Source: an uncultured Bacteroidales bacterium (GTDB lineage: Bacteria > Bacteroidota > Bacteroidia > Bacteroidales > VadinHA17). Taken from it: 64,000 nt of DNA. Below are positions 1-64,000 of the stretch, one piece after another; position 1 is the stretch's first letter, and each line of letters opens with the position of its first letter. The DNA is taken from NCBI GenBank assembly GCA_963825935.1, contig CAWGUN010000013.1, positions 1,012,340-1,076,339 of the forward strand. Direction: 5' to 3'. The translations under genes and the position numbers were made by a program. Under the pieces are notes generated by a model. The model saw only the letters and a list, made by a program, of their open reading frames with translations, made no database searches and was not told the origin of the DNA.

Positions 1-360
1 GGCAGTTAATAGTTTAGTAAGGAACGGATTAGTCGTCATACCAGATCCCAGTCCGAAAACTGCATTTGTCTGGTCAAATGAAAATGTTATCATACCCTGC
101 ATAAGGTCAAACTGCTCTCCCGTGCTGATTCTGTTACTTGAAAATACAAGTTCAATATTGCCCAGCAGCTGATGTATGTCCATGTTGTAATCATCATAGA
201 CAGAGTTGATATCTGAAAGTGCTATTGTTACAGTATCAGGGAATGTTCCTTTTGGAAATTTGATCGGATTTTTTTCTTTTTTGCATGATGTAAGACTTAA
301 TAATAAAGTCAATATGCTAAAAATCAACCCTAAAACTATGGCTATTGATGATTTTTTCAT
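1..360 (-). CDS. Lipoprotein, N-terminal part (ORF runs off the left edge)
   Basis: ATG at 360-358 on the minus strand; I translated the frame and it stays open to position 1. The N-terminus MKKSSIAIVLGLIFSILTLLLSLTSC is a signal peptide with a lipobox Cys. It is absent from the ORF track because there is no stop codon in the window. Confidence 0.5.
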   Translation of the reverse strand, partial: MKKSSIAIVLGLIFSILTLLLSLTSCKKEKNPIKFPKGTFPDTVTIALSDINSVYDDYNMDIHQLLGNIELVFSSNRISTGEQFDLMQGMITFSFDQTNAVFGLGSGMTTNPFLTKLLTA

Positions 361-702
361 ATCGTGCAATAAATAAGATCTGAACAAAGATATTAATAAA
401 TAGTATTAAATAGTATTAAATGAAAAACCGGGTAGGTGCCCGGTCTTTCTGAGGTAGAATCTAGGTTAATTCTAGGGTAAAATTGGGTATAGGGTAATAA
501 AATGCAATTTTATACTGGTAAGATGAATATTTAACCCCGGAGGTTGCGTGAGAGGATAAAATAATTCCATAAAACTATATAAAAATTTGTATTAACCTGA
601 AAGTTAGGTGTTTAAAAAAATTGCTGATTGTTGATAATTGAATATGCACCTGCAAACCCTTATTAAAATTAGTATTACTTTTGTAGCATAATGATGTGAG
701 CG

Positions 703-2115
703 ATGGAAGAGGAAAAGTTTGGATATTCCTATGAGGAGGAGGTAAAGCAGGCGGTTCAGAAATTCGAGAGGATGAGAAGGAATCATGAGAATTATTTCTT
801 TGATGTCATTGAATTTGAATCAATTATTGATTATTATATTGAAAGCAATAATCCTTCAAAAGCATTTGAAGCTGCAGCATTAGCTACAGAACAGCATCCC
901 AATTCTGTTTCAATTCAATTAAGAAAAGCTAAAGTCCTGCTAGATAAAGGACGCGCGGTTGAAACCCTGAGGATCCTTAAAAAACTTGAGAATATTGAAC
1001 CGGGGAACCACGATATATATATTGCAAAAGGAACGGCACTTGGAATATTGGGCGATATTCAGGGTGCCAGGAAAATGTTTGATTATGCACTTTCTTTAGA
1101 TTCCGATGATATAGAAAATATCCTTTTTGCAATAGTCTCGGTTTTACAGAATCTCAATTATTACGAGCATGTTATACCTTATTTATTGAGATTAATTGAT
1201 AAAGAACCTGAATTCAAAGCCCATCTTTATGATCTGGCATATGCTTATGAGAAAACAGAAGACTATGAAAACAGTATAGCTTATTACCTGAAATATCTTG
1301 AGGAGGAGCCGTTTTCAGACAGTGCCTGGTATAACCTTGGGATAATCTATAATAAACTTGAGCGGTTTGAAAAAGCGATGGAAGCATATGACTATGCTCT
1401 TGCTATAAATTATCAGAACACTTTCGCACTCTTTAATAAAGGGAATATACTCAGTAATCTGGAGCACTTTAATGAAGCCATTCCTGTTTATCATGAATAC
1501 CTTGAGAATGAACCCGAGAGTTTCGAGGCCATGACTTACCTGGCTGAATGCTATGAAAAAACAGGGGAGTTTATTCTTGCAAAAAAATATTACCACGATG
1601 CAATAGAACTGGCTCCGGAATATGCAGAACCGTGGTTCGGACTGGGAGTAATAGAACTGAATTCAGGAAATGCTGAAGACAGTATTATTTTCTTCAGGAA
1701 AGCTGTTCGTCTTGATGATGAAAATCCTGAGTACTGGTACCTCCTTGGAAAAGCACAATATACCAAAGGCGAAATTAAAAGTGCTCTCAGCTGTTTCAGA
1801 GAGGCTCTTAAAATTGATGCTTATTATGATGAAGTATGGTCCGACCTGGGAAGGATCATACAGAAAGAAATGCTTGCATCGAAAGCAATACCATACCTGG
1901 AACATGCATACAAAGTCACAGGCGATGTCCCGGGAATAAACTACCTTCTGGCTTCTTTCTACCTTCAGACGGGCAGCAAGGAAAAGGCTTACAGACATTT
2001 TGAACTTGCGGTTGATATGGACAAAGACCTGTTCACCGATTTTATTGATTTGTTCCCAAAAGAGATTCTTACAAAAAAAATTACCAGGATCCTGGAAAAG
2101 AATGGTCTTCTCTGA
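703..2115 (+). CDS. Tetratricopeptide (TPR) repeat protein
   Basis: 470-aa ORF with repeated 34-aa TPR-like units (AxxxYxxAL...P motifs, e.g. AWYNLGIIYNKLERFEKAMEAYDYALAINYQN). Confidence 0.8.
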   Translation: MEEEKFGYSYEEEVKQAVQKFERMRRNHENYFFDVIEFESIIDYYIESNNPSKAFEAAALATEQHPNSVSIQLRKAKVLLDKGRAVETLRILKKLENIEPGNHDIYIAKGTALGILGDIQGARKMFDYALSLDSDDIENILFAIVSVLQNLNYYEHVIPYLLRLIDKEPEFKAHLYDLAYAYEKTEDYENSIAYYLKYLEEEPFSDSAWYNLGIIYNKLERFEKAMEAYDYALAINYQNTFALFNKGNILSNLEHFNEAIPVYHEYLENEPESFEAMTYLAECYEKTGEFILAKKYYHDAIELAPEYAEPWFGLGVIELNSGNAEDSIIFFRKAVRLDDENPEYWYLLGKAQYTKGEIKSALSCFREALKIDAYYDEVWSDLGRIIQKEMLASKAIPYLEHAYKVTGDVPGINYLLASFYLQTGSKEKAYRHFELAVDMDKDLFTDFIDLFPKEILTKKITRILEKNGLL

Positions 2116-2142
2116 AAGCCTCTTCTCCAAAATATTTTAATT

Positions 2143-2919
2143 ATGACGAAACAAGTTCTTCCTTTTTTACCGGAACGCCCGGCAAAACCGCGGAATTCAG
2201 GGCTTACAATGGTAATGGATAAGGGACTCTCTATCAGAGAAGCTGAAGACTTTATGTCGGTTGGCAGCGAATATACCGATTTCGTAAAGCTGGGATTCGG
2301 GACATCGCTCATAACACCCGGATTTGAGAATAAGATCAGGATTTATAAAAAAGCAGGAGTTGTTCCATATTTCGGAGGTACGCTCTTTGAAGCATTTGTA
2401 ATCAGAAAGATGTTCAATGAGTATATAGAATTCCTTGATAAACACCAGATAGACCTGGTTGAAGTATCTGACGGTTCATACGATATCGAACACTCTAAGA
2501 AACTTGATTATATAAGGACTCTGTCAAAAAGGGGAACAGTAATTTCCGAAGTCGGGTCAAAGAAGAAAGATGTAATTTATACACCTGATGAGTGGGTCGC
2601 TATGATGAAATCCGAGCTGGATGCCGGATCAGTTAAAGTTATTGCAGAAGCCCGCGAATCGGGAACAACAGGCATATATAATGAGGACGGCTCCATTAAT
2701 AATAAAATTATAAGCGCAATCTCGGAACACGTAAAGCTGGAAAATGTTATATGGGAAGCTCCGCTTAAATCACAGCAGGCATGGTTTATAAAACACTTCG
2801 GAGCAAACGTAAACCTGGGGAATATCGCACCAAATGAAATCATTCCGCTGGAGTCCCTTCGTCTTGGTCTGCGCGGAGATACATTCTTTCAGTTTCTTCC
2901 TGATAATCTGAAGGGATAA
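2143..2919 (+). CDS. comA: (2R)-phospho-3-sulfolactate synthase (ComA/YitD family)
   Basis: 258 aa. The N-terminal LPERPAKPRNSGLTMVMDKGL and the VKLGFGTS, VEVSDGS and EVGSK segments match my recollection of the ComA TIM-barrel family. Confidence 0.65.
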   Translation: MTKQVLPFLPERPAKPRNSGLTMVMDKGLSIREAEDFMSVGSEYTDFVKLGFGTSLITPGFENKIRIYKKAGVVPYFGGTLFEAFVIRKMFNEYIEFLDKHQIDLVEVSDGSYDIEHSKKLDYIRTLSKRGTVISEVGSKKKDVIYTPDEWVAMMKSELDAGSVKVIAEARESGTTGIYNEDGSINNKIISAISEHVKLENVIWEAPLKSQQAWFIKHFGANVNLGNIAPNEIIPLESLRLGLRGDTFFQFLPDNLKG

Positions 2920-2951
2920 AATTCATCAGCGTAATATCAAAATTTCTGATT

Positions 2952-3704
2952 ATGAGAAAATTCGGCCTTATTGGCTTTCCTCTCGGGCATTCTTTCTCAA
3001 AAAAATATTTTTCTGAAAAATTTGCGAAAGAAAATATCAGGGATTGTTCCTATGAGAATTTCCCGATTCATGATTTAAACCTTTTTCCGGAATTAATATC
3101 AGGTAATCCTGAACTTTGCGGATTAAATGTGACTATCCCTTATAAGACCGGGATACTTAAATATATCGATACGGCTGAACCTGTTATTGATGAAATAGGT
3201 GCAGTGAACGTATTGAAGATCAAAAGAATAAATGGAAAGACCAGGATCTCAGGTTACAACAGTGATGTGATCGGCATAAGGGATTCGATATTGCCCGTCA
3301 TGAACAGCAGACTGAGAAGCGCCATAGTTCTTGGTACCGGAGGGAGTTCAGGAGCTGTCAGTTATGCATTAAAAAAGCTTGGATTGAAAGTGACCCTTGT
3401 CTCACGAACCAGGAAACCAGGAGTCATTTGTTATGAAGATATCACAGCAGAATTATTGAAAAAGACAGATCTGATAATCAATACAACACCACTTGGATTG
3501 TTTCCAAATACGACTGCCAGGCCTGAAATTGACTACAGCCTGCTGAATAAAAACCATATTCTGTTTGACCTCGTTTATAACCCCGAACTGACTTTATTTC
3601 TTGAAAGTGGGAAGGAGAGAGGGTGTAAAATAATAACCGGGCTGAAAATGCTTTACTCTCAGGCAGACCGTTCGTGGGACATCTGGAATGATGATAAAAT
3701 GTAG
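2952..3704 (+). CDS. aroE: Shikimate 5-dehydrogenase
   Basis: 250 aa. It has the FGLIGFPLGHSFSKKYF N-terminus, NVTIPYK, the GTGGSSGAV dinucleotide loop and NTTPLG. Confidence 0.85.
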   Translation: MRKFGLIGFPLGHSFSKKYFSEKFAKENIRDCSYENFPIHDLNLFPELISGNPELCGLNVTIPYKTGILKYIDTAEPVIDEIGAVNVLKIKRINGKTRISGYNSDVIGIRDSILPVMNSRLRSAIVLGTGGSSGAVSYALKKLGLKVTLVSRTRKPGVICYEDITAELLKKTDLIINTTPLGLFPNTTARPEIDYSLLNKNHILFDLVYNPELTLFLESGKERGCKIITGLKMLYSQADRSWDIWNDDKM

Positions 3705-3723
3705 GTTTTCCTCTTTAACCAGG

Positions 3724-4053
3724 TTATTTTCTTTTTATCCAGTATCTGGGGTCGCACTCTGTACACTCCTGCCTCCAGTAACCCGGAGTAACATATTTAC
3801 CCTCAGGTGTTTTTAGGAGGCACTCATAAACTGCAAATACCGGATTGAATAAAAGATCGGTTACTCCTATGGTATAGGTGGTTTCGGCATCAGGGACGGC
3901 ACCGGGAACCACAATTTCTTTTACCTCAAATTTGTTAAATTCAAGCAGCTGGCGCAAGAAAGCCACACGGTCAAGAGTTACCCCTGTATCAACTATTGTG
4001 CAGCGGACTCCGTCAATTTCACTGACAATATGTTTAGCATTATTAAGTGGCAT
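3724..4053 (-). CDS. Hypothetical 109-aa Cys-containing protein, encoded 13 bp downstream of nuoN
   Basis: Complete ORF on the same strand as, and immediately after, the nuoN stop. The C-terminal part contains CxxC (QECTEC). I do not recognise the family. Confidence 0.5.
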   Translation of the reverse strand: MPLNNAKHIVSEIDGVRCTIVDTGVTLDRVAFLRQLLEFNKFEVKEIVVPGAVPDAETTYTIGVTDLLFNPVFAVYECLLKTPEGKYVTPGYWRQECTECDPRYWIKRK

Positions 4054-4066
4054 AGCATGAATATTT

Positions 4067-5488
4067 TTAAGCTCCGAAACTTATACTTTTTATCACTTCA
4101 AAAATAAAACTGGCAAATCCTGTTGCAAAAATACCAATAACACAAATCATCAGCCCAAACCGGGTCGCAAAGTCGCTTCTGAATTTTTCGACCGGACTCT
4201 CATTTATGTTTATAAACATTGCCTTTACCACAAGCAGGTAGTAATACAATGATATTATGGTGTTCAGAACAGCAATTAAAACAAGAAAATAGAATCCTTT
4301 CTCGGCAGCTGCGGTAAAGAGGAAAAACTTGCCAAAAAAACCTGCGACAGGGGGAATGCCTGCTAATGAAAACAATGCAAGCGTCATGATCAGGCTCAGA
4401 TTAGGATTGGTTTTATATAATCCGTTATAATCATTTATATTTTCTTTACCGGTTGCATTTGAAATTGCTGTGACCACACCGAAGGCACCCAGGTTTGAAA
4501 AGATGTAGACAAGAATGTAATATATTACAGATGCCATTCCCAGTTGATTCCCTCCGATAATGCCAAGCAATATGTATCCTGCCTGAGAAATCGACGAGAA
4601 AGCAAGAAACCTTTTCAGATTCTGTTGGCGTATTGCAAAGAGGTTACCGATGGTCATTGTCAGGATGGAAGTAACGAATATGGTTTTTTGCCAGGTTATC
4701 ATTACTATCGGGAAAACCGTAAAAAGCAGGATAATAAAAATGAAAATTGCAGCACCTTTCGAAATGACCGAAAGATAAGATGTAATATTCACAGGAGCAC
4801 CTTCATAGACATCAGCTGTCCACAGATGGAACGGAACAATTGATATTTTGAATGCCATCCCGGAAAAGAAAAATATGAATGCTAAAATCTGAAGATTGCT
4901 TCCTGCAAAAAGCTTCTGTACCTCAGTGAAATATAATGTTCCTGTCGTACCGTAGATCAATGACAGGCCGTAAAGAAGAATTCCTGATGAAAAAGCAGAT
5001 ATCAGTATGAATTTAATGCCGGCTTCGGCAGATTTATTCTTATATCTTTCAAACGCTGCCAGTGCGGCTATGGGAATGGATGCAAGCTCCAGGCCGAGAT
5101 AAAACATCAGGAAGTGTCCTGCTGAGATCATAAAATTCATCCCGATAAGCGTTGAAATGAGAAGGATGAAATATTCGCTTATTTTTTCTGAATTCTCTTT
5201 TTTATTAAGCCAGCTATATGATTGAATCAAAACAATTAAAACTCCGACATTAAGTACATTCTTCATCAGTATCCTTACAGGTGTTGAAAGGTACATCCCG
5301 CCAAAAATATTTCCCAATGGCATCTTTATGAATCCGATAACAGTTATTAATGCAAAAAGTATTATTGAAAGAAGGCTTATTGAACTCTTTTTCCCGGGAT
5401 TCCTGAAAATCTCAGCAATAAGGACCAGGATTGCAGCAGCAGTCAGCAGCAGTTCATGGCGCATTAATGAAAAATCTTGTAAGCTCAT
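4067..5488 (-). CDS. nuoN: NADH-quinone oxidoreductase subunit N
   Basis: 473-aa polytopic membrane protein of the antiporter-like family, in the last position of the nuo operon. Confidence 0.9.
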   Translation of the reverse strand: MSLQDFSLMRHELLLTAAAILVLIAEIFRNPGKKSSISLLSIILFALITVIGFIKMPLGNIFGGMYLSTPVRILMKNVLNVGVLIVLIQSYSWLNKKENSEKISEYFILLISTLIGMNFMISAGHFLMFYLGLELASIPIAALAAFERYKNKSAEAGIKFILISAFSSGILLYGLSLIYGTTGTLYFTEVQKLFAGSNLQILAFIFFFSGMAFKISIVPFHLWTADVYEGAPVNITSYLSVISKGAAIFIFIILLFTVFPIVMITWQKTIFVTSILTMTIGNLFAIRQQNLKRFLAFSSISQAGYILLGIIGGNQLGMASVIYYILVYIFSNLGAFGVVTAISNATGKENINDYNGLYKTNPNLSLIMTLALFSLAGIPPVAGFFGKFFLFTAAAEKGFYFLVLIAVLNTIISLYYYLLVVKAMFININESPVEKFRSDFATRFGLMICVIGIFATGFASFIFEVIKSISFGA

Positions 5489-5521
5489 ATTATATAGAGG
5501 TGCAAAATAAATTTATAGTTA

Positions 5522-7027
5522 TCAAAATGGATTCAGCGCCAGGATCTTGTCAATAATAGGTTGCATGCTGTAACCTATCATCGACGAAAGAAAGAATGGC
5601 ATAAGTCCGATCACAGCTACGGAACCAATAAGGGTCACAGAAGAAATTTTTTCGTACCACTTAGCATCTGACAGATGCTCATAGTGTTCATTTGTTATGG
5701 GTCCAAGCAACAGAATTGCAATTACTCTGAGTATATAAACAGCCGTTATCACTATCGACGACACTACGACAAGTGTCGCTATCCTGTGGAAAAGATCAGG
5801 ATGCTGGAACGCACCAACAAATATTGTCATCTCAGCAACAAATCCGCTTAATCCCGGCAACCCGATAGATGCAAGCCCGGCAATAACATAACAAACAGAA
5901 AGAAAGGGAATTACCTTCATCAATCCGCCCATTTCATTGATCATTCTTGTGTGAGTCCGGCCATAAAGCATTCCGATCAGGGCAAAGAATAAAGCAGTCA
6001 TTAAACCGTGAGAGATCATCTGGATTATTGCACCGTTCATGGCAGTCTTATTCATCATAAGAAGGGCAAATAGCACCAGACCGCAATGACTTACCGATGA
6101 ATAAGCATTAATATATTTGAGATCTTTCTGCATTATCGCACCAAAGGCACCATAGATCACACTGATTGAAGTAAGAATAATGAATATCCAGGAGAGTTCA
6201 TGAGCAGCCTGGGGCATAAGGAAGATAGCTACTCTGAAAGCGCCATAACCGCCAAGTTTCATAAGTACTCCGGCATGTAGCATTGAAACTGCTGTGGGAG
6301 CAGAGGAGTGACCATCAGGCGACCAGGTATGGAAAGGAAAGAGAGCTCCAAGAACTCCAAATCCCACAAATGTCAGCGGGAAGAAAACACGCTGAGCCGG
6401 CATCGGCATAACATATTTTGAAATCTCCAGTATATTGAATGTCAGCTTATTCCCATCCGGGGCTGAATTGAAGTAGATGCCAAGTATACCAACCAGCAGA
6501 AGAGCCGAAGCTCCCATAAGCATGAGTGTCAGCTTCATGGCTGAATACTCCTTTGGTCCGCTGCCCCATATTCCTATAAGTAAATACATTGGTATTACTG
6601 CAAGTTCATAGAATAAGAACATGGTGAAGAGGTCGATAGAGATGAAAAAGCCGAAAACCCCCGTGGCAAGTAATATAAGCGATATGAAGAATTCTTTAGG
6701 CAGGAAATCAACTTCCCACGAGGCAAAAATCCCGGCAAATACTACCAGCGAGGTCAGAGCAATCATTGCAACTGAGATTCCATCGACACCTACAGCATAA
6801 TGGATATTTAAGCTCGGAAACCAGAGAACATCTCTCACGAATAGCATCTCATTGGTATTACCGGCTCTTCGCTGGAAAAGATAAAGAATAATCAGTGTTG
6901 CCGCCAGTAAGAGCTGAAGCCCCATCCCTGCAACTGAGACAATCCTGACATGCCGGAGATCCTTTACCAATACAATGCCTGTGATGGTCAGGACCGGGAT
7001 AATCACAAAAAAGGTTAAAATATCCAT
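5522..7027 (-). CDS. nuoM: NADH-quinone oxidoreductase subunit M
   Basis: 501-aa antiporter-like membrane subunit. Operon order is L-M-N. Confidence 0.9.
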   Translation of the reverse strand: MDILTFFVIIPVLTITGIVLVKDLRHVRIVSVAGMGLQLLLAATLIILYLFQRRAGNTNEMLFVRDVLWFPSLNIHYAVGVDGISVAMIALTSLVVFAGIFASWEVDFLPKEFFISLILLATGVFGFFISIDLFTMFLFYELAVIPMYLLIGIWGSGPKEYSAMKLTLMLMGASALLLVGILGIYFNSAPDGNKLTFNILEISKYVMPMPAQRVFFPLTFVGFGVLGALFPFHTWSPDGHSSAPTAVSMLHAGVLMKLGGYGAFRVAIFLMPQAAHELSWIFIILTSISVIYGAFGAIMQKDLKYINAYSSVSHCGLVLFALLMMNKTAMNGAIIQMISHGLMTALFFALIGMLYGRTHTRMINEMGGLMKVIPFLSVCYVIAGLASIGLPGLSGFVAEMTIFVGAFQHPDLFHRIATLVVVSSIVITAVYILRVIAILLLGPITNEHYEHLSDAKWYEKISSVTLIGSVAVIGLMPFFLSSMIGYSMQPIIDKILALNPF

Positions 7028-7053
7028 ATAGTACTCTTTATCTTATTTACTCT

Positions 7054-8973
7054 TTAACGCCACAGGTAAATGAATAAAACAGCAAGCAATATCGCTCCCG
7101 AAATAAAGGCAAAAGCATATTTCTGCAACTGACCGGACTGAAATTTCCGGATCCTGAATGATACTATCTGGGTCACCGATGCAATTGAGTTCATCGTCCC
7201 GTCAACTATATGCCGGTCGAACCATGCGACAGGTGCTGCTATATACCTGAAAATGATCTTCTTTGTAACAAAAAGATATAATTCATCCATATAAAACTTA
7301 TTGTATGCCCATTTATAGCTGTGCTTAAATGTTGCAGCCAGTTTTTCAGGGATAGCGGTTTCCTTTCCGTACATTATATATGCGGTAAATATTCCAAGTA
7401 AACCAATAAGTACTGAGGGAATTGCGACAACCAGTTCAAGTCCGGATTCAAAAACCTTACCGTCGGAGGTAACCAGCTTACTGAAAGGAATAAATCCGGA
7501 AAATACCGACCCAAGTGCAAGAATTATTAATGGTATTGTCATTGTTGCAGGAGCCTCATGCGGTGTTTGATGGTAATGAGTTTCTTTTCCCCAGAAAATA
7601 CTGAAATATATTCTGAACATATAAAATGCAGTCAGACCCGCTACAGCGTACTCTACACCAAATAATATCTTATTGCTATGAAATGCGGCGGCAAGAATTT
7701 CATCTTTGCTGAAGAACCCGGAAAGAGGAGGTATTCCGGCAATAGTCAGGCAGGCTACAAGAAATGTAATATGGGTAATTGGAAGATATTTGCGCAATCC
7801 TCCCATATCGGTCATAAAGTTGCTGTGCACAGCGTGAATTATAGCTCCTGCTCCGAGGAAAAGCAGGGCCTTAAACATTGCATGAGTGAAAAGATGGAAC
7901 ATCGATGCCATATAACCCAGCCCTTCATGTCCTCCATACCCTGAAACACCCAGAGCAAGAAGCATATAGCCGATCTGGGAAATTGTAGAGTAGGCGAGTA
8001 CCCTCTTTATGTCAGTCTGGGTACATGCTATTATTGCTGCAAAAAGCGATGAAAAAGCTCCAACATATGCAACTATCTTGAGTGCCACGGGAGCTGAAAA
8101 TGCATAAATGGGAAACATTCTTGCAACAAGATAAACACCGGCAACAACCATTGTAGCTGCATGGATAAGGGCTGAAACCGGTGTCGGACCCTCCATTGCA
8201 TCAGGGAGCCATATATGAAACGGGAACATGGCTGACTTGCCAATTCCACCCATAAATACAAAGATCATCGACCAGGTCATAACTGACAGGCCCAGGAAAG
8301 CTATTCCGCCACCCTGGGCAATTGCTGGTCCATTCGGATCAGTAAGAGTGATAAAATCAAAAGTCTTTGTGTTGAAAGATAAAATGAGAATTCCGATGAG
8401 AAATCCCAGGTCAGCAAACCGCGTAACAATAAATGCTTTTTTGGAAGCTGCGACTGCTGATGGCTTCTGATAATAAAATCCTATCAGAAGATATGAGGAT
8501 ATTCCAACAAGCTCCCAGAATATATACATCTGGAAAATATTGGTAGCTACAACCAGTCCGAGCATCGAGAATGTAAAGAGTGAAAGGAATGCATAAAACC
8601 TCTCAAATCCTTTTTCCCCTTTCATATATCCCAGGCTGTAAATATGTACCATAAATGATACAGTGGTGACTACTACCAGCATCATTACTGAAATAGGATC
8701 AAGAAGTACTCCCAGGTCTATATGCAGCTTATCGGTAAACTGAAGCCAGGTGACATTGAATGCTGTAATTGCCTTATACGTTTCGTCGACCCTGGGTATG
8801 CCGAAAAAATAGTAATAAGCTGTAATATATGACAATAATGTAATTACAGCCAGTCCTGCAGTTCCGAGCAAACCCGACAACTTTGGTTTCAGCTTATGAC
8901 CTCCAAGTCCCAGGAGGATGAACATCAGGAACGGGATCAGTGGTATCCAGACGGTATATGCAAAATTTATCAT
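7054..8973 (-). CDS. nuoL: NADH-quinone oxidoreductase subunit L
   Basis: 639 aa, the longest antiporter-like subunit, with a C-terminal extension. Confidence 0.9.
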   Translation of the reverse strand: MINFAYTVWIPLIPFLMFILLGLGGHKLKPKLSGLLGTAGLAVITLLSYITAYYYFFGIPRVDETYKAITAFNVTWLQFTDKLHIDLGVLLDPISVMMLVVVTTVSFMVHIYSLGYMKGEKGFERFYAFLSLFTFSMLGLVVATNIFQMYIFWELVGISSYLLIGFYYQKPSAVAASKKAFIVTRFADLGFLIGILILSFNTKTFDFITLTDPNGPAIAQGGGIAFLGLSVMTWSMIFVFMGGIGKSAMFPFHIWLPDAMEGPTPVSALIHAATMVVAGVYLVARMFPIYAFSAPVALKIVAYVGAFSSLFAAIIACTQTDIKRVLAYSTISQIGYMLLALGVSGYGGHEGLGYMASMFHLFTHAMFKALLFLGAGAIIHAVHSNFMTDMGGLRKYLPITHITFLVACLTIAGIPPLSGFFSKDEILAAAFHSNKILFGVEYAVAGLTAFYMFRIYFSIFWGKETHYHQTPHEAPATMTIPLIILALGSVFSGFIPFSKLVTSDGKVFESGLELVVAIPSVLIGLLGIFTAYIMYGKETAIPEKLAATFKHSYKWAYNKFYMDELYLFVTKKIIFRYIAAPVAWFDRHIVDGTMNSIASVTQIVSFRIRKFQSGQLQKYAFAFISGAILLAVLFIYLWR

Positions 8974-8998
8974 AATGATCGTTTCCTATGAATTATAA

Positions 8999-9316
8999 TC
9001 AGTATTTCATTTCATCGACATCTTCAACATTGATTGTTGTGAAGCGTCTGTATATATTAATTATTATGGCTATTGCCACAGCTGCTTCAGCTGCTGCAAC
9101 GGCAATGACGAACAGTGCAAAAAATAAGCCGTCAAGCTTATGCGGGAAGAGATACCTGTTAAATGCCAGAAAATTGATGTTTACGGAATTCAATATCAGT
9201 TCAACCGACATTAGAATTGTAATCAGGTTCCTGCGCGTAAGAAAGCCATAAACCCCGACAAAGAACATTATCGCTGCCAGAACCAGAAAGAATTGTAATG
9301 GAATACCTGTATTCAT
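8999..9316 (-). CDS. nuoK: NADH-quinone oxidoreductase subunit K
   Basis: 105-aa protein with 3 TM helices, positioned between nuoJ and nuoL. Confidence 0.9.
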   Translation of the reverse strand: MNTGIPLQFFLVLAAIMFFVGVYGFLTRRNLITILMSVELILNSVNINFLAFNRYLFPHKLDGLFFALFVIAVAAAEAAVAIAIIINIYRRFTTINVEDVDEMKY

Positions 9317-9320
9317 CTTG

Positions 9321-9863
9321 TTACTGTTTTAAAGATTGAGATTCAGTTTTAGCCGGTCCTCCTTTTTTAGCAATAACGATTGCCCCAACCATTGCCGCAA
9401 TAAGCAAAATAGAAATCACTTCAAAAGGCAGAACAAAACCATCATACCCGACCGAGAGAAGGCTTTTACCGATCATCTGCATGTTTACCTCCTTTGCAGC
9501 TTCTGCCGTAGCTGAAAACTGGAAATCAAGTATTGTAATTATTGTCAGGAGCGCCGCCGAAATAGCCGCAAGAGCTGAAAAAAGCGATTTTTTCCAGCCA
9601 ACAGACTCGAATTTCTGGTTTATGTGACTCGTTAGAAGTATGGAGAATATTATGAGCACAACGATTCCTCCCGCATACAGGGTAAGCTGAACCGCTGCCA
9701 GGAACTGATAATTCAGCATGAAATAGAGTCCTGAAGTCGATACAAGTACGAACAGAAGGTACACGGCTGATCTCAGGATCTTACGGCTTGTAACAGTAAG
9801 TATAGCGAAGACAATTATAACGGTAGAAAACAGAACAAACATCAGCTGATTGGCACTCATCAT
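9321..9863 (-). CDS. nuoJ: NADH-quinone oxidoreductase subunit J
   Basis: 180-aa membrane protein; assignment from operon position. Confidence 0.85.
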   Translation of the reverse strand: MMSANQLMFVLFSTVIIVFAILTVTSRKILRSAVYLLFVLVSTSGLYFMLNYQFLAAVQLTLYAGGIVVLIIFSILLTSHINQKFESVGWKKSLFSALAAISAALLTIITILDFQFSATAEAAKEVNMQMIGKSLLSVGYDGFVLPFEVISILLIAAMVGAIVIAKKGGPAKTESQSLKQ

Positions 9864-10339
9864 TCAACTCCTTTCATTAATTGTGACCCGGGTTTATTCA
9901 ATACTTTTATCAGAAGGGCTCTGTTAAAAACAGCATGCTCAAACTCCTGCGAGAATGCCAGTGCATTTGAAGGACAGCTTTTTACGCAAAGCGCACAGAA
10001 TGTGCACATGCCGAGACGGTAAATATGTTTGTCGATTGCTCTTTTCTTTTTCCCGTCTTCAGTGGCTATTGTTTTGGAAATGACCTCTATTGTTCCGTTT
10101 GGACAATTTATTTCACAAATTCCGCATCCCGTGCATTTATGCTCGTTTTTTTCATTATGAGGCATCACAACTTCACCTTTAAACCTCTCCTTCATGACAA
10201 GAGTCTTCCTGTTATTCGGATATTTCTCGGTTACAATCTCACCCGGACTGAAAAAATATTTTCCGGTGACCCTCAGACCTTTTAACAGTGACCAGACTCC
10301 GTCAATAACTTCTTTAAAATAATTAATAATGCTCCTCAT
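9860..10339 (-). CDS. nuoI: NADH-quinone oxidoreductase subunit I (2x[4Fe-4S])
   Basis: Two ferredoxin motifs, CTGCGICEINCP and CTFCALCVKSCP. The track ORF extends to 10540 but overlaps nuoH, so I chose the start at MRSIINYF (10339). Confidence 0.85.
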   Translation of the reverse strand: MRSIINYFKEVIDGVWSLLKGLRVTGKYFFSPGEIVTEKYPNNRKTLVMKERFKGEVVMPHNEKNEHKCTGCGICEINCPNGTIEVISKTIATEDGKKKRAIDKHIYRLGMCTFCALCVKSCPSNALAFSQEFEHAVFNRALLIKVLNKPGSQLMKGVE

Positions 10340-10365
10340 AAAGAGATATATATTAAAAGTATATT

Positions 10366-11466
10366 CTAAAAATGCCAGCCCATCAGGACTATAAATGCCA
10401 TTAACAGCACGTTTACGAGATTGAAGGGGAGCAAGTACTTCCACTCGAGTGTCAGCAGCTGATCTATCCTCAGCCTCGGGAAAGTCCACTTGAACCACAT
10501 CATCAGCCAGACCACGAAGAATGTTTTCACGATATACCATATAAATGGCGGAATGAAATCCATCACGTGGTTAAATCCATCCCAGGCACCGAAATGGAAT
10601 GGCATCCAGCCGCCCAGGAATACTGTTGCTGCTATTGATGCAACGATGAACATGTTCATATATTCGGCCAGGAAGAAGAATGCAAATTTGATCCCTGAGT
10701 ATTCGGTATGATAGCCTGCAGTAAGTTCCGACTCAGCTTCAGCAAGATCAAAGGGACCCCTGTTTGTCTCCGCAGTGCTCGAGATGAGGAATATTATAAA
10801 AGCTATGAAGGCAGGAATGTGCCCTTTGAAAATAAACCATCCGTCTCTCTGAGCTTCGACTATTACAGAAAGCTGCATTGATCCGGCGAGAATTACAACT
10901 GTGATAAGTGCCAGTCCTACAGAAAGTTCATAGCTGACAATCTGAGCACCGCTCCTCATTGCACCGATAAGAGAGTATTTATTATTACTCGACCACCCGG
11001 CTAACAGCACACCAATAACCCCCATAGCCGAAACGGCAATGACATATAAAACTCCAATATTCAGATCAATTGCATGAAGGCCCTTTGCGAACGGTATTGC
11101 TGCAATTGCCATAAATGATGCTATGATCACAATAAAAGGAGCAAGGTTGAACAGGAACTTATCAGCATTTTTTATCGGGACAAGCTCAACCAGGAGCAAT
11201 TTGGTAAGATCCGCAATAGTCTGGAACATCCCGAAAGGACCAACACGGTTCGGCCCAAGCCTGTTCTGCATGAATGCACAAACTTTTCTCTCGGCATACA
11301 CGAGAAACAATCCTATAACCGCATAAAAAAGAAGAATGAGCACACCTACGATCAGCATCTCTATGACTACCGTCCAGAAAGGAGACATTGCGTTATGAAG
11401 ACCGGTGTCGATCCACTTCGTTAACGCAGTGAAATCATATAAACTAAATACCTTACCCTCATTCAT
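10366..11466 (-). CDS. nuoH: NADH-quinone oxidoreductase subunit H
   Basis: 366-aa NuoH/ND1-like membrane protein ([38 protein letters not shown]). Confidence 0.9.
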
Positions 11467-11542
11467 ATATTCAATACTATTTTAATTCTGTTTCGTTTTA
11501 GTATTTTCATCTTTCCTCTTTATTCCAACTTCCTGTAGCCGG

Positions 11543-12667
11543 TTACCTGTCTATATCCGGTATCACAAGATCAAGCGAACCACCAATAGCAACCAGATCG
11601 GCAATCTTAAAACCTCTGGCAATATGGTTCAGCGCCGAGAGGTTGGAAAAACAGGGTGAACGGAATTTAATTCTGAAAGGACTCTTATTTCCGTCACTGA
11701 TTATATAAACTCCAAGTTCACCGCGTGCAGTTTCGACTCTCTGGAAGTACTCACCTTCAGGCAATCTGATAACAGGTTTCATCTTTACTGCAAAAGGACC
11801 TTCAGGTATATTGTCGATCAGCTGCTCAATTATCTTCATTGATTCTCTCATCTCCTCAATACGGACAAGATACCTGTGGAAAGTATCACCCTCTGTGAAG
11901 AGAATTTCGTTGAACTTAATCCTGTCATATGCGCTGTAGGGTTCGTGCTTCCTTACATCACACGAAAAGTTGGAAGCTCTTCCGGTAGGACCTGTAACTC
12001 CAAACGAAATAGCATCTTCGAGAGAGAGCTTCCCGACGTCCACTGTCCTTTCCCTGAATATCACATTGCCTGTCAGTATCTGATCATATTCAGGCAGTTT
12101 TTTCCGGAAATATTTTATGAATTCCTTTACCTGTTTCTGGAAGTTGGGATGAATATCATACATCAGTCCTCCCGGGCAGTTGTAGCTAAGGATCATCCGT
12201 CCTCCACAGGTCTCTTCAAAAATATCGAGAATTTTTTCCCGATCGCGGAATCCATAAAAGAAGCATGTCAGTCCCCCCAGGTCCATCCCGAATGTTCCAA
12301 AGAACAGCTGGTGCGACTGGATCCTGGTCAGCTCGGACATTATTGTGCGTATGATCTTAATCCTGTCAGGGATTTCAACTTCGAGAGCCTTTTCAACATT
12401 AAGGCATACGGCTTCATTATTAATAAGGGCAGAAAGATAATCCATCCTGTCAGTAAGGTGAATGATCTGAGGATAAGTAATACTTTCGCACATTTTTTCG
12501 ATACCCCTGTGAACATATCCGATATGAGGTTCAATATTCTTTACAGTTTCCCCTTTCAGGGAAACGACAAGGCGAAGCACTCCATGAGTTGAAGGATGCT
12601 GAGGCCCCATATTAATTATATATTCCTCCTCTTCTTTGATGCCAGTTCCCTTTACCTGCTCTTCCAT
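11543..12667 (-). CDS. nuoD: NADH-quinone oxidoreductase subunit D
   Basis: 374 aa with NMGPQHPSTHGVLRL near the N-terminus and the C-terminal DLVIPDIDR. Confidence 0.9.
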   Translation of the reverse strand: MEEQVKGTGIKEEEEYIINMGPQHPSTHGVLRLVVSLKGETVKNIEPHIGYVHRGIEKMCESITYPQIIHLTDRMDYLSALINNEAVCLNVEKALEVEIPDRIKIIRTIMSELTRIQSHQLFFGTFGMDLGGLTCFFYGFRDREKILDIFEETCGGRMILSYNCPGGLMYDIHPNFQKQVKEFIKYFRKKLPEYDQILTGNVIFRERTVDVGKLSLEDAISFGVTGPTGRASNFSCDVRKHEPYSAYDRIKFNEILFTEGDTFHRYLVRIEEMRESMKIIEQLIDNIPEGPFAVKMKPVIRLPEGEYFQRVETARGELGVYIISDGNKSPFRIKFRSPCFSNLSALNHIARGFKIADLVAIGGSLDLVIPDIDR

Positions 12668-12670
12668 AAG

Positions 12671-13126
12671 CTATTTTGTCACGATTTTAATATCATCAAC
12701 ATAATCTTTCCTGAACGGAAATCCCCACGATCTGTCCAGAAAAAGTCTTCTCAGATCAGGATGATTGGTGAATTTTATGCCAAACAGGTCATAAACTTCC
12801 CTTTCGTGAAAATCAGCTGTTTTCCATATATCTGTAACGGAATCAAAATGAGGATTTTCCCTGTCATTTGTTCTGACTTTCAGAACAATCATGTGTTCAT
12901 GCTTCGTAGAACGGAGATGGTAAACAACTCCAAGATCCTGTCCGTAATCCACACCGGTAATACTGACAAGGAAATCAAAAAAACACTCTTCCTTCTCCCT
13001 TAACTGAACTGCAAGGTTGTGAAGCGAAGGAGCCGGGATTGTCGCTTCTGTGAATTGTTTCCCTTCTTTTACTTCACAGTCCGGTGCAAGAGATTTAACG
13101 AAAATCAGGAGTTCTGTCTTATTCAT
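12671..13126 (-). CDS. nuoC: NADH-quinone oxidoreductase subunit C
   Basis: 151 aa with ADFHEREVYDLFGI, a separate gene from nuoD. Confidence 0.85.
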   Translation of the reverse strand: MNKTELLIFVKSLAPDCEVKEGKQFTEATIPAPSLHNLAVQLREKEECFFDFLVSITGVDYGQDLGVVYHLRSTKHEHMIVLKVRTNDRENPHFDSVTDIWKTADFHEREVYDLFGIKFTNHPDLRRLFLDRSWGFPFRKDYVDDIKIVTK

Positions 13127-13137
13127 TTATGAGACTA

Positions 13138-13698
13138 TTATTTTGAGTCGTGTGATGAATTGCGTTTCTTTCTCGACCTTATGCTTTCGGTTTCTATCAT
13201 TCTCTGAAGCTGAAGCATACCATACATTAAGGCTTCAGGACGCGGCGGACAACCGGGTATATATACATCGACGGGGATGACATGTTCAACACCTTTAACT
13301 ACACTGTAGGAATTCAGGAAGAATGGACCGCCTGAGATGGCGCAAGCACCCATTGCCACAACATATTTTGGCTCAGACATCTGGTCATACAGACGTTTAA
13401 GTACAGGTGCCATTTTATAAACTATTGTGCCGGCTACAACAATAACGTCAGCCTGTCTCGGGCTGGCCCGGTATACCTCCATACCGAACCGGGCAAAATC
13501 GTAACGTGCTCCTCCTGTGGCCATCATCTCAATACCACAGCAGCTTGTCGCAAATGTAAGCGGCCAGAGGGAGTTTTTTCTTCCCCAGTTTATGACATCA
13601 TCAAGTGTTGCAAGGAGGACATTTGTGCCTGAATCTTTCAGAAGCTCAAGACTCTCATTGTCTTTGAACTCTTCTTTCTTCATTCCTTTTATTCCCAT
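13138..13698 (-). CDS. nuoB: NADH-quinone oxidoreductase subunit B
   Basis: Contains [18 protein letters not shown] and [11 protein letters not shown] (N2 cluster ligands). The track ORF runs to 13809 inside nuoA. The likely start is MGIKG (13698) or MKKEE (13683). Confidence 0.85.
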
Positions 13699-14039
13699 AT
13701 AAGCGCATGTTTTTTCCAGGCGTACAATAAGCCCAGTCCAAGTATAAAGAAGAATATTACAATCTCTATGAATGCTGTCATTCCAACCTCCTTCATTACT
13801 ACTGCCCATGGAAAAACAAGAACAGTCTCAACATCAAAAATCAGAAAGAGTATGGCAAAAAGATAATAGCCCACGTTGAACTGAAGCCATGTTACACCCT
13901 GTGTTGGTATTCCGCATTCGTATGGTTCAAATTTCTGGGGATTTATCGATTTGGGAGCTATGATTCCTGCAAGCACAAGGACTAATCCGACAAAAATAGC
14001 TCCTATAAGGAAGAACAAAACAAGCCAGTCATTGCTCAT
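13689..14039 (-). CDS. nuoA: NADH-quinone oxidoreductase subunit A
   Basis: 116-aa membrane protein with 3 TM helices (YECG, FDVE motifs), the first gene of the operon. Confidence 0.85.
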
Positions 14040-14071
14040 AATAACAGGATTTAGTTTTTATTGAAACCGCA

Positions 14072-14079
14072 CAAAAGTA
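14072..14079 (-). promoter_or_regulatory. Candidate Bacteroidetes -7 promoter box (TACTTTTG) for the nuo operon
   Basis: The minus strand reads TACTTTTG, matching TAnnTTTG, 32 nt upstream of the nuoA ATG. Confidence 0.35.
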
Positions 14080-14136
14080 GAATTTTTTTTTATTAATTGT
14101 GAAATAACTAACAGCCTATTAAAATGATAATTGTCA

Positions 14137-14901
14137 TCATGTAAATATTGTTTCAGGATACTCGATATTAATCAGGAATAATCCCTTTGCAGGTGCAGAT
14201 TTCCCGGCCTTGCTCCGGTCTTTGGCAAGAATAATATCTTCAAACTCCTTCACTGGCATTTTCCCTTTACCTATTTCAACCATTGTTCCCACAATAGCTC
14301 TGACCATATTTCTCAGGAACCTGTCGGCTTTTATTGTGAATACCAGCCTGTCATCTGCTTCCTCCCATACTGCGTAGGATATTCTGCAGAGATTGGTTTT
14401 CACGTCAGAATGCAGTCTGGCAAAACTGGTAAAGTCGGAATAGTTAAGAAGCAAACCACATGCCTCATTCATTGGAGCAATATCAATCTTACCATGAATG
14501 AACCACGATGAATCGTCCCAGAACGGATTCTTTGTCTTCGAAATATTGTAACGGTATGTCCTCGACAAGGCGCTGAACCTGGCATGCACATCCTGCCGGA
14601 CCTTAATTAATTTAGAAACTGCGATATCTTTCGGCAGGAACTTGTTCAACCTGAATATTATGTTCTTCCGCATTGTAAGATCAGGAATTGTACTTTCAAA
14701 ATGAGCGCAGAATACCTGTGCGTGAACACCAGTGTCGGTTCTGCCGGCACCTGTTGTTGAAATCTTTTCATTAAGTACTGTACTAAGGGCATTATCCAGT
14801 ATTTTCTGTACAGTCTGTGAATTCGGCTGGATCTGCCATCCATGATAGGCTGTACCTTTATATGAAATGAAAATGAAATATCTTGTGCTCAATGTACCCA
14901 T
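14137..14901 (-). CDS. truA: tRNA pseudouridine(38-40) synthase
   Basis: 254 aa with YKGTAYHGWQIQ and the GRTDTGVHA catalytic motif. Confidence 0.9.
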   Translation of the reverse strand: MGTLSTRYFIFISYKGTAYHGWQIQPNSQTVQKILDNALSTVLNEKISTTGAGRTDTGVHAQVFCAHFESTIPDLTMRKNIIFRLNKFLPKDIAVSKLIKVRQDVHARFSALSRTYRYNISKTKNPFWDDSSWFIHGKIDIAPMNEACGLLLNYSDFTSFARLHSDVKTNLCRISYAVWEEADDRLVFTIKADRFLRNMVRAIVGTMVEIGKGKMPVKEFEDIILAKDRSKAGKSAPAKGLFLINIEYPETIFT

Positions 14902-15113
14902 AATACAAATATAATTATTCTGCTAAAAACAACTCCGTCTCCTGTACAAAGGAATTAGTTTTAACGAATTCAGGACATTAGTAATAAAGTATGGAACTTT
15001 TTTTTATTTTTGAGCATGCTAGTACATGCATGAAAGGAAATAAAGTTTAATTGTACAATGTACACTATTAATTTATTGATTCTTAACCCTAAGTTTAACA
15101 TAATATTTACAAA

Positions 15114-16448
15114 ATGACACAACAGAAAAATACGCAAGCCGCTGGTATGGCCTTTATGGGGATGATTTTCTTCCTATTTGGTTTTGTTACAACTTTTAAT
15201 ATCACGCTGGCTGATAAATTCAAAGCTGTTTTTGAACTATCGAACTTTCAGGCCCAGCTTGTAAACGGTGCTTTTTTCTTCACCTATTTTCTATTATCAT
15301 TCGCATGTGGTGGCATTATTAAGAAAATTGGTTATAAGGCAGGCGTTATTTTGGGCCTTGCACTGATAGCTATTGGAAGCTTTTTATTCTATCCAGCTGC
15401 CAAGGCTCCATCATTTCCATTCTTCCTGGTTGCCATATTTGTTATGGCCAGTGGTGTTGTATTTCTGCAGGTAGCTGCAAATCCTTATGTTACAGCTCTT
15501 GGACCCTCCGAAACTGCCTCAGGCAGGTTAAATTTAACCCAGGCACTTAATTCTATTGCAACCTACCTGGCACCGCTTATTGCCGTCGTATTTGTTTTTA
15601 AAGCCGCTGCCGGAACTCTCAGCCCTGCTGAAGCAGCTAAATCAGTTCCCGCTCCTTTTTTAATTATTGCAGTAATTGTCATAATTATAGCTGTTGCCCT
15701 TTATTTTCTGAAACTTCCTGAGATACCGACTCAGGGTGTAGAGAGGAAAAGTGTCTGGAAATATTCGCATGTTCTTCTGGGATCTGTTGGTATTTTCTGT
15801 TATGTCGGTGCAGAAGTCGGAACAGCTGCATTTTTCCAGAGATATTTACAGGAAGTGCTGCACATGTTACAATCCGATGCTGCAAAAATGATCGCTTTGT
15901 ACTGGGGAGGTGCTATGGTAGGAAGATTCTACGGTTCATTTATGCTTTCCAATGTCGAGAAATCGAAAAAGTATTTGTATACCATACTGGTTATTGCCCT
16001 GGCCTTATTTGTAGGATGGTTTGTCAGAAAGGAGATTTCCGATGGTCTGATATTTGCAGGAATTGCGATTGTAAACTATCTTGCTATGCAGCTCGGCAAA
16101 GGCAGTGCTAGCAGATCTCTTGCTGTATTTGGTATTATTGCTGCCCTTCTTCTGGTTGTTATCATGTCAGTAAGCGGACCCATTATTCTTTGGGTCGGAC
16201 TCTCAGTCGGTTTCTTCAACTCTATTATGTTCCCGAATATTTTTGCATTGGGTGTTGATGGTCTTGATAAAGGCGAACTAAGCATGGCTTCAGGCCTGAT
16301 AAATTCATTGATTGTCGGCGGAGCAGTTATTCCTGTACTTATGGGACTTGTTGCCGACGGATTTGGAGTAAGACTGGCTTTCATACTTCCGATCGTATGT
16401 TACCTTTATATTGTATTTTTCGCCCTCGTGGGGAGCAAACATAAATAG
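15114..16448 (+). CDS. MFS sugar:H+ symporter (FucP / glucose-galactose transporter family)
   Basis: 444 aa with 12 TM helices. It shares LQVAANPYV...LNLTQALNS with the paralogue at 17862. It lies next to galK. Confidence 0.8.
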   Translation: MTQQKNTQAAGMAFMGMIFFLFGFVTTFNITLADKFKAVFELSNFQAQLVNGAFFFTYFLLSFACGGIIKKIGYKAGVILGLALIAIGSFLFYPAAKAPSFPFFLVAIFVMASGVVFLQVAANPYVTALGPSETASGRLNLTQALNSIATYLAPLIAVVFVFKAAAGTLSPAEAAKSVPAPFLIIAVIVIIIAVALYFLKLPEIPTQGVERKSVWKYSHVLLGSVGIFCYVGAEVGTAAFFQRYLQEVLHMLQSDAAKMIALYWGGAMVGRFYGSFMLSNVEKSKKYLYTILVIALALFVGWFVRKEISDGLIFAGIAIVNYLAMQLGKGSASRSLAVFGIIAALLLVVIMSVSGPIILWVGLSVGFFNSIMFPNIFALGVDGLDKGELSMASGLINSLIVGGAVIPVLMGLVADGFGVRLAFILPIVCYLYIVFFALVGSKHK

Positions 16449-16521
16449 TAACCTGATTTTTAATTTACGGACTAATTAATTCAGACGGCGGGACCAGTTC
16501 CCTCCATTAAAACTTATTCAT

Positions 16522-17805
16522 ATGTCAAAAACAGAAACCCTTATTGATAAAATTAACAACGGTAACAACAATGCTTTCAGGGAATTATACGGAAGCGATG
16601 CTGCTGAATTAAAAAAGCAGGCAAAACGCTATTCTGACCTGTTAAAATTGTTTACTAAATCGTTTGCCGGCAAGGAAGCCGAATTTTTCAGCTCTCCGGG
16701 CAGAACGGAAATAGGAGGTAACCATACAGATCATAATCTCGGACGTGTTCTGGCAGGTGCAGTTAATCTCGATAATATTGCGGTAGCTGCAGTAAACAAA
16801 ACCAATATTATCCGGATTGAATCAGCAGGATATCCGCGGTTTGAGGTTAATCTTAAATCGCTGAAACCTGATAAAAAAGAAAAATTCACATCTGCTGCCC
16901 TGGTACGTGGTATCTGTGCCCGGCTAAAAGAACTTGGATATATAACAGGAGGCTTCGATGCCTGTATTGACGGAGGTGTACCTGTTGGCTCAGGACTAAG
17001 TTCTTCTGCCTCCTTTGAAGTGCTGATAGGAGCGATCATAAACCAGTTATTTAATAAGGGTAAAGTTGATCCGATTCAGATTGCAATAATCGGCCAGTAT
17101 TCCGAAAATAATTATTTCGGCAAGCCCTGCGGTTTGATGGATCAGACCGCCTGCTCAATGGGGGGACTGATTACAATTGATTTTAAAGACCCTTCCAAAC
17201 CGGTCGTAAAAAAGATAAACTTCGATTTTGTTGCTACAGGATTTGCATTGGTTATTACCGATACCGGAGGAAATCATGCAGACTTAAATGATGAATATGC
17301 TTCACTGCCAACTGATATGAAAGCGGTGGCAGCTCAGCTGGGAGCTAAGGTTCTGAGGCAGGTGACACTTGATCAGGTATTACAGATCATTCCTAAAATA
17401 CGCCGGAAGGTTGGAGACAGGGCTATCCTGCGTGCTATTCACTTTCAGGGTGACAACCAGCGGGTAGTCGACCAGGTGAAAGCGCTGGAAAATAATGATT
17501 TCAAAGCTTTCCTTGGAATGGTGGTCGATTCAGGCTATAGTTCCTATATGTATAATCAGAATATTTATCCGGTAAACAATGTGAAAGAACAGGGAGTATC
17601 GCTTGCCCTGGCCTTAAGCGAACTGGTACTTAAAGGTAAAGGTGCATGGCGTGTACATGGAGGAGGATTTGCCGGGACTATCCAGGCTTTTGTGCCAACC
17701 GCTCTGCTCAAAAAATACGTTTCCACCCTTGAACATGTATATGGAGCCGGATCGTGCCACAAACTCTTTATCAGGAACCTGGGAGCCGGAAAAGTGAAGT
17801 TATAG
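16522..17805 (+). CDS. galK: Galactokinase (GHMP kinase)
   Basis: 427 aa with SPGRTEIGGNHTDHN (the galactokinase signature region) and the GHMP motif GSGLSSSASFEV. Confidence 0.85.
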   Translation: MSKTETLIDKINNGNNNAFRELYGSDAAELKKQAKRYSDLLKLFTKSFAGKEAEFFSSPGRTEIGGNHTDHNLGRVLAGAVNLDNIAVAAVNKTNIIRIESAGYPRFEVNLKSLKPDKKEKFTSAALVRGICARLKELGYITGGFDACIDGGVPVGSGLSSSASFEVLIGAIINQLFNKGKVDPIQIAIIGQYSENNYFGKPCGLMDQTACSMGGLITIDFKDPSKPVVKKINFDFVATGFALVITDTGGNHADLNDEYASLPTDMKAVAAQLGAKVLRQVTLDQVLQIIPKIRRKVGDRAILRAIHFQGDNQRVVDQVKALENNDFKAFLGMVVDSGYSSYMYNQNIYPVNNVKEQGVSLALALSELVLKGKGAWRVHGGGFAGTIQAFVPTALLKKYVSTLEHVYGAGSCHKLFIRNLGAGKVKL

Positions 17806-17861
17806 GAAGAGAACAGATCATTAATTTAATTCGCTGAAAATCAAATTAACATTTATATACT

Positions 17862-19067
17862 ATGGAAAATAAAAATAATAAATTCCTGTTCCCATTGATA
17901 GTAATGGCCTCACTTTTCTTTCTGTTTGGTTTCATTACAACAATGAACAACTCCCTGATCGATTATCTCAAGAGCGCCTTCAGTCTGAATGAAGTTGAAA
18001 AACAATTGCCCAACACATTTTTCTATGGAGCCTACATTTTATCTATCCCGGTAGGATATCTTCTTAACCGTATTGGTTATAAAAATGGTGTATTAAGCGG
18101 GCTTGCTCTTGTAAGTATTGGTTTTTTCCTCTGTATTCCGGGTGTTGCAATCGGATATTACGGATTTCTTTGTGCTGTTTCTATTTTTGCTATTGGCGTG
18201 GTTTTGCTGCAGGTAGCTGCAAATCCATATGTGAATGCCCTGGGAAGTCCCGAGACTGCTGCAAGCAGGTTAACACTAACCAATGCGCTTAATTCAGTTG
18301 CAACTGTAATTGCTCCAATTTTTGTTTCAATGCTTATTGTTTCAGGAAATACCGCAGGCGCTGCTGATCCGAAGACTGTTCAGGGTCCGTTTGCCGGAAT
18401 CGGTATTGTTACTCTGGTGATAGTTGGTATCATGTTTTTCCTTAAACTGCCTGAAATCAGAAGCGATGAATCTTCAGAAGGATCAGTAAAAAAATACAAA
18501 TCAAGCGCTTATAAATATCCGCATCTGTGGCTGGGATCACTGGCAATATTCTTTTATATGGGTATTGAAATTGGTATTCCGAGTTTCTTTGCCGATTATT
18601 CAGGTAAGCTTGGTTTCTCATTTGACGGAGAAATGCGTACACAATTACTCGCATATTACTGGGGAGGACTGATGGTTGGCCGTATCGTTGGTATATTTAT
18701 TCTCAGAAAATATTCTGCAAGCCGTATTCTCAGTTTCTGTGCCATTTTCGGAGCTCTTATGGTGCTCGCTTCCATTCTGCTTGGCAATGCAGGATTGAGC
18801 AAGGTAGCACTCGTACTTTTCCTTGGAACGGGATTGTTCCATTCAATTATGTGGCCCTGCATCTATAACCTGGCCCTTGAGGACCTGGGACCTCATTCAA
18901 AGGTAGGTTCAGGTGTTATTGCGACATCTGTGATTGGTGCAGCCATTCTGCCAATTATTATGGGAGGCATCCAGAAAGGCGTCGGTTTGATAGCTGCCAT
19001 CTGCTGTTTGTTTATCTATTACATTTATGTCAGCTATTTTGCGCTGAAGGGATCGAAAATAAGGTAA
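17862..19067 (+). CDS. MFS glucose/galactose transporter paralogue
   Basis: 401 aa with 12 TM helices and the same family motifs as 15114..16448. Confidence 0.8.
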   Translation: MENKNNKFLFPLIVMASLFFLFGFITTMNNSLIDYLKSAFSLNEVEKQLPNTFFYGAYILSIPVGYLLNRIGYKNGVLSGLALVSIGFFLCIPGVAIGYYGFLCAVSIFAIGVVLLQVAANPYVNALGSPETAASRLTLTNALNSVATVIAPIFVSMLIVSGNTAGAADPKTVQGPFAGIGIVTLVIVGIMFFLKLPEIRSDESSEGSVKKYKSSAYKYPHLWLGSLAIFFYMGIEIGIPSFFADYSGKLGFSFDGEMRTQLLAYYWGGLMVGRIVGIFILRKYSASRILSFCAIFGALMVLASILLGNAGLSKVALVLFLGTGLFHSIMWPCIYNLALEDLGPHSKVGSGVIATSVIGAAILPIIMGGIQKGVGLIAAICCLFIYYIYVSYFALKGSKIR

Positions 19068-20107
19068 ATGGAAATAAAAAGAGGATTTGCCAGCGATAAT
19101 AATGCCGGAGTTCATCCTGAAATATTAAAAGAGCTTGCTTTAGTTAATGCCGGTCATGAGATCGGCTATGGGGGAGACCGGTACACTATGCAGGCCCGGG
19201 AGCTCTTTAAAGAGGTGCTCGGCAGAGATACGGAGGTTTTCTTCGTCTTTACAGGTACTGCAGCAAATGTCCTGGGAATAACGGCTGTGACAAGATCCTG
19301 GAATTCCATTATTGCTGCCAGTACTGCACACCTGGAATCAGATGAGTGCGGGGCTCCTGAAAAATTCACCGGATGCAAAGTCCTGACAGTAGAAACCACT
19401 GATGGTAAAATTACAGTTGACCTGGTAAAAAAACATATGCATGGATTTGACTTCGAACACCATGCCCAGCCTAAAGTAATTTCCATTACACAGTCGACTG
19501 AAATGGGAACTGTCTACACCACCCGGGAGATCAAAACCATAGCCGGCTATGCTCATTCAATGGGGCTTCTTCTTCATATGGATGGTGCCAGGCTGGCTAA
19601 TGCTGCAGTTCTCTGGATCTTCCTTTTAAAGAATTCACTGCTGATGCAGGTGTCGATGTACTTTCATTCGGCGGAACAAAGAACGGACTTATGGCCGGGG
19701 AGGCTGTTTGTTTTCTGAAACCGGGACTTTCAGAGGATTTTAAATATATCAGGAAACAGGGAATGCAGCTGGCTTCAAAAATGAGATTTGTTTCAGCCCA
19801 GTTTATTGCTTATTTAAGGGATGATCTATGGAAAAGGTCCGCTTCCCATTCTAACTCTATGGCGAAGCTCCTCTCAGATAAACTCAGTGGGATTAAAGAT
19901 ATTACTATCACTCAAGCTGTCCAGTCCAATGGAGTTTTTGTCATTATTCCTCATGATGTCGTTGACAAAGTGAGGGAGAAATATTTCTTCTATCCCTGGG
20001 ATGAAAGTAAATCGGAATACAGGCTAATGACAAGCTGGGATACGACTGAGGAGGATGTAGAGGATTTTGTAAAGATTCTTAAAGCTGAAATACTTAAGAA
20101 GAAGTAA
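19068..20107 (+). pseudogene. ltaE: Low-specificity L-threonine aldolase, interrupted by a 1-nt frameshift near 19609
   Basis: Two track ORFs (19068..19718 and 19691..20107) together make one aldolase. Reading ...HMDGARLANAAV and then shifting frame gives SLDLPFKEFTADAGVDVLSFGGTKNGLMAGEAVCF, which contains the PLP-lysine region GGTKNG. Confidence 0.75.
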
Positions 20108-20115
20108 GAATGGAG

Positions 20116-20221
20116 AACAAACGAATGGTGAATTAAGAACTGAAAAACTTCTGCAATCCGACTTCGTTTGTTCCAATGTTCATACTTCAAAAAAAAGGTG
20201 TCCCGTCAGGACACCCTTTTT
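20116..20221. repeat. Direct repeat copy 1 (~106 bp), includes a terminator hairpin
   Basis: Matches 21099..21206 with one C/T substitution, one extra A in the copy-2 A-run and one extra T in its T-run. Confidence 0.9.
20189..20221. terminator. Bidirectional intrinsic terminator
   Basis: A8 run, GGTGTCC, loop cgtca, GGACACC, then C and a T5 run. Confidence 0.75.
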
Positions 20222-20278
20222 CTTGTTTTGTGCGAAAGACACCCAAAATTAAGATAGACGGACAAGACAATTAACTTC

Positions 20279-20608
20279 TCATGATTGGCATAATAAATTT
20301 ACTAACGAGGTCTTGAATAATCCAGTATGTGATAATTCTTTCCAATCTTTATTAAACTGATTAATAAGTGTCAGTTTTTTTCCCCTGGAAAACCCTTTAA
20401 TCTGTTTTTCCCTTTCTATTGCTGAAACAATTGAATCAAACCTTTCAAGATAAATCAGTTTATCAACATTATATTTCTGTGTAAATCCCTTTATTTTCTT
20501 TTGTTTATGTTCATAACACCTTCTCTCTAAGTCATTAGTACCTCCGGTATAAAGAACATTATGATGTGTATTTGTCAGGATATAAAAATAATATACCTGA
20601 GTTCTCAT
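20279..20608 (-). CDS. Small GIY-YIG nuclease family protein (URI-domain, COG2827-like)
   Basis: 109 aa. It has YYFYILTN..VLYTGGTNDLERRCYEH (GIY..YxG..R..H pattern) and ..EREKQIKGFSRGKK. Confidence 0.8.
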   Translation of the reverse strand: MRTQVYYFYILTNTHHNVLYTGGTNDLERRCYEHKQKKIKGFTQKYNVDKLIYLERFDSIVSAIEREKQIKGFSRGKKLTLINQFNKDWKELSHTGLFKTSLVNLLCQS

Positions 20609-20663
20609 TTAACTAACAGATTATTAATGACATTTATGATGAAGACCAAATTACAAAAAATCA

Positions 20664-20895
20664 GGAGATTCCTCGCTAACGCTCGGAATGACGTGGCGAG
20701 TTTGTAAGGTGTAGGGGGAAAGAAGTGGCGATTCGCAAACTTTAATTCTCTTGTCCATTTTACACTTTTTTGTGTAAACCTATTTTAGAACAAGACATTT
20801 TTGAACTCTTTCGATATTTTCAGCGAATCGCCACTTCTTTCCCCACCCCCTGTAAAATAATAAATTGTCATTCCGAGCGTTAGCGAGGAATCCCC
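20664..20895. repeat. 232-bp composite inverted repeat (MITE-like or structured RNA)
   Basis: The outer arms 20664..20692 and 20867..20895 are reverse complements (28/29). The inner arms 20715..20736 and 20823..20844 match 22/22. The 86-bp centre contains smaller stems of its own. Confidence 0.8.
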
Positions 20896-21098
20896 GGCAC
20901 TCTTGAACATTCACCTTCAGTTATTCAGACAGACAATCACAAATCAGAGAGTGCCTTGTCGCGCTTAGACCTCACCGAAGGTAATCTACCGGGATTCATG
21001 GTACGGATTATGGAGAGACACCCATATTTTCTAAAAATAGATCTCTTATTTGCTAAATATCAAATAGTTATACTTTAATGAAGCTAAAAACCGCTCAA

Positions 21099-21206
21099 AA
21101 CAAACGAATGGTGAATTAAGAACTGAAAAACTTCTGCAATCCGACTTTGTTTGTTCCAATGTTCATACTTCAAAAAAAAAGGTGTCCCGTCAGGACACCC
21201 TTTTTT
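21099..21206. repeat. Direct repeat copy 2 (~108 bp), includes a terminator hairpin
   Basis: See copy 1 at 20116..20221. Confidence 0.9.
21172..21206. terminator. Bidirectional intrinsic terminator (duplicate), 3' of tonB
   Basis: A9 run, GGTGTCC, cgtca, GGACACC, then C and a T6 run. It lies 19 bp beyond the tonB stop. Confidence 0.75.
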
Positions 21207-21224
21207 ATAATCAATAAACTGAGT

Positions 21225-22007
21225 CTACTTAAGTGTAAAGGTAATTGGTACCATATACCAGACAGGAACTGGTTTACCGCCCTGTTTTCCCGGTTTAAAC
21301 GGAGGAAGTGCCGTTACAACTCTGACTGCTTCTGCATCAAGCTCAGGGTCAACAGGTTTCAGCACGCTGACCTGATTTATTGTTCCCTTTGATGTAACGC
21401 AGAATCGTATGATAACTTTTCCCTGGATGTTGTTTTCTTTTGCAACCTCAGGATAATTTGTATGGTCTGCTATATATTTCAGCAGTCCGGCCTCCCCTCC
21501 ATCGGGGAACATTGGCATCTCTTCAACCACAACAAATGGAGCCTGCTCAGTTTCTTCCTCCTGAACCTCTTCTTTCACAGGTTCTACATATTCTACAACC
21601 TCTGTATTTTTGACTTCAACCTGGGCCTGATCAGCAGTCATCAGCTGTGATGCTTCTTTAGTGTCCACTGAGTCAACAACTACCGGAGGGACGTATTTTG
21701 CCTGCTGTACGGTCTCTGCCGGAGGAGGCGGTGGAGGAGGAGGAGGAGCTACAGTTTCATTTGCCTGCGGCAGGTTTTCCACATTGATCACTACCTGTCT
21801 TTCAGCACGTTTTGCCTTGTTTTCTGCTGCCTTTGCATTCAGATAGGGTGTAATAACAGCTGTGCCGAGAATTATGATCGCGATAAGCATCCCAATAACC
21901 ACATTGCGGCTGTATTTCTTACGAAGCCTGTAAGCTCCGTATTCCTTATTCCTGATTTCGAACACTATATCGTCGAATGCAGGAGTTTTGATCTTTTCTT
22001 TTGCCAT
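21225..22007 (-). CDS. tonB: Energy transducer TonB
   Basis: 260 aa with an N-terminal TM anchor, a PPPPPPPPP linker and a C-terminal TonB domain (YPEVAKENNIQGKVIIRF). Confidence 0.85.
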   Translation of the reverse strand: MAKEKIKTPAFDDIVFEIRNKEYGAYRLRKKYSRNVVIGMLIAIIILGTAVITPYLNAKAAENKAKRAERQVVINVENLPQANETVAPPPPPPPPPAETVQQAKYVPPVVVDSVDTKEASQLMTADQAQVEVKNTEVVEYVEPVKEEVQEEETEQAPFVVVEEMPMFPDGGEAGLLKYIADHTNYPEVAKENNIQGKVIIRFCVTSKGTINQVSVLKPVDPELDAEAVRVVTALPPFKPGKQGGKPVPVWYMVPITFTLK

Positions 22008-22025
22008 TTTCTTAAGGTTTACGGG

Positions 22026-22694
22026 TTATTTAGTAGAAGCTAAAGCGGCTGGCGCATTAGCAACTGCTGTTTCTACCATCGTATTTTCATAAAATGTGAT
22101 ATCCACAAACATGAATACTGCAATTCCACAAATATTCATTTCATCAAGAATATTTACAAAATTACCATAATTAGCTTTCTTATATGCTTTTATAAGCACA
22201 ATAGGTCCGGTGTTATCCACCTTCTTAAGCTGCCTGATAGAGCTTAGAACTGAATCCTGCGAAATATTAATCTTCCCTGCAATCACCTGGTCGTTAAACT
22301 CTTTAATTCTTCTGGCCAGTGTTCTGTTTCTTTCGAGCAACAGTTGTCGAATACCAGTAGCGCTGTAATTAGTTTCAACTAAGGGTGGAAGATCATTGTA
22401 TTGCTCAGGCTTGACAGTTCCCGGGTACCAGAAAAGTCTGTCATCGGGACCCAGCAGGATATTCATTGTCCGGCTAGCAACAGCCTGAGGTTTCTCCTGA
22501 TCCGGAGGAACGTCCTTCTCAGGCAGAATGATCTCCATAACTTTCGCTTTATTGAAAGCGGTCGTCAGCATAAAGAATGTGATCAGCAAACACATAAGGT
22601 CAACCATAGGCGTCATATCAATACGCGGCATGTGTTTCTTCGGCTTCTTCGCACCGCCGCCTTTTCCTTTTTCCTCAACAATTACTTCTGCCAT
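22026..22694 (-). CDS. exbD: ExbD/TolR biopolymer transport protein (long form)
   Basis: 222 aa with the IDMTPMVDLMCLLITFFM signature TM segment. Confidence 0.8.
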   Translation of the reverse strand: MAEVIVEEKGKGGGAKKPKKHMPRIDMTPMVDLMCLLITFFMLTTAFNKAKVMEIILPEKDVPPDQEKPQAVASRTMNILLGPDDRLFWYPGTVKPEQYNDLPPLVETNYSATGIRQLLLERNRTLARRIKEFNDQVIAGKINISQDSVLSSIRQLKKVDNTGPIVLIKAYKKANYGNFVNILDEMNICGIAVFMFVDITFYENTMVETAVANAPAALASTK

Positions 22695-22695
22695 A

Positions 22696-23334
22696 TCACT
22701 TTTGTATTTCGTCTAGGTTTATTTTAGTTGCTTCAAGACTTGTAATCAGATTAAACCTGTTGACTTTATAATTCTGGAGAATATCAAGAACTTTTTTAAC
22801 AATCTCGAATCCTGTTTTGGAATCACCTTTGATGCAGGCATTGATATTAGGATTTACCTGGCGTGCATAAAGTATCCACATTGCAAGCTGATTATCAGCT
22901 GAGTCAAGGGGAATACCTGTCTGAAGTGCTTTTCTGGCATTATTATCGTTGATATCCAGAAACTCTTTCATCTTCAGAATCGGCACACCCATCGAGGAAG
23001 GATATTTTTCGAATTCCCTGAGTTCTTTGGGTGTGAATTCGATACCATACCTTTTACCCATTTCTTCAAGAATTTTTGGTCTGAATTTATAGAGGGTATC
23101 CGGTCCGTTATCAAAATTCATGAAGACTTTATCATCAATTGAAAGCAGGAAAGTCATCGTATTAAAATCAGGAGTAGGTTTTTCTGATATTGAATAGGGC
23201 GTATCAACAGCCGCCGGTTCAGGTTGTCTCATAGTTGCGGTCAACATAAGGAATGTCAGCACAACACAAAACGTATCAACCATGGGCGTCATATCGATGT
23301 GGGGCGACTTTGTCGGTAATTTAATCTTTGGCAT
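22696..23334 (-). CDS. exbD: ExbD/TolR biopolymer transport protein (long form)
   Basis: 212 aa with IDMTPMVDTFCVVLTFLM. Confidence 0.8.
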   Translation of the reverse strand: MPKIKLPTKSPHIDMTPMVDTFCVVLTFLMLTATMRQPEPAAVDTPYSISEKPTPDFNTMTFLLSIDDKVFMNFDNGPDTLYKFRPKILEEMGKRYGIEFTPKELREFEKYPSSMGVPILKMKEFLDINDNNARKALQTGIPLDSADNQLAMWILYARQVNPNINACIKGDSKTGFEIVKKVLDILQNYKVNRFNLITSLEATKINLDEIQK

Positions 23335-23378
23335 TGTAGTTTCTTATTTTAGATTTGAACCAAAAGATAAATTTCTTA

Positions 23379-24197
23379 TTATACTTTTTTCAGGGATGCA
23401 GCGAAATTCTGTGTCAGGCTGAATCCTGCTTCATCAATTTTAAATGTATATGAATCTATTGTTGATGAGAAATAATTGAATGCAATGATTGCTAAAGTAG
23501 ACCCTGTGATACCGAATGCTGTATTTACAAGAGCTTCTGAAATACCTGTTGCAAGAGCAAGGGCGTCAGGAGCACCTGATTGTGCAAGAGCACCGAATGC
23601 ACGGATCATACCAAGTACTGTACCGATAAGACCGATAAGCACTGATATTGAGGCAAGAGTTGAGAAAATAACCATGTTCTTTGAGAGCATCGGCAGCTCA
23701 AGTGCTGTAGCTTCTTCAAATGATTTCTGGATAGACAGGATTTTCTGGTCTTTTTCAAGATCCTTGTCTTTCTGCAGGTCGCGGTAACGTAACAGACCAG
23801 CTTTCATGACATTTGCAAGAGAACCTTTCTGCTTATCGCATGCATCCATTGCTTCTTCAATTTTATCTTCTGTCAGAAGACCCTGAAGCTGGCTTACAAA
23901 AGAATTTATCCTTCCTTTTCCTTTTGCTCTTGAAAGAGTTATTGCCCTTTCACAAATGAAAATGAGGAGGACTAATACGCAGGTCATAAGAATTGGAACA
24001 ATAAAGCCACCTTTGAAAATAATTCCGAGATAGTTACTCTGAAGTGGTGTCCCATGTATATTTCCACCTTCGAAGTTAACCGGGTTCCCCATTATATTGG
24101 TGAACAATAAATAGGAAACGATAAATGCTATTAAAATAGCACTAGCTGCAAATACGTTCTGCAGCGCATCTTTGAACGAACTTCCTTGTTTACTCAT
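23379..24197 (-). CDS. exbB: MotA/TolQ/ExbB proton channel protein
   Basis: 272 aa. The C-terminal GLIGTVLGMIRAFGAL...ISEALVNTAFG is the typical ExbB signature. Confidence 0.85.
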   Translation of the reverse strand: MSKQGSSFKDALQNVFAASAILIAFIVSYLLFTNIMGNPVNFEGGNIHGTPLQSNYLGIIFKGGFIVPILMTCVLVLLIFICERAITLSRAKGKGRINSFVSQLQGLLTEDKIEEAMDACDKQKGSLANVMKAGLLRYRDLQKDKDLEKDQKILSIQKSFEEATALELPMLSKNMVIFSTLASISVLIGLIGTVLGMIRAFGALAQSGAPDALALATGISEALVNTAFGITGSTLAIIAFNYFSSTIDSYTFKIDEAGFSLTQNFAASLKKV

Positions 24198-24386
24198 TTT
24201 TATCGATTTGTTTAGGTTTAAGATTTTACAATTTGCAAATATATATGTTCAAATGTTTTTATCAAACAAAGTGCGGTATATTGTTAATCTTTTGATGCAA
24301 ATATTTATAATCTTCTCTTAAAAAGACCTTTAAACCGTTAATAACCCTATCTGTTTTTATCCTTTTTTTTTCGAACTGTCATTTTT

Positions 24387-26631
24387 TTATTTTGAAAGCG
24401 ACACAGGATATATTCTTGTTTTGGTTATTGGTATTTCCTTCGTTTGATATCCTTTTGCACTGATAATCAGGACTTCAGAGCCCACGGGTATTTCAAATTT
24501 GAATTCTCCCTTAGTATTTGTCATGTTCTCCGCAGCAGTATCCTTAACCCTTATCGAAGCATAAGCAATAGGCTTTCCGGTGACAGCATCCTTTACCACT
24601 CCTTTGATTTCATTCGGATTTATCCCGTTCCTTACTGAGGTTTCATATTCCTGCACCCACCTTAGATTATTTTTTGCTGAGACATTATTAGGATCAATAG
24701 CTATGATCTTCCCATATGCATCATTGGCCCTTGCAAGGATGGCAAGCTTCCCTTCAAGGGTTTTTTCATTCCCGGCTATTTTTGATTCAGTTGTACCAAT
24801 ACCATTATAACCCTTAATTTTATTCTCCTTGTTATTTGGATCCAGGTTGATCATCCTGTTATAGTACTCTTTTGCAGTAGAATAGTTTTCTTTTGACAAA
24901 TGATAATATCCAAGGTATCCGAAAGCTTCCATCATTTCAGCTTCATTCTTCAGTGAGTCGGGTTTTGCTATTTCAATGACTTTTTCAAACTTTTGCCTGG
25001 CAAGCCCCATTTTATAGTCGGGATCCATTTTGGAGTATGTCCTTGCTATATAGAGATGTGCAGGAAGGTACTTTGGAGATTTCTTAAGAATTAAACTAAA
25101 TACAGAATCTGCAGCTTTATAATTTCCTCCATTAATGAATGCCCTTCCGACCCTCATGTATCCATCGAGATCATCCTTGGCAGGATCAATAAGTTTTGCC
25201 ATGGTTTTTGCAGCTTCATTATACCGTCTGAAGTTACTGTAATAGCTGGCCATTTCGCTTAAAATCCCCCTGTCCTGAGGTTTGAGTTCAAGGACTTTAG
25301 TATATTCCCTGAATCCCCTGTCAATCTCTTTACTTGAATTTGCTACCTCGCTCTTCAGTTTTTCAACTTTGCCGGTTAATCCGTCAAGAGCAGGTTTCAA
25401 TTTGGCTTTATCGGCAGCTGAAGCAGCTGAATACCTGTTCTTTTCCCTTTGAAGCTGCTGGTCAAGATTATCAAGTTCATCTGCCATTTTTGGATAATTC
25501 TGATTTTTCTTCATCAGTATCCTTGCAGTATAATGATAATCTTTAGGCAGAATCCTGTCGGAAGAGACTGTTTTGAAGAGTTCATCCATATACCAGAGGG
25601 CTTTAACATAATCAGCATTCTTTTTCTCATAATATGAATATCCGGCCAGACGATTCATATATGCTCTTGATTTATCGACAGCAAGTATTTCTTCAACATT
25701 CTTAATAACTTCGTCATAATCACCTGCATAGAAAAGTGAGTTCACGTACCTCGTTTTAGCGGGGATATTGCCTTCTGTTAGTTCAAGATATTTTTTAAAA
25801 TTAATCTTTGACTGATCAAGCCTCTGGGCCATCCAGTAAAGCTGTCCAAGTTCGCGGTAAGCAGGAGCATAATTGGCATCCAGCCTGATAGCCTCCTCAA
25901 AATACGGAATGGCAGCCTGAAGACTCTTTCCTCTTACGTATATGTTACCAATTTTCATGTTTGCTGTCGGTGATTTAGGGTCTGCAAACTGGGCAAGGTT
26001 GTAATTCTTAATAGCATTGGAACCGTCATTTGCAAGAATATAAATATCTCCGGCGATCAGGAAAATATCCTTATTCTTGTCATCAATCTTCACTGCCTGC
26101 CTTATTAACGGAAGAGCTGCAGATGTATCAACCTCTCCATCCTTTATATAGGATTCAGCTATTTTAGCAAGTGCAAATGCATAATCCTTTGGCAGGGGGG
26201 ACGATCTTTTTTATGTTTTTATACGGAAGAAGAAAACTTTTAGCTTTGGCACGCATTTCTGTTGCTGTCTTATTATCATCGAGATAAGAGGCAATTTTTG
26301 CCAGACCAACATAATTAAGCGGATCTCCGGGATTGGCATTTACTCCTTTCTGGTAGAAATCCTTTGCTTTTTTTGTGGCTATTGAAAGCGAGTTGGATAT
26401 TGTATCAGCAAAATAATCAAGAAGTGTGTTTTCTCCAAGGAAGAAATAGTATTTGCTGTTTGCGGGCTCTTTCTGAACAAGTTGCTGTAACATTGTTTCG
26501 GCTTTATCATACTGCTCGCTCCTTGTCAGAGACAATGCAGAAGCTAAATCCTGTGCCTGAATATTGTTTGCAATAAATCCTGCCATCGCAGCAGCCAGGA
26601 AAAAACCTTTTGTTGAAAATGAACGTTTCAT
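24387..26631 (-). pseudogene. Secreted TPR protein with a C-terminal carboxypeptidase-regulatory-like domain, split by a frameshift in a homopolymer tract
   Basis: The ORFs 26164..26631 (signal peptide plus TPR) and 24387..26093 are contiguous if one C is removed from the C6 run at 26195..26200. The junction would then read ...KKIVPLPKDYAFALAKIAESY. Confidence 0.7.
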
Positions 26632-26756
26632 AACTAGAAATTTATTTTGATGTCAATTATACTAATTTTTGCTTTTAGTTATTCTTTTTTCTTTTATCTT
26701 TTGTTATTCCCGCTTTGCGGGATTTCGTCACTTTGTTCCTCAACTTTTGTCTTTTG

Positions 26757-27806
26757 TTAGTTCTTAGTCTGCACAATCCTTATAGGCATTGTGGCTGGAA
26801 CAAGTCCGGATTTCAGAACAATTCTTTGTCCCTGTTCAGCTGTAGCCCACTGTATAAAACCTGAACCTAATCCTTTAAATGTTTCTCTTGAAATAAGATA
26901 CACCTCTCTTACAAATGGATATGATTTGTCATAGATAAATCCCTGGTCCGGACGGTAATAGTAATTGTCATTTGACAATTGTTGTGAAACTGCCACACGA
27001 CGGATCTTATTTAGATAGCGCATGCTTGTCGAATCATCCTTGTCGCTTATCCAGTTTACGCTTACAATACCAAGGGCATCAGGATTCCTTGAGACGTAAT
27101 CTATTACTTCGACATTGCTGTTCTTTGCATAGAAATTACCCGGAAGATTGTCCTTTATTTCAAAGAGTTCTTTAAAGTACCTTATATTTCCCGATTTTGT
27201 ATTGTCAAAAATCACGCTTATATCGCCCCGTTTTGATTTGGGATCAAGATCTTTCCAGGTGACTGCATTTCCAAGAAAAATATCCTTTACAGATTTATAT
27301 TGTAAAAGTGTATCCATATTTTCCTTGTTTATAACCAGTGCAAGAGCATCATAGGCAAAGGTGATCGTACGGGCAACTATCAGGGTATCTCTCAGGTACT
27401 GGATCTGATCATCTGTAAGTTTCCTGCTGGTTACTATAACTTTGACAGAGTCGTTCATAAAATCATTAACCACATCATATTCCGGTTTATACTGAGGTTT
27501 AATCGTAGCATTTTCATACAGATGTGTAAAAGTAAAAACCTCTGCATCAATTAATGGCTGGAATGATTCATCAGCTGTAATTTTAATGTTTCCCTGTGTT
27601 GGTGATTCCAACGGAGCAGGGTTCTTTCCCCTGCATGAAACAAGGGAAAGCATTAACACTATTGCCAGATAACGCAATTCTTTACTAAAATTATGCGATT
27701 TTAAAGTGGTCACTCCGGTAATGCCGAAAGAAAGTATATTACGGCCCACAATAGTAATAAAATTCTGTGTAAATTTAACTATGCTCATATCCTTAAATTT
27801 TGTCAT
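26757..27806 (-). CDS. PstS-family phosphate-binding (PBP2-like) lipoprotein
   Basis: 349 aa with the lipobox LSLVSC and a periplasmic-binding-protein fold pattern. It is the first gene of the TPR-exbB-exbD-exbD-tonB block. The exact start is uncertain. Confidence 0.6.
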   Translation of the reverse strand: MTKFKDMSIVKFTQNFITIVGRNILSFGITGVTTLKSHNFSKELRYLAIVLMLSLVSCRGKNPAPLESPTQGNIKITADESFQPLIDAEVFTFTHLYENATIKPQYKPEYDVVNDFMNDSVKVIVTSRKLTDDQIQYLRDTLIVARTITFAYDALALVINKENMDTLLQYKSVKDIFLGNAVTWKDLDPKSKRGDISVIFDNTKSGNIRYFKELFEIKDNLPGNFYAKNSNVEVIDYVSRNPDALGIVSVNWISDKDDSTSMRYLNKIRRVAVSQQLSNDNYYYRPDQGFIYDKSYPFVREVYLISRETFKGLGSGFIQWATAEQGQRIVLKSGLVPATMPIRIVQTKN

Positions 27807-27900
27807 AACTGATTTTTTACTAAAAGCAACACTGCAAAGTATATGCCAAGTCTAATCTCAGGACCAAATAACTTAACAGAAAAGATTAATCTCATCAGAC

Positions 27901-28137
27901 TTATTCTTCCTTTTCTCTTTTAGTAAAAAATGCTTCAACAACCTGCTTATAAGTGACATAAATCCTGTACAAACCGTAAAACAGGAATGTTGACCCCATA
28001 ATGACACGGATGGCTTTATCGATATTGAACCTTCTGCTTGCAAAAAAGAGGAAAAAAATCCCAATACCAATATAAAAAACTACCATGAAAATCCCGAATA
28101 TAGCATGGAATTGCCGCAGAATTTTATTATCATTCAT
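27901..28137 (-). CDS. Small membrane protein with 2 TM helices
   Basis: Start chosen at MNDNKILRQ. There are two hydrophobic helices and no recognisable family. Confidence 0.45.
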   Translation of the reverse strand: MNDNKILRQFHAIFGIFMVVFYIGIGIFFLFFASRRFNIDKAIRVIMGSTFLFYGLYRIYVTYKQVVEAFFTKREKEE

Positions 28138-28221
28138 ATTAAAAATATTTGGCCCAAATAAACAAAAAATCAAGCTAATTTCAAATACGTCAGGTCAATA
28201 AGGTTATAAAAAATAACGGAT

Positions 28222-29445
28222 TTACTGTTTTAACAAGAGAGAGCTGTCTCCAAAACTCAGAAATCTGAATTTATTTTCCAGTGCAAAGTTATAGATTTTT
28301 TTCCAGTCGGAGCCAACCCATGCAGAAATAAGCAATAAAAGAGTACTTTTCGGTTGATGGAAATTCGTAAGGATTCCGTTAATCACTCTGAATTTGTACC
28401 CCGGGATAATTATGATCTTTGTAACTCCGTGCAGGAACGTGACTTTCTTCTTTTCCATCAGAATCAATAAAGCATCAAGTGATTCCCTGAAAGATATTTT
28501 TATATTCTGCCCGTATGGTTCCCATTGATCCATAATAAGCTCATTATCAGATTCAGATGGGTCCCGGATTATTTTAACACCAAGCCAGAAAAGAGTTTCA
28601 AGTGTTCTGACACTGGTTGTCCCGACAGCAATTATCTTTCCCTCATTGTCAAGAATATCTTCAATTGTCTTCTTCGAAACAAAGAAATGTTCACAATGCA
28701 TCTCATGTTCTGATATATCATTTGTTTTAACAGGCTGAAAAGTTCCTGCACCGACATGAAGTGTAATCTCTACACTTTTAATTCCCCTTGACTTTATATC
28801 ATCCAGAACCTCTTTTGTAAAATGAAGCCCGGCAGTCGGAGCGGCAACAGACCCTTTTGCTGTTGAATAGACTGTCTGATACCTGATGTTATCAGCCTTC
28901 TCATCATCCCGCTTAACATAGGGTGGGAGAGGTATATGCCCTGCAGACTCAATTACTTCCCCGAAGGTGATATGCCCGGAGTTCCAGCTGAACCTTATTC
29001 TCCATACCTCACCGTCAGAGCAGACCTTCTCCGCTGTCAGTTTATAATAATTTCCTTTGTAAAGGAACTCAGTAATTAAATAGCCGGTTTTCCATTTTTT
29101 CAGATTCCCGATTATACATTTCCATTCAACCGGTTTTTTTGAGCCGAATGATAGTTCATACTCAGCAGGTGACTGTGGTTCAAGGCAGAAGACTTCAATA
29201 TTGGCCCCGGATTCTTTCCGGAACAGAATACGTGCTCTTATTACCCTGGTATTGTTGAATACCATTAAAGCATCATGAGGCAGATATTCAGGAATATTAC
29301 TGAAAATATCTTCGGAAATAACACCTTTATTATATAGAAGCAGCTTTGAATTCTCTCTTTTTCTGACAGGATATTGTGCTATCTTCTCTTCCGGAAGATC
29401 ATAATCATAGTCATCAATATTTATTTTATCTGTTTTTTCTTTCAT
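28222..29445 (-). CDS. queA: S-adenosylmethionine:tRNA ribosyltransferase-isomerase
   Basis: YDYDLPEEKIAQYP N-terminus (start at MKEKTD, 29445), PLPPY, and GTTSVRTLE. Confidence 0.9.
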   Translation of the reverse strand: MKEKTDKINIDDYDYDLPEEKIAQYPVRKRENSKLLLYNKGVISEDIFSNIPEYLPHDALMVFNNTRVIRARILFRKESGANIEVFCLEPQSPAEYELSFGSKKPVEWKCIIGNLKKWKTGYLITEFLYKGNYYKLTAEKVCSDGEVWRIRFSWNSGHITFGEVIESAGHIPLPPYVKRDDEKADNIRYQTVYSTAKGSVAAPTAGLHFTKEVLDDIKSRGIKSVEITLHVGAGTFQPVKTNDISEHEMHCEHFFVSKKTIEDILDNEGKIIAVGTTSVRTLETLFWLGVKIIRDPSESDNELIMDQWEPYGQNIKISFRESLDALLILMEKKKVTFLHGVTKIIIIPGYKFRVINGILTNFHQPKSTLLLLISAWVGSDWKKIYNFALENKFRFLSFGDSSLLLKQ

Positions 29446-29515
29446 CCTTTTTGCCTTAACACCCTGTTTTTCCACTGCAAAAATAACCAATTAATAACCA
29501 GATTTTCTTTTTTCG

Positions 29516-29523
29516 TATCTTTG
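29516..29523 (+). promoter_or_regulatory. Candidate -7 box (TATCTTTG) for rnpB
   Basis: TAnnTTTG match ending 5 nt before the predicted 5' end of the RNase P RNA P1 stem. Confidence 0.4.
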
Positions 29524-29527
29524 CATC

Positions 29528-29921
29528 GCAGCAGGCCGTTCCATCGTCCCGCTTTTCCGCAGGGAAAAGCGGGAAGGAAAGTCCGGGCAACAAAGAGCAC
29601 CATGCTTCCTAACGGGAAGATATCCGTGAGGGTATAGAAGTGTAACAGAAAATAACCGTCCCGGTTTTACATTTTGTAGAAGCGGGGTAAGGGTGAAAAG
29701 GCGAGGTAAAAGCTCACCGGTTCCGATGGCAACACCGGAAGCCGTACACCTGATGGGTTGAAAGACCATGTATACCGGCAATAAGGGCTGCTCGTCCGAT
29801 GCCGGGGGGTAGGTCGTACGATCACCGCAGTGATGCTGTGACAAGATAAATGATGGAAAACGGTTCGAAATTCTCTTGCAGAAAACTGAACCGTACAGAA
29901 CCCGGCTTACAGGCCGGCTGC
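29528..29921 (+). ncRNA. rnpB: RNase P RNA, bacterial type A
   Basis: It has the universally conserved GGAAAGTCCGGGC (P4 5' strand) and ACAGAACCCGGCTTA (P4 3' strand). P1 pairs GCAGCAGGCC (29528-29537) with GGCCGGCTGC (29912-29921). Confidence 0.9.
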
Positions 29922-29966
29922 AACATGTAGAGGCGCCCAAATTGGTCGCCTCTACATGTTTTTTTT
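29922..29966 (+). terminator. Intrinsic terminator after rnpB
   Basis: Perfect 14-bp stem AACATGTAGAGGCG / CGCCTCTACATGTT followed by a T-run. Confidence 0.85.
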
Positions 29967-29970
29967 GTGG

Positions 29971-30672
29971 CTATTTGATTTTAAACACACTATCCTCTAT
30001 CGGGATATTAACTTCAACTTTTGTAAAGTTTGTTATAAATTCCATACCCTGTGCAGATGTGGTTGTTTTCATTGGCAATAAAACGCCGTCGGTTTCTTTG
30101 TAATCTGACGGGGTTGATTCAACAGTCATTGCCATACCCTGATTGTTAACGTCCATCAATGTTTTTACCAAAAGATATGAGCTCTTATCGATTAACATAT
30201 GCATTACGGTTCCGCCCTCTACAGTTGCTTTCAGTTTAAAAGCAGGGTTGCCGTTAACAGCTTCTTCCCCTTCGAGAGAAAGCTGGCCGCTTTTCAGATA
30301 TTTGTCCATATAGTTCTCGAATATGATGTTTCTCAGAAGTTGTTTGGCATCTGCTTCGCTCATTTCCACGGGATCAGTTGAACCTGCCATAGGGTTGACC
30401 ATATAACCCTTTTCACCATCAAAAAGCTGAATCATTTCCTGTCCGTTTATATTAGTAACAGTTTTGATCTTGTTTGGATTTTTCATCCACATTTCCATAG
30501 GCATTTCCATTCCCATCATCGACATATTGGCGGATATCTTAAGCGTTTTGATATCTGACATCTTGTCGAGCTTATTGGCAATAGTGTAGTTTTTTACGAT
30601 TTCTTCAAGCGATTGGGCATTTATGACCACAACTGCAAGGAGACAGGTGATGACTAAAAATAGTTTTTTCAT
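29971..30672 (-). CDS. LolA-like / outer-membrane lipoprotein-sorting family protein
   Basis: 233 aa with a signal peptide, Met-rich, with a beta-rich pattern. The family call is tentative. Confidence 0.45.
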   Translation of the reverse strand: MKKLFLVITCLLAVVVINAQSLEEIVKNYTIANKLDKMSDIKTLKISANMSMMGMEMPMEMWMKNPNKIKTVTNINGQEMIQLFDGEKGYMVNPMAGSTDPVEMSEADAKQLLRNIIFENYMDKYLKSGQLSLEGEEAVNGNPAFKLKATVEGGTVMHMLIDKSSYLLVKTLMDVNNQGMAMTVESTPSDYKETDGVLLPMKTTTSAQGMEFITNFTKVEVNIPIEDSVFKIK

Positions 30673-30689
30673 AATTCTTTTGTTAATTG

Positions 30690-31523
30690 TTAATTGTTAA
30701 ATGAATTTATTGTCGTTCTGATTGCAACGAGCTTTTTCAGCAGTTTTTCCATCTCCGACAGGTGAAGCATGTTTGCACCGTCCGATTTTGCATTTGCCGG
30801 ATCAGGATGTGTTTCTATAAAAATACCATCAGCACCAACGCTTATAGCAGCTTTACCTATTGTCTCGATCATTTCAGGCATCCCTCCTGAGACACCTGCT
30901 TCCTGGTTTGGCTGCTGAAGAGAATGTGTGATATCCATTATTACAGGGACTCCGTTTTTTTGCATTATTGGAATATTCCTGAAATCTACGACAATATCCT
31001 GGTACCCAAACATATTGCCGCGATCAGTCACCATTATGTTATTATTCCCGGAATCCCTTACTTTACCTATAGCATACTTCATTGAAGATCCTGATAAGAA
31101 CTGCCCTTTCTTGATATTTATCCACTTCCCCGTTTTTGCAGCAGCGATAAGAAGATCAGTCTGCCTGCACAGGAATGCAGGTATCTGAAGAATATCAACA
31201 TATTGTGCTGCAACTTTTGCTTCATCAGGGTTGTGTATATCTGTAATTACAGGAACAGAAAATCTTTTCCTTACATCGGCTAATATTTTTAAAGCTTTGA
31301 TATCTCCTATACCGGAAAAGGAATCGACCTTCGACCGGTTCGCCTTCCTGTAGGAGGCCTTAAACACAAAAGGTATCCGGTATTTGTCGGAGAGCTTTAC
31401 GAGATGCCCGGCAATATCGAAAACAATCTCTTCACCCTCAACAACACAAGGCCCTGCAATCAGTAGAAAATTATCCGTTTTCCCGTATTTAATCCCGGGG
31501 ATATCTATTCCGCTTCTGTTCAT
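30690..31523 (-). CDS. kdsA: 3-deoxy-8-phosphooctulonate (KDO-8-P) synthase
   Basis: 277 aa with IAGPCVVE, FKASYRKANRS, LQIPAFLCRQTDL and DITHSLQ. Confidence 0.9.
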   Translation of the reverse strand: MNRSGIDIPGIKYGKTDNFLLIAGPCVVEGEEIVFDIAGHLVKLSDKYRIPFVFKASYRKANRSKVDSFSGIGDIKALKILADVRKRFSVPVITDIHNPDEAKVAAQYVDILQIPAFLCRQTDLLIAAAKTGKWINIKKGQFLSGSSMKYAIGKVRDSGNNNIMVTDRGNMFGYQDIVVDFRNIPIMQKNGVPVIMDITHSLQQPNQEAGVSGGMPEMIETIGKAAISVGADGIFIETHPDPANAKSDGANMLHLSEMEKLLKKLVAIRTTINSFNN

Positions 31524-31543
31524 TCAGGTGTAAAGTTAACGAT

Positions 31544-32842
31544 TTATTTATCGTAATCGTATATATCCTTCCACAGACCGTTTAACCTTTTTCTTATATC
31601 TTCTTCTTTAGGATTAATTCCGGGATCATAAAACTTTGCACCTTTCAGCTCATCTGGCAGGTAATTTTCCTTAACAAAATTGCCCTCAAAGCTATGTGCA
31701 TATTTATAACCTTTATGGTACCCGAGATCTTTCATAAGTTTTGTTGGTGCATTTCGTAAATGAAGAGGCACCGGAAGATCACCCTTCTCTTTTACTGATT
31801 CAATTGCCCCTTCAATTGCCATGTATGAAGCATTGCTTTTAGGTGAAGTGGCCAGGTAAACGGCTGCTTCCGAGAGAATTATTCTAGATTCGGGCCACCC
31901 GATCACATTCACTGCTTCAAAGCAGGCCTGTGCCAGCAGCAGTGCATTTGGGTTAGCCAATCCGATATCTTCCGCAGCAAGTATTAACATGCGTCTCGCA
32001 ATGAATTTAGGATCTTCGCCGCCTTCAACCATTCTTGCGAGCCAGTAGACCGCCGCATTGGGATCGCTTCCTCTCATGGACTTAATAAAAGCAGAGATAA
32101 TATCATAATGCTGTTCACCATTTTTATCGTACAGTGCCAGGTTCTTCTGGACATGTCTAAGAACCTTCTCATTGGTAATAATAATTGTTCCTGAGCCTTC
32201 TATATCTGCTTCAGAAGAAACGACAAGTTCCAGGGCGTTATATAATTTTCTTGCATCTCCTCCGGAAACGCGTATTAGAGCCTCCTGCTCCTCAACCTTA
32301 ATATCAAAAGCAGCGAGGTATGTATCCTTTTTTAAGGCCCTGTTCATCAATTCAATAAGGTTTTCTTCATTAAGGGGCTTCATAACATAGACCTGGCAAC
32401 GTGAAAGGAGAGGAGAAATCACTTCAAATGACGGGTTCTCAGTTGTGGCACCTATAAGTGTGATAATTCCCTGCTCGACAGCGCTCAGCAAAGAATCCTG
32501 TTGTGATTTATTGAAGCGGTGAATTTCATCAATGAATAATATTGCATTTGGCTGGTTGAAGAATTGCTGCTTCTTTGCTTTTTCTATTGTTTCCCTGACA
32601 TCTTTTACTCCGGAATGTACGGCACTGAGGTGGAAAAACGGCCGTTTTAGCCTGTTGGCAATTATCGATGCTAGAGTTGTTTTCCCAACCCCCGGAGGGC
32701 CCCATAATATAAATGACGGAATACTTCCTGATTCAATCACCCTTCTCAGAACAGCATTTTCCCCGACAAGGTGCTCCTGGCCACAGAACTCATCAAGGTC
32801 CTTTGGCCTCAGCCTTTCGGCGAGAGGTTGATTTGGCAGCAT
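31544..32842 (-). CDS. rarA: Replication-associated recombination protein A (AAA+)
   Basis: PLAERLRP, Walker A GPPGVGKTT, FIDEIHRFNK, and the C-terminal MgsA domain. Start chosen at MLPNQ. Confidence 0.9.
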   Translation of the reverse strand: MLPNQPLAERLRPKDLDEFCGQEHLVGENAVLRRVIESGSIPSFILWGPPGVGKTTLASIIANRLKRPFFHLSAVHSGVKDVRETIEKAKKQQFFNQPNAILFIDEIHRFNKSQQDSLLSAVEQGIITLIGATTENPSFEVISPLLSRCQVYVMKPLNEENLIELMNRALKKDTYLAAFDIKVEEQEALIRVSGGDARKLYNALELVVSSEADIEGSGTIIITNEKVLRHVQKNLALYDKNGEQHYDIISAFIKSMRGSDPNAAVYWLARMVEGGEDPKFIARRMLILAAEDIGLANPNALLLAQACFEAVNVIGWPESRIILSEAAVYLATSPKSNASYMAIEGAIESVKEKGDLPVPLHLRNAPTKLMKDLGYHKGYKYAHSFEGNFVKENYLPDELKGAKFYDPGINPKEEDIRKRLNGLWKDIYDYDK

Positions 32843-32896
32843 AATATTAAGTTTGTGTAAAAATAATAAATTTGATATCAAAATATAAATATTATC

Positions 32897-34624
32897 ATGA
32901 ACAGATTATTGCCTGTTGTTTTAATCCTGGCTTTAATGCCGGGGTGTACCGGAAGAAGAGACACTAAGCATGGCGTTTCTGCTGAAACCGTTGAAGGTCA
33001 TAGTGTTATTGCCAGCCATGGAATGGTCGTTTCTGCACATCCGCAAAGCTCACAGATAGGAGTATCGGTTCTGCAGAAAGGCGGAAATGCGGTCGATGCA
33101 GCTGTCGCAACTGAATTTGCCATGGCTGTCTGTTATCCCGGAGCCGGGAATTTAGGTGGAGGAGGATTTATGTTGATCAGGACCACTGATGGAACGACAG
33201 ATTTTATTGACTACCGCGAAAAAGCTCCGCTTCAGGCTTCACGTGATATGTACCTTGGACCTGACGGAACAGTCATTAATGGTTTGACAACGGAAACACA
33301 TCTTGCATCAGGTGTCCCCGGCACTGTCGATGGCATGGTAACGATTCATTCAAAATATGGAAAGCTGGCCTTTAGAGAGGTGATTCAGCCTGCAATTGAC
33401 CTTGCAAGAAACGGCTTTAAAGTGACAAAGGATCAGGCAGAATCATTTAACTATAACCGTGATAACTTTCTTAAGAAAAACAAAAACAGACCGGCATATG
33501 TAAAAGATTCGGACTGGAAAGAGGGAGATATTCTCATTCAGCCCGATCTTGCAGAGACACTTGAAAGAATAAGAGATAATGGGAGAGATGGATTTTACTC
33601 CGGAAAAACAGCACAAATGATTATCAATGAGATGCATAGAGGCAATGGAATAATCTCGGAACAGGATATGAAGGAATATAAGTCAATATTCCGTACACCC
33701 CTGACAGGTTATTACAGGGGTTACAGGCTGATTTCTGCCCCTCCTCCGTCAGGGGGTGGATTAATACTGCTGCAGGTTCTGGGAATGATAGAACCGTATC
33801 CGGTAGGGGATTGGGGCTTCCATTCCGTGAAGGCTGTACATCTTATAGCTGAGGCTGAGAAAAGGGCTTTTGCTGACCGGGCAGAATATTCAGGCGATCC
33901 TGATTTTGTAAAAATCCCGGTCAAAGGGCTGCTTAACCGCGAGTACCTGTCATCCCGGCTTGATGATTTCAATGAGAACAGGGCATCTTTATCATCTGAA
34001 ATATTTGCAGGATCTCCAGCAGGATACGAAAGTGAAGAGACAACACATTATACTGTTGTTGATAAGGATGGTAATGCTGTTGCGGCAACAACCACTCTGA
34101 ACGGATGGTTTGGCAACAGTATTGTAGTTGATGGTGCCGGATTCCTGTTAAACAACGAGATGGACGATTTTTCTGTTAAACCAGGGATCCCGAATATGTC
34201 CGGCCTTATTGGAAATGAAGCAAATTCAATTAAGCCCGGAAAACGAATGTTAAGCTCCATGACACCCACTATTGTTGAAAAAGATGGAAAACTTTTTCTC
34301 ACAGCCGGTTCTCCGGGGAGTTCTACAATCCCGACATCTGTTCTTCAGGTTATAAGTAACGTGATCGATTATGGTATGAGTATCAGTCAGGCTGTTGATA
34401 CCGGTAGATTTCACCACCAGTGGCTGCCTGACTGCATCTATTTTGAAAACAATGGCAGAGACGCAATGCTTTCCGTTTCTGCCATTGATTCTTTGAAAGA
34501 AATGGGACATGTTATGGTTGAACGGTCAGCTATCGGAAGAGTGAACGCTGTTTTGATCCTTCCGGATGGACGAATTGCCGCTGCAGCTGACAAGAGGGGC
34601 GATAACTCAGCATGCGGGTACTGA
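32897..34624 (+). CDS. ggt: Gamma-glutamyltransferase
   Basis: 575 aa with a signal/lipobox (MPGC), the autoprocessing Thr in ETTHYTVVD, and GSPGSSTI. Confidence 0.9.
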   Translation: MNRLLPVVLILALMPGCTGRRDTKHGVSAETVEGHSVIASHGMVVSAHPQSSQIGVSVLQKGGNAVDAAVATEFAMAVCYPGAGNLGGGGFMLIRTTDGTTDFIDYREKAPLQASRDMYLGPDGTVINGLTTETHLASGVPGTVDGMVTIHSKYGKLAFREVIQPAIDLARNGFKVTKDQAESFNYNRDNFLKKNKNRPAYVKDSDWKEGDILIQPDLAETLERIRDNGRDGFYSGKTAQMIINEMHRGNGIISEQDMKEYKSIFRTPLTGYYRGYRLISAPPPSGGGLILLQVLGMIEPYPVGDWGFHSVKAVHLIAEAEKRAFADRAEYSGDPDFVKIPVKGLLNREYLSSRLDDFNENRASLSSEIFAGSPAGYESEETTHYTVVDKDGNAVAATTTLNGWFGNSIVVDGAGFLLNNEMDDFSVKPGIPNMSGLIGNEANSIKPGKRMLSSMTPTIVEKDGKLFLTAGSPGSSTIPTSVLQVISNVIDYGMSISQAVDTGRFHHQWLPDCIYFENNGRDAMLSVSAIDSLKEMGHVMVERSAIGRVNAVLILPDGRIAAAADKRGDNSACGY

Positions 34625-34776
34625 CATTTTTAATGTTGAATAATTTTTACTAAATTGCTTCAATTTTATTTTCATTAAGAAAAATAAATTAATACTTTTA
34701 ACAGTTGAATTATAGATATAATAGTACTTTCCATATAGTTTACTATATTTGAATACTTTCAGATATTAATTCAGTT

Positions 34777-35943
34777 ATGAAAAAACCTCTGCTTATAGTA
34801 GTAATAGTTCTGGCGGTGATTCTTGTCCTGCCGGTAATAAGCCTCTTACGATGGACTTTTCAACCTAAAAAGCCCATGAGTATAATTATCGTAGATAAGA
34901 CGGTTCCCACGCTTGAACGCGTAAAGCATAAGTCTTTTAACTGGATTTTAACGTATGACAGATTTGTTAAGAAAGAGAATAAAACCTCATATTCCTACAG
35001 AAAAGATTATTTTGGATTCTTCCCTACACGTCCTCTAAGAGACAGGCTCTGGGATCAGAGAAGACTCTCTTTGGAAGATATTGGCGGGGAACTTGGCAAA
35101 AATACTGAGGCAGTCTATTTTACAGATACTTATGGGGTATTTTTTAATGACTGGGTTCAGGTAATGAATAAAAGCCGTAAATCAAGAAGGCTTTACGGAG
35201 GACTAAATACTAACGATAACGTCCTTTTGAAAATGATGAAGGACAGTAACAGGCTTATGATTCTCGAATATAATGCTTTTGATTATCCGACAGACGAACT
35301 CAATTCCGATAGAATCCAGGGCAGGCTTGGAATCACATTTTCAGGGTGGACAGGAAAATACTTTAGCTCGCTCGATACTGCAGCAAAGGGGAATAAAGAT
35401 TTTCCGATCTGGATGACCAGTATGTACAGGAAACAGTTTAAGAAACCATGGACATTCACAAAACCGGGTCTGGTTATCTTGAGCGACAAAGCTATTCTGG
35501 TCCTTGAAGAAGGAAATACTCTGAATAAAGCTTTGCCTGTGATCGTTACCGATTCTGCATATTGTGCTAAATATAAACTGCCGGAATCCGTTCCTTTCGA
35601 TCAATGGTTCGATATAATTGATCCCCTTGCAAATAATGTTATCTCTAAATTTAAGATCGAAACCAGCAGCCTGGGAGATTCATTGCTTACTGAATATGGC
35701 CTGACAAATGAATTCCCTGCTGCAATTCAGGACCCTGGTGCACAAAAAGCTTACTATTTTTCCGGTGATTTTACCTACAAAAATATTCCCCCCTGGACCG
35801 CCAGATTCAAAGGAATTGATAAACTGAAGGGGATACTTTATTCAAAAAGACCTGATGATACCAGAAGATTTTTCTGGCTCTATTACAAACCTCTTATTGA
35901 AGGGATATTTACCGATTACTATAATTCTTTACCAAAAAAATAG
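34777..35943 (+). CDS. Hypothetical membrane-anchored protein
   Basis: 388 aa with a single N-terminal TM helix. I do not recognise any motifs. Confidence 0.5.
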   Translation: MKKPLLIVVIVLAVILVLPVISLLRWTFQPKKPMSIIIVDKTVPTLERVKHKSFNWILTYDRFVKKENKTSYSYRKDYFGFFPTRPLRDRLWDQRRLSLEDIGGELGKNTEAVYFTDTYGVFFNDWVQVMNKSRKSRRLYGGLNTNDNVLLKMMKDSNRLMILEYNAFDYPTDELNSDRIQGRLGITFSGWTGKYFSSLDTAAKGNKDFPIWMTSMYRKQFKKPWTFTKPGLVILSDKAILVLEEGNTLNKALPVIVTDSAYCAKYKLPESVPFDQWFDIIDPLANNVISKFKIETSSLGDSLLTEYGLTNEFPAAIQDPGAQKAYYFSGDFTYKNIPPWTARFKGIDKLKGILYSKRPDDTRRFFWLYYKPLIEGIFTDYYNSLPKK

Positions 35944-35972
35944 AACTTCTTCTGATATTATGATTTGGAAAA

Positions 35973-36006
35973 GTGCAGGTAAAAACAAATACCTGTACTT
36001 TTTTTA
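35973..36006 (+). terminator. Intrinsic terminator
   Basis: GTGCAGGTA, 8-nt loop, TACCTGTAC, then a T8 run. Confidence 0.75.
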
Positions 36007-36041
36007 TATAAGTGCTTATCTGATCTAAAATTATACCGATA

Positions 36042-36809
36042 ATGAAGGTTTCAATTATACAGCCCGATATTGCCTGGGAAGACAAATCAGGGAATTTTGC
36101 GAAAATTGAAAAGACACTCGACCATATTAAGGGTTCCGATATTGTGATTCTACCTGAAATGTTCAACACAGGTTTCACAATGAATACTGCCAGGATGGGT
36201 GAGCCGCCCGCTTCAGAAACATTTGACTGGATGATCCACTTCTCTGAGAAAGGGCATTTTGGTCTCTGTGGCAGCTATATTGTAAAGGAAAGAAGCCGGT
36301 ATTTCAACAGGTGGATATTTGTCACCCCTGAAAAGAATTCATGGCATTATGACAAACGTCATTTATTCACGATGGGTGGAGAAGAGAAAGCCTTTACACC
36401 CGGTAAAAAGAGAATTACTTTCAAATTCAGAGGCATCAGGATCCTGCCGAATGTCTGCTATGATCTAAGGTTCCCTGTCTGGAGCAGGAACAGGAATGAC
36501 TACGACCTTATGATTAATTCGGCATGCTGGCCTGCCTCACGAAGTAGTGTATGGATAACACTTCTAAAAGCCAGGTCAATTGAGAATCAATGTTTTGTTG
36601 CAGGCGCAAATAGAATTGGCATCGATGGAGAAGGAATTAAATATTGTGGCGAATCAATGATAATAAATCCTTATGGTGAAATCATTTCTTCATCCAAACG
36701 CAATGAAGAGAGTATTATTTCGGCCGAAATATCTATAAATGAATTATCAGCATTCCGGAAAAAATTCCCTGTTCTTAAAGATGCCGACGATTTTACGATC
36801 CACCCCTAA
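36042..36809 (+). CDS. Carbon-nitrogen hydrolase family amidase (YafV/omega-amidase-like)
   Basis: 255 aa with the catalytic triad context PEMFNTGF (Glu), a Lys, and VCYDLRFP (Cys). Confidence 0.75.
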   Translation: MKVSIIQPDIAWEDKSGNFAKIEKTLDHIKGSDIVILPEMFNTGFTMNTARMGEPPASETFDWMIHFSEKGHFGLCGSYIVKERSRYFNRWIFVTPEKNSWHYDKRHLFTMGGEEKAFTPGKKRITFKFRGIRILPNVCYDLRFPVWSRNRNDYDLMINSACWPASRSSVWITLLKARSIENQCFVAGANRIGIDGEGIKYCGESMIINPYGEIISSSKRNEESIISAEISINELSAFRKKFPVLKDADDFTIHP

Positions 36810-36825
36810 TTTTCACCTCACAACT

Positions 36826-36861
36826 TTCTTGTCTTCTTGTTTCTTGTTTCTTGTTTCTTGT
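36826..36861. repeat. Heptanucleotide microsatellite (TTCTTGT)x5
   Basis: Copies at 36826, 36834, 36841, 36848 and 36855, with one extra C after the first copy. Confidence 0.9.
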
Positions 36862-36862
36862 T

Positions 36863-39802
36863 CTATTTCTTCAACGCTCTAAATAAAATCTCCACCGGAT
36901 GATAAGCTTTTTTTCCGGTACCGTCTTTTATATGATGCCTGCAACTCGTCCCCGGAGCTGCAATAATTATTTTATCACCGGCCTCTCTTATTTCAGGAAA
37001 CAAAACCATTTCCCCGATTTTATTCGACAGATCAAAATGTTCTTTCTCATAACCAAACGAACCGGCCATCCCGCAGCATCCCGATGGTATCTCTCTGACT
37101 TTGTAATTAGCTGGAATAGATAGCATTGTAACAGTGTCTGCTGAAGATGAGACAGCTTTTTGCTGACAATGGGCATGAAGAATTATTTCAGCTTCCACCT
37201 CTGCGAATGATTCTCTTTTTATTCTTCCGGACAGGAATTCGTCCGCAATAAATTCATCTATCATATAACTATTTCGGGATATTTTTTCAGCATCTTCCCT
37301 GAGATCATTTCCGGCAAGATCAGGGTACTCATCCCTGAAGCCTAATATAGCCGATGGTTCTATTCCTATAAGAGGAAGCTCTTTGTTGATTGTTCCGGAA
37401 AATGCTTTGATGTTATTCCTTACTATCCTTCTTGCTTTCCTGATAAACCCTTTTGAAATAAATGTTCTGGCACTGTCGTCATGGACAACAGTTTTTACTT
37501 TGTAACCCAATGAAGTCAGCAGCTTTACAGCCGTTATACCGATCCCGGTATCATTGTAATTTGTAAACTCGTCAACAAACAGGCATACCGAACCTATTGG
37601 ATTAACAGGGTTAATTGATCTCAGGTTCTTCCGGATCCATCTTCTGAGGGTCATCCGTGACAATAAGGGTATAGATCTTTCTTTAGCGATCCCTGTTATT
37701 GTTTTGATTATGAAAGCGGTTGCTTTGTTGCTTACAAAAAAATTAAACATCACAGGTAAAAGGGATCCTATCTTATTAATTGTTGATATATAGGCAATTA
37801 ACATGGTCCGTAGTGGAATGCCGTGTTTATCATACCAGTGCTGGAGAAATTCTGACTTTAGTTTTGCAATATCAACTCCGGAAGGGCACTCAGATTTACA
37901 TCCTTTGCATGAAATACATAGATCGAGCACCTCATAAATTTCACTATGATCCCACGGATTATTTTCATCTGCTGAAAGAAACTCCCTGAGGATGTTTGCC
38001 CTGGCCCGGGTGCAGTTCTTTTCTACCAAAGTTGCCATAAACGTAGGGCACATGGTTCCACCGATAATTTTTGTTTTGCGGCAATCGCCCGATCCGTTGC
38101 ATTTTTCTGCAGCTCTGATAATTCCATCCGTTGAGGAAAAATCAAAAATAGTGCTGATATCCGGAGTCTTTTTTCCGGGAATGTACCTCAGGGATGTATT
38201 CATCTGAGGTGTATCTGTTATCTTCCCGGGATTCAGGATATTATCCGGATCCCAGCATTTCCTGACCTCTTTGAGAAGATTATAATTATGCTCTCCGATT
38301 ATTATCGGAATGAATTCACCCCTGAGCCTTCCATCTCCATGCTCACCGCTTATCGACCCCCTGTACTTCTTTACAATTTTTGCAGTTTCAATCCCGAGTG
38401 TTCTGAAGAGCCCGACATCAGCCGGATCTTTCAGATTAAGAATAGGCCTTATATGAAGTTCTCCTGTTCCGATATGTGCATGATAAACAACCTCTTTCCC
38501 ATAACCTGCAAGCATTTTCTCAAAATCTGCAATGTAATCCGGCATTTGTCCGACATTTATTGCAGTATCCTCAATTAGAGATACCGGCTTCGCATCTCCT
38601 TTCATATTTGTGAGTACACCAAGTCCGGACTTCCGCAGATCCCATACTTTTGTAATATCCCTGCCCTTAACAACCGGAAATGAATATCCGTACCCGGACA
38701 ACTTTAATTCATTAATCATTTCCTTAGTAACCTTGTCGATTTCCGAAGGAGTATTCCCGGTGAATTCCACAATCACAACTGCTGCCGGCTTACCTTCAAG
38801 AAAGAATCTGTTATTCCTCTGGCTTATATTGTTTTCTGTCAGTTCAAGGATTTTATCATCCATCATCTCAACGGCATCGGGATGATACTTTAATGCGATC
38901 AGGTTGGCCAGGAAGGCATCGTTCCGTTTTGCCAGATGAATACAAACAAGGGCTTTGTCTGGCAGCGGTAATTTAACAAGATTCAGCTTTATTTCAGTGG
39001 TAATTGCAAGAGTCCCCTCAGAGCCGGCCAGGAGTTTGCATAAGTTAAACTTCTGGTCCGAATTCTCATCAAAAATCTCATTATTCAGTAAAAGATCCAG
39101 GGCATAACCTGTATTTCTTCTTTGAATAGCAGGATCAGGGTAACCTTCTTTTATTTGTGTCCTGTTAACAGGGTCATCTAAAATCTTTTTTATTGTCCTG
39201 TAAATATTTCCTTCAAGATCATGCTGAAGACATTTTGAATTGAAGGCAGGTTTATCAACCGGCCCGAAAACCGGTTCGCTTCCATCGCTCAGCATTACTT
39301 TCAATTCGATGGTGTGATCTCTTGTTGATCCGTAAATAAGTGAATGAGAGCCACATGAGTTATTTCCAACCATTCCTCCCATGTTGCATCTGTTCGATGT
39401 GGAAGTTTCGGGCCCGAAGAACAATCCATGCTTTTTAAGCTCAAGGTTCAGCTCATCAAGGACAACACCGGGCTCAACTCTTACCCACATCTCCTCCTTG
39501 TTTATCTCAATAATCCTTTTCATGTATCTTGAGATATCGACAATAATCCCTCCGCTTACTACCTGGCCTGCAAGTGATGTCCCAGCTGCCCTTAGGGTAA
39601 GGCTTGTCTTTTCTCCGGATGCGAATGCAAGTATCTTCTTCAGGTCATTTTTCCCTTTCGGCCAGATAACAGCTAACGGCTGCTCTTTATAAACAGATGC
39701 ATCGGTAGCATAAATAGTCCTTGTGATATTATCATATTTAAGGTCACCATCCAGGTCTCTGGCAAGTGAATCGAGTCGCGGGAATATTGTATTGTTTTCC
39801 AT
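36863..39802 (-). CDS. FAD-binding oxidase fused to an Fe-S / CCG-domain module (YdiJ / GlcD-GlcF fusion-like 2-hydroxyacid dehydrogenase)
   Basis: 979 aa with an N-terminal FAD_binding_4-type domain, CISCKGCKSECP (4Fe-4S), and C-terminal CCGMAGSFG (CCG motifs). Confidence 0.75.
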   Translation of the reverse strand: MENNTIFPRLDSLARDLDGDLKYDNITRTIYATDASVYKEQPLAVIWPKGKNDLKKILAFASGEKTSLTLRAAGTSLAGQVVSGGIIVDISRYMKRIIEINKEEMWVRVEPGVVLDELNLELKKHGLFFGPETSTSNRCNMGGMVGNNSCGSHSLIYGSTRDHTIELKVMLSDGSEPVFGPVDKPAFNSKCLQHDLEGNIYRTIKKILDDPVNRTQIKEGYPDPAIQRRNTGYALDLLLNNEIFDENSDQKFNLCKLLAGSEGTLAITTEIKLNLVKLPLPDKALVCIHLAKRNDAFLANLIALKYHPDAVEMMDDKILELTENNISQRNNRFFLEGKPAAVVIVEFTGNTPSEIDKVTKEMINELKLSGYGYSFPVVKGRDITKVWDLRKSGLGVLTNMKGDAKPVSLIEDTAINVGQMPDYIADFEKMLAGYGKEVVYHAHIGTGELHIRPILNLKDPADVGLFRTLGIETAKIVKKYRGSISGEHGDGRLRGEFIPIIIGEHNYNLLKEVRKCWDPDNILNPGKITDTPQMNTSLRYIPGKKTPDISTIFDFSSTDGIIRAAEKCNGSGDCRKTKIIGGTMCPTFMATLVEKNCTRARANILREFLSADENNPWDHSEIYEVLDLCISCKGCKSECPSGVDIAKLKSEFLQHWYDKHGIPLRTMLIAYISTINKIGSLLPVMFNFFVSNKATAFIIKTITGIAKERSIPLLSRMTLRRWIRKNLRSINPVNPIGSVCLFVDEFTNYNDTGIGITAVKLLTSLGYKVKTVVHDDSARTFISKGFIRKARRIVRNNIKAFSGTINKELPLIGIEPSAILGFRDEYPDLAGNDLREDAEKISRNSYMIDEFIADEFLSGRIKRESFAEVEAEIILHAHCQQKAVSSSADTVTMLSIPANYKVREIPSGCCGMAGSFGYEKEHFDLSNKIGEMVLFPEIREAGDKIIIAAPGTSCRHHIKDGTGKKAYHPVEILFRALKK

Positions 39803-39934
39803 CCTTTATTACGATCTGCTAATTTAAAAAAATTAAAATTCTGACAATAATCATGTATTGCAAAATTGTAAAATCGGACTTTTTATTCGTACATTTAGAA
39901 AATATTTTCGAATATATTAAAATCTTGATACACA

Positions 39935-40939
39935 ATGGAATTATTAGATAGCATTAAACTAAATGCAAGGAAGCATAATAAGAGAATTGTTCTTCCTGAG
40001 GGATATGAAGAACGGACAATCCAGGCTGCAGATATTGCAATCGCAGAGGGTTTGGCGCAGATCATTTTATTAGGTGACCCTGAAGAAATCAAAGCTCATG
40101 CTGTAAAGCTGGGACTGAAGAACCTTACAAAAGCAACAATTATTAACCCCAAAGCCCATCCTAAAAAAGAACAATATATCAACCTGATGGTGGAAATTAG
40201 GAAGAATAAAGGGATGACTAAAGAAGAAGCATCAAAGCTGATCGAAGATCCGCTCTATCTTGGAGTGCTTATGATCAAAAGCGGGGATGCTGATGGTGAA
40301 GTTTCGGGTGCAGATCATGCAACAGGAGACGTATTACGCCCGGCATTTCATTATGTAAAGACCGCTCCAGGAATTTCAGTTGTTTCAGGTGCCTTTTTTA
40401 TGATTCTCCAGGATAAAAGCTTTGGCGAAAACGGCGTTATTATTTTTGCTGACGGAGCTGTTCATCCTAATCCAACTGATAGGGAACTGGCTGAAATTGC
40501 AATTGCATCTGCCCATACAGCAAAATCAATTGGCGGATTTGAACCCAGGGTAGCCCTTCTCAGCTTCTCAACGAAGGGCAGTGCGAAACACGAACTGGTT
40601 GATAAAGTGATTAGTGCCACTAAAATTGCTCAGGAAATGGCACCCGATCTTAAAATAGATGGTGAACTGCAGGGAGATGCTGCACTTATAGAGTCAATTG
40701 GGCTGAAGAAAGCTCCGGGAAGCAAAATTGCCGGTAACGCAAATGTTCTGATCTTCCCTGATCTTAATTGCGGTAATATTGCTTACAAGCTTGTTCAGCG
40801 TCTTGCTCATGCCGAAGCTATCGGACCTGTTCTTCAGGGCATGGCAGCACCCATAAACGATCTGTCACGGGGATGTTCAGTAAGCGATATAGTAAGTATG
40901 ATTGCAATTACTGCTAACCAGGCAGCAGGAATAAAGTAA
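39935..40939 (+). CDS. pta: Phosphate acetyltransferase (short form)
   Basis: 334 aa with RIVLPEGYEERT and the PTA_PTB fold, directly upstream of ackA. Confidence 0.85.
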   Translation: MELLDSIKLNARKHNKRIVLPEGYEERTIQAADIAIAEGLAQIILLGDPEEIKAHAVKLGLKNLTKATIINPKAHPKKEQYINLMVEIRKNKGMTKEEASKLIEDPLYLGVLMIKSGDADGEVSGADHATGDVLRPAFHYVKTAPGISVVSGAFFMILQDKSFGENGVIIFADGAVHPNPTDRELAEIAIASAHTAKSIGGFEPRVALLSFSTKGSAKHELVDKVISATKIAQEMAPDLKIDGELQGDAALIESIGLKKAPGSKIAGNANVLIFPDLNCGNIAYKLVQRLAHAEAIGPVLQGMAAPINDLSRGCSVSDIVSMIAITANQAAGIK

Positions 40940-40967
40940 CTAGTAATAATATAACTTTCCTATTACA

Positions 40968-42185
40968 ATGATAATCTTGGTTTTAAACTGCGGAAGCTCC
41001 TCTATTAAGTACCAGCTGTTCAAAATGTCAGACGGTTGTGAGATGCTTGCGAAAGGTCTTCTGGAACGGATCGGTTTGAATGAGAGTATTCTGACTCATA
41101 AGGCTTCAGGCAAAGATCCTTATAAGGTGATTATTGATATCCCCGATCATACCACCGGAATAAATATGGTTATGGAGGTCCTTTGTCACCCGGTGTACGG
41201 GGTTATTAAAAATGTCAATGAAATTAAAGCGGTTGGCCACAGGGTAGTTAATGGCGGAGAAAATTACAAGGATAGTGTTCTTATTGACAACGATGTCAAG
41301 AAGGTTATAGAGACTTGCATTGAGCTGGCTCCGCTTCACAATCCTGCCAACCTGAAAGGGATACTTTCTGTTGAGAAGCTCATCCCGGGAGTACCCCAGG
41401 TTGCTGTATTTGATACATCTTTTCATCAGACCATGCCTGATTATGCATACATGTATGCAATTCCTTACGAATATTATGAGAAATACAGGATAAGAAAATA
41501 CGGATATCACGGAACCAGCCACAAGTTTGTTGCTAATAAAGGAGCCAGGCTTCTCGGGAAAGATATAAAAGACCTCAGGATCATTACCTGCCACCTGGGA
41601 AATGGAGCTTCAGTTACTGCCATTAGGTACGGGCAGTCAATCGACACATCAATGGGATTCACTCCGGTTGACGGGCTTATTATGGGAACCCGCACAGGTG
41701 AGGTTGATCCGGGTGTTCTTGTCTATATTGCAGATAAGGAGCATCTTAATGTAACAGGTGTTAACAATATGATTAACAAGAAAAGCGGGGTCTTCGGGAT
41801 TTCCCAGATTTCATCCGATATGCGCGACCTTGAGACTGCTGCAAATGCCGGCAACAAAAAGGCTATCCTGGCATTGAATATGTATGCGTATAAAGCAAAA
41901 AAATTTATCGGCTCATATATTGCTGCACTGAATGGAGTAGATGTGCTCATATTTACAGGAGGAATTGGCGAAAATGATTATAGTATGAGAAAGATGATAT
42001 GTACGGACATGGAGAGCATGGGAATCATTTTTGATAATGAAACAAATAATGGTGCCAGGGGAAAGGATATTGTAATCTCAAAACCTGAATCAAAAGTTAC
42101 TGTCATGGCAGTTACTACTGATGAGGAGTTTGTAATTGCTTCTGACACACAGTATATCGTTAATCAACATACAGTGTTAAAATAA
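40968..42185 (+). CDS. ackA: Acetate kinase
   Basis: 405 aa with ILVLNCGSSSIKYQLF, HRVVNGG, YGYHGTSH and FTGGIGEN. Confidence 0.9.
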   Translation: MIILVLNCGSSSIKYQLFKMSDGCEMLAKGLLERIGLNESILTHKASGKDPYKVIIDIPDHTTGINMVMEVLCHPVYGVIKNVNEIKAVGHRVVNGGENYKDSVLIDNDVKKVIETCIELAPLHNPANLKGILSVEKLIPGVPQVAVFDTSFHQTMPDYAYMYAIPYEYYEKYRIRKYGYHGTSHKFVANKGARLLGKDIKDLRIITCHLGNGASVTAIRYGQSIDTSMGFTPVDGLIMGTRTGEVDPGVLVYIADKEHLNVTGVNNMINKKSGVFGISQISSDMRDLETAANAGNKKAILALNMYAYKAKKFIGSYIAALNGVDVLIFTGGIGENDYSMRKMICTDMESMGIIFDNETNNGARGKDIVISKPESKVTVMAVTTDEEFVIASDTQYIVNQHTVLK

Positions 42186-42196
42186 ACCGAGCATAA

Positions 42197-43099
42197 ATGG
42201 TATTGAAGACGCTTTCTGACCTTAAGAACATAGTAGCGGGCGGACCCAAAAAAAAGCTTATCCTTGCAGCGGCACAGGATCAACACTCACTTGGAGCAGT
42301 AATAAGAGCGTGGAAAGATGATGTTATTGAACCTATCTTTATTGGTGATAAAGAAAGTATTCAAAACATCTGTGCGGCAAATAATTACGATATTACGGGA
42401 CTCCGGATTATTCATGAGCCCGATATTGAAAAGGCAGTCGAGATGTCTGTCAGAATGTGCAGTAACAAACAGGGCGATGTCCTGATGAAAGGGAAAGTAG
42501 GTACCTCTACATTGTTGAAATGTGTTTTAAATAAAGAATGGGGTCTGAGGACCGGAAATCTGCTTTCGCATTTAGCACTTTTCGAAGTGGGAACATATCC
42601 GAAAGTGATTGCTGTCACTGATGTTGCAATGAATATAGCACCTAATCTTCAGGATAAAATTTCGATCATTAATAATTCTGTTTCTTGTCTGATGAGGTTG
42701 GGTTATATTATGCCTAAAGTTGCTGTTTTGGGAGCTGTGGAGATGGTCAATGAAAACATGGAAGCTACATTGCATGCAGCTTTACTTTCGAAAATGTACC
42801 AGCGCGACCAGATAAAGAATTGCATTATCGATGGTCCGCTCGCTTTTGATAATGCTGTAAGCCTGGAAAGTGCCCAGCATAAAGGGATCAGGAGCGAAGT
42901 AGCAGGTGATACTGACTTGCTTCTTATGCCCGACATTGAAGTGGGTAATGTACTTTACAAATCGCTCGTTTTCTTTGCAAAGGCAAAGGTAGCGGCTGTA
43001 ATTCTGGGTGCCAGGGTTCCGATAGTCCTGACATCAAGATCTGATTCAGAACAGGCTAAGTACGACAGTATACTTCTTTCAGCTGCAGCCAGCAAATAA
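42197..43099 (+). CDS. ptb: Phosphate butyryltransferase-type acyltransferase, paralogue 1
   Basis: 300 aa of the PTA_PTB family (DVLMKGKV, IIDGPLAFDNA, PIVLTSRSDS). Confidence 0.75.
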   Translation: MVLKTLSDLKNIVAGGPKKKLILAAAQDQHSLGAVIRAWKDDVIEPIFIGDKESIQNICAANNYDITGLRIIHEPDIEKAVEMSVRMCSNKQGDVLMKGKVGTSTLLKCVLNKEWGLRTGNLLSHLALFEVGTYPKVIAVTDVAMNIAPNLQDKISIINNSVSCLMRLGYIMPKVAVLGAVEMVNENMEATLHAALLSKMYQRDQIKNCIIDGPLAFDNAVSLESAQHKGIRSEVAGDTDLLLMPDIEVGNVLYKSLVFFAKAKVAAVILGARVPIVLTSRSDSEQAKYDSILLSAAASK

Positions 43100-43106
43100 T
43101 ATTGAT

Positions 43107-44009
43107 ATGATCAGGTCCCTCGATCAGATGGTTGAGAGAGTGCTTGCACTTAAAAAGAAGCACCGTATTGCCGTTGCCTGGGCCCAGGACCCAAATACCA
43201 TTGTCGCAATCGGTACTGCTGTCAAAAAAGGGTTTGCAGAGGCCATAATGGTTGGGAACTCGCTGAATATAATTGAAGTTTGCCGGAACTCCGGCATTGA
43301 CCATAACCTGTTTCGCATAATAAATTCTGAGAATGAAGTTAATGCAGCAACAGAGACCGTAAGACTGGCAAAATCGGGTGAGGCTGATATTGTTATGAAA
43401 GGACTCATCGGAACTGATAAGTTCCTCAGAGCTGTCATGGATAAGGAAAATGGTCTGATGATTCCTGGTGCTGTTATGAGCCATGTCGGAGCAATCGAGA
43501 TACCAGCATATCATAAGCTCCTCTTTATTACGGATCCGGCAGTTATCCCTTTTCCGGATCTTCAACAGAAAATTGCAATGGCTTGCTATGCTATCGAAAT
43601 GGCTGTCAGATTCGGTATAAGGAAACCTAAGATTGCCCTTATAGGTGCTTCAGAAAAAGTGAGCCACCACTTTCCGAACAGCGCCGATTACGCTGAAATG
43701 TGCAAAATGGCAGAACGGGGTGAAATAAAAAACTGCATAATGGACGGGCCGCTTGATCTTTTCCTGGCATGCGACAGGAAAAGCATCGGGATAAAAGGAA
43801 TTAAGACACCTGTAAATGGCGATGCCGATATCCTGCTGTTCCCGTCACTTGAATCAAGCAACCCATTCTATAAAGGGCTTATGCTTTTCGCCAAGGGTGA
43901 AATTGCAGGATTAATAAGAGGCACTCAGAAACCGGTTATCGTAATGTCACGCAGCGAAAGCGAAAAATCTAAATATTTTTGTATAGCCCTTGCATGTTTA
44001 ATGGCATAG
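43107..44009 (+). CDS. ptb: Phosphate butyryltransferase-type acyltransferase, paralogue 2
   Basis: 300 aa of the same family (DIVMKGLI, IMDGPLDLFLA, PVIVMSRSES), clearly diverged from paralogue 1. Confidence 0.75.
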   Translation: MIRSLDQMVERVLALKKKHRIAVAWAQDPNTIVAIGTAVKKGFAEAIMVGNSLNIIEVCRNSGIDHNLFRIINSENEVNAATETVRLAKSGEADIVMKGLIGTDKFLRAVMDKENGLMIPGAVMSHVGAIEIPAYHKLLFITDPAVIPFPDLQQKIAMACYAIEMAVRFGIRKPKIALIGASEKVSHHFPNSADYAEMCKMAERGEIKNCIMDGPLDLFLACDRKSIGIKGIKTPVNGDADILLFPSLESSNPFYKGLMLFAKGEIAGLIRGTQKPVIVMSRSESEKSKYFCIALACLMA

Positions 44010-44026
44010 ACGTAACTTTTTAAAAT

Positions 44027-45127
44027 ATGAATTTAAGCCCCTTATCCAATTCGACAAAACGCCTTTTGCTGGTCATAAATCCCGGATCAACTTCAACAAA
44101 ATTCTCTCTTTTTGAGGAGGATATATCGTTATTTGAGCTTACACTTACTCATACGATAGAAGAACTTGGTGTGTTTAAAAAAATAGTTGACCAGTTTCAT
44201 TTCAGAAGAGACCTTATTGTCAGGGAACTGGCATACAGGAAAACAGATCTAACCCGCATTGCCGCTGTTATAGGAAGGGGAGGTCTTGTAAAACCTATAG
44301 AATCCGGAATTTATGAGGTTAATGACAGGATGGTTAATGATCTTAAGAGAGGCCTGCTTGGGCAGCATGCCAGCAATCTTGGAGGGCTCATTGCACATGA
44401 TATTGCTGGATCTTTACCAAATGCTAAGGCATATATTGTTGATCCTGTGGTAGTTGATGAGCTCCAGCCTGTGGCAAGGATATCAGGTCATCCGGAAATA
44501 GAGAGGATTTCAATTTTTCATGCTCTTAACCAGAAAGCTGTGGCAAGAATATATGCAGCTTCAATCGATAGAAAATATGAAGACATGAACCTTATAGTTG
44601 TTCATCTCGGTGGAGGTATCAGTGTTGGAGCTCACAAAAAGGGAAGAGTTATTGATGTCAATAACGCCCTTAATGGCGACGGCCCTTTTTCACCTGAAAG
44701 GTCAGGGGGGTTGCCTTCCGGACAACTTGCTGAACTCTGCTTCAGCGGAAAGTTCACTCATGCTGAAATAAAATGCATGATAACCGGTAAAGGAGGAATG
44801 GTAGCTTACCTCGGGACAAACAATTTCAGGGATGTTTATAAAATGGCAGAAAATGGCGATCCTAAAGCAATCCTTATTATAGATGCCGAGGCATATCAGG
44901 TTTGTAAAGAGATAGGTGCAATGGCAGCAGTACTTGAAGGGGAAATAGATGCTATTATTATTACCGGAGGTATGGCCTTCCAGGAAAAATTTGTCAATCG
45001 AATAAAATCAATAGTTCATTTTCTTGCAAAAATAGTGGTTTATCCGGGCGAAGACGAGATTAAATCTCTTGCATTCAATGGTCTTCTGGCTCTTAACGGT
45101 AAGATAGAGATTAAAACTTATAACTGA
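44027..45127 (+). CDS. buk: Butyrate kinase
   Basis: 366 aa with LLVINPGSTSTKFSLF and ITGGMA, of the ASKHA family. It lies downstream of the ptb genes. Confidence 0.85.
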   Translation: MNLSPLSNSTKRLLLVINPGSTSTKFSLFEEDISLFELTLTHTIEELGVFKKIVDQFHFRRDLIVRELAYRKTDLTRIAAVIGRGGLVKPIESGIYEVNDRMVNDLKRGLLGQHASNLGGLIAHDIAGSLPNAKAYIVDPVVVDELQPVARISGHPEIERISIFHALNQKAVARIYAASIDRKYEDMNLIVVHLGGGISVGAHKKGRVIDVNNALNGDGPFSPERSGGLPSGQLAELCFSGKFTHAEIKCMITGKGGMVAYLGTNNFRDVYKMAENGDPKAILIIDAEAYQVCKEIGAMAAVLEGEIDAIIITGGMAFQEKFVNRIKSIVHFLAKIVVYPGEDEIKSLAFNGLLALNGKIEIKTYN

Positions 45128-45129
45128 GT

Positions 45130-45825
45130 TCATGGATTACTCACCGCCACCGGTATTACCTTTCCATTGAAATATTTATTGCCTTTAACGGCAAAATCAG
45201 CAATGAATTCAGCCATTTCAACAGCACTTACGGGAGCTGTATGTCCTGGAAAAGCTTCTTTAAACATCTCTGTCTGAACCGATCCCAGCGCCAGGCAATT
45301 TACAGCAATACCTGAGCTGCGGAATTCCTCTGCCAGACATTCAGATAAACAGGATAAAGCAGCTTTTGATGCACTGTAATAGGAGAGTCCCCTGTATTTT
45401 GAACTTCCCTGGTAACCACCCATGCTTGAAATATTTACAATATGAGATCCTTGCGGCATAAAGGGTACCAGTTTGCGTATTACGGAAGCAGGACCAAAGA
45501 AATTTGCCTCCATCATATTTCTGGCTTCACTGTTATTGAATTCCATGAAATCCCGGGAAACTAATAAACCGGCACAGTTTATAAGAATATTTATGCTCTT
45601 AAAATGCCTGTTAATCTCTGTTAGGAAAGCTGTTTCCTGTTCATCAAAATCAGCAATGTCGATAGCATAAGTATTAATATTGCCGTGTTCAGCTCTGGCG
45701 GATAGTTGTTTTAGCGCAGATTTATTTCTTCCTGTTACAAAGACTTTATTACTCTTTTCCTGCGCAAAAATTAAGGCAATCTCTTTCCCAATACCCCTGG
45801 TTCCTCCATTAACTATAATGTTCAT
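45130..45825 (-). CDS. SDR-family oxidoreductase
   Basis: 231 aa with the NGGTRGIGKE dinucleotide loop and YSASKAAL (YxxxK). Confidence 0.8.
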   Translation of the reverse strand: MNIIVNGGTRGIGKEIALIFAQEKSNKVFVTGRNKSALKQLSARAEHGNINTYAIDIADFDEQETAFLTEINRHFKSINILINCAGLLVSRDFMEFNNSEARNMMEANFFGPASVIRKLVPFMPQGSHIVNISSMGGYQGSSKYRGLSYYSASKAALSCLSECLAEEFRSSGIAVNCLALGSVQTEMFKEAFPGHTAPVSAVEMAEFIADFAVKGNKYFNGKVIPVAVSNP

Positions 45826-45902
45826 TTTATTTCAGAGTATATAATTAAGATGGATTTTTTCGTTTATTTGTATCATAACATCAAAGTTACAAAAATGTAA
45901 AT

Positions 45903-46499
45903 ATGGATCATAACAATAATAAGGCAGTTTCACGACAATTAAAACTTACCCTGCTGATTTCAATAATATTAGTCTTTCTTCCTTTTGCAGCAATAATTGC
46001 TCAGAAAGGCAGAGATGATACACCGCCTTTGCGTGAGAGATTATTTTATGGTGGCAGCTTTGGGTTGCAGTTAGGAACGATTACAGATATCCAGGTATCA
46101 CCGGTTGTGGGTATCTGGTTGATGCCAAGGCTCGCGGTTGCTGCAGGTCCGGATTACAGGTATTACAGGGATCCGAATTACCGGACACATATATATGGTG
46201 GTAGCTGTTACATGCAATTTGTTTTCATTCAGGATCTTAATTCATTAATTCCGCTTGGAATGCACCTGGGTTTCTTCATTCATGTTGAGGATGAATTGCT
46301 CAGCCTCCAGTCATCGTTCTGGAAGAAGCCACCATACGCTTCAGAAAGGTTTTTCATTAATACTGTTCTTGCAGGGGCCGGAATAAGTCAGCAGATGGGG
46401 AGAAGATCTTCTCTTAATTTTATGTTCTTATGGGCGCTAAACGAAAAGATAGATGGTCTTTACAGTAATCCTGAAATCCGTGTAAGCTTTATATTCTGA
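45903..46499 (+). CDS. Hypothetical secreted / possible small beta-barrel outer-membrane protein
   Basis: 198 aa with an N-terminal signal-like TM segment, alternating aromatic/Gly pattern and a C-terminal ...RVSFIF. Confidence 0.45.
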   Translation: MDHNNNKAVSRQLKLTLLISIILVFLPFAAIIAQKGRDDTPPLRERLFYGGSFGLQLGTITDIQVSPVVGIWLMPRLAVAAGPDYRYYRDPNYRTHIYGGSCYMQFVFIQDLNSLIPLGMHLGFFIHVEDELLSLQSSFWKKPPYASERFFINTVLAGAGISQQMGRRSSLNFMFLWALNEKIDGLYSNPEIRVSFIF

Positions 46500-46652
46500 A
46501 TTCTTTATTCTAAAAGATCTCCAGAATTTTAGATTTGGAAATAAAACGGAAGTGCCTGGAGATTAACATTATAAATCTTTTACTAATATGTTGATATTAT
46601 CACAAAATGAAATTGTGCTATATTTGCGGCTGATTTTTTTATTCTTTATCTG

Positions 46653-47192
46653 ATGAAAATTGAAAAAAATAAATTTGTCTCCCTCATCTATGAATTGAGA
46701 GAAACCAATCCGGAAGGCAGGATTATTGAAGCAATTGATGAAAACAAGCCAATGACTTTTATTTACGGAAATGGCAGGCTTTTGCCTCAGTTTGAGGTTA
46801 ACCTGCATGCTTTGAATAAAGGCGACACTTTTAATTTCGTACTTGGTTCAGATGCTGCTTATGGTGAAAGAAGGGAAGATATGATTATTGATGTTCCGCT
46901 TTCAATCTTTGAGACAAAAGGAAAGATCGACGAGACAGTTTGCAGTGTCGGAAACGAAGTTCCCATGATGGACAGGGATGGAAACCGCATAAATGGGATA
47001 ATTAACGAAATAACAGATACTTCCGTTAAAATGGATTTCAATCATCCAATGGCCGGAACCGACCTGAGCTTTAAAGGAAAAATAATAGATGTCCGCGATG
47101 CGACTGCTGAAGAGATAGCAGGAATCAAAAATTCATGTTCAACTTGCGGAAGCTATAATAACGAATCAGCTTGTTCAGGATCATGTAATTGA
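46653..47192 (+). CDS. slyD: FKBP-type peptidyl-prolyl isomerase, SlyD-like, with a Cys-rich tail
   Basis: 179 aa with an FKBP core plus IF-domain pattern (YGNGRLLPQFE, DFNHPMAG). The C-terminal tail is CSTCGSYNNESACSGSCN. Confidence 0.8.
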   Translation: MKIEKNKFVSLIYELRETNPEGRIIEAIDENKPMTFIYGNGRLLPQFEVNLHALNKGDTFNFVLGSDAAYGERREDMIIDVPLSIFETKGKIDETVCSVGNEVPMMDRDGNRINGIINEITDTSVKMDFNHPMAGTDLSFKGKIIDVRDATAEEIAGIKNSCSTCGSYNNESACSGSCN

Positions 47193-47200
47193 AAAACGAT

Positions 47201-47228
47201 ATGCGGCATGCGGTGTGCGGTTTGGGGC
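47201..47228. repeat. Heptanucleotide repeat (ATGCGGC / ATGCGGT / GTGCGGT / TTGGGGC) followed by T6
   Basis: Four degenerate 7-mers between the convergent 3' ends of slyD and the symporter gene. Confidence 0.7.
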
Positions 47229-47262
47229 TTTTTTGAAATAGAACCGGCATCCTGCAACTGAT

Positions 47263-48498
47263 TTAAATCTTCAGTTTTTCCCCTTCGGATTTTGCTACTA
47301 TTACGGCACAGCATGTATCGCCATAGACATTTATTGTGGTCCGGAACATATCAAGAATCCTGTCAACAGCCAGAATCAGGCCTATTCCTTCGAGGGGCAG
47401 ACCAACCGATTTAAGTACGATGGTCATCATCACAAGCCCTGCCATTGGTATTCCGGCTGCTCCGATTGCTGCGAGAAGCGCAGTAAAGATGACAATAATC
47501 TGCTGGGCAAATGTAAGGTCCACTCCGTAAGCCTGGGCAATGAAAACAACGGCTACACATTCATATAAAGCCGTTCCATTCATGTTCACTGTCGCTCCGA
47601 GAGGAAGAGTAAAACTGGCTATTTTATTTGAAACACCGTCATTGTCCTCCACAGCTTCCATTGTAAGCGGCAAAGTGGCATTTGATGATGATGTGGAAAA
47701 GGCTGTCAGCAGAGGCGTCGCCATGTTTTTAAAATGTTTTATCGGATTAGCTCTTCCCAGTATTTTAACTGACAGAGGAAGAGTTATTAATCCGTGAATT
47801 AATAACCCGATAAGAACCGTAATGAAATATAATCCGAGCCTGCTAACCACCTCACTGATTTCATTTCCCATCAGAACCTGCTGGGAAATAACTTTTGCAG
47901 TAATGCTGAAAATACCGATAGGTGTGAATTTTATAATGAAAAGAGTGATCTTCATTATCACATCAAGAGCCGCATTCATGAAATTCATAATAAATTGCTG
48001 CGGTTTATTATCAATCTTAGTGATAAAGTAACCAAAAAGTATTGCAAAGAATATAATTGAAAGCATCTGTCCCTGCATCAGGGCTTCGAATATGTTGGTT
48101 GGGACAATCTTTATCAGTGTTTGTCCAAAACTGTCGGAGACTGCTGAAAGATCAGTAACAGGCACTTTGAATCCAAGGTCTGCACCAACTCCCGGTTTAA
48201 TTGCTCTGACAAGCACAAACCCTGTAATTATTGCTATAAGTGTAGAGAAAATATAATAGCTCATAGTTTTAAGCCCCAGTCTGCCCAGGTTTCCGCTGCT
48301 GCCAACACTGGCTACCCCGGTAGTGATGGAACAGAGAATAAGAGGGATTATAATCATATTAAGTCCCCTGAGGAATATCTCTCCAACCCAGTTTGTATAA
48401 TGTGTTGCAGAAGGAAAATAATAACCAAAAAAGCCTCCGGCAATTAAAGTAATTATGATCTGATAATGGAGGGGTAACGAAAACTTAGACTTAACCAT
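47263..48498 (-). CDS. Dicarboxylate/amino acid:cation symporter (GltP/DAACS family)
   Basis: 411 aa, polytopic, with the SSSNATLP motif and NMNGTALY. Confidence 0.85.
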   Translation of the reverse strand: MVKSKFSLPLHYQIIITLIAGGFFGYYFPSATHYTNWVGEIFLRGLNMIIIPLILCSITTGVASVGSSGNLGRLGLKTMSYYIFSTLIAIITGFVLVRAIKPGVGADLGFKVPVTDLSAVSDSFGQTLIKIVPTNIFEALMQGQMLSIIFFAILFGYFITKIDNKPQQFIMNFMNAALDVIMKITLFIIKFTPIGIFSITAKVISQQVLMGNEISEVVSRLGLYFITVLIGLLIHGLITLPLSVKILGRANPIKHFKNMATPLLTAFSTSSSNATLPLTMEAVEDNDGVSNKIASFTLPLGATVNMNGTALYECVAVVFIAQAYGVDLTFAQQIIVIFTALLAAIGAAGIPMAGLVMMTIVLKSVGLPLEGIGLILAVDRILDMFRTTINVYGDTCCAVIVAKSEGEKLKI

Positions 48499-48696
48499 CT
48501 GTTATTTATTAAATTCTGAAAAAAATAATCTTCCGCTAAAAGTAAAAATTATTTCCAAACTGTTAACCCTGCCAGATTTGAATATTTATAGACAGAGGGG
48601 AGGACAGGGGTAAAAAGTAGCTTCTGGCAAATCAAAAGTATTTCAGTGTTAAATCTGAATCCGGATTTCAAAAAAAAAGTCAAACAAAAAGCGGGA

Positions 48697-48777
48697 TTAC
48701 ATTTGTAAACCACACAAAAATAGTTAAAATATACATTTGTAAATGTTTTTTTGATCTTTTTGAAGTTACAATGGTAA
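48697..48777. promoter_or_regulatory. Distal cluster of TTACA-N2-TGTAA-like palindromes
   Basis: TTACATTTGTAA at 48697-48708 (perfect); ATACATTTGTAA at 48731-48742 (1 mismatch); TTACAATGGTAA at 48766-48777 (1 mismatch). Confidence 0.35.
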
Positions 48778-49044
48778 CTTTTATTAAACTTTATAAGAAT
48801 ATTTAATAATATTAAGATAATCAGTCTATTAATATTACTCACCTTACTTTATCATTATAATGGTTTTAGCCAAACTCTGGTATCTGGCCGGTATATTATT
48901 AGAAATATAGTATAAAATATTATATACCAGTAGTATAAGAGCCTAAATTACAGTAATACTTTAGAAATCTATCTATATAATATATTAATAATCAACATAT
49001 TAACATCTCATGGTGATTTTAAACGACGATCAGTTTTTTATAAG

Positions 49045-49103
49045 TTACAGATGTAAATATTATATAATTACACATGTAAATTTTAATATATTTACATTTG
49101 TAA
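49045..49103. promoter_or_regulatory. Three perfect TTACA-N2-TGTAA palindromes spaced 23-24 bp apart, just upstream of the HTH gene
   Basis: TTACAGATGTAA at 49045-49056, TTACACATGTAA at 49068-49079 and TTACATTTGTAA at 49092-49103. The last one contains TACATTTG (a TAnnTTTG -7 box) 20 nt before the ATG at 49120. Confidence 0.5.
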
Positions 49104-49119
49104 TTTACATTTTATTGCT

Positions 49120-49536
49120 ATGAAAGAACGTTTACTTGAATTCCTTAATGCAGAAAATAAATCTTCTGCTCAGCTTGCAGAAGAAATCGGAGTACAACCT
49201 TCAGGAATATCCCATATTCTTTCCGGAAGAAATAACCCAAGTCTTGATTTTATCCTCAAAATGCTCGAAAAGTATCGGTTTATATCTACCGACTGGCTAT
49301 TATTTGGAAAGGGAACTATGTACAAAGAAGCCTCAATGCAGAGCTTATTCAATGAATCGACAGATATTGGAAGAGCAGAACCAATTAAAAGCATTGTAAA
49401 TGAGCTTTATAAAGAAGAAAAGGCAAGTATTGAAATGAATTCTTCTGTTTCAGCTCATAAAGATGAACTGAAAGTGGAAAAAATTGTCTGGTTTTATAAT
49501 GACAAAAGTTTCCGTGAATATTTCCCGGACAGATAA
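49120..49536 (+). CDS. XRE-family helix-turn-helix protein
   Basis: 138 aa. The N-terminal 65 aa form a Cro/C1-type HTH (SAQLAEEIGVQPSGISHILSGRNNPSLDFILKM). Confidence 0.75.
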   Translation: MKERLLEFLNAENKSSAQLAEEIGVQPSGISHILSGRNNPSLDFILKMLEKYRFISTDWLLFGKGTMYKEASMQSLFNESTDIGRAEPIKSIVNELYKEEKASIEMNSSVSAHKDELKVEKIVWFYNDKSFREYFPDR

Positions 49537-49622
49537 TCGGATCCGTTTACAGAGGATGAAAACATCTGTTATATTTCCCCATATCCGCGATTAAAACTAT
49601 ATTTGCGGCAAACATCCTCCAG

Positions 49623-50390
49623 ATGACCAAAAGGATAGAATCCCTCAAAATTATTGAAAATAAGCGCCTTAACAAAGATTTCTTTATTCTTGACCTGTTT
49701 AGTGAAGAGAAAATACCGGTAATGAAACCCGGACAGTTCGTTCAGGCTAAAGTGGAAGGGAGTCCGGAGACTTTTTTACGTCGTCCGATATCTGTGCATG
49801 ATGTAAATTCCGGGGAAAATACTTTTAAATTGCTAATCCAGGTCGTCGGTAAGGGTACTCTTAAGCTTTCGGAGCTCACATCAGGCGATTACCTGAATAT
49901 TATCTACCCCCTGGGAAATTCTTTCAGCCTGCCTCTTATGAATCAGCGGATTCTTCTTATAGGGGGAGGATGCGGAATAGCCCCATTGCTATTTCTTGGC
50001 AGATTTCTTAAATCGAATGGTTTCAAACCAGATATTCTCCTTGGTTTCAGGAACAAGGAACGGATAATTGAATATAACGAATATTCTGAAATCGGGAAAG
50101 TATTTATGACTACTGAAGATGGTTCGGAGGGAGTGAAAGGATTTGTCACAGATCATCCTGTTCTCAGTACTTCAAAATATGATATAGTATATTGTTGCGG
50201 ACCGGAACCAATGATGAAAGCAGTGGGTAAGTACTGCAAAAAGAATAAAATAACCTGTGAAGTATCTCTCGAAAACCTCATGAGTTGCGGTATCGGAGCT
50301 TGTCTTTGTTGTGTGGTTGAGACAGTAAAAGGCAATAAGTGCACATGCATCGATGGTCCGGTTTTCAATATTAATGAATTGAAATGGTGA
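49623..50390 (+). CDS. pyrK: Dihydroorotate dehydrogenase (class 1B) electron-transfer subunit
   Basis: 255 aa with RRPISV (FAD binding), GGGCGIAP, and the C-terminal 2Fe-2S motif CGIGACLCC. Confidence 0.9.
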
Positions 50391-51301
50391 AGCTTGGTTT
50401 TAATATTGGGGATCTTCAATTTAAAAATCCTGTGCTTACAGCATCAGGGACTTTCGGTTATGGATCTGAATATGATGATTTTCTGGATGTTTCAAGGTTA
50501 GGCGGGATAGTGGTGAAAGGAATTACGCTTGAACCCAGAGAAGGCCATCCATATCCCCGCATGGTGGAGACTCCTTCCGGTATGCTGAATGCTGTCGGAC
50601 TGCAGAATCAGGGAATAGATTATTTTGAAAAGAACATTTATCCTAACTTTTCAAAATATGATACTAATGTCATAGTAAATATTAACGGCAGCTTAATTGA
50701 TGATTATGTAGCACTGGCAGAAAGGATTAATAAACTTGAGAAGATTTCGGCCATTGAGCTTAATATCTCATGTCCCAACGTCAAAATGGGAGGTATGGTC
50801 TTCGGAACAAATCCGGGTGCAGCAAGAGAAGTCACCAGGGCAGTGAGGTCCGTTTATTCAAAAAAACTGATTGTCAAGCTCTCTCCAAACGTCACCAGCA
50901 TTGTTGATTTTGCGCATATTGTTCAGGAAGAAGGCGCTGATGCGGTTTCCCTTATAAACACGTTACTGGGAATGTCAGTTGATGTTAGCAAAATGAAACC
51001 ATCTCTATCGACTATTACAGGAGGCCTTTCAGGTCCGGCCATAAAACCGGTTGCTCTCAGGATGGTATGGCAGGTTGCCAGAGCTGTCAGAATTCCTGTG
51101 ATTGGTATTGGGGGAATTATGAATGCTTCAGATGCACTTGAATTCTTACTGGCAGGAGCATCAGCCATCCAGGTAGGAACAGCCTCATTTATTGATCCTC
51201 AGGCATCGGTTAAAATTCTTGACGGTATTAAAGATTACCTGGTTAAAAAAGGCTATTCTGATATTCGTGAAATTATCGGGTATATTAATAAACCACATTG
51301 A
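50384..51301 (+). CDS. pyrD: Dihydroorotate dehydrogenase (class 1B) catalytic subunit
   Basis: 305 aa with [17 protein letters not shown] and IGIGGI. It overlaps pyrK by 7 nt. Confidence 0.9.
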
Positions 51302-51441
51302 CACGCCTGACTTATTGACAGCTTAATTTAAATCCTGGCTAAAACATTTTGCAATCCGGTTATTTCTCCCTATCTTTTGCTTGATTTTTTTAAGCAATAA
51401 CAACCTAAAAGTTTCAATCTAATTAATTATTCAGCATAATA

Positions 51442-51912
51442 ATGGCAGAAAATCTACAGATCGATAATCTCGACAGAAAAATCCTTGATATAATTACTAA
51501 AAACGCAAGGATTCCCTACCTGGAAGTAGCCAGGGAGTGTGGTGTCTCCGGTGCCGCAATACATCAGCGTGTTCAGCGCCTTATGCGGATAGGCGTCATC
51601 CGCGGATCTGAATTTAAGGTAGACCCGGTTCTGGTTGGTTTTAAAACATGTGCCTATATAGGTATTTTTCTCGAACACCCGGGTCATTTCAGGGATGTTG
51701 TCAAAAAATTCAAAGATATCCAGGAAATCATTGAGTGTCATTATACTACGGGTAATTATTCTTTATTTGTAAAGGTTTATACAAGAGATAATGAACACCT
51801 GAAAGACATTCTGACTGAGAAGATTCAGAATATACCCGGTATCGTACGAACTGAAACACTTATTTCCCTTGAGGAATCAATAAACAGGCAGATACCGGTA
51901 CTATCGAAATAA
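51442..51912 (+). CDS. Lrp/AsnC-family transcriptional regulator
   Basis: 156 aa with an N-terminal HTH (LDRKILDIITKNARIPYLEVARECGVSGAAIHQRVQRL) and a C-terminal RAM-like domain. Confidence 0.85.
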   Translation: MAENLQIDNLDRKILDIITKNARIPYLEVARECGVSGAAIHQRVQRLMRIGVIRGSEFKVDPVLVGFKTCAYIGIFLEHPGHFRDVVKKFKDIQEIIECHYTTGNYSLFVKVYTRDNEHLKDILTEKIQNIPGIVRTETLISLEESINRQIPVLSK

Positions 51913-52000
51913 TTTCCAGTCCTAATTAATCTGATACTGCTGTGGCGTCCAGGCAGCACAAACACTTGCCAAAAACCTGAATATTGATGCTTCAACCATT

Positions 52001-52231
52001 ATGAAAATGATTCCCGCTCTTTCTCCAATTATTTTAGGAGCTCTGTCGAAGAAACGTGACACAGGTGGTGCAGGAATCTCCGGAATAGGTTCTCTTCTGG
52101 ATGCTGATGGAGACGGAAGCATTCTGGATGACGTTGCCGGCTTTCTTCTGAAGGGCGGATCCACGCAGCAAACAACAACAGGTATAGGTGTACTGGGATC
52201 TCTTCTCGGGAATATTTTCCGTCGTAAATAG
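52001..52231 (+). CDS. Small Gly/Asp-rich protein resembling the C-terminal part of DUF937 (YidB-like) proteins
   Basis: 76 aa. The frame is open upstream to 51935 but without an ATG. The DADGDGSILDDVAGFL segment is typical of that family. It may be a truncated remnant. Confidence 0.35.
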   Translation: MKMIPALSPIILGALSKKRDTGGAGISGIGSLLDADGDGSILDDVAGFLLKGGSTQQTTTGIGVLGSLLGNIFRRK

Positions 52232-52264
52232 AACTTTACGGCTGGCTGTCAATTTAACCTTTTG

Positions 52265-52318
52265 TGATCTAGCTGGGATTCGAACCCAGGACCCTTCCGC
52301 GAAGCGGAATGCTCTACC
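52265..52318 (-). pseudogene. 3' fragment (54 nt) of a tRNA-Lys-like gene with a variant anticodon arm
   Basis: The minus strand reads GGTAGAGCA TTCCG CTTCG CGGAA GGGTC CTGGG TTCGAAT CCCAG CTAGATC A. The 5' acceptor strand and most of the D arm are missing, replaced by the end of the GIY-YIG ORF. Confidence 0.8.
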
Positions 52319-52559
52319 TGCAATTTATTATTTCGATGATAAAAGATTTTGATTTTCTGCTTTTAATATGCTTTTCTCTTGCCATAGCCTCTTTCCTGGT
52401 TTGAAACAATTCAGTATAGACAACTTCCCAGGGAATTCCAGCATCTGTAAACTTTCCTTTTTTGCGGTTATGCTCTGAAATCCTTCTTTCCAGATCATTG
52501 GTATAGCCGACATAGTACCTATCAAATGACTTACTATAAAGAATATAAACGGTAAACAT
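52314..52559 (-). CDS. Small GIY-YIG nuclease family protein (URI-domain)
   Basis: 81 aa from MFTVYILYS..RYYVGYTNDLERRISEHN (GIY-YIG pattern). The longer track start at 52598 would overlap the terminator. The stop TAG lies inside the tRNA-fragment D arm. Confidence 0.8.
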   Translation of the reverse strand: MFTVYILYSKSFDRYYVGYTNDLERRISEHNRKKGKFTDAGIPWEVVYTELFQTRKEAMAREKHIKSRKSKSFIIEIINCR

Positions 52560-52574
52560 AATGTGCAGTTGAGA

Positions 52575-52605
52575 CAAAAAAGAGGAACTATAAATCAATT
52601 CCTCT
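52575..52605 (-). terminator. Intrinsic terminator immediately after tRNA-Lys
   Basis: The minus strand reads AGAGGAA, 11-nt loop, TTCCTCT, then T6. Confidence 0.7.
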
Positions 52606-52614
52606 TCACCTTTG

Positions 52615-52687
52615 TGATCTAGCTGGGATTCGAACCCAGGACCCCATCCTTAAAAGGGATGTGCTCTACCAACTGAGCTACTAAATC
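52615..52687 (-). tRNA. tRNA-Lys (anticodon UUU)
   Basis: Hand-folded 73-nt cloverleaf: acceptor GATTTAG/CTAGATC (one G-U), D arm GCTC-AGTTGGTA-GAGC, anticodon arm CATCC-CTTTTAA-GGATG, variable loop GGGTC, T arm CTGGG-TTCGAAT-CCCAG, discriminator A. No CCA is encoded. Confidence 0.9.
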
Positions 52688-53308
52688 AAATTTTCATTTT
52701 AAAGAACCAGGACCCTTCCGCAAAGCGGAATGCTCTACCAACTGAGCTACTAAATCAAATTTTCATTTTAAAGAACCAGGACCCTTCCGCAAAGCGGAAT
52801 GCTCTACCAACTGAGCTACTAAATCAAATTTTCATTTTAAAGAACCAGGACCCTTCCGCAAAGCGGAATGCTCTACCAACTGAGCTACTAAATCAAATTT
52901 TCATTTTAAAGAACCAGGACCCTTCCGCAAAGCGGAATGCTCTACCAACTGAGCTACTAAATCAAATTTTCATTTTAAAGAACCAGGACCCTTCCGCAAA
53001 GCGGAATGCTCTACCAACTGAGCTACTAAATCAAATTTTCATTTTAAAGAACCAGGACCCTTCCGCAAAGCGGAGTGCTCTACCAACTGAGCTACTAAAT
53101 CAAATTTTCATTTTAAAGAACCAGGACCCTTCCGCAAAGCGGAATGCTCTACCAACTGAGCTACTAAATCAAATTTTCATTTTAAAGAACCAGGACCCTT
53201 CCGCAAAGCGGAATGCTCTACCAACTGAGCTACTAAATCAAATTTTCATTTTAAAGAACCAGGACCCTTCCGCAAAGCGGAATGCTCTACCAACTGAGCT
53301 ACTAAATC
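52688..53308 (-). repeat. Tandem array: 9 x 69 bp, each unit a 53-nt truncated 5' portion of a tRNA-Lys-like gene plus a 16-nt spacer
   Basis: The period is exactly 69 bp (unit ends at 52756, 52825, ... 53308). All units are identical except an A>G change at 53075 in unit 6. Confidence 0.95.
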
Positions 53309-53330
53309 AATCAACTTAAATTTGCGGTTG

Positions 53331-53361
53331 CAAATGTAGGATATTTTTATAATAATGCAAA
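53331..53361 (-). promoter_or_regulatory. Candidate Bacteroidetes promoter (-33 TTTG, N19, -7 TACATTTG) driving the array and tRNA-Lys
   Basis: On the minus strand, TTTG is at 53361-53358 and TACATTTG at 53338-53331. The first unit starts at 53308. Confidence 0.45.
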
Positions 53362-53537
53362 GTCCAAAAGCTATTTTGCAGATAAAATCTCTGTTAAATA
53401 TTTCAACAGGCTGATAAAATTCTACGGATTAATATACACTGAATATTTTCAGAAAAATCCTGCAGATTTTTTGTAATGAAATATTCATTCGTTCGTCTTC
53501 TTATTAAACTTTAATGTTAAACCTTAATAAAAAGTAT

Positions 53538-54044
53538 ATGAGAAGATTGTTTTTTATACTGGTATTTATCGGGACAGCACTTTTAGTAAACGGCCAAAGA
53601 TCTGTTGATGACCTATTTAACAAATATGCTGACAACGACGGTTTTGTGTCATTCACAATAAGTGGCAACTTTCTGAAATTTGTAAGATCCCTTGATGATG
53701 ATGAAAATGGCAACATTCACTCATGGCCTGAAAACATTACCGAAATAAGGATTCTGGCGCAGGATAAGGATAATCTGAAAGTCGATAATTTCTATGATCT
53801 TGTTTACAGGAACATAAATCGAAATCAGTACGAAGAATTCATGAGAGTAAAGAAATCAGATCAGGATCTTGTTATGCTGGTAAAAACTGATGGTAACAGA
53901 CTAAAAGAGATGCTTTTAATAGCAGGAGGGGAGGATAATGTACTGATCCAGATCAAAGGAAGCATGACAATGGGAGAAGCACGAAAATTATCAGCAGAAT
54001 TTAAGCATGATCATGACATTGATATTATTTCACACATGAATTAG
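53538..54044 (+). CDS. DUF4252-like secreted protein
   Basis: Signal peptide MRRLFFILVFIGTALLVNGQ, then DDLFNKYADNDGFVSFTISG. It is a paralogue of 55187..55711. Confidence 0.7.
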   Translation: MRRLFFILVFIGTALLVNGQRSVDDLFNKYADNDGFVSFTISGNFLKFVRSLDDDENGNIHSWPENITEIRILAQDKDNLKVDNFYDLVYRNINRNQYEEFMRVKKSDQDLVMLVKTDGNRLKEMLLIAGGEDNVLIQIKGSMTMGEARKLSAEFKHDHDIDIISHMN

Positions 54045-54094
54045 GATTTGATGTTATTATCTTTGCCCTGAATCTGCTAACTCCAATTTATCTG

Positions 54095-54637
54095 ATGACC
54101 CGGAATGCATTCAATGATATAATACATAATTACTACCGCAAACTTTACATCATTGCTTTCCGGATCCTCAGAAATCAACAGGAGGCTGAAGATGTTGTTC
54201 AGGAGGTTTTTATAAAGATGTGGAAAATGAAAGAAAAGCTTGATGGATACGATGATGTTGGGGCACTGGCTGTTACAATAACCAGGAATAATTGTATTGA
54301 TCTCCTTAGAAAATGGAAACATATTGACAGTGAAAAAGACGGAGCAGCTATACAAAATATGGAACTTTCTCCTTCACCCTACGACCAGCTGGTAAACTCC
54401 GAAACTTCAGCAATATTGAATAAAATAATTGAAGATCTTCCTCCAAACTTCCGGACTATTGTCCGGCTGAGGGAGATAGATGGATTTTCTTATGAGGAAA
54501 TTGCAGTGAAAACAGAGACTAATATAAACAGCCTGCGAGTTGCATTATCAAGAGCACGCTCGATTATCAGGGATAAATATACCCGATACACAAATGAAAC
54601 AAGAGGAACTAAAAAAGCTGCTGGCACAGTACTATAA
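54095..54637 (+). CDS. ECF-type RNA polymerase sigma-70 factor
   Basis: 180 aa with region 2 (EAEDVVQEVFIKMW) and region 4 (REIDGFSYEEIAVKTETNINSLRVALSRAR). Confidence 0.85.
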   Translation: MTRNAFNDIIHNYYRKLYIIAFRILRNQQEAEDVVQEVFIKMWKMKEKLDGYDDVGALAVTITRNNCIDLLRKWKHIDSEKDGAAIQNMELSPSPYDQLVNSETSAILNKIIEDLPPNFRTIVRLREIDGFSYEEIAVKTETNINSLRVALSRARSIIRDKYTRYTNETRGTKKAAGTVL

Positions 54638-55163
54638 CGGCGATACTTCGACGGAAGACGAAATTAATCTGAGAGATTACTTTTCAGGTGACGATGTATT
54701 TCCGGGATATGAGGCTGAGAAAGAGATTTTTAATCATTACTCGGCAGAAGAAAAAATTCCGGCTCCATCCGGTGATCTTGAACACAGGATCATTAAATCA
54801 ATTGATGACCTTGAAAACGCACGGAGTATCCCGGGAAGAACAATGTACATTGCCATAATAAGTGTTGCTGCTACATTTATTATTCTGGTCGGCTCCTACT
54901 TTTTCTTCTTACGCAGCCAGGAACCAAAAGATACATTTTCAGATCCCAGGATAGCTTACGCAGAAACAATGAAAATACTTAATGAAGTATCAGTAAAGCT
55001 GAATAGAGGTACCAGCAGGCTGCAGCCGATCAATAAATTAAATAATACAGCACGGAAAAGTATTGAATCGGTCGACAGATCAGCTTTGATGATTACTAAC
55101 AGCCTAAAGCGCATTGAGGTCATCCGTAAACTATCAGAAACAGATGTCCAGAAAAACAATTAA
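54594..55163 (+). CDS. Putative anti-sigma factor (single TM helix)
   Basis: Start chosen at MKQEELKKLL, overlapping the sigma gene 3' end. There is one TM helix (IAIISVAATFIILVGSYFFFL). Position is typical of ECF modules. Confidence 0.55.
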   Translation: MKQEELKKLLAQYYNGDTSTEDEINLRDYFSGDDVFPGYEAEKEIFNHYSAEEKIPAPSGDLEHRIIKSIDDLENARSIPGRTMYIAIISVAATFIILVGSYFFFLRSQEPKDTFSDPRIAYAETMKILNEVSVKLNRGTSRLQPINKLNNTARKSIESVDRSALMITNSLKRIEVIRKLSETDVQKNN

Positions 55164-55186
55164 AATATTCTATAAAATTCCATAAG

Positions 55187-55711
55187 ATGAAAAAGTTATT
55201 TCTCATAATTGCAACCCTTTCAGTTTTCGCCGGAATTAATGCCCAGACAAATCCGATAGATGCGTTATTTGATAAGTATTCTGATCAGGATGGATTTACA
55301 TCAGTCTATATCTCGGGTAAGATGCTCAACATGTTAGGTGGATTGGGACAGGAGTCCGGAACAAAGGATAATATCCTAATGCGTCTCAAATCTATCAGGA
55401 TAATATCTCAGGATTCATTATCAAATCTGAAAGTAAATTTCTATGACGAATTAAGCAGAAAGCTTGATTTATCAGTTTATGAGGAACTTATGGTTGTAAA
55501 AGAGGGGCATGATGTGACAAAATTTCTTACTCGTCAAACCGGAAACATTATAACTGAACTTCTGGTTGTCTCCGGTGGAATTGGTGGAAATTCCCTTATT
55601 TCAATAAAAGGTGATATAAACCTTAAAGAGCTGTCAACACTTTCCAAAACACTTGGTATTGAAGAGCTCGGGCAACTTGATAATGCCGATCAAAAGAAAC
55701 CTGAAAAATAA
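55187..55711 (+). CDS. DUF4252-like secreted protein
   Basis: Signal peptide, then IDALFDKYSDQDGFTSVYISG. It parallels the 53538 paralogue. Confidence 0.7.
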   Translation: MKKLFLIIATLSVFAGINAQTNPIDALFDKYSDQDGFTSVYISGKMLNMLGGLGQESGTKDNILMRLKSIRIISQDSLSNLKVNFYDELSRKLDLSVYEELMVVKEGHDVTKFLTRQTGNIITELLVVSGGIGGNSLISIKGDINLKELSTLSKTLGIEELGQLDNADQKKPEK

Positions 55712-55858
55712 AAAATATTATTCTTTTCTGCATAATGCAACCTTTGAACTCCTGATCTGGTTATAAGTATTGGAAATGACTTATTGTCTGAAGATGTGAG
55801 CTTTCTAATTTTTCCTATATTTGTCTTTAATTCGAAAAAATAATTAAATAAAGCTGTT

Positions 55859-56950
55859 ATGGACAGATCATTAACCAGACGGATTGCGACTTTGATGATG
55901 ACGGCAGTGCTTTTTTCATCGGTTGCATTTTCACAATTAAATAATATCGATTTCTTAAGAAGCACACCAGCTGATGGGGTCAAATTTATACAAGCCTATC
56001 TGACTCCGTGGGCGAATGCATTCGGAGCTGGACTGAACGGCAGCTGGTATAATACTGCCAAACCTCATAAATTCGGAGGATTTGATATTACTATGGGGAT
56101 TAATGTTGGTATTGTACCCTCATCTGCCGGATCCTTTGACCTTTCAACACTTGGTCTTTCTTCTAATTTAACACCCCATACTGGCACTGCACCTACAATT
56201 GCCGGTTCTGGTGAAGATGGACCTGCAATGACCTATTCACAGTCCGGAATTACTCTTGCTACATTCAATACACCTCCGGGAACAAACTGGAAATATATGC
56301 CTGTTCCAACTATTCAGGCTGGCATAGGGCTTCCTCTCGGAACTGAACTGAAAGTCAGGTTCATTCCACGGCTTCCAATAAAGGAGGGGAACATTATGCT
56401 ATGGGGAGTTGGCCTGATGCACAGTATTATGCAATATATTCCAGGTAATAAGCTTCTTCCGGTTGATGCATCGATTTTTGCAGGATATACAAGACTCAAT
56501 GGGAATGTTCCTCTGGACCTTCAACCATTAACTGTTGATGGCCATCTGCCAAATTATACAACATACTCTCCCGCGACTTCTTTTAGTGATCAGAATCTTT
56601 CAATGACTGTTGAAGCATTGAATGTAAGTGCTATTGCTTCTTTTAACCTGCCTGTTATAACATTTTACGGCGGGTTGGGATATAGCAAAACAAGAACTCT
56701 GGTGGAGATGACCGGTAATTTTCCTACCCCGGTCGTGGTTACACCGGGCTCCGGTACTCCATATGCCGAATATAATGACAACGGGGTTAAAAAAGGTGCT
56801 GATTTCCCCAAAATTGATATTAAGAATTTTTCCGGACTCAGGGCTAATATCGGCTTCAGAATAAAACTGGCTGTAGTTACATTCCATGCTGATTATACGA
56901 GGGCACAATACAATGTAGTATCAACCGGATTGGGAGTTTCGTTCAGGTAA
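55859..56950 (+). CDS. Hypothetical outer-membrane beta-barrel protein
   Basis: 363 aa with a signal peptide, Gly/aromatic-rich alternating strands and a C-terminal ...GLGVSFR. Confidence 0.5.
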   Translation: MDRSLTRRIATLMMTAVLFSSVAFSQLNNIDFLRSTPADGVKFIQAYLTPWANAFGAGLNGSWYNTAKPHKFGGFDITMGINVGIVPSSAGSFDLSTLGLSSNLTPHTGTAPTIAGSGEDGPAMTYSQSGITLATFNTPPGTNWKYMPVPTIQAGIGLPLGTELKVRFIPRLPIKEGNIMLWGVGLMHSIMQYIPGNKLLPVDASIFAGYTRLNGNVPLDLQPLTVDGHLPNYTTYSPATSFSDQNLSMTVEALNVSAIASFNLPVITFYGGLGYSKTRTLVEMTGNFPTPVVVTPGSGTPYAEYNDNGVKKGADFPKIDIKNFSGLRANIGFRIKLAVVTFHADYTRAQYNVVSTGLGVSFR

Positions 56951-56972
56951 TGACAATAAATTCATTTTTACA

Positions 56973-57007
56973 TACCCGGGACTTCTTAAACTCCCGGGTA
57001 TTTTTTT
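56973..57007 (+). terminator. Intrinsic terminator
   Basis: TACCCGGGA, 10-nt loop, TCCCGGGTA, then T7. Confidence 0.8.
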
Positions 57008-57029
57008 GATTTCCAACCTGCATTGAAAG

Positions 57030-59252
57030 TTGAATTTAATTTATTTACTTGCATACTATCAAGTTTCTATATTTCAGGTGGAAACAGACAAAATACAATC
57101 CGGATACAGGGCTTTGTTGCGGGCGACTAAAAACTCCGTAGCTCCGGGTGATAATATTAAGATCCGCAGAGCTGTCGATCTTGCTATTGATGCCTGCGGA
57201 GGGAATCTTATCCTGACCGGTGAGCTGGAGATTCTTCATGCCCTGTCAGTTGCCAGGATAATTGCGGGGGAGATGGGACTTGGCATCACATCAATAATAC
57301 CGGCTGTCCTGCACGATTCTTACAACCGGTTGAAAATTAACCCAAAAGAACTTGAGAAAGAATTCGGTCCAAAGGTTGTTGAAATCCTGAATGGTTTTTC
57401 GAGGGTGACAAACATTGATTCGATGCAATCTTCCTACCAGGCAGAAAATTTCAGGAAATTGCTCTTAAGCCTGGCTGATGACGTCAGGGTAATTCTGATA
57501 AAACTGGTTGAGCGTCTTGATTATATGCGCAATCTCGACAAGGCACCTGAAAAGGAAAAGATGCCCCTGGCTTCCGAAACATACTTTCTCTATGCACCTT
57601 TGGCCCACCGGCTCGGTTTTTATAATATAAAATCAGAAATGGAGGATCTTGCTGTCAGGCACCTCGAACCTGAGCAGTACAGGAATGTGGAAAACCGCCT
57701 GAAGAAGACGACAGCTTCCAGGAACAAGTTAATCAGGGATTTCTCGCTGCCACTTCAGGAAAAACTGGAGAAGCAAGGCTTTAGATTCACTATTAAAAGT
57801 CGCACAAAATCAATACATTCCATAATGTTGAAAATGAAAAAGCAGGGAGTGGAATTTGAGGAGGTGTATGATCTTTTTGCAGTGAGAATTATTCTGGACA
57901 GCAATAGTGAAAATGAAAAATCGGACTGCTGGAGAGCATACTCTGTTGTGACGGATCTTTACCAGCCTAATCCAAGCAGGTTACGCGACTGGATATCTGT
58001 TCCGAAATCAAACGGTTACGAATCTCTGCATACTACAGTCGTGGGTCCCCGGGGCAAATGGGTCGAGGTACAGATAAGATCTGTACGAATGGATGAAATT
58101 GCAGAAAAAGGTCTTGCTGCTCATTTCAAGTACAAAGGGATCAAAGGAGAGGGAGGACTTGACACCTGGCTTACTAAAATGCGTGAAATCCTTGAATCAT
58201 CTGAAAAAGAGGATAATGCATTCCTTGACCAGGTAAGGTCGGGGTTATATACAGATGAAGTATTTGTATTTACTCCAAAAGGCGATCTGCGTCAGCTGCC
58301 GGCTGGAGCAACTGTACTTGATTTTGCTTTTGATATTCACACTGATGTCGGAGCTTCATGTGTTGCAGGTAAGGTTAACGGCAAAAATGTAACTATACGG
58401 CATATTCTGCAGAACGGTGATCATGTCGACATCATCCGGTCGAAAAATCAGAAACCGAAACAGGACTGGCTTTCATTTGTGGTGACAAACAAAGCCAAGA
58501 CTAAAATAAAACAGGTTCTGAACGAGGAGAAAACCAGGGCTGCTGCTGAAGGTAAGGAGATGCTTATGCGGCGTCTTAAGAACTGGAAAATTCCGTATGG
58601 TGATGCAGTGATTCAGAAACTATTAAACCATTATAATTTTAAAACGGCACAGGATCTTTATTACCTTATTGAAACCGGGAAAATAGAGCTTCTTGATATA
58701 AAAGAAATTCTCCGGAAAGATGAACCTGATGTTTCTGTCATTCAGACATCGGTAACTCCTGAAAAAGAGGTTAAGGAACTGGTTGATGTTCAATATTCTG
58801 ATTATCTGGTAATTGAGGACAGGGTGGAGGGACTTGATTACAAGCTGGCAAAATGCTGCAATCCTGTTTTTGGTGACGCTGTATTTGGTTTTGTGACAAT
58901 TTCGGAAGGTATTAAAATTCACAGAAAGGGGTGTCCAAATGCTCATAATATGATGGCACGATATCCTTACAGGGTTATTTCTGCACGTTGGATAAAAACA
59001 ACGAGCAGCCCTTCATTTATTGCTTCAATTAAAATAACCGGAATTGAAGATGTCGGTATTGTAAACAGAATTGCTGATGTAATTTCAACATATAACCTGA
59101 GCATAAGGAATTTCAATTATAATATGGATGAGGGAATGTTTGAAGGTACTCTCAATATAATGGTACCAAATAATGATATCCTTTATGGATTAATAAAAAA
59201 GATTCAGTCTTTAAAAGGTATACAGAAAGCAACCCGTCTTAACAGCGAATAA
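57030..59252 (+). CDS. Long RelA/SpoT homologue ((p)ppGpp synthetase; hydrolase domain looks degenerate)
   Basis: 740 aa. The synthetase core (YESLHTTV, VEVQIRSVRMDEIAEKGLAAHFKYK), TGS and ACT-like C-terminal domains are present. The track start is a TTG, so the true start is uncertain. Confidence 0.85.
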   Translation: MNLIYLLAYYQVSIFQVETDKIQSGYRALLRATKNSVAPGDNIKIRRAVDLAIDACGGNLILTGELEILHALSVARIIAGEMGLGITSIIPAVLHDSYNRLKINPKELEKEFGPKVVEILNGFSRVTNIDSMQSSYQAENFRKLLLSLADDVRVILIKLVERLDYMRNLDKAPEKEKMPLASETYFLYAPLAHRLGFYNIKSEMEDLAVRHLEPEQYRNVENRLKKTTASRNKLIRDFSLPLQEKLEKQGFRFTIKSRTKSIHSIMLKMKKQGVEFEEVYDLFAVRIILDSNSENEKSDCWRAYSVVTDLYQPNPSRLRDWISVPKSNGYESLHTTVVGPRGKWVEVQIRSVRMDEIAEKGLAAHFKYKGIKGEGGLDTWLTKMREILESSEKEDNAFLDQVRSGLYTDEVFVFTPKGDLRQLPAGATVLDFAFDIHTDVGASCVAGKVNGKNVTIRHILQNGDHVDIIRSKNQKPKQDWLSFVVTNKAKTKIKQVLNEEKTRAAAEGKEMLMRRLKNWKIPYGDAVIQKLLNHYNFKTAQDLYYLIETGKIELLDIKEILRKDEPDVSVIQTSVTPEKEVKELVDVQYSDYLVIEDRVEGLDYKLAKCCNPVFGDAVFGFVTISEGIKIHRKGCPNAHNMMARYPYRVISARWIKTTSSPSFIASIKITGIEDVGIVNRIADVISTYNLSIRNFNYNMDEGMFEGTLNIMVPNNDILYGLIKKIQSLKGIQKATRLNSE

Positions 59253-59278
59253 TACAGGCAATTATGTCCGGAGACAAG

Positions 59279-62212
59279 TTAGTATCTTTTATCAGGTTTT
59301 ACAGGAAGCTTTGCCAGCTTTTCAACTTCGATTGAAGGATAACCAAACTCTTCAACAACCTTTCCGAGAATAAGGTAGGTACCTGCTCCTTTAAAAGGGA
59401 AGTTCTTTAGTGATTGCGGGAAATGTGTGGTATCAAAGAAATCACCATCAGGGTCTATGAAACACCCGAAATTCATCCACTCCTTTTTTATCGTTTTAAT
59501 GTACTTGATTGTCACCAGGTGGCCGACCATCCTGACACTCTTCCCTTTGTGATTTATCATCTCACGAGCTGTGATCTCACCACGGAATGATGTCTCAAGC
59601 ATATCAAACCATGTCATTGATACAGGGAAACTTAACAGCTCTATCTCATCATAAGCATCATCCAGTTTATCCTGTTCAAGCTCGGGGAGGGCAAACTCTT
59701 TTACCGGAGAGGAAAAGAGAGGCCTTATCGGTTCAGGTTTGCTTTTGTTCATAAGCATATGAGCTTCCCACAGAAGCACTGCTTTTTTCTTTCCGGTGAA
59801 CCTCATTGCACCGGCCCTGATAAGCAGAATAACCTGTTCAAGTCCGGGATTGACCCTTGAAACAAAGTCGTTCAGGTCCGCAAAGGGACCCTCAGCCTGA
59901 CGGTTCTCTTCAATTGAAGTTGCCAGGTTATACTCAAGGCTCATAATATGAATGAACCCCAGGTAAATATCTGTCCCATAGATGTTTGTTTTGTAATTGC
60001 TTTTATTGACGCATGGCGGCAGAATTGTTGCTCCGTATCGTTTTGCTTCGTGAACATATACCCATGTCCTGTAAAATCCGCCGAAATTATTGATAACGGC
60101 CACCATGAATTCAAGCGGATAATGTGCTTTCAGCCAGAGGCTCTGGAAGCTCTCAACGGCATACGATGCAGAGTGTGCCTTTGAAAATGAATAACCTGCG
60201 AATGACTCGATCTGCCGCCATACCTCTTTTGTCAGCTCCTCACTGTAACCCTTCTCGTGGCAATTGGAAAAGAATTTTTCAATAATTCTCTTCATCTCCT
60301 GCTTTGAACGATATTTCCCGCTCATCGCCCGTCGCAGTGTATCGGCATCAGCCAGATCGAGTCCTGCAAAGTGATGGCATACTTTCAGTACATCTTCCTG
60401 GTAAACCATCACCCCGAAAGTCTCTTCAAGTTGTTCTTTCATTACCGGATGTAAGTACTTGAATTTGTCGGGGTTATGGAAGCGATAAATATATTCCCGC
60501 ATCATCCCCGAACGGGCGACCCCTGGTCTTATTATTGAGCTTGCAGCCACAAGGGTTTTATAATCATCACATTTCAGTTTCTGGAGAAGTCCGCGCATCG
60601 AGGGACTCTCGACATAGAAGCATCCTTTTGTCTCGCCACTCTTCAGGTATTCTTTGATCTTGGGGTCATTTTTGAACTTCTGTATTGCATGAACATCCAC
60701 ATCAATTGAGCGGTTCCGGAGAATGATCTCAGCACTTTCCCTGATATGTCCGATACCTCGCTGACTGAGTATGTCGAGCTTTTCAAAACCTATTTCCTCG
60801 GCAGTGTACATATCCCACTGGGTAGTCGGAAATCCTTTCGGCGGCATATCCAGGGCAGTATAGCACGAAACAGGTTCTTCTGATATCAGAATGCCGCCTG
60901 CGTGTATGCTTCTCATATTGGGGAAGTCGGCTATCCTGTGACCGGTTGAGAATATTATATTTGTTATCTCATTCCTGTTAGTTTCTGATGATGGATTATC
61001 AATAATTGCATCAATCTCTTCCTTTGGCAGTCCATGGACTTTCCCGAGCTCCCTCACAATCGATTTCCCCCTGAATGTGCTTATTGTACCAAGAAGTGCA
61101 GTATGGCTGGTGCCGTATCTTTTAAATATATAGTCGATTACTTCATCTCTCTCTTTCCATGAATAGTCGATGTCAAAGTCGGGAGGACTGCTTCGTTTCG
61201 GATTTATGAATCTTTCAAAGTAAAGGTTTAGATCAATAGGGTCAACATTGGTGATTTTCAGGCAATAAGCAACAATTGAATTTGCCCCGCTTCCTCTTCC
61301 GACATGATAAAAGCCACGTGCCATAGAGTACCGCACTATGTCCCATGTTATAAGGAAATATGCTGAAAAACCAAGTTTGTCGATAATTTCAAGTTCGTGC
61401 TTTATTCTTCTTTTTGCTTCATTGTTATTTTTCCCGTACCGGTAAATCATTCCGTCCCACGCAAGTTTTTCAAGTAGCAGCTTGTCGTCGTACCTGCTTG
61501 CCGAAAAGATCTTTTTGTTTTTCTGGCTCTCATGATCAAATGATAAGCTGCAATCTTCGAACAGTTTATTTGTATTGGAAATTATAGCCGGGTACTCTGA
61601 AAAGGCTTTCCTGATGTTGTCAGACGAATTAAAAAACTCATTCTCACCTGCACATTGCCATGGTTTAAGGTGACTCAGGAGAATATTATTATCAACAGCT
61701 CTCAGGCTTTTATGAATGAAGATATCATCGTTACCTGCAAATGTCACAGGGTGCAGTATCACCATTTTGTTCCTGGCGGAAGGAGAGAGGGTAAGCAGCT
61801 TGTTTACCTCCTCGGTTCTGATCCCCGTGCGTTCATTATCAAACAGTTTACGGCCTGGTTGTTTTGCCAGTGAATAAATTATATATGCTTCTGAAAATGA
61901 AGGTGCCGGGAACGGTACCGGTGTTTTTTCGAAGTTATGGTCTGACAGGAATTCGTTCAGTTGCCTTAATCCGTTGTTGTTGCGTGCTATCCCGATATAC
62001 TGTAATTCATTATCAATCCTGAATTCCATACCGGCTACCGGTCTGATGTTATTCCTGATACATTCTCCCGAGAATTCCGGTATTGCTGTTGAATTATTGA
62101 TATCAGTCAGGGTAATAGCTTCCGCGCCTGCATTTTTTGCCTTCAGCACAAGCTCTTCCACGGACATTGTTCCGTAACGCAGGCTGTAATATGAGTGACA
62201 ATTTAAATACAT
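59279..62212 (-). CDS. dnaE2: Error-prone DNA polymerase III alpha paralogue
   Basis: 977 aa with an N-terminal PHP domain (LNCHSYYSLRYG), a pol III alpha core (DIDYSW..., FSKAHSASYA), and its position after a Y-family polymerase gene. Confidence 0.8.
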   Translation of the reverse strand: MYLNCHSYYSLRYGTMSVEELVLKAKNAGAEAITLTDINNSTAIPEFSGECIRNNIRPVAGMEFRIDNELQYIGIARNNNGLRQLNEFLSDHNFEKTPVPFPAPSFSEAYIIYSLAKQPGRKLFDNERTGIRTEEVNKLLTLSPSARNKMVILHPVTFAGNDDIFIHKSLRAVDNNILLSHLKPWQCAGENEFFNSSDNIRKAFSEYPAIISNTNKLFEDCSLSFDHESQKNKKIFSASRYDDKLLLEKLAWDGMIYRYGKNNNEAKRRIKHELEIIDKLGFSAYFLITWDIVRYSMARGFYHVGRGSGANSIVAYCLKITNVDPIDLNLYFERFINPKRSSPPDFDIDYSWKERDEVIDYIFKRYGTSHTALLGTISTFRGKSIVRELGKVHGLPKEEIDAIIDNPSSETNRNEITNIIFSTGHRIADFPNMRSIHAGGILISEEPVSCYTALDMPPKGFPTTQWDMYTAEEIGFEKLDILSQRGIGHIRESAEIILRNRSIDVDVHAIQKFKNDPKIKEYLKSGETKGCFYVESPSMRGLLQKLKCDDYKTLVAASSIIRPGVARSGMMREYIYRFHNPDKFKYLHPVMKEQLEETFGVMVYQEDVLKVCHHFAGLDLADADTLRRAMSGKYRSKQEMKRIIEKFFSNCHEKGYSEELTKEVWRQIESFAGYSFSKAHSASYAVESFQSLWLKAHYPLEFMVAVINNFGGFYRTWVYVHEAKRYGATILPPCVNKSNYKTNIYGTDIYLGFIHIMSLEYNLATSIEENRQAEGPFADLNDFVSRVNPGLEQVILLIRAGAMRFTGKKKAVLLWEAHMLMNKSKPEPIRPLFSSPVKEFALPELEQDKLDDAYDEIELLSFPVSMTWFDMLETSFRGEITAREMINHKGKSVRMVGHLVTIKYIKTIKKEWMNFGCFIDPDGDFFDTTHFPQSLKNFPFKGAGTYLILGKVVEEFGYPSIEVEKLAKLPVKPDKRY

Positions 62213-62218
62213 AATTGA

Positions 62219-62248
62219 GGCGTCAGGCGTCAGGCAACAGGCGTCAGG
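62219..62248. repeat. Heptanucleotide repeat GGCGTCA x2, GGCAACA, GGCGTCA
   Basis: Four 7-mers fill the 31-bp spacer between the Y-family polymerase stop and the dnaE2 start. The stop codon (tca on the plus strand at 62244-62246) lies in the last unit. Confidence 0.85.
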
Positions 62249-63521
62249 TAAACATATAGTACCCTCTCAGTCTTTCTTCCATCATTTCCTGCTCTTTTAC
62301 AGCGTTTTCGAGCTGTTTAAGGGCTTTTTCCTCTCTTTCGGTGCTGGTCATTACCCCGGCAGCTCTGCGCACCGCATTTCGCCCGAAACGGTTCCTGAGC
62401 TTATCCATGGCCATATAAAGACTTACTTTCTCCGGAGTATCGTCAAACATATCGAGCTGCTGGACTCCCCGCACCAGGTGACTGAATCTCACACCGATGA
62501 GCCTGATGAGCATGCGCCGCTGGTATAGCCTGGCAAACAGCTCTTTGGATATTTCCGTTAGCACATGGTCGAAAGCGGTATATGGTATCCGTTTCTGCAG
62601 GGTGTGTGTATCAAAATTTGAATACCTTATTTTTACTGTTACGCATGAGGTAAGCTTCTCATGTTTTCTCAGCTCATAGGCAATCTTTTCGACCATGCTC
62701 ACCAGCAGCTGGTTGAGCCTTGCCATATCAGTAGTGTCTTTCTCAAAAGTATGCTCGGTGCTTATAGATTTCTGTTCCGAATAGCTGATCACCGGTGTTG
62801 AGTCAATTCCATTGGCTCTTTTCCACATTTCAATGCCGTTTTTCCCCATCAGTTTTTCGAGCATCTCTGCAGGAATATTTCTCAGGGTATAAATAGTTGC
62901 TATGCCCATTGACCGGAGCACATGATATGTTTTCTGGCCGATCATCGGGATCTTGCTTATTGAGAGAGGGTCGAGAAAGGGGAGGACAATCTCTTTTCTC
63001 ACCTCAATCTCTCCGTTAGGCTTTGCTTCGCCGGTTGCGATCTTTGATACGGTCTTGTTTATTGAAAGCCCGATTGAAATTGGCAGCCCTGTCTCTTTAA
63101 TTATATTCTGGCGCAGTTCGTGCGACCACTTATAACACCCGTAGAACCGGTCCATCCCGGTGATATCGATATAATGCTCATCAATCGACGACTTCTCATA
63201 AAGCGGCGATCTTTCGGCGATTATCTCAGTCACAATGTTTGAATAGTTGCTGTACGACTCCATGTCGCCGCGTATTATTATGGCATCGGGACACATATTC
63301 CTGGCCATCTTCATCGGCATCGCCGAGCTTACTCCGTATTTCCTGGCCTCATAGCTGCAGCTCGATACTACACCGCGGTCCGACATGCCGCCTATTATCA
63401 CCGGCTTGCCGGCGAGCCTGCTGTTCTTAAGCCTCTCAACCGATACAAAGAAGGTGTCGAGGTCAAGATGCAGAACAGATCTTTCTATGTTGCCTGAAAA
63501 AAATTGTCCGAAAGCTTGCAT
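62244..63521 (-). CDS. Y-family DNA polymerase (DinB/ImuB-position gene of the mutagenesis cassette)
   Basis: 425 aa with HLDLDTFFVSVE and SIDEHYIDIT (catalytic acidic motifs), immediately upstream of dnaE2. Confidence 0.8.
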   Translation of the reverse strand: MQAFGQFFSGNIERSVLHLDLDTFFVSVERLKNSRLAGKPVIIGGMSDRGVVSSCSYEARKYGVSSAMPMKMARNMCPDAIIIRGDMESYSNYSNIVTEIIAERSPLYEKSSIDEHYIDITGMDRFYGCYKWSHELRQNIIKETGLPISIGLSINKTVSKIATGEAKPNGEIEVRKEIVLPFLDPLSISKIPMIGQKTYHVLRSMGIATIYTLRNIPAEMLEKLMGKNGIEMWKRANGIDSTPVISYSEQKSISTEHTFEKDTTDMARLNQLLVSMVEKIAYELRKHEKLTSCVTVKIRYSNFDTHTLQKRIPYTAFDHVLTEISKELFARLYQRRMLIRLIGVRFSHLVRGVQQLDMFDDTPEKVSLYMAMDKLRNRFGRNAVRRAAGVMTSTEREEKALKQLENAVKEQEMMEERLRGYYMFT

Positions 63522-63538
63522 ATAATATTAATATGATA

Positions 63539-63562
63539 TACATTTGATTAAAAATTAATCAA
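63539..63562 (+). promoter_or_regulatory. -7 box TACATTTG overlapping the perfect palindrome TTGATTAA-aaa-TTAATCAA (candidate LexA-like operator)
   Basis: TACATTTG is at 63539-63546 and the palindrome at 63544-63562. The direct repeat TAATCAATTTT occurs at 63556 and 63579. Confidence 0.4.
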
Positions 63563-63593
63563 TTTTATGATTACAATATAATCAATTTTCATT

Positions 63594-64000
63594 ATGTACT
63601 TCACATCTAACATAAAATTTTTAAGAAAAAGGAGGGGCAGGACACAGGATGAGGTTGCCGTTGCCCTTAACCTGAAACGTTCCACCCTCAGCGGGTATGA
63701 GAACGGAGTGGCTCAGCCAGGGATCGAAATACTGGTAGCATTCTCGCGATACTTCAACATGTCAATTGACACCATTCTGAAGATCGATATATCAAATCTC
63801 TCTGAGAGCCAGCTTGGTGAACTGGAGCGTGGATATGACGCATATATTAAAGGAAGCAACCTTAGAGTTCTTGCTACAACTGTCAACTCCGATAACCTGG
63901 AAAATATTGAACTGGTGCCGGAAAAAGCTAAGGCAGGTTATACTACAGGTTATGCTGATCCTGAATACATCGGGGAATTGCCAAGGTTCAGGCTCCCTTT
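63594..64000 (+). CDS. LexA-like repressor (XRE HTH plus start of an S24 peptidase-type domain), runs off the right edge
   Basis: My translation from the ATG at 63594 reads MYFTSNIKFLRKRRGRTQDEVAVALNLKRSTLSGYENGVAQPGIEILVAFSRYFNMSIDTIL... and stays open to 64000. It is divergent from the polymerase cassette. Confidence 0.65.
   Translation, partial: MYFTSNIKFLRKRRGRTQDEVAVALNLKRSTLSGYENGVAQPGIEILVAFSRYFNMSIDTILKIDISNLSESQLGELERGYDAYIKGSNLRVLATTVNSDNLENIELVPEKAKAGYTTGYADPEYIGELPRFRLP

Follow-up and report, generated by a model that had tools for sequence, protein, structure and literature searches.

The tRNA-Lys region of the 64,000-nucleotide stretch of Bacteroidales DNA analysed here (hereafter the window) is best explained as a single representative of a cassette that is widespread in Bacteroidota and resides on tRNA genes, and we consider this reading probable. 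The architecture of the cassette has as its hallmarks a nuclease ORF fused to a pseudo-tRNA, a covarying hairpin that takes the place of the anticodon arm, arrays on both sides, and a polymorphism of empty and occupied sites.

The tRNA-Lys locus of the window

Read along the minus strand from 53361 to 52259, the locus is made up of a promoter-like motif, nine 69-nt units, tRNA-Lys(UUU), a terminator, an 81-aa ORF and a 54-nt fragment. An earlier note on this DNA had described the array, the tRNA-Lys, the terminator, the ORF and a tRNA-like 3' fragment, and we found all of them in the places that it gave. The promoter-like motif, which is of the Bacteroidetes type (TTTG-N19-TACATTTG), was read from the sequence at 53331-53361 on the minus strand, upstream of the first array unit; the TACATTTGCACTCGCAAA context is also found 5' of tRNA-Lys or of its array in the relatives L149, L142, L099 and L127, and we infer that the motif would drive array and tRNA as a single transcript. 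The array that follows (52688-53308, minus strand) was delimited by TRF and a repeat search, TRF giving a period of 69, 9.4 copies and 99% matches. Each of its nine 69-nt units reads GATTTAGTAGCTCAGTTGGTAGAGCA-TTCCGCTTTGCGGAA-GGGTCCTGGTTC and then a 17-nt spacer, CTTTAAAATGAAAATTT; its parts are the acceptor 5' strand and D arm of tRNA-Lys, a hairpin that we call V (TTCCGCTTTGCGGAA) where the anticodon arm would stand, then the variable loop, and the 5' strand of the T stem ending in GGTTC. The spacer of the window bears a weak resemblance, seen by eye only, to the RKSKSF codons of the ORF.

Behind the array stands an intact tRNA-Lys(UUU) gene (52615-52687, minus strand), which was called by ARAGORN and by Rfam (RF00005, 73.3 bits), is presumably functional, and is the sole tRNA that these two programs call in the 64-kb window. 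Between this tRNA and the ORF, the terminator scan placed an intrinsic, cassette-borne terminator, GAAGAGGAA...TTCCTCTTTTTTG, at 52575-52607 of the minus strand (hairpin 52579-52607). The 81-aa ORF (52314-52559, minus strand) encodes a GIY-YIG protein (Pfam PF01541, E=5.8e-19), as had been recognised before, and its TAG stop lies inside, and runs into, a D-arm remnant, GG-TAG-AGC. That remnant (GGTAGAGCA, 52310-52318) is the first part of the downstream pseudo-tRNA fragment GGTAGAGCA-TTCCGCTTCGCGGAA-GGGTCCTGGGTTCGAATCCCAGCTAGATCA (54 nt, 52265-52318, from sequence and repeat search), which continues with a V hairpin (TTCCGCTTCGCGGAA, 52295-52309) and ends with a stretch identical to tRNA-Lys that covers the variable loop, the T arm and the 3' strand of the acceptor (52265-52294), all on the minus strand; the acceptor 5' strand is missing, the fragment having decayed there. 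The identity between fragment and tRNA-Lys had been put at 35 nt; the exact run is one of 34 nt (52261-52294 against 52611-52644), and the ranges then given include a mismatch at 52260/52610. The claim that fragment and array units have a variant anticodon arm in common was borne out: the arms TTCCG-CTTCG-CGGAA of the fragment and TTCCG-CTTTG-CGGAA of the nine units are a single loop base apart, and a 33-nt motif with this odd arm has 10 matches in the window against 0 expected from shuffles.

No cloverleaf with a 7-nt anticodon loop was found for the variant copies, and those of the window were left uncalled by the tRNA finders. At gathering thresholds the Rfam matches were limited to tRNA and RNase P RNA, the array units being assigned to no family, and neither the array unit nor the fragment of the window folded better than shuffles. 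Elsewhere, ARAGORN labels copies of the V type as Ala, Arg, Cys or Thr tRNAs.

In its geometry the locus conforms to an insertion that partially duplicated a tRNA gene, as the earlier note had proposed, and the element is indeed one that lacks an integrase, with the 81-aa ORF as the single ORF of the inserted block. A second GIY-YIG gene in a duplicated-target context had also been reported, and we located it at 20279-20608, within 983 bp of sequence that has a 106-bp direct repeat on either side; this second GIY-YIG family of the window forms a cassette with flanking target duplications both here and at an unrelated locus.

The nuclease, its family and the hairpin

The 81-aa protein is a predicted nuclease of the minimal, domain-only, Slx1/UPF0213-like type. 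The PF01541 match scores 68.6 bits against a cut-off of 22.6 and its single domain covers residues 2-71, within which Y5, Y16, G18, Y19, R25, R26, E29, H30, N31 and E62 are invariant in 17 homologues and would be residues of the catalytic type. An AlphaFold2 model (pLDDT 88) has the topology beta-beta-alpha-beta-alpha-alpha and with it the three-stranded sheet and flanking helices of the GIY-YIG fold. Foldseek matches that were significant or nearly so were all to GIY-YIG structures, in the order UPF0213 1zg2, then Slx1 (TM 0.60-0.68, 28% identity), then I-TevI and UvrC (TM ~0.5), and a profile search of PDB sequences returned 1zg2 (5e-10), 1ywl (2e-8) and no others. Whereas the UvrC/I-TevI lineage has a conserved C-terminal Asn (PMC1564403), the family alignment has no invariant or nearly invariant Asn after E62, and a separate DNA-binding domain such as Seg-type homing endonucleases have is absent from this single domain of 81 aa. 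The median dN/dS of intact ORFs is ~0.17, which indicates that the protein is under purifying selection. Other collections had little to add: NCBIfam has no model for the protein, PHROGs gave weak partial matches only, PADLOC gave partial weak matches of ~35 residues to larger proteins (E 2e-4 or weaker) and no full-length match to a defence protein, and look-ups of the exact protein were without success for the 81-aa protein, as for its TonB-like neighbour and P0123. Previous work has described the Slx1-like group as the minimal GIY-YIG form, with a predicted role in repair (PMC1564403).

The suggestion that small GIY-YIG genes of this family are tied to tRNA genes was supported by a survey of the neighbourhoods of homologues. 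There are ~295 close homologues, nearly all of 81 aa, in Bacteroidales and related MAGs, and our scan of species-representative genomes yielded 80 loci with homologues. Where at least 350 nt of upstream sequence was available (59 loci), a co-oriented tRNA ends 11-336 nt (median ~55) upstream of the ORF in 57. Lys(UUU) is the linked tRNA in 41 loci and the one that accompanies close homologues; those of ~50% identity lie behind Val(UAC), Arg(UCU), Met, Ala, Asp or Ser tRNAs. On the other side of the gene, 74 of the 104 full-length copies with enough downstream sequence run into the V hairpin and then into the 3' part of the local tRNA, the stop context being GGTAGAGC / GGTAGAGCAT in 40 copies. 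This second, partial tRNA copy agrees with the local tRNA in its T arm and acceptor 3' strand and has V for its anticodon arm; in L012, L048 and L047 a complete cloverleaf-like pseudo-tRNA stands downstream and overlaps the last codons of the ORF. Broken or partial nuclease copies account for 22 of 128, and remnants from which the ORF has been deleted occur in L038 and L048. Carriers that are in culture include Geofilum rhodophaeum HF401 (L034), Roseimarinus sediminis DSM 28824 (L040), which has three copies in tandem, and Pedobacter ureilyticus THG-T11 (L077). The cassette structure is present in many independent assemblies, megabase contigs included. A phage or plasmid vector is unsupported, because the homologues found in phage and plasmid collections have less than 45% identity and the one from a Rhizobium phage that we inspected does not adjoin a tRNA.

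Across all loci we found 57 distinct V arms, every one of which fits the pattern T(T/C)CCG...CGG(G/A)A. At the second pair of the stem, 23 distinct arms have T-A and 23 have C-G and none is mismatched, and the sixth and seventh pairs likewise covary. The stem has 6-9 bp, the loop is mostly of 3-5 nt and variable in sequence, and G-U pairs number 2 among roughly 300. As judged from the aligned arms, these data show that V is kept as a hairpin by compensatory changes, and its strict conservation in this form, for which a pure DNA-homology model has no need, hints at a function of the RNA or of a DNA hairpin. The variant arm had been taken for a property of the target, a view that our data do not support: because the same TYCCG...CGGRA hairpin is found in Lys-, Arg-, Val- and Ala-linked versions, V belongs to the cassette and not to individual tRNAs.

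Empty sites, occupied sites and copy number

Across a whole bacterial family the tRNA-Lys gene is syntenic between PyrK-PyrD-Lrp and DUF4252/ECF/porin, and its orientation can flip. With Lrp and not the nuclease as the anchor, we collected 80 metagenome loci, 36 of them complete. Among these 36, the nuclease gene is present in 6, of which 5 also have V units upstream, 7 have upstream V units only, and 23 hold a plain tRNA-Lys followed by its own terminator (for example L149, L099 and L127). The homologous site is polymorphic for presence and absence, with 6 occupied and 30 unoccupied cases, and V units are found more often where the nuclease gene is present (Fisher p=0.01, 36 loci). L142 has 5 upstream units without a nuclease gene, and the persistence of V units in L142 and L144, both without the nuclease, is as expected if the nuclease had been lost by recombination between the two 3' copies of the tRNA.

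Aligning empty with occupied sites reveals an inserted block of ~350 bp, placed just 3' of an unchanged tRNA gene, that consists of the conserved cassette terminator, the ORF, GGTAGAGCA, V and the 3' third of the tRNA. The native tRNA terminator follows the tRNA in empty sites and the fragment in occupied sites. A homologue of the cassette terminator hairpin (AAGAGGAA..TTCCTCTTTTTTGTCTC) is found 5' of the ORF in L002, L100, L009 and L023, and in looser form in L026, whereas the terminators of empty sites are different, native ones. The functional tRNA-Lys sequence is identical in occupied and empty sites, and a search of the resident tRNA-Lys for a substitution that would confer immunity gave none; the extra tRNA copies are altered at the anticodon arm and often also at the T loop.

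The comparison of orthologous loci that had been proposed earlier did reveal empty sites, but none of the ~30 Lrp-anchored sites without the nuclease holds an uninterrupted variant gene, and because no intact variant gene exists at orthologous sites we conclude that V travels with the cassette. In the PyrD-Lrp tree the lineages other than L001/L002 are 21-27% divergent, the rearranged L036 more, and since the tree is star-like the events of gain and loss cannot be counted on it.

Upstream arrays like that of the window are found in at least 14 other genomes, beside Lys, Val (L082, L074) and Arg (L067) tRNAs; among carriers the number of upstream units ranges between 0 and 9, and that of whole nuclease units between 1 and at least 16. 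Most junctions of upstream units lie in the T stem or T loop, where the homology to the tRNA stops; GGTTC is the exact end point in the window, L002, L009, L011, L017, L023, L142, L082 and L067, some unit junctions lie at other points, and several of the hairpin substitutions likewise map to the T stem or T loop. On the downstream side it is the whole unit of terminator, ORF and pseudo-tRNA that stands in tandem, with at least 16 copies of period 347 on a single long contig (L045 plus L027), 7 copies in L026, 6 in L024 and 2-4 in several others. The contigs that encode an identical Lrp neighbour have the same arrangement as the window. In L001, which is 0.1% divergent, the units number 9-10, one of them aberrant, and their SNP pattern is different; L002/L003, at 3.8% divergence, have 4 units against the 9 of the window, together with a downstream fragment that has a TTT loop and is followed by its own terminator, missing from the window. 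The array changes quickly, because both unit number and SNP pattern differ among such close relatives. Only in L032 is the array spacer a copy of the natural tRNA leader; elsewhere it is conserved between genomes and unlike the leader.

A proposed nuclease-driven cassette and its rivals

The closest parallel to these observations comes from phage T6, where SegB, a GIY-YIG nuclease encoded in the tRNA cluster, cuts inside tRNA genes at the motif RAWTSGAAC (PMC13096335). The enzyme is a homing endonuclease of free-standing type from the T4/T6 phage tRNA cluster, statistically associated with tRNAs, and it drives a recombination-dependent tandem amplification of a unit of tRNA and segB, at whose junction the tRNA's 5' end and segB's 3' end share microhomology (PMC13096335). 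By our own reading, RAWTSGAAC is the reverse complement of the T-loop sequence GTTCSAWTY. The cassette resembles this system in having a GIY-YIG gene beside tRNA genes, tandem units that hold both nuclease gene and tRNA sequence, and a unit junction between the 3' end of the nuclease ORF and the 5' part of a tRNA, and the cleavage motif of SegB falls in the T-loop region, where many cassette junctions map. However, SegB is a larger phage protein, whereas the cassette protein has 81 aa, is domain-only and Slx1/UPF0213-like, and is found on bacterial chromosomes; the extra tRNA copies of the cassette carry a conserved hairpin for the anticodon arm, its arrangement is stable enough to span families of Bacteroidota, and the catalytic domain of the homing-type I-TevI ranks below UPF0213 and Slx1 when compared with its protein. 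Because the cassette shares the unit geometry of SegB, we propose a mechanism of nuclease break and repair and, by analogy with SegB amplification, regard the cassette as probably a nuclease-driven, homology-dependent element of tRNA genes.

Under this proposal the predicted nuclease would break DNA in or beside the tRNA gene, a placement for which we cite the junctions in the T stem and T loop, often right after GGTTC. Homologous repair would then use the tRNA-derived arms that bracket the cassette, which would be homologous to that tRNA in any of its copies, irrespective of the flanks. When an empty tRNA gene is broken and an occupied one serves as the template for its repair, the cassette would be copied in. 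Exchange between the two 3' copies would delete the cassette, with a V-only array or an empty site as the outcome, or, when unequal, could amplify units, and repeated events or nested re-insertion into the resident tRNA may build the upstream units. V would make the extra copies non-decoding and would interrupt homology, and one functional tRNA would have to stay intact. The window may represent a state with a 9-unit array, one intact nuclease gene and a downstream fragment that would have lost its own terminator and its acceptor pairing.

Sequence-specific homing by the protein alone is not expected, because it consists of a catalytic domain only and its nearest structures are of the Slx1 type and not of Seg or I-TevI. 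In classic homing the allele that carries the element is immune, and the resident tRNA seems not to obey this rule, because it is identical to the tRNAs of empty sites. Given the family-wide synteny of tRNA-Lys, much of the distribution could reflect vertical descent and loss, which counts against the mobile reading, and the conserved spacer of the upstream units is a feature whose origin the cassette reading does not account for.

Other known systems are similar in part. The best matches in sequence and structure, and the minimal domain, point to Slx1(-Slx4) and UPF0213 proteins (BH0048/1zg2, EF2693/1ywl); yeast Slx1-Slx4 is a structure-selective nuclease tied to the maintenance of copy number in the rDNA tandem array (PMC1564403), but no partner protein is evident for the cassette nuclease. 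Similar to the islands and prophages of tRNA genes, the cassette is inserted at a tRNA gene, preserves the functional tRNA and has the 3' part of the tRNA directly duplicated at its far end, but it is only ~350 bp long and has no integrase, its duplicated copy carries an engineered-looking hairpin substitution, and both its flanks can be tandemly amplified. In TnpB/IscB (OMEGA) systems the guide RNA overlaps the 3' end of the nuclease ORF. The likeness here is one of geometry only, in that, at the margin of a mobile unit, the 3' end of a small nuclease ORF is shared with a structured RNA-like gene; the nuclease folds are unrelated, and the cassette shows no sign of an RNA guide.

An alternative that we think unlikely is that of a domesticated module acting at the level of RNA, in which one transcript covers the tRNA and the nuclease gene, the pseudo-tRNA pieces with their hairpins function as RNAs, and the arrays are selected dosage variants and not scars. 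The pieces could then form a tRNA-like 3' end that controls the processing or stability of the nuclease mRNA, or serve as decoys for tRNA-targeting enzymes or as a handle for protein binding. It would fit with a V stem kept by compensatory changes while the loop drifts, with the complete cloverleaf-like copies of L012, L048 and L047, with purifying selection on the protein, and with gaps between tRNA and ORF as short as 11-18 nt, which imply that the two are co-transcribed; a TrmH-GIY-YIG fusion has also led to the suggestion of an RNA role for bacterial Slx1-like proteins (PMC1564403). Yet the distribution at orthologous sites is patchy, many copies are broken and some remnants have no ORF, in the window, as in many relatives, the downstream copy no longer has its acceptor pairing, the unit and fragment of the window fold no better than shuffles, and no Rfam family exists, while the near absence of G-U pairs from V would suit a DNA palindrome equally well.

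Less likely still, in our view, is that the locus is a passive by-product of fragile, highly transcribed tRNA genes, where slippage and unequal exchange make the arrays and a GIY-YIG gene of the repair type is inherited vertically. The synteny of the tRNA-Lys locus across the family, the arrays of L142 and L144 with no adjoining nuclease gene, and the general view of Slx1-like proteins as repair nucleases (PMC1564403) all agree with such an origin, which would nevertheless leave unexplained why the same fusion of ORF into D arm, together with V, recurs behind seven tRNA species, why the cassette terminator is conserved, and why V units are enriched at nuclease-bearing sites. The hairpin itself invites a further idea, which we regard as improbable, namely that the pseudo-tRNA pieces are working partners of the 81-aa nuclease: V would be the binding handle of the protein, the arms derived from the tRNA, acting as RNA or as single-stranded DNA in folded form, would make this domain-only enzyme specific for the matching tRNA gene, and the upstream array would record or fuel repeated events, the whole amounting to a nuclease or mobile element guided by a tRNA mimic.

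The earlier note had read the locus literally, as a separate variant tRNA-like gene split by a block of tRNA-Lys, terminator and nuclease, and the way in which 5' units and a 3' fragment with the same arm bracket that block does give this impression. The nuclease-less sites contradict the reading as it was stated, since none has an uninterrupted variant gene and ~23 of them are an ordinary tRNA-Lys with its own terminator, to which 7 others add upstream variant-arm units; many carriers have no upstream unit at all, and V is common to cassettes on different tRNAs. We therefore consider it very improbable, noting that a modified version, in which a V-bounded element with a replacement tRNA splits a normal tRNA-Lys at the anticodon arm, fits the loci in which both flanks are present. 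Finally, duplication of a tRNA 3' end, as seen here, is typical of integrase att sites, but we give almost no credence to the remnant of an integrase-mediated tRNA-gene island or to an assembly artefact, given that the block has only ~350 bp, that the element contains no tyrosine or serine recombinase and is neighboured by Lrp/DUF937 and DUF4252/ECF sigma genes, that there is no integrase near the locus in the window or in the gene tables of L001-L005, that ordinary housekeeping genes flank the module in other relatives, and that many independent assemblies, some with megabase contigs, have the same structure.

Returning to the nuclease-driven cassette, our searches of the literature found neither a function or assigned role nor a tRNA-gene linkage for the bacterial UPF0213/Slx1-like mini nucleases, and no description of a tRNA-linked mini GIY-YIG architecture, with SegB as the sole close precedent; the cassette looks selfish, recombination-driven and apparently undescribed. 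In practice such cassettes break assemblies beside tRNA genes, and their pseudo-tRNAs are miscalled by gene finders. With one large branch of the UPF0213/Slx1-like mini nucleases now tied to a precise and repeated tRNA-gene architecture, it becomes testable what these enzymes cleave, whether a domain-only GIY-YIG protein can home, and whether the nuclease-driven ‘accordion’ amplification so far shown only for phage SegB also takes place at bacterial tRNA loci.

The second GIY-YIG cassette and its surroundings

The window holds, at 20116-21205, a second GIY-YIG cassette that is distinct from the tRNA-linked one, and its nuclease gene (20279-20608, minus strand) probably encodes a product of 101-102 amino acids, for which we found more than 1000 homologues. 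A 106-bp direct repeat, which itself contains a terminator hairpin, brackets the 983-bp segment holding this gene. Immediately 5' of the ORF lies a nested inverted repeat, with its first pair at 20640-20692/20867-20919 (GTCATTCCGAGCGTTAGCGAGGAATC in each arm) and its second at 20715-20736/20823-20844. A homologue of the gene (81% identity), accompanied by the same nested inverted repeats, occurs at an unrelated locus from outside the window, L166, where it is bracketed by 22-nt direct repeats at a spacing of 1098 bp. These features suggest a mobile cassette of about 1 kb with a target duplication.

Just upstream of this cassette are two overlapping ORFs (19068-19718 and 19691-20107), which appear to be a single aldolase-like gene disrupted by a frameshift. 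The window also carries a bacterial class A RNase P RNA (29528-29925, 239 bits), which is an ordinary housekeeping gene.

Hairpins and inserts in the pseudo-tRNA copies

Substitution by a hairpin extends beyond V, the short hairpin (TYCCG...CGGRA) that replaces the anticodon arm in the partial tRNA copies. In the downstream fragments of seven loci from other genomes or metagenomes (L021, L024, L029, L014, L071, L081 and L082) a GC-rich hairpin that starts right after GGTTC replaces the 3' half of the T arm, and is of the same type as V (YCCCG...CGGGR; for example TCCCGATAGGTATCGGGA). In every upstream unit of L067, an inserted hairpin (CCTGCCTGACGGTAGGCAGG) separates the acceptor arm from the D arm. 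Apparently, any tRNA arm can be swapped for a hairpin.

Separately, we observe that the T loop of several pseudo-tRNA copies is broken directly after GGTTCGAA by an insert, ranging in size from 45 nt to over 150 nt, which begins CCGAG and closes with CTCATGAGCCYGCGAATAA, the tRNA sequence then continuing TCCC (L007, ~355-420; L012, ~3505-3565; L064, ~3270-3330; L067, ~745-800; and 3' of the fragment in L100). The insert may represent yet another small element or a scar left by repair.

Locus orientation, assembly and annotation

Between the same flanking genes, Lrp and DUF4252/ECF, the tRNA-Lys lies in opposite orientations in different lineages, whether it carries the cassette or not. Among cassette loci, L011, L017, L019, L026, L030 and L061 are opposed to the window, L006, L009, L016, L023 and L059, and among empty sites L099, L125 and L127 are opposed to L149 and L139; L036 shows a larger rearrangement.

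Among the contigs of species-representative genomes that carry the tRNA-linked nuclease gene, many begin or stop no more than a few hundred bases from it (e.g. L006, L007, L010, L015, L020, L035 and L044), and the contigs with close homologues of the 81-aa protein are mostly no longer than 2 kb; short-read assemblies seem to be broken by the tRNA-linked cassette and its arrays. When the V loop happens to be 7 nt, ARAGORN labels V-type pseudo-tRNAs as tRNAs, calling them tRNA-Arg(tct), tRNA-Cys(aca), tRNA-Ala(tgc), tRNA-Thr(tgt) or tRNA-??? (L038, 125-340; L040, 2492-2948; L048, 3231-3304; L047, 399-827). Such calls probably add false tRNAs to the annotation of Bacteroidota genomes.

What the first reader, a model, noticed from the sequence alone, without database searches (positions are those of the whole stretch)
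52688..53308. Nine near-identical 69-bp tandem units, each a truncated 5' portion of a tRNA-Lys-like gene, fused upstream of an intact tRNA-Lys(UUU)
The period is exactly 69 bp with 9 copies (621 bp). The only difference among them is an A>G change at 53075.

On the minus strand each unit reads as follows:
- GATTTAGTAGCTCAGTTGGTAGAGCA: the acceptor 5' strand plus the D arm, identical to the first 26 nt of the neighbouring intact tRNA-Lys.
- TTCCGCTTTGCGGAA: a variant anticodon arm.
- GGGTC CTGG TTC: the variable loop and a partial T stem.
- TTTAAAATGAAAATTT: a 16-nt A/T spacer where the tRNA breaks off. This spacer is also the 5' leader of the intact tRNA.

The units lack the T-loop 3' half and the acceptor 3' strand, so none of them can form a cloverleaf. 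The array is not a CRISPR (no unique spacers) and not coding (no ORF in any frame in the track).

A good Bacteroidetes-type promoter (TTTG-N19-TACATTTG, 53361-53331) lies directly upstream. An intrinsic terminator (52605-52575) lies directly after the intact tRNA. The nine tRNA-like pieces and tRNA-Lys would therefore be made as one precursor of roughly 0.75 kb.

The near-identity implies very recent amplification or ongoing homogenisation. The 26-nt identical 5' segments are an obvious slippage or unequal-crossover substrate.

Possible meanings, all speculative: a neutral by-product of recombination; a source of abundant tRNA-half-like RNAs; or decoys/sponges for tRNA-Lys-directed enzymes. 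tRNA-Lys(UUU) is the classical target of anticodon nucleases such as PrrC.
Basis: partly seen in the sequence, partly recalled or inferred. Interest (0 to 1): 0.8.

Follow-up and report, generated by a model that had tools for sequence, protein, structure and literature searches.

The report
Repeated broken tRNA copies beside nuclease
The nine tandem 69-bp units are amplified, disabled front parts of the tRNA-Lys gene; they belong to a widespread and apparently undescribed cassette in which a tiny GIY-YIG nuclease gene sits beside a tRNA gene, flanked by hairpin-marked broken copies of that tRNA, and this is most likely a selfish DNA element that breaks and re-copies its own neighbourhood.

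Summary
In detail: there are 9 units of 69 bp at 52688-53308 (-), with one SNP at 53075. None of them is a tRNA. They lie upstream of a genuine tRNA-Lys(UUU).

After the tRNA and its terminator comes an 81-aa GIY-YIG nuclease ORF (52314-52559). Its stop codon lies in the D arm of a tenth, 3'-type tRNA-Lys copy, which carries the same replacement hairpin.

The layout [0-10 truncated 5' copies] - tRNA-Lys - terminator - [1 to >=13 x (GIY-YIG + 3' copy)] recurs in more than 100 Bacteroidales loci. Distant relatives of the nuclease sit beside tRNA-Asp, -Ala and -Met in other phyla. Disabled copies of those tRNAs carry the same hairpin family (TYCCGN-loop-N'CGGRA).

- The hairpin stem covaries while its loop is free.
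- The copies co-evolve with their own tRNA.
- They break at the T loop, which carries the sequence motif at which phage nuclease SegB cuts tRNA genes.
- Near-identical strains carry 9, 8 and 4 units.

Best reading (about 0.5): this is a selfish, Slx1/YhbQ-like nuclease cassette, and the breaks it makes plus recombination create and amplify disabled tRNA copies. The role of the hairpin is unresolved. I class it as a new variant of a known kind, of moderately high interest.

The parts
53331..53361 (-). Bacteroidetes-type promoter: TTTG (53361-53358), 19-nt spacer, TACATTTG (53338-53331), then the leader GCAACCGCAAA
   Evidence: Sequence. In 46 of 63 related loci the same TAnnTTTG + GCAC(T/C)CGCAAA leader lies about 22 nt upstream of the first tRNA-like 5' end, whether that end is a truncated unit or the genuine tRNA. 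The consensus itself is from established knowledge of Bacteroides promoters.
52688..53308 (-). Nine 69-bp truncated 5' tRNA-Lys copies ('5' V units'): tRNA positions 1-26, a replacement hairpin, the variable loop, a remnant of the T-stem 5' strand, TTC, and a 16-nt A/T spacer
   Evidence: Not tRNA by ARAGORN or Rfam.
52716..52730 (-). Replacement hairpin TTCCGC-TTT-GCGGAA of the tRNA-proximal unit. The other eight are at 52785-52799, 52854-52868, 52923-52937, 52992-53006, 53061-53075 (CTCCGC variant), 53130-53144, 53199-53213 and 53268-53282
   Evidence: script coordinates + 50000. Covariation across loci.
53033..53101 (-). Variant unit 4: position 27 is C as in the genuine tRNA (G at 53075 on the + strand). 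This is a footprint of exchange between the tRNA and a unit
   Evidence: (27-nt match to the tRNA). The same variant occurs in 4 of 8 units of L122 and 4 of 9 units of L112.
52614..52687 (-). Genuine tRNA-Lys(UUU)
   Evidence: ARAGORN; Rfam tRNA 73.3 bits. Its T loop matches the SegB motif RAWTSGAAC at 52627-52635.
52570..52607 (-). Intrinsic-terminator-like hairpin (12 pairs) plus T run between the tRNA and the nuclease ORF; only about 16 nt follow before the ATG
   Evidence: An equivalent hairpin plus T run is seen between the tRNA and the GIY ORF in related loci.
52314..52559 (-). 81-aa GIY-YIG nuclease ORF (UPF0213/YhbQ/Slx1-like). Its last codons and TAG stop (52316-52314) lie in the D-arm sequence GGTAGAGC of the 3' copy
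   Evidence: Pfam PF01541 E=5.8e-19. PDB 1ZG2 and 1YWL. Model pLDDT 91.8. Closest folds 1ZG2, then Slx1. Invariant Y5, Y16, G18, R26, H30, N31, E62.
52261..52318 (-). 3' tRNA-Lys copy ('3' V'): GGTAGAGCA, hairpin TTCCGC-TTC-GCGGAA (52295-52309), GGGTC, intact T arm, acceptor 3' strand, ACAA
   Evidence: 34 nt identical to the tRNA 3' part. Its T loop also matches RAWTSGAAC at 52277-52285.

Best explanation
The array is a segmental amplification of one component of a tRNA-gene-associated nuclease cassette. The cassette has three parts: a genuine, promoter-driven tRNA gene; a minimal (81 aa) Slx1/YhbQ-type GIY-YIG nuclease gene, which has no promoter of its own and would be expressed only by read-through of the tRNA terminator; and disabled partial copies of the same tRNA, in which the anticodon arm (or the T arm) is replaced by a short stable hairpin. 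I propose the following mechanism. The nuclease occasionally nicks or breaks the folded or transcribed tRNA-gene DNA, preferentially at the T loop. Repair by homologous or microhomology recombination between the genuine gene and its disabled copies then does three things. It keeps the copies similar to the tRNA. It creates truncated and interrupted copies. Through unequal exchange it expands and contracts tandem arrays, both of the 5' copy (the 69-bp units here) and of the [nuclease + 3' copy] unit in other genomes. The cassette behaves as a selfish element that persists beside an essential gene and can re-invade tRNA loci. The hairpin is a cassette-specific cis element whose paired stem is under selection. 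I think it most likely closes, and so protects, the site the structure-selective nuclease would otherwise cut, or else it is the nuclease's docking site. The nine units are co-transcribed as the leader of tRNA-Lys and are probably not needed individually. Shown here: the anatomy, the conservation, the covariation, the co-evolution with the tRNA, the copy-number variation, the fold and the invariant catalytic residues. Inferred: nuclease activity, its substrate, its causal role in the rearrangements, mobility, and the role of the hairpin.
For: Anatomy:
- The tenth hairpin copy and the GIY-YIG ORF were found.
- A DNA-pattern scan found the same layout in 29 Bacteroidales genome loci.
- Of 80 metagenome loci chosen through the protein alone, 52 have tRNA-Lys(UUU) just upstream. 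About 65 have a hairpin-bearing copy just downstream, and none has a genuine anticodon arm there.

Generality:
- Relatives beside tRNA-Asp (Ignavibacteria), tRNA-Ala (Sphingobacteriales) and tRNA-Met (Parcubacteria; L117) carry TCCCGA-loop-TCGGGA in disabled copies of those tRNAs.

Hairpin under selection for pairing:
- Stem position 2 is T-A in 63 loci, C-G in 18 and mispaired in 3.
- Stem position 6 is C-G in 70, T-A in 6, A-T in 2 and mispaired in 6.
- The loop varies in sequence and in length, from 3 nt to about 30 nt.
- The 5' and 3' copies of one locus can carry different variants, each still paired (L033, L070).
- In 5' units the stem is 0.79 identical between loci, against 0.45 for the adjacent remnant.

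Recombination:
- 3' tails differ by 1.05 nt from their own tRNA and by 3.95 nt from other loci's tRNAs.
- The position-27 C footprint is enriched in tRNA-proximal units.
- Close strains carry 9, 8 and 4 units; L112 has at least 9 units of 70 bp and L106 has 9 of 71 bp.
- [GIY + 3' copy] arrays reach 13 x 347 bp (12 intact ORFs) and 7 x 364 bp.

T loop as breakpoint:
- Truncated 5' units occur in 35 loci, most with the junction GGTTC|TTTAA. Hairpin insertions sit after TTC or TTCG in 3' copies.
- The GIY-YIG homing endonuclease SegB cuts tRNA genes at RAWTSGAAC, which is the T-loop box, and drives tandem amplification of tRNA plus a truncated segB (PMC13096335). The window's tRNA and 3' copy match that motif.

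Selfish-element signs:
- Pseudogenised copies occur (L001, L011, L017, L007, L077).
- GIY-less remnants occur (L027, L058, L075).
- Divergent GIY genes are stacked after one tRNA (L113, L037).
- No integrase or transposase lies nearby.

Protein:
- Catalytic residues are invariant. The closest folds are UPF0213, then Slx1.
Against: - No activity, substrate or mobility has been shown for any member of this family.
- The protein has only the catalytic domain and no DNA-binding domain, unlike SegB or I-TevI. It is only about 38% identical to any phage GIY-YIG, and no relative was found in viral contigs.
- YhbQ-type proteins are ordinary chromosomal genes in many bacteria.
- The genuine tRNA would remain cuttable, and the model does not explain how it escapes.
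- A by-product model does not by itself predict a covarying hairpin kept independently in 5' and 3' copies.
- Three loci keep 5' units without any GIY gene (L008, L010, L025), and some GIY relatives lack any hairpin copy (for example L057, L086, L092).
- The T-loop match to the SegB motif holds for any tRNA with a GTTCGAATC loop, and that motif is not enriched in the window (5 found, 6.15 expected).
- Covariation counts are not phylogenetically independent; they may reflect only two or three events.
Confidence: 0.5

Rival explanations
1. RNA-partner model (type III toxin-antitoxin-like or autoregulatory). The hairpin-bearing pseudo-tRNA RNAs, made in excess from the strong tRNA promoter, bind the GIY-YIG protein through the conserved stem. 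They hold it inactive, or target or regulate it. The terminator sets the RNA:protein ratio, and more units give more buffering.
For: The layout promoter - tandem repeats - terminator - small nuclease gene resembles ToxIN. The stem covaries and the loop length is free, so the functional form is a folded single strand. The hairpin accompanies the protein family across tRNA identities and phyla. In the Asp subgroup the ORF ends inside the hairpin, with the stop codon in its loop. 5' and 3' hairpins are kept paired independently. Arrays of 4 to 10 units recur in several lineages.
Against: Many loci have no 5' units at all, so an array is not obligatory. GIY-YIG enzymes are DNA nucleases, and no RNA-binding or RNase activity is known for them. 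The toxin fold differs from all type III toxins. Promoter-proximal units decay (L110 unit 1, L001). No excess of G-U over A-C mismatches was evident in the variant hairpins I read; this was not formally counted. The units show no significant thermodynamic structure (z = -0.84).
Confidence: 0.2
2. Neutral recombination product unrelated to the nuclease. A partial tRNA-Lys duplicate arose once, and ordinary replication slippage or unequal crossing-over between the 26-nt and 69-nt repeats expands it. The neighbouring GIY-YIG gene is a bystander.
For: The units are near-identical and share perfect repeats with the tRNA. Copy number differs between close strains. 5' units persist in three loci without GIY.
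Against: The association with the GIY-YIG gene holds in loci selected by protein only, and holds across four tRNA identities and several phyla. The hairpin covaries and is far better conserved than the adjacent remnant. [GIY + copy] units are themselves amplified. Breakpoints cluster at the T loop.
Confidence: 0.12
3. Housekeeping operon with tRNA-like punctuation. The nuclease is a normal cellular repair enzyme co-transcribed with tRNA-Lys, and the tRNA-like pieces serve as RNase P/Z-type processing or stabilising signals for its mRNA.
For: The ORF lacks its own promoter and is bracketed by tRNA and tRNA-like sequence plus terminators. Some 3' copies are complete cloverleaves (L020 scores 50.6 bits as tRNA; ARAGORN calls in L051, L094, L096 and L105).
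Against: In most 3' copies, including the window's, the acceptor 5' strand and D stem are lost in the coding sequence, so RNase P cannot act. This model does not explain truncated 5' units, pseudogenes, 13-copy gene arrays or stacked divergent genes.
Confidence: 0.08
4. Assembly artefact, or att-site duplication by an integrase-type element.
For: Short-read assemblies of the same population break on both sides of the array, which shows that it is hard to assemble. tRNA 3' fragments are classic integrase scars.
Against: Independent assemblies and long MAG contigs show the same arrays. The repeated piece is the 5' part of the tRNA, not the 3' part. No integrase, transposase or cargo genes are present.
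Confidence: 0.03

Closest known systems
SegB, the free-standing GIY-YIG homing endonuclease of T4/T6 phages in the tRNA gene cluster (PMC13096335)
   Same: A GIY-YIG nuclease gene embedded among tRNA genes. SegB cuts inside tRNA genes at a T-loop motif. Breaks plus homologous recombination give tandem repeats whose unit joins a tRNA 5' end to the 3' end of the nuclease ORF, and copy number is unstable. Here the ORF likewise ends inside a tRNA 5' part, arrays of [nuclease + tRNA copy] exist, and breakpoints sit at the T loop.
   Different: SegB is phage-borne, about 220 aa, and has a DNA-binding domain. Its amplified tRNA is functional and selected as an anti-defence measure. Here the protein is 81 aa, of the Slx1/YhbQ type and chromosomal (no viral hits; <=38% identity to phage proteins). 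The amplified pieces are disabled tRNA copies, and a conserved hairpin replaces a tRNA arm.
UPF0213 / YhbQ / YazA - Slx1 family of small GIY-YIG (URI) nucleases
   Same: Sequence and fold: 1ZG2 and 1YWL by profile search, Slx1 structures by Foldseek, and invariant catalytic residues. Slx1 is a structure-selective nuclease acting on branched DNA (PMC7017083; PDB 6SEI title).
   Different: No tRNA linkage, pseudo-tRNA flank or hairpin has been described for this family as far as my searches show. Slx1 needs Slx4 and has a zinc-finger domain that is absent here.
Type III toxin-antitoxin systems (ToxIN, CptIN, TenpIN)
   Same: Promoter, tandem direct repeats, terminator, then a small nuclease gene; the repeat number varies.
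   Different: The toxin fold is different. A genuine tRNA gene lies between repeats and terminator. The repeats are optional. No evidence exists that the protein processes or binds the RNA.
tRNA gene fragments left by integrative elements (integrase att duplications)
   Same: Partial tRNA copies flank an inserted segment. The 5' copy (positions 1-56) and 3' copy (positions about 17-76) overlap in the way a single-crossover insertion through an internal fragment would produce.
   Different: There is no integrase and no cargo. The inserted segment would be only about 430 bp. The 5' part is repeated, an arm is replaced by a hairpin, and there is tandem amplification.
REP elements with RAYT transposases (hairpin repeats tied to one nuclease gene)
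   Same: A short conserved hairpin co-occurs with a specific small nuclease gene family, and the stem rather than the loop is conserved.
   Different: RAYTs are HUH enzymes and REPs are dispersed genome-wide. Here the hairpins are confined to tRNA-derived copies next to the gene. About 200 of the hairpins found lie in tRNA-like contexts, and only a handful of short-loop ones occur elsewhere in 0.5 Mb.

Membership tests
Functional tRNA gene | Complete cloverleaf detected by ARAGORN or the Rfam tRNA model | tested here: not met
   Only 52614-52687 is called. No unit reaches E<=10. The units lack the T-loop 3' half and the acceptor 3' strand.
CRISPR array | Repeats separated by unique spacers | tested here: not met
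   The whole 69-bp unit, including the 16-nt spacer, is identical in all copies.
GIY-YIG nuclease superfamily, UPF0213/YhbQ/Slx1 branch | GIY-YIG domain with the conserved Tyr, Tyr, Arg, His and Glu; fold match | tested here: met
   PF01541 E=5.8e-19. 1ZG2 and 1YWL. Invariant Y5, Y16, G18, R26, H30, N31 and E62. Foldseek hits 1ZG2, then Slx1 at TMq 0.65-0.69.
Free-standing homing endonuclease (Seg-type) | Nuclease domain joined to a sequence-reading DNA-binding domain | tested here: not met
   The protein is 81 aa, catalytic domain only.
Free-standing homing endonuclease (Seg-type) | Patchy presence between conserved genes, degeneration, repeated invasion | tested here: inconclusive
   Pseudogenes, GIY-less remnants and stacked divergent copies are seen, and there are loci with the tRNA but no GIY. 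No clean empty versus occupied pair of otherwise identical strains was found.
Free-standing homing endonuclease (Seg-type) | Cleavage of the endonuclease-free allele and copying of the gene into it | not testable with these tools
   Needs biochemistry and a genetic cross.
Type III toxin-antitoxin | Tandem repeats, then a terminator, then the toxin gene | tested here: inconclusive
   The order is present in the window, but a tRNA gene intervenes and many loci have no 5' repeats.
Type III toxin-antitoxin | Toxin of the ToxN/AbiQ, CptN or TenpN endoribonuclease type that processes its own repeat RNA | tested here: not met
   The protein is GIY-YIG. PADLOC gives only weak partial GIY-domain hits (PDC-S14, UzuA; E about 2e-4). 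Processing is not testable here.
Integrase-mediated integrative element at a tRNA gene | Tyrosine or serine recombinase gene next to duplicated tRNA 3' ends | tested here: not met
   The neighbours are DUF4252, ECF sigma, DUF937, AsnC and PyrD/PyrK, with no recombinase.
Known RNA families (Rfam 15) | Match of the unit, the hairpin or the loop inserts to any covariance model | tested here: not met
   Window region at E<=10. Twelve loci at E<=1 give only tRNA matches.

The most novel reading that the evidence does not exclude
The hairpin-marked pseudo-tRNA pieces are functional partners of the mini GIY-YIG nuclease rather than debris. This would be a new two-component system in which a conserved stem, embedded in copies of whichever tRNA is adjacent, docks, restrains or directs an Slx1-like nuclease, either as RNA or as folded single-stranded DNA. 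That would make it either a tRNA-mimic antitoxin system of a new type, or a structure-guided homing device that uses tRNA genes as universal landing sites from Bacteroidota to Parcubacteria.
Probability: 0.2. Interest if true: 0.9.

Novelty: new variant of a known kind. Interest (0 to 1): 0.68.

Why it matters
Free-standing GIY-YIG homing endonucleases are known mainly from phages and organelles. A minimal, 81-aa, Slx1-like version that lives beside essential tRNA genes in bacterial chromosomes of several phyla would extend that biology. Its signature is disabled tRNA copies carrying one conserved hairpin.

It would explain a class of odd tRNA pseudogene arrays that break short-read assemblies and confuse tRNA annotation.

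It offers a natural cellular counterpart to the SegB-driven segmental amplification described in 2026.

It gives the uncharacterised UPF0213/YhbQ family a concrete, testable substrate: tRNA-gene DNA and a defined hairpin.

If the hairpin turns out to be the nuclease's partner, it would be a new nucleic-acid-protein recognition module of very small size.

Tried and rejected
- **Units as tRNAs or T-armless tRNAs:** there are no ARAGORN or Rfam hits. Single-unit and two-unit folds are no better than shuffles (z = -0.84, -0.47, -0.11).
- **CRISPR:** there are no unique spacers.
- **Coding:** there is no ORF.
- **Known small ribozymes or other RNA families in the long T-loop inserts:** none found.
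- **Phage origin:** there are no relatives in IMG/VR, and only <=38% identical GIY-YIG proteins in GenBank phages.
- **Defence-system membership:** PADLOC gives only weak partial hits and NCBIfam gives none.
- **Integrase scar:** there is no recombinase.
- **Hairpin as a spaced double-stranded palindromic operator:** rejected, because the loop length ranges from 3 to about 30 nt.
- **Hairpin as a genome-wide REP-like repeat:** rejected, because nearly all copies lie in tRNA-like contexts.
- **PrrC-type decoy:** the units lack the anticodon loop.
- **The AAATGAAA motif** shared by spacers and some insert loops: noted, but probably explained by stop-codon placement and A/T richness; not pursued.
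- **Prior description:** four literature searches found none. This covers only the open-access library.
- **Exact look-up of the window's own GIY protein:** nothing found.
- **Sense-strand RNA versus DNA hairpin:** G-U versus A-C mismatch counts were too few to be informative.
Full report
**1.

Tandem Repeats Finder gives a single array at 52662-53310 with period 69, 9.4 copies, 99% matches and no indels. On the minus strand there are nine 69-nt units at 52688-53308. Eight are identical. Unit 4 has C instead of T at tRNA position 27, which is G at 53075 on the + strand.

Each unit has these parts:
- the first 26 nt of the adjacent tRNA;
- a 15-nt hairpin, TTCCGC-TTT-GCGGAA;
- the variable loop GGGTC;
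- a shortened T-stem 5' strand plus TTC;
- a 16-nt A/T spacer.

ARAGORN and Rfam recognise only the genuine tRNA-Lys(UUU) at 52614-52687. The units are not tRNAs, not coding and not a CRISPR array.

**2.

A search with the hairpin found a tenth copy at 52290-52312. Reading on from the tRNA gives this order: a terminator hairpin; 16 nt; an 81-codon ORF (52559-52314); and, overlapping its last codons, a 3'-type tRNA-Lys copy. That copy reads GGTAGAGCA - TTCCGC-TTC-GCGGAA - GGGTC - intact T arm - acceptor 3' strand. The ORF's TAG stop is the TAG of the D-arm sequence GGTAGAGC.

The ORF is a GIY-YIG nuclease (Pfam E = 5.8e-19). The locus therefore reads:

promoter - 9 truncated 5' copies - tRNA-Lys - terminator - nuclease - 3' copy

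**3. The layout is widespread**

An exact-pattern scan of one genome per species found the hairpin in 29 loci, all from Bacteroidales or Bacteroidia MAGs. Mapping tRNAs, GIY ORFs and hairpins showed the same order everywhere:
- 0-9 truncated 5' copies;
- 1 to at least 13 tandem [GIY + 3' copy] units (13 x 347 bp in L024, 7 x 364 bp in L005).

That set was selected through the hairpin itself. I therefore fetched 80 metagenome loci through a protein profile alone. Of these:
- 52 have tRNA-Lys(UUU) within about 60 nt upstream of the ORF; most of the others are cut by a contig end or are preceded by another unit;
- about 65 have a hairpin-bearing tRNA-Lys copy straight after the ORF;
- none has a copy with the genuine anticodon arm.

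Truncated 5' copies occur in 35 loci. Most share the junction GGTTC|TTTAA and a similar A/T spacer, so the module is old and inherited. Long 5' arrays recur: 9 x 71 bp (L106), at least 9 x 70 bp (L112), 4 x 66 bp, 4 x 88 bp and others.

**4. The hairpin is the conserved signature**

In the protein-selected loci:

| Stem position | Paired variants (loci) | Mispaired (loci) |
|---|---|---|
| 2 | T-A 63, C-G 18 | 3 |
| 6 | C-G 70, T-A 6, A-T 2 | 6 |

The loop varies freely. TTT, TTC, CTT, TAC, TGC and TCC all occur, as do 4-6-nt loops.

The 5' and 3' copies of a single locus can carry different variants, each still paired (L033 and L070). In the window the loops are TTT in the 5' units and TTC in the 3' copy. 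Among 5' units, the stem is 0.79 identical between loci and the 12 nt after the variable loop only 0.45.

The same kind of hairpin, TCCCGA(T)-loop-(A)TCGGGA, also occurs elsewhere:
- inserted in the T loop or D loop of some copies, sometimes with 20-30-nt interiors;
- in place of the anticodon arm in the more distant Lys loci.

Because loop length is unconstrained, the functional form must be a stem in a folded single strand. It cannot be a spaced double-stranded operator. No Rfam family matches.

**5. It is not specific to tRNA-Lys or to Bacteroidales**

The tRNA-Asp-linked relative (L107) has homologues in Ignavibacteria, Marinimicrobia, Sphingobacteriales and Parcubacteria. Sampled contexts:

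| Locus | Taxon | Layout |
|---|---|---|
| L113 | Ignavibacteria | tRNA-Asp - terminator - GIY - Asp copy with its T arm replaced by TCCCGACTAGTCGGGA - second, divergent GIY - same kind of copy |
| L116 | Sphingobacteriales | tRNA-Ala - terminator - GIY - Ala copy with TCCCGATGTATATCGGGA in the anticodon arm |
| L115 | Parcubacteria | truncated 5' tRNA-Met copy with TCCCGAC...GTCGGGA - GIY - second such copy - genuine tRNA-Met |
| L117 | not identified | three hairpin-bearing tRNA-Met copies - genuine tRNA-Met - terminator - GIY - degenerate copy |

The hairpin therefore travels with the nuclease family, and the tRNA-derived flanks are those of the local tRNA.

**6. Signs of ongoing recombination**

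The 33 nt after the hairpin differ by 1.05 nt from the tRNA of the same locus, against 3.95 nt from the tRNAs of other loci; 22 of 39 are identical. The copies are therefore homogenised with their neighbour, yet the hairpin is never overwritten.

The single SNP in the window array makes unit 4 match the genuine tRNA for 27 nt instead of 26. The same variant marks 4 of 9 units in L112. It also marks 4 of 8 units in L122, an independent assembly of a near-identical strain, and there the variant units cluster next to the tRNA. That pattern is what unequal exchange between the tRNA and a unit would leave.

Syntenic close relatives carry 9 units (window), 8 units with an internal 25-nt duplication in the first (L122), and 4 units with the promoter-proximal ones decaying (L110). 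A short-read assembly of the same population breaks on both sides of the array.

**7. The protein**

It belongs to the UPF0213/YhbQ (COG2827) stand-alone GIY-YIG family. Sources call it 'putative endonuclease' or 'GIY-YIG nuclease family protein'. YhbQ and YazA are classed with Slx1 (PMC7017083).

Across 30 diverse members, Y5, Y16, G18, R26, H30, N31, E50, R61, E62, K66 and K69 are invariant. The AlphaFold model is confident (pLDDT 91.8). Its best structural matches are UPF0213 BH0048, then the Slx1 nuclease domain (TMq 0.65-0.69), ahead of I-TevI and UvrC.

Other observations on the gene:
- Some copies are pseudogenes.
- 12 of the 13 copies in the L024 array, and 7 of 7 in L005, are intact.
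- L113 and L037 carry two divergent genes stacked after one tRNA.
- No relative occurs in viral contigs.
- The neighbours in the window are housekeeping genes, with no recombinase.

**8. Transcription (inferred)**

The -7 box TAnnTTTG and the leader GCAC(T/C)CGCAAA lie about 22 nt upstream of the first tRNA-like 5' end in 46 of 63 loci. This holds whether that end belongs to a truncated unit or, where there are no units, to the tRNA itself. No promoter-like motif lies between the array and the tRNA.

The array must therefore be transcribed for this tRNA-Lys gene to be expressed. RNase P would release it as a leader of about 0.65 kb. The nuclease ORF starts 16 nt after the terminator's T run, so it is probably expressed only by read-through.

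**9. Mechanism proposed**

The closest documented behaviour is that of SegB in phage T6. SegB is a GIY-YIG endonuclease sitting in the tRNA cluster that cuts inside tRNA genes at RAWTSGAAC. The complement of that motif is the T-loop box GTTCSAWTY. Through homologous recombination SegB generates unstable tandem repeats in which a tRNA 5' end is joined to the 3' end of a truncated segB (PMC13096335).

In the window, the tRNA and the 3' copy both carry GATTCGAAC, a perfect match to that motif. The truncated units have lost it. The T loop is also the recurrent breakpoint and insertion point.

I therefore propose that the mini nuclease, acting as a structure-selective enzyme on folded or transcribed tRNA-gene DNA, makes occasional breaks. 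Recombination between the genuine gene and its disabled copies then homogenises, truncates and amplifies them.

The overlap of the 5' copy (positions 1-56) and the 3' copy (positions about 17-76) is what an 'ends-in' insertion through an internal tRNA fragment would produce. This is an inference about origin only.

The hairpin's paired stem is clearly selected. My preferred reading is that it closes a loop that would otherwise be cut, or that it docks the protein. Neither has been shown.

**10. Rivals**

- An RNA-partner or type III TA-like reading is not excluded. It would account better for the covarying stem and for its independent maintenance in 5' and 3' copies.
- A purely neutral slippage origin fits the array's dynamics. 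It does not fit the conserved hairpin or the association with the nuclease across tRNA identities and phyla.
- A housekeeping 'punctuation' role fails because most 3' copies lack the acceptor 5' strand.
- Assembly artefact and integrase scar are very unlikely.

**11. Novelty and limits**

Four full-text searches found no description of this arrangement. A paper on prokaryotic tRNA gene fragments does not mention it. Only open-access literature was searchable.

Limits:
- All functional statements about the nuclease are inferred.
- The covariation counts are not corrected for phylogeny.
- The three GIY-less loci were found through the hairpin pattern, so they are biased.
- The exact copy number in the window needs reads.

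Noticed in passing
window 20279-20608 (-), with repeats at 20640-20919: A second GIY-YIG paralogue (109 aa, 40% identical to the tRNA-linked one). It is not next to a tRNA. It is preceded by nested inverted repeats: 53-nt arms at 77% complementarity and 22-nt arms at 100%.
   Followed up: partly
window 29528-29925 (+): Bacterial RNase P RNA, class A, 239 bits.
   Followed up: no
window 26708-26722: TCCCGCTTTGCGGGA, identical to the C-G variant of the cassette hairpin. It stands alone in the gap between two minus-strand ORFs (26164-26631 and 26757-27806), with no tRNA-like flank. It could be an ordinary terminator stem or a stray copy.
   Followed up: partly
window 53514-55711 (+): Two DUF4252 paralogues (53514-54044 and 55187-55711) bracket an ECF sigma factor (54095-54637) and an overlapping putative anti-sigma ORF (54540-55163), directly upstream of the array.
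   Followed up: no
L113 1184-1755; L037 1367-1959: Two clearly divergent GIY-YIG genes (roughly half and three-quarters identical by eye) are stacked in tandem after a single tRNA, each with its own hairpin-bearing tRNA copy. This suggests repeated invasion rather than local duplication.
   Followed up: partly
L107 3235-3300; L113 1400-1450 and 1730-1770: In the tRNA-Asp subgroup the ORF reads into the hairpin: the C-terminus ...GRPD/E is encoded by CGT CCC GAC, which is the 5' arm of the stem, and the stop codon lies in the hairpin loop.
   Followed up: partly
L011 about 3570-3620; also L082, L063, L054, L007/L104, L005 about 3385-3450: Long hairpin inserts (30-60 nt) in the T loop of 3' copies, with TCCCGA...TCGGGA bases and loops such as GAATGAAATGAAG. 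No Rfam match.
   Followed up: partly
L077 1-2151: An array of six GIY-YIG copies, most with frameshifts or stops, each followed by a doubled TTCCGT-TTC-ACGGAA hairpin. This is a decaying array.
   Followed up: no
window 52261-52230 compared with L110 2760-2800: The window and L122 lack the terminator hairpin (CCCGACGATCTACGTCGGGTTTTTT) that follows the 3' copy in the close relative L110.
   Followed up: no
L122 4750-4823: The promoter-proximal unit of the near-identical strain carries an internal 25-nt duplication (GGTAGAGCATTCCGCTTTGCGGAGG), so there is a second, smaller-scale repeat event inside the array.
   Followed up: no
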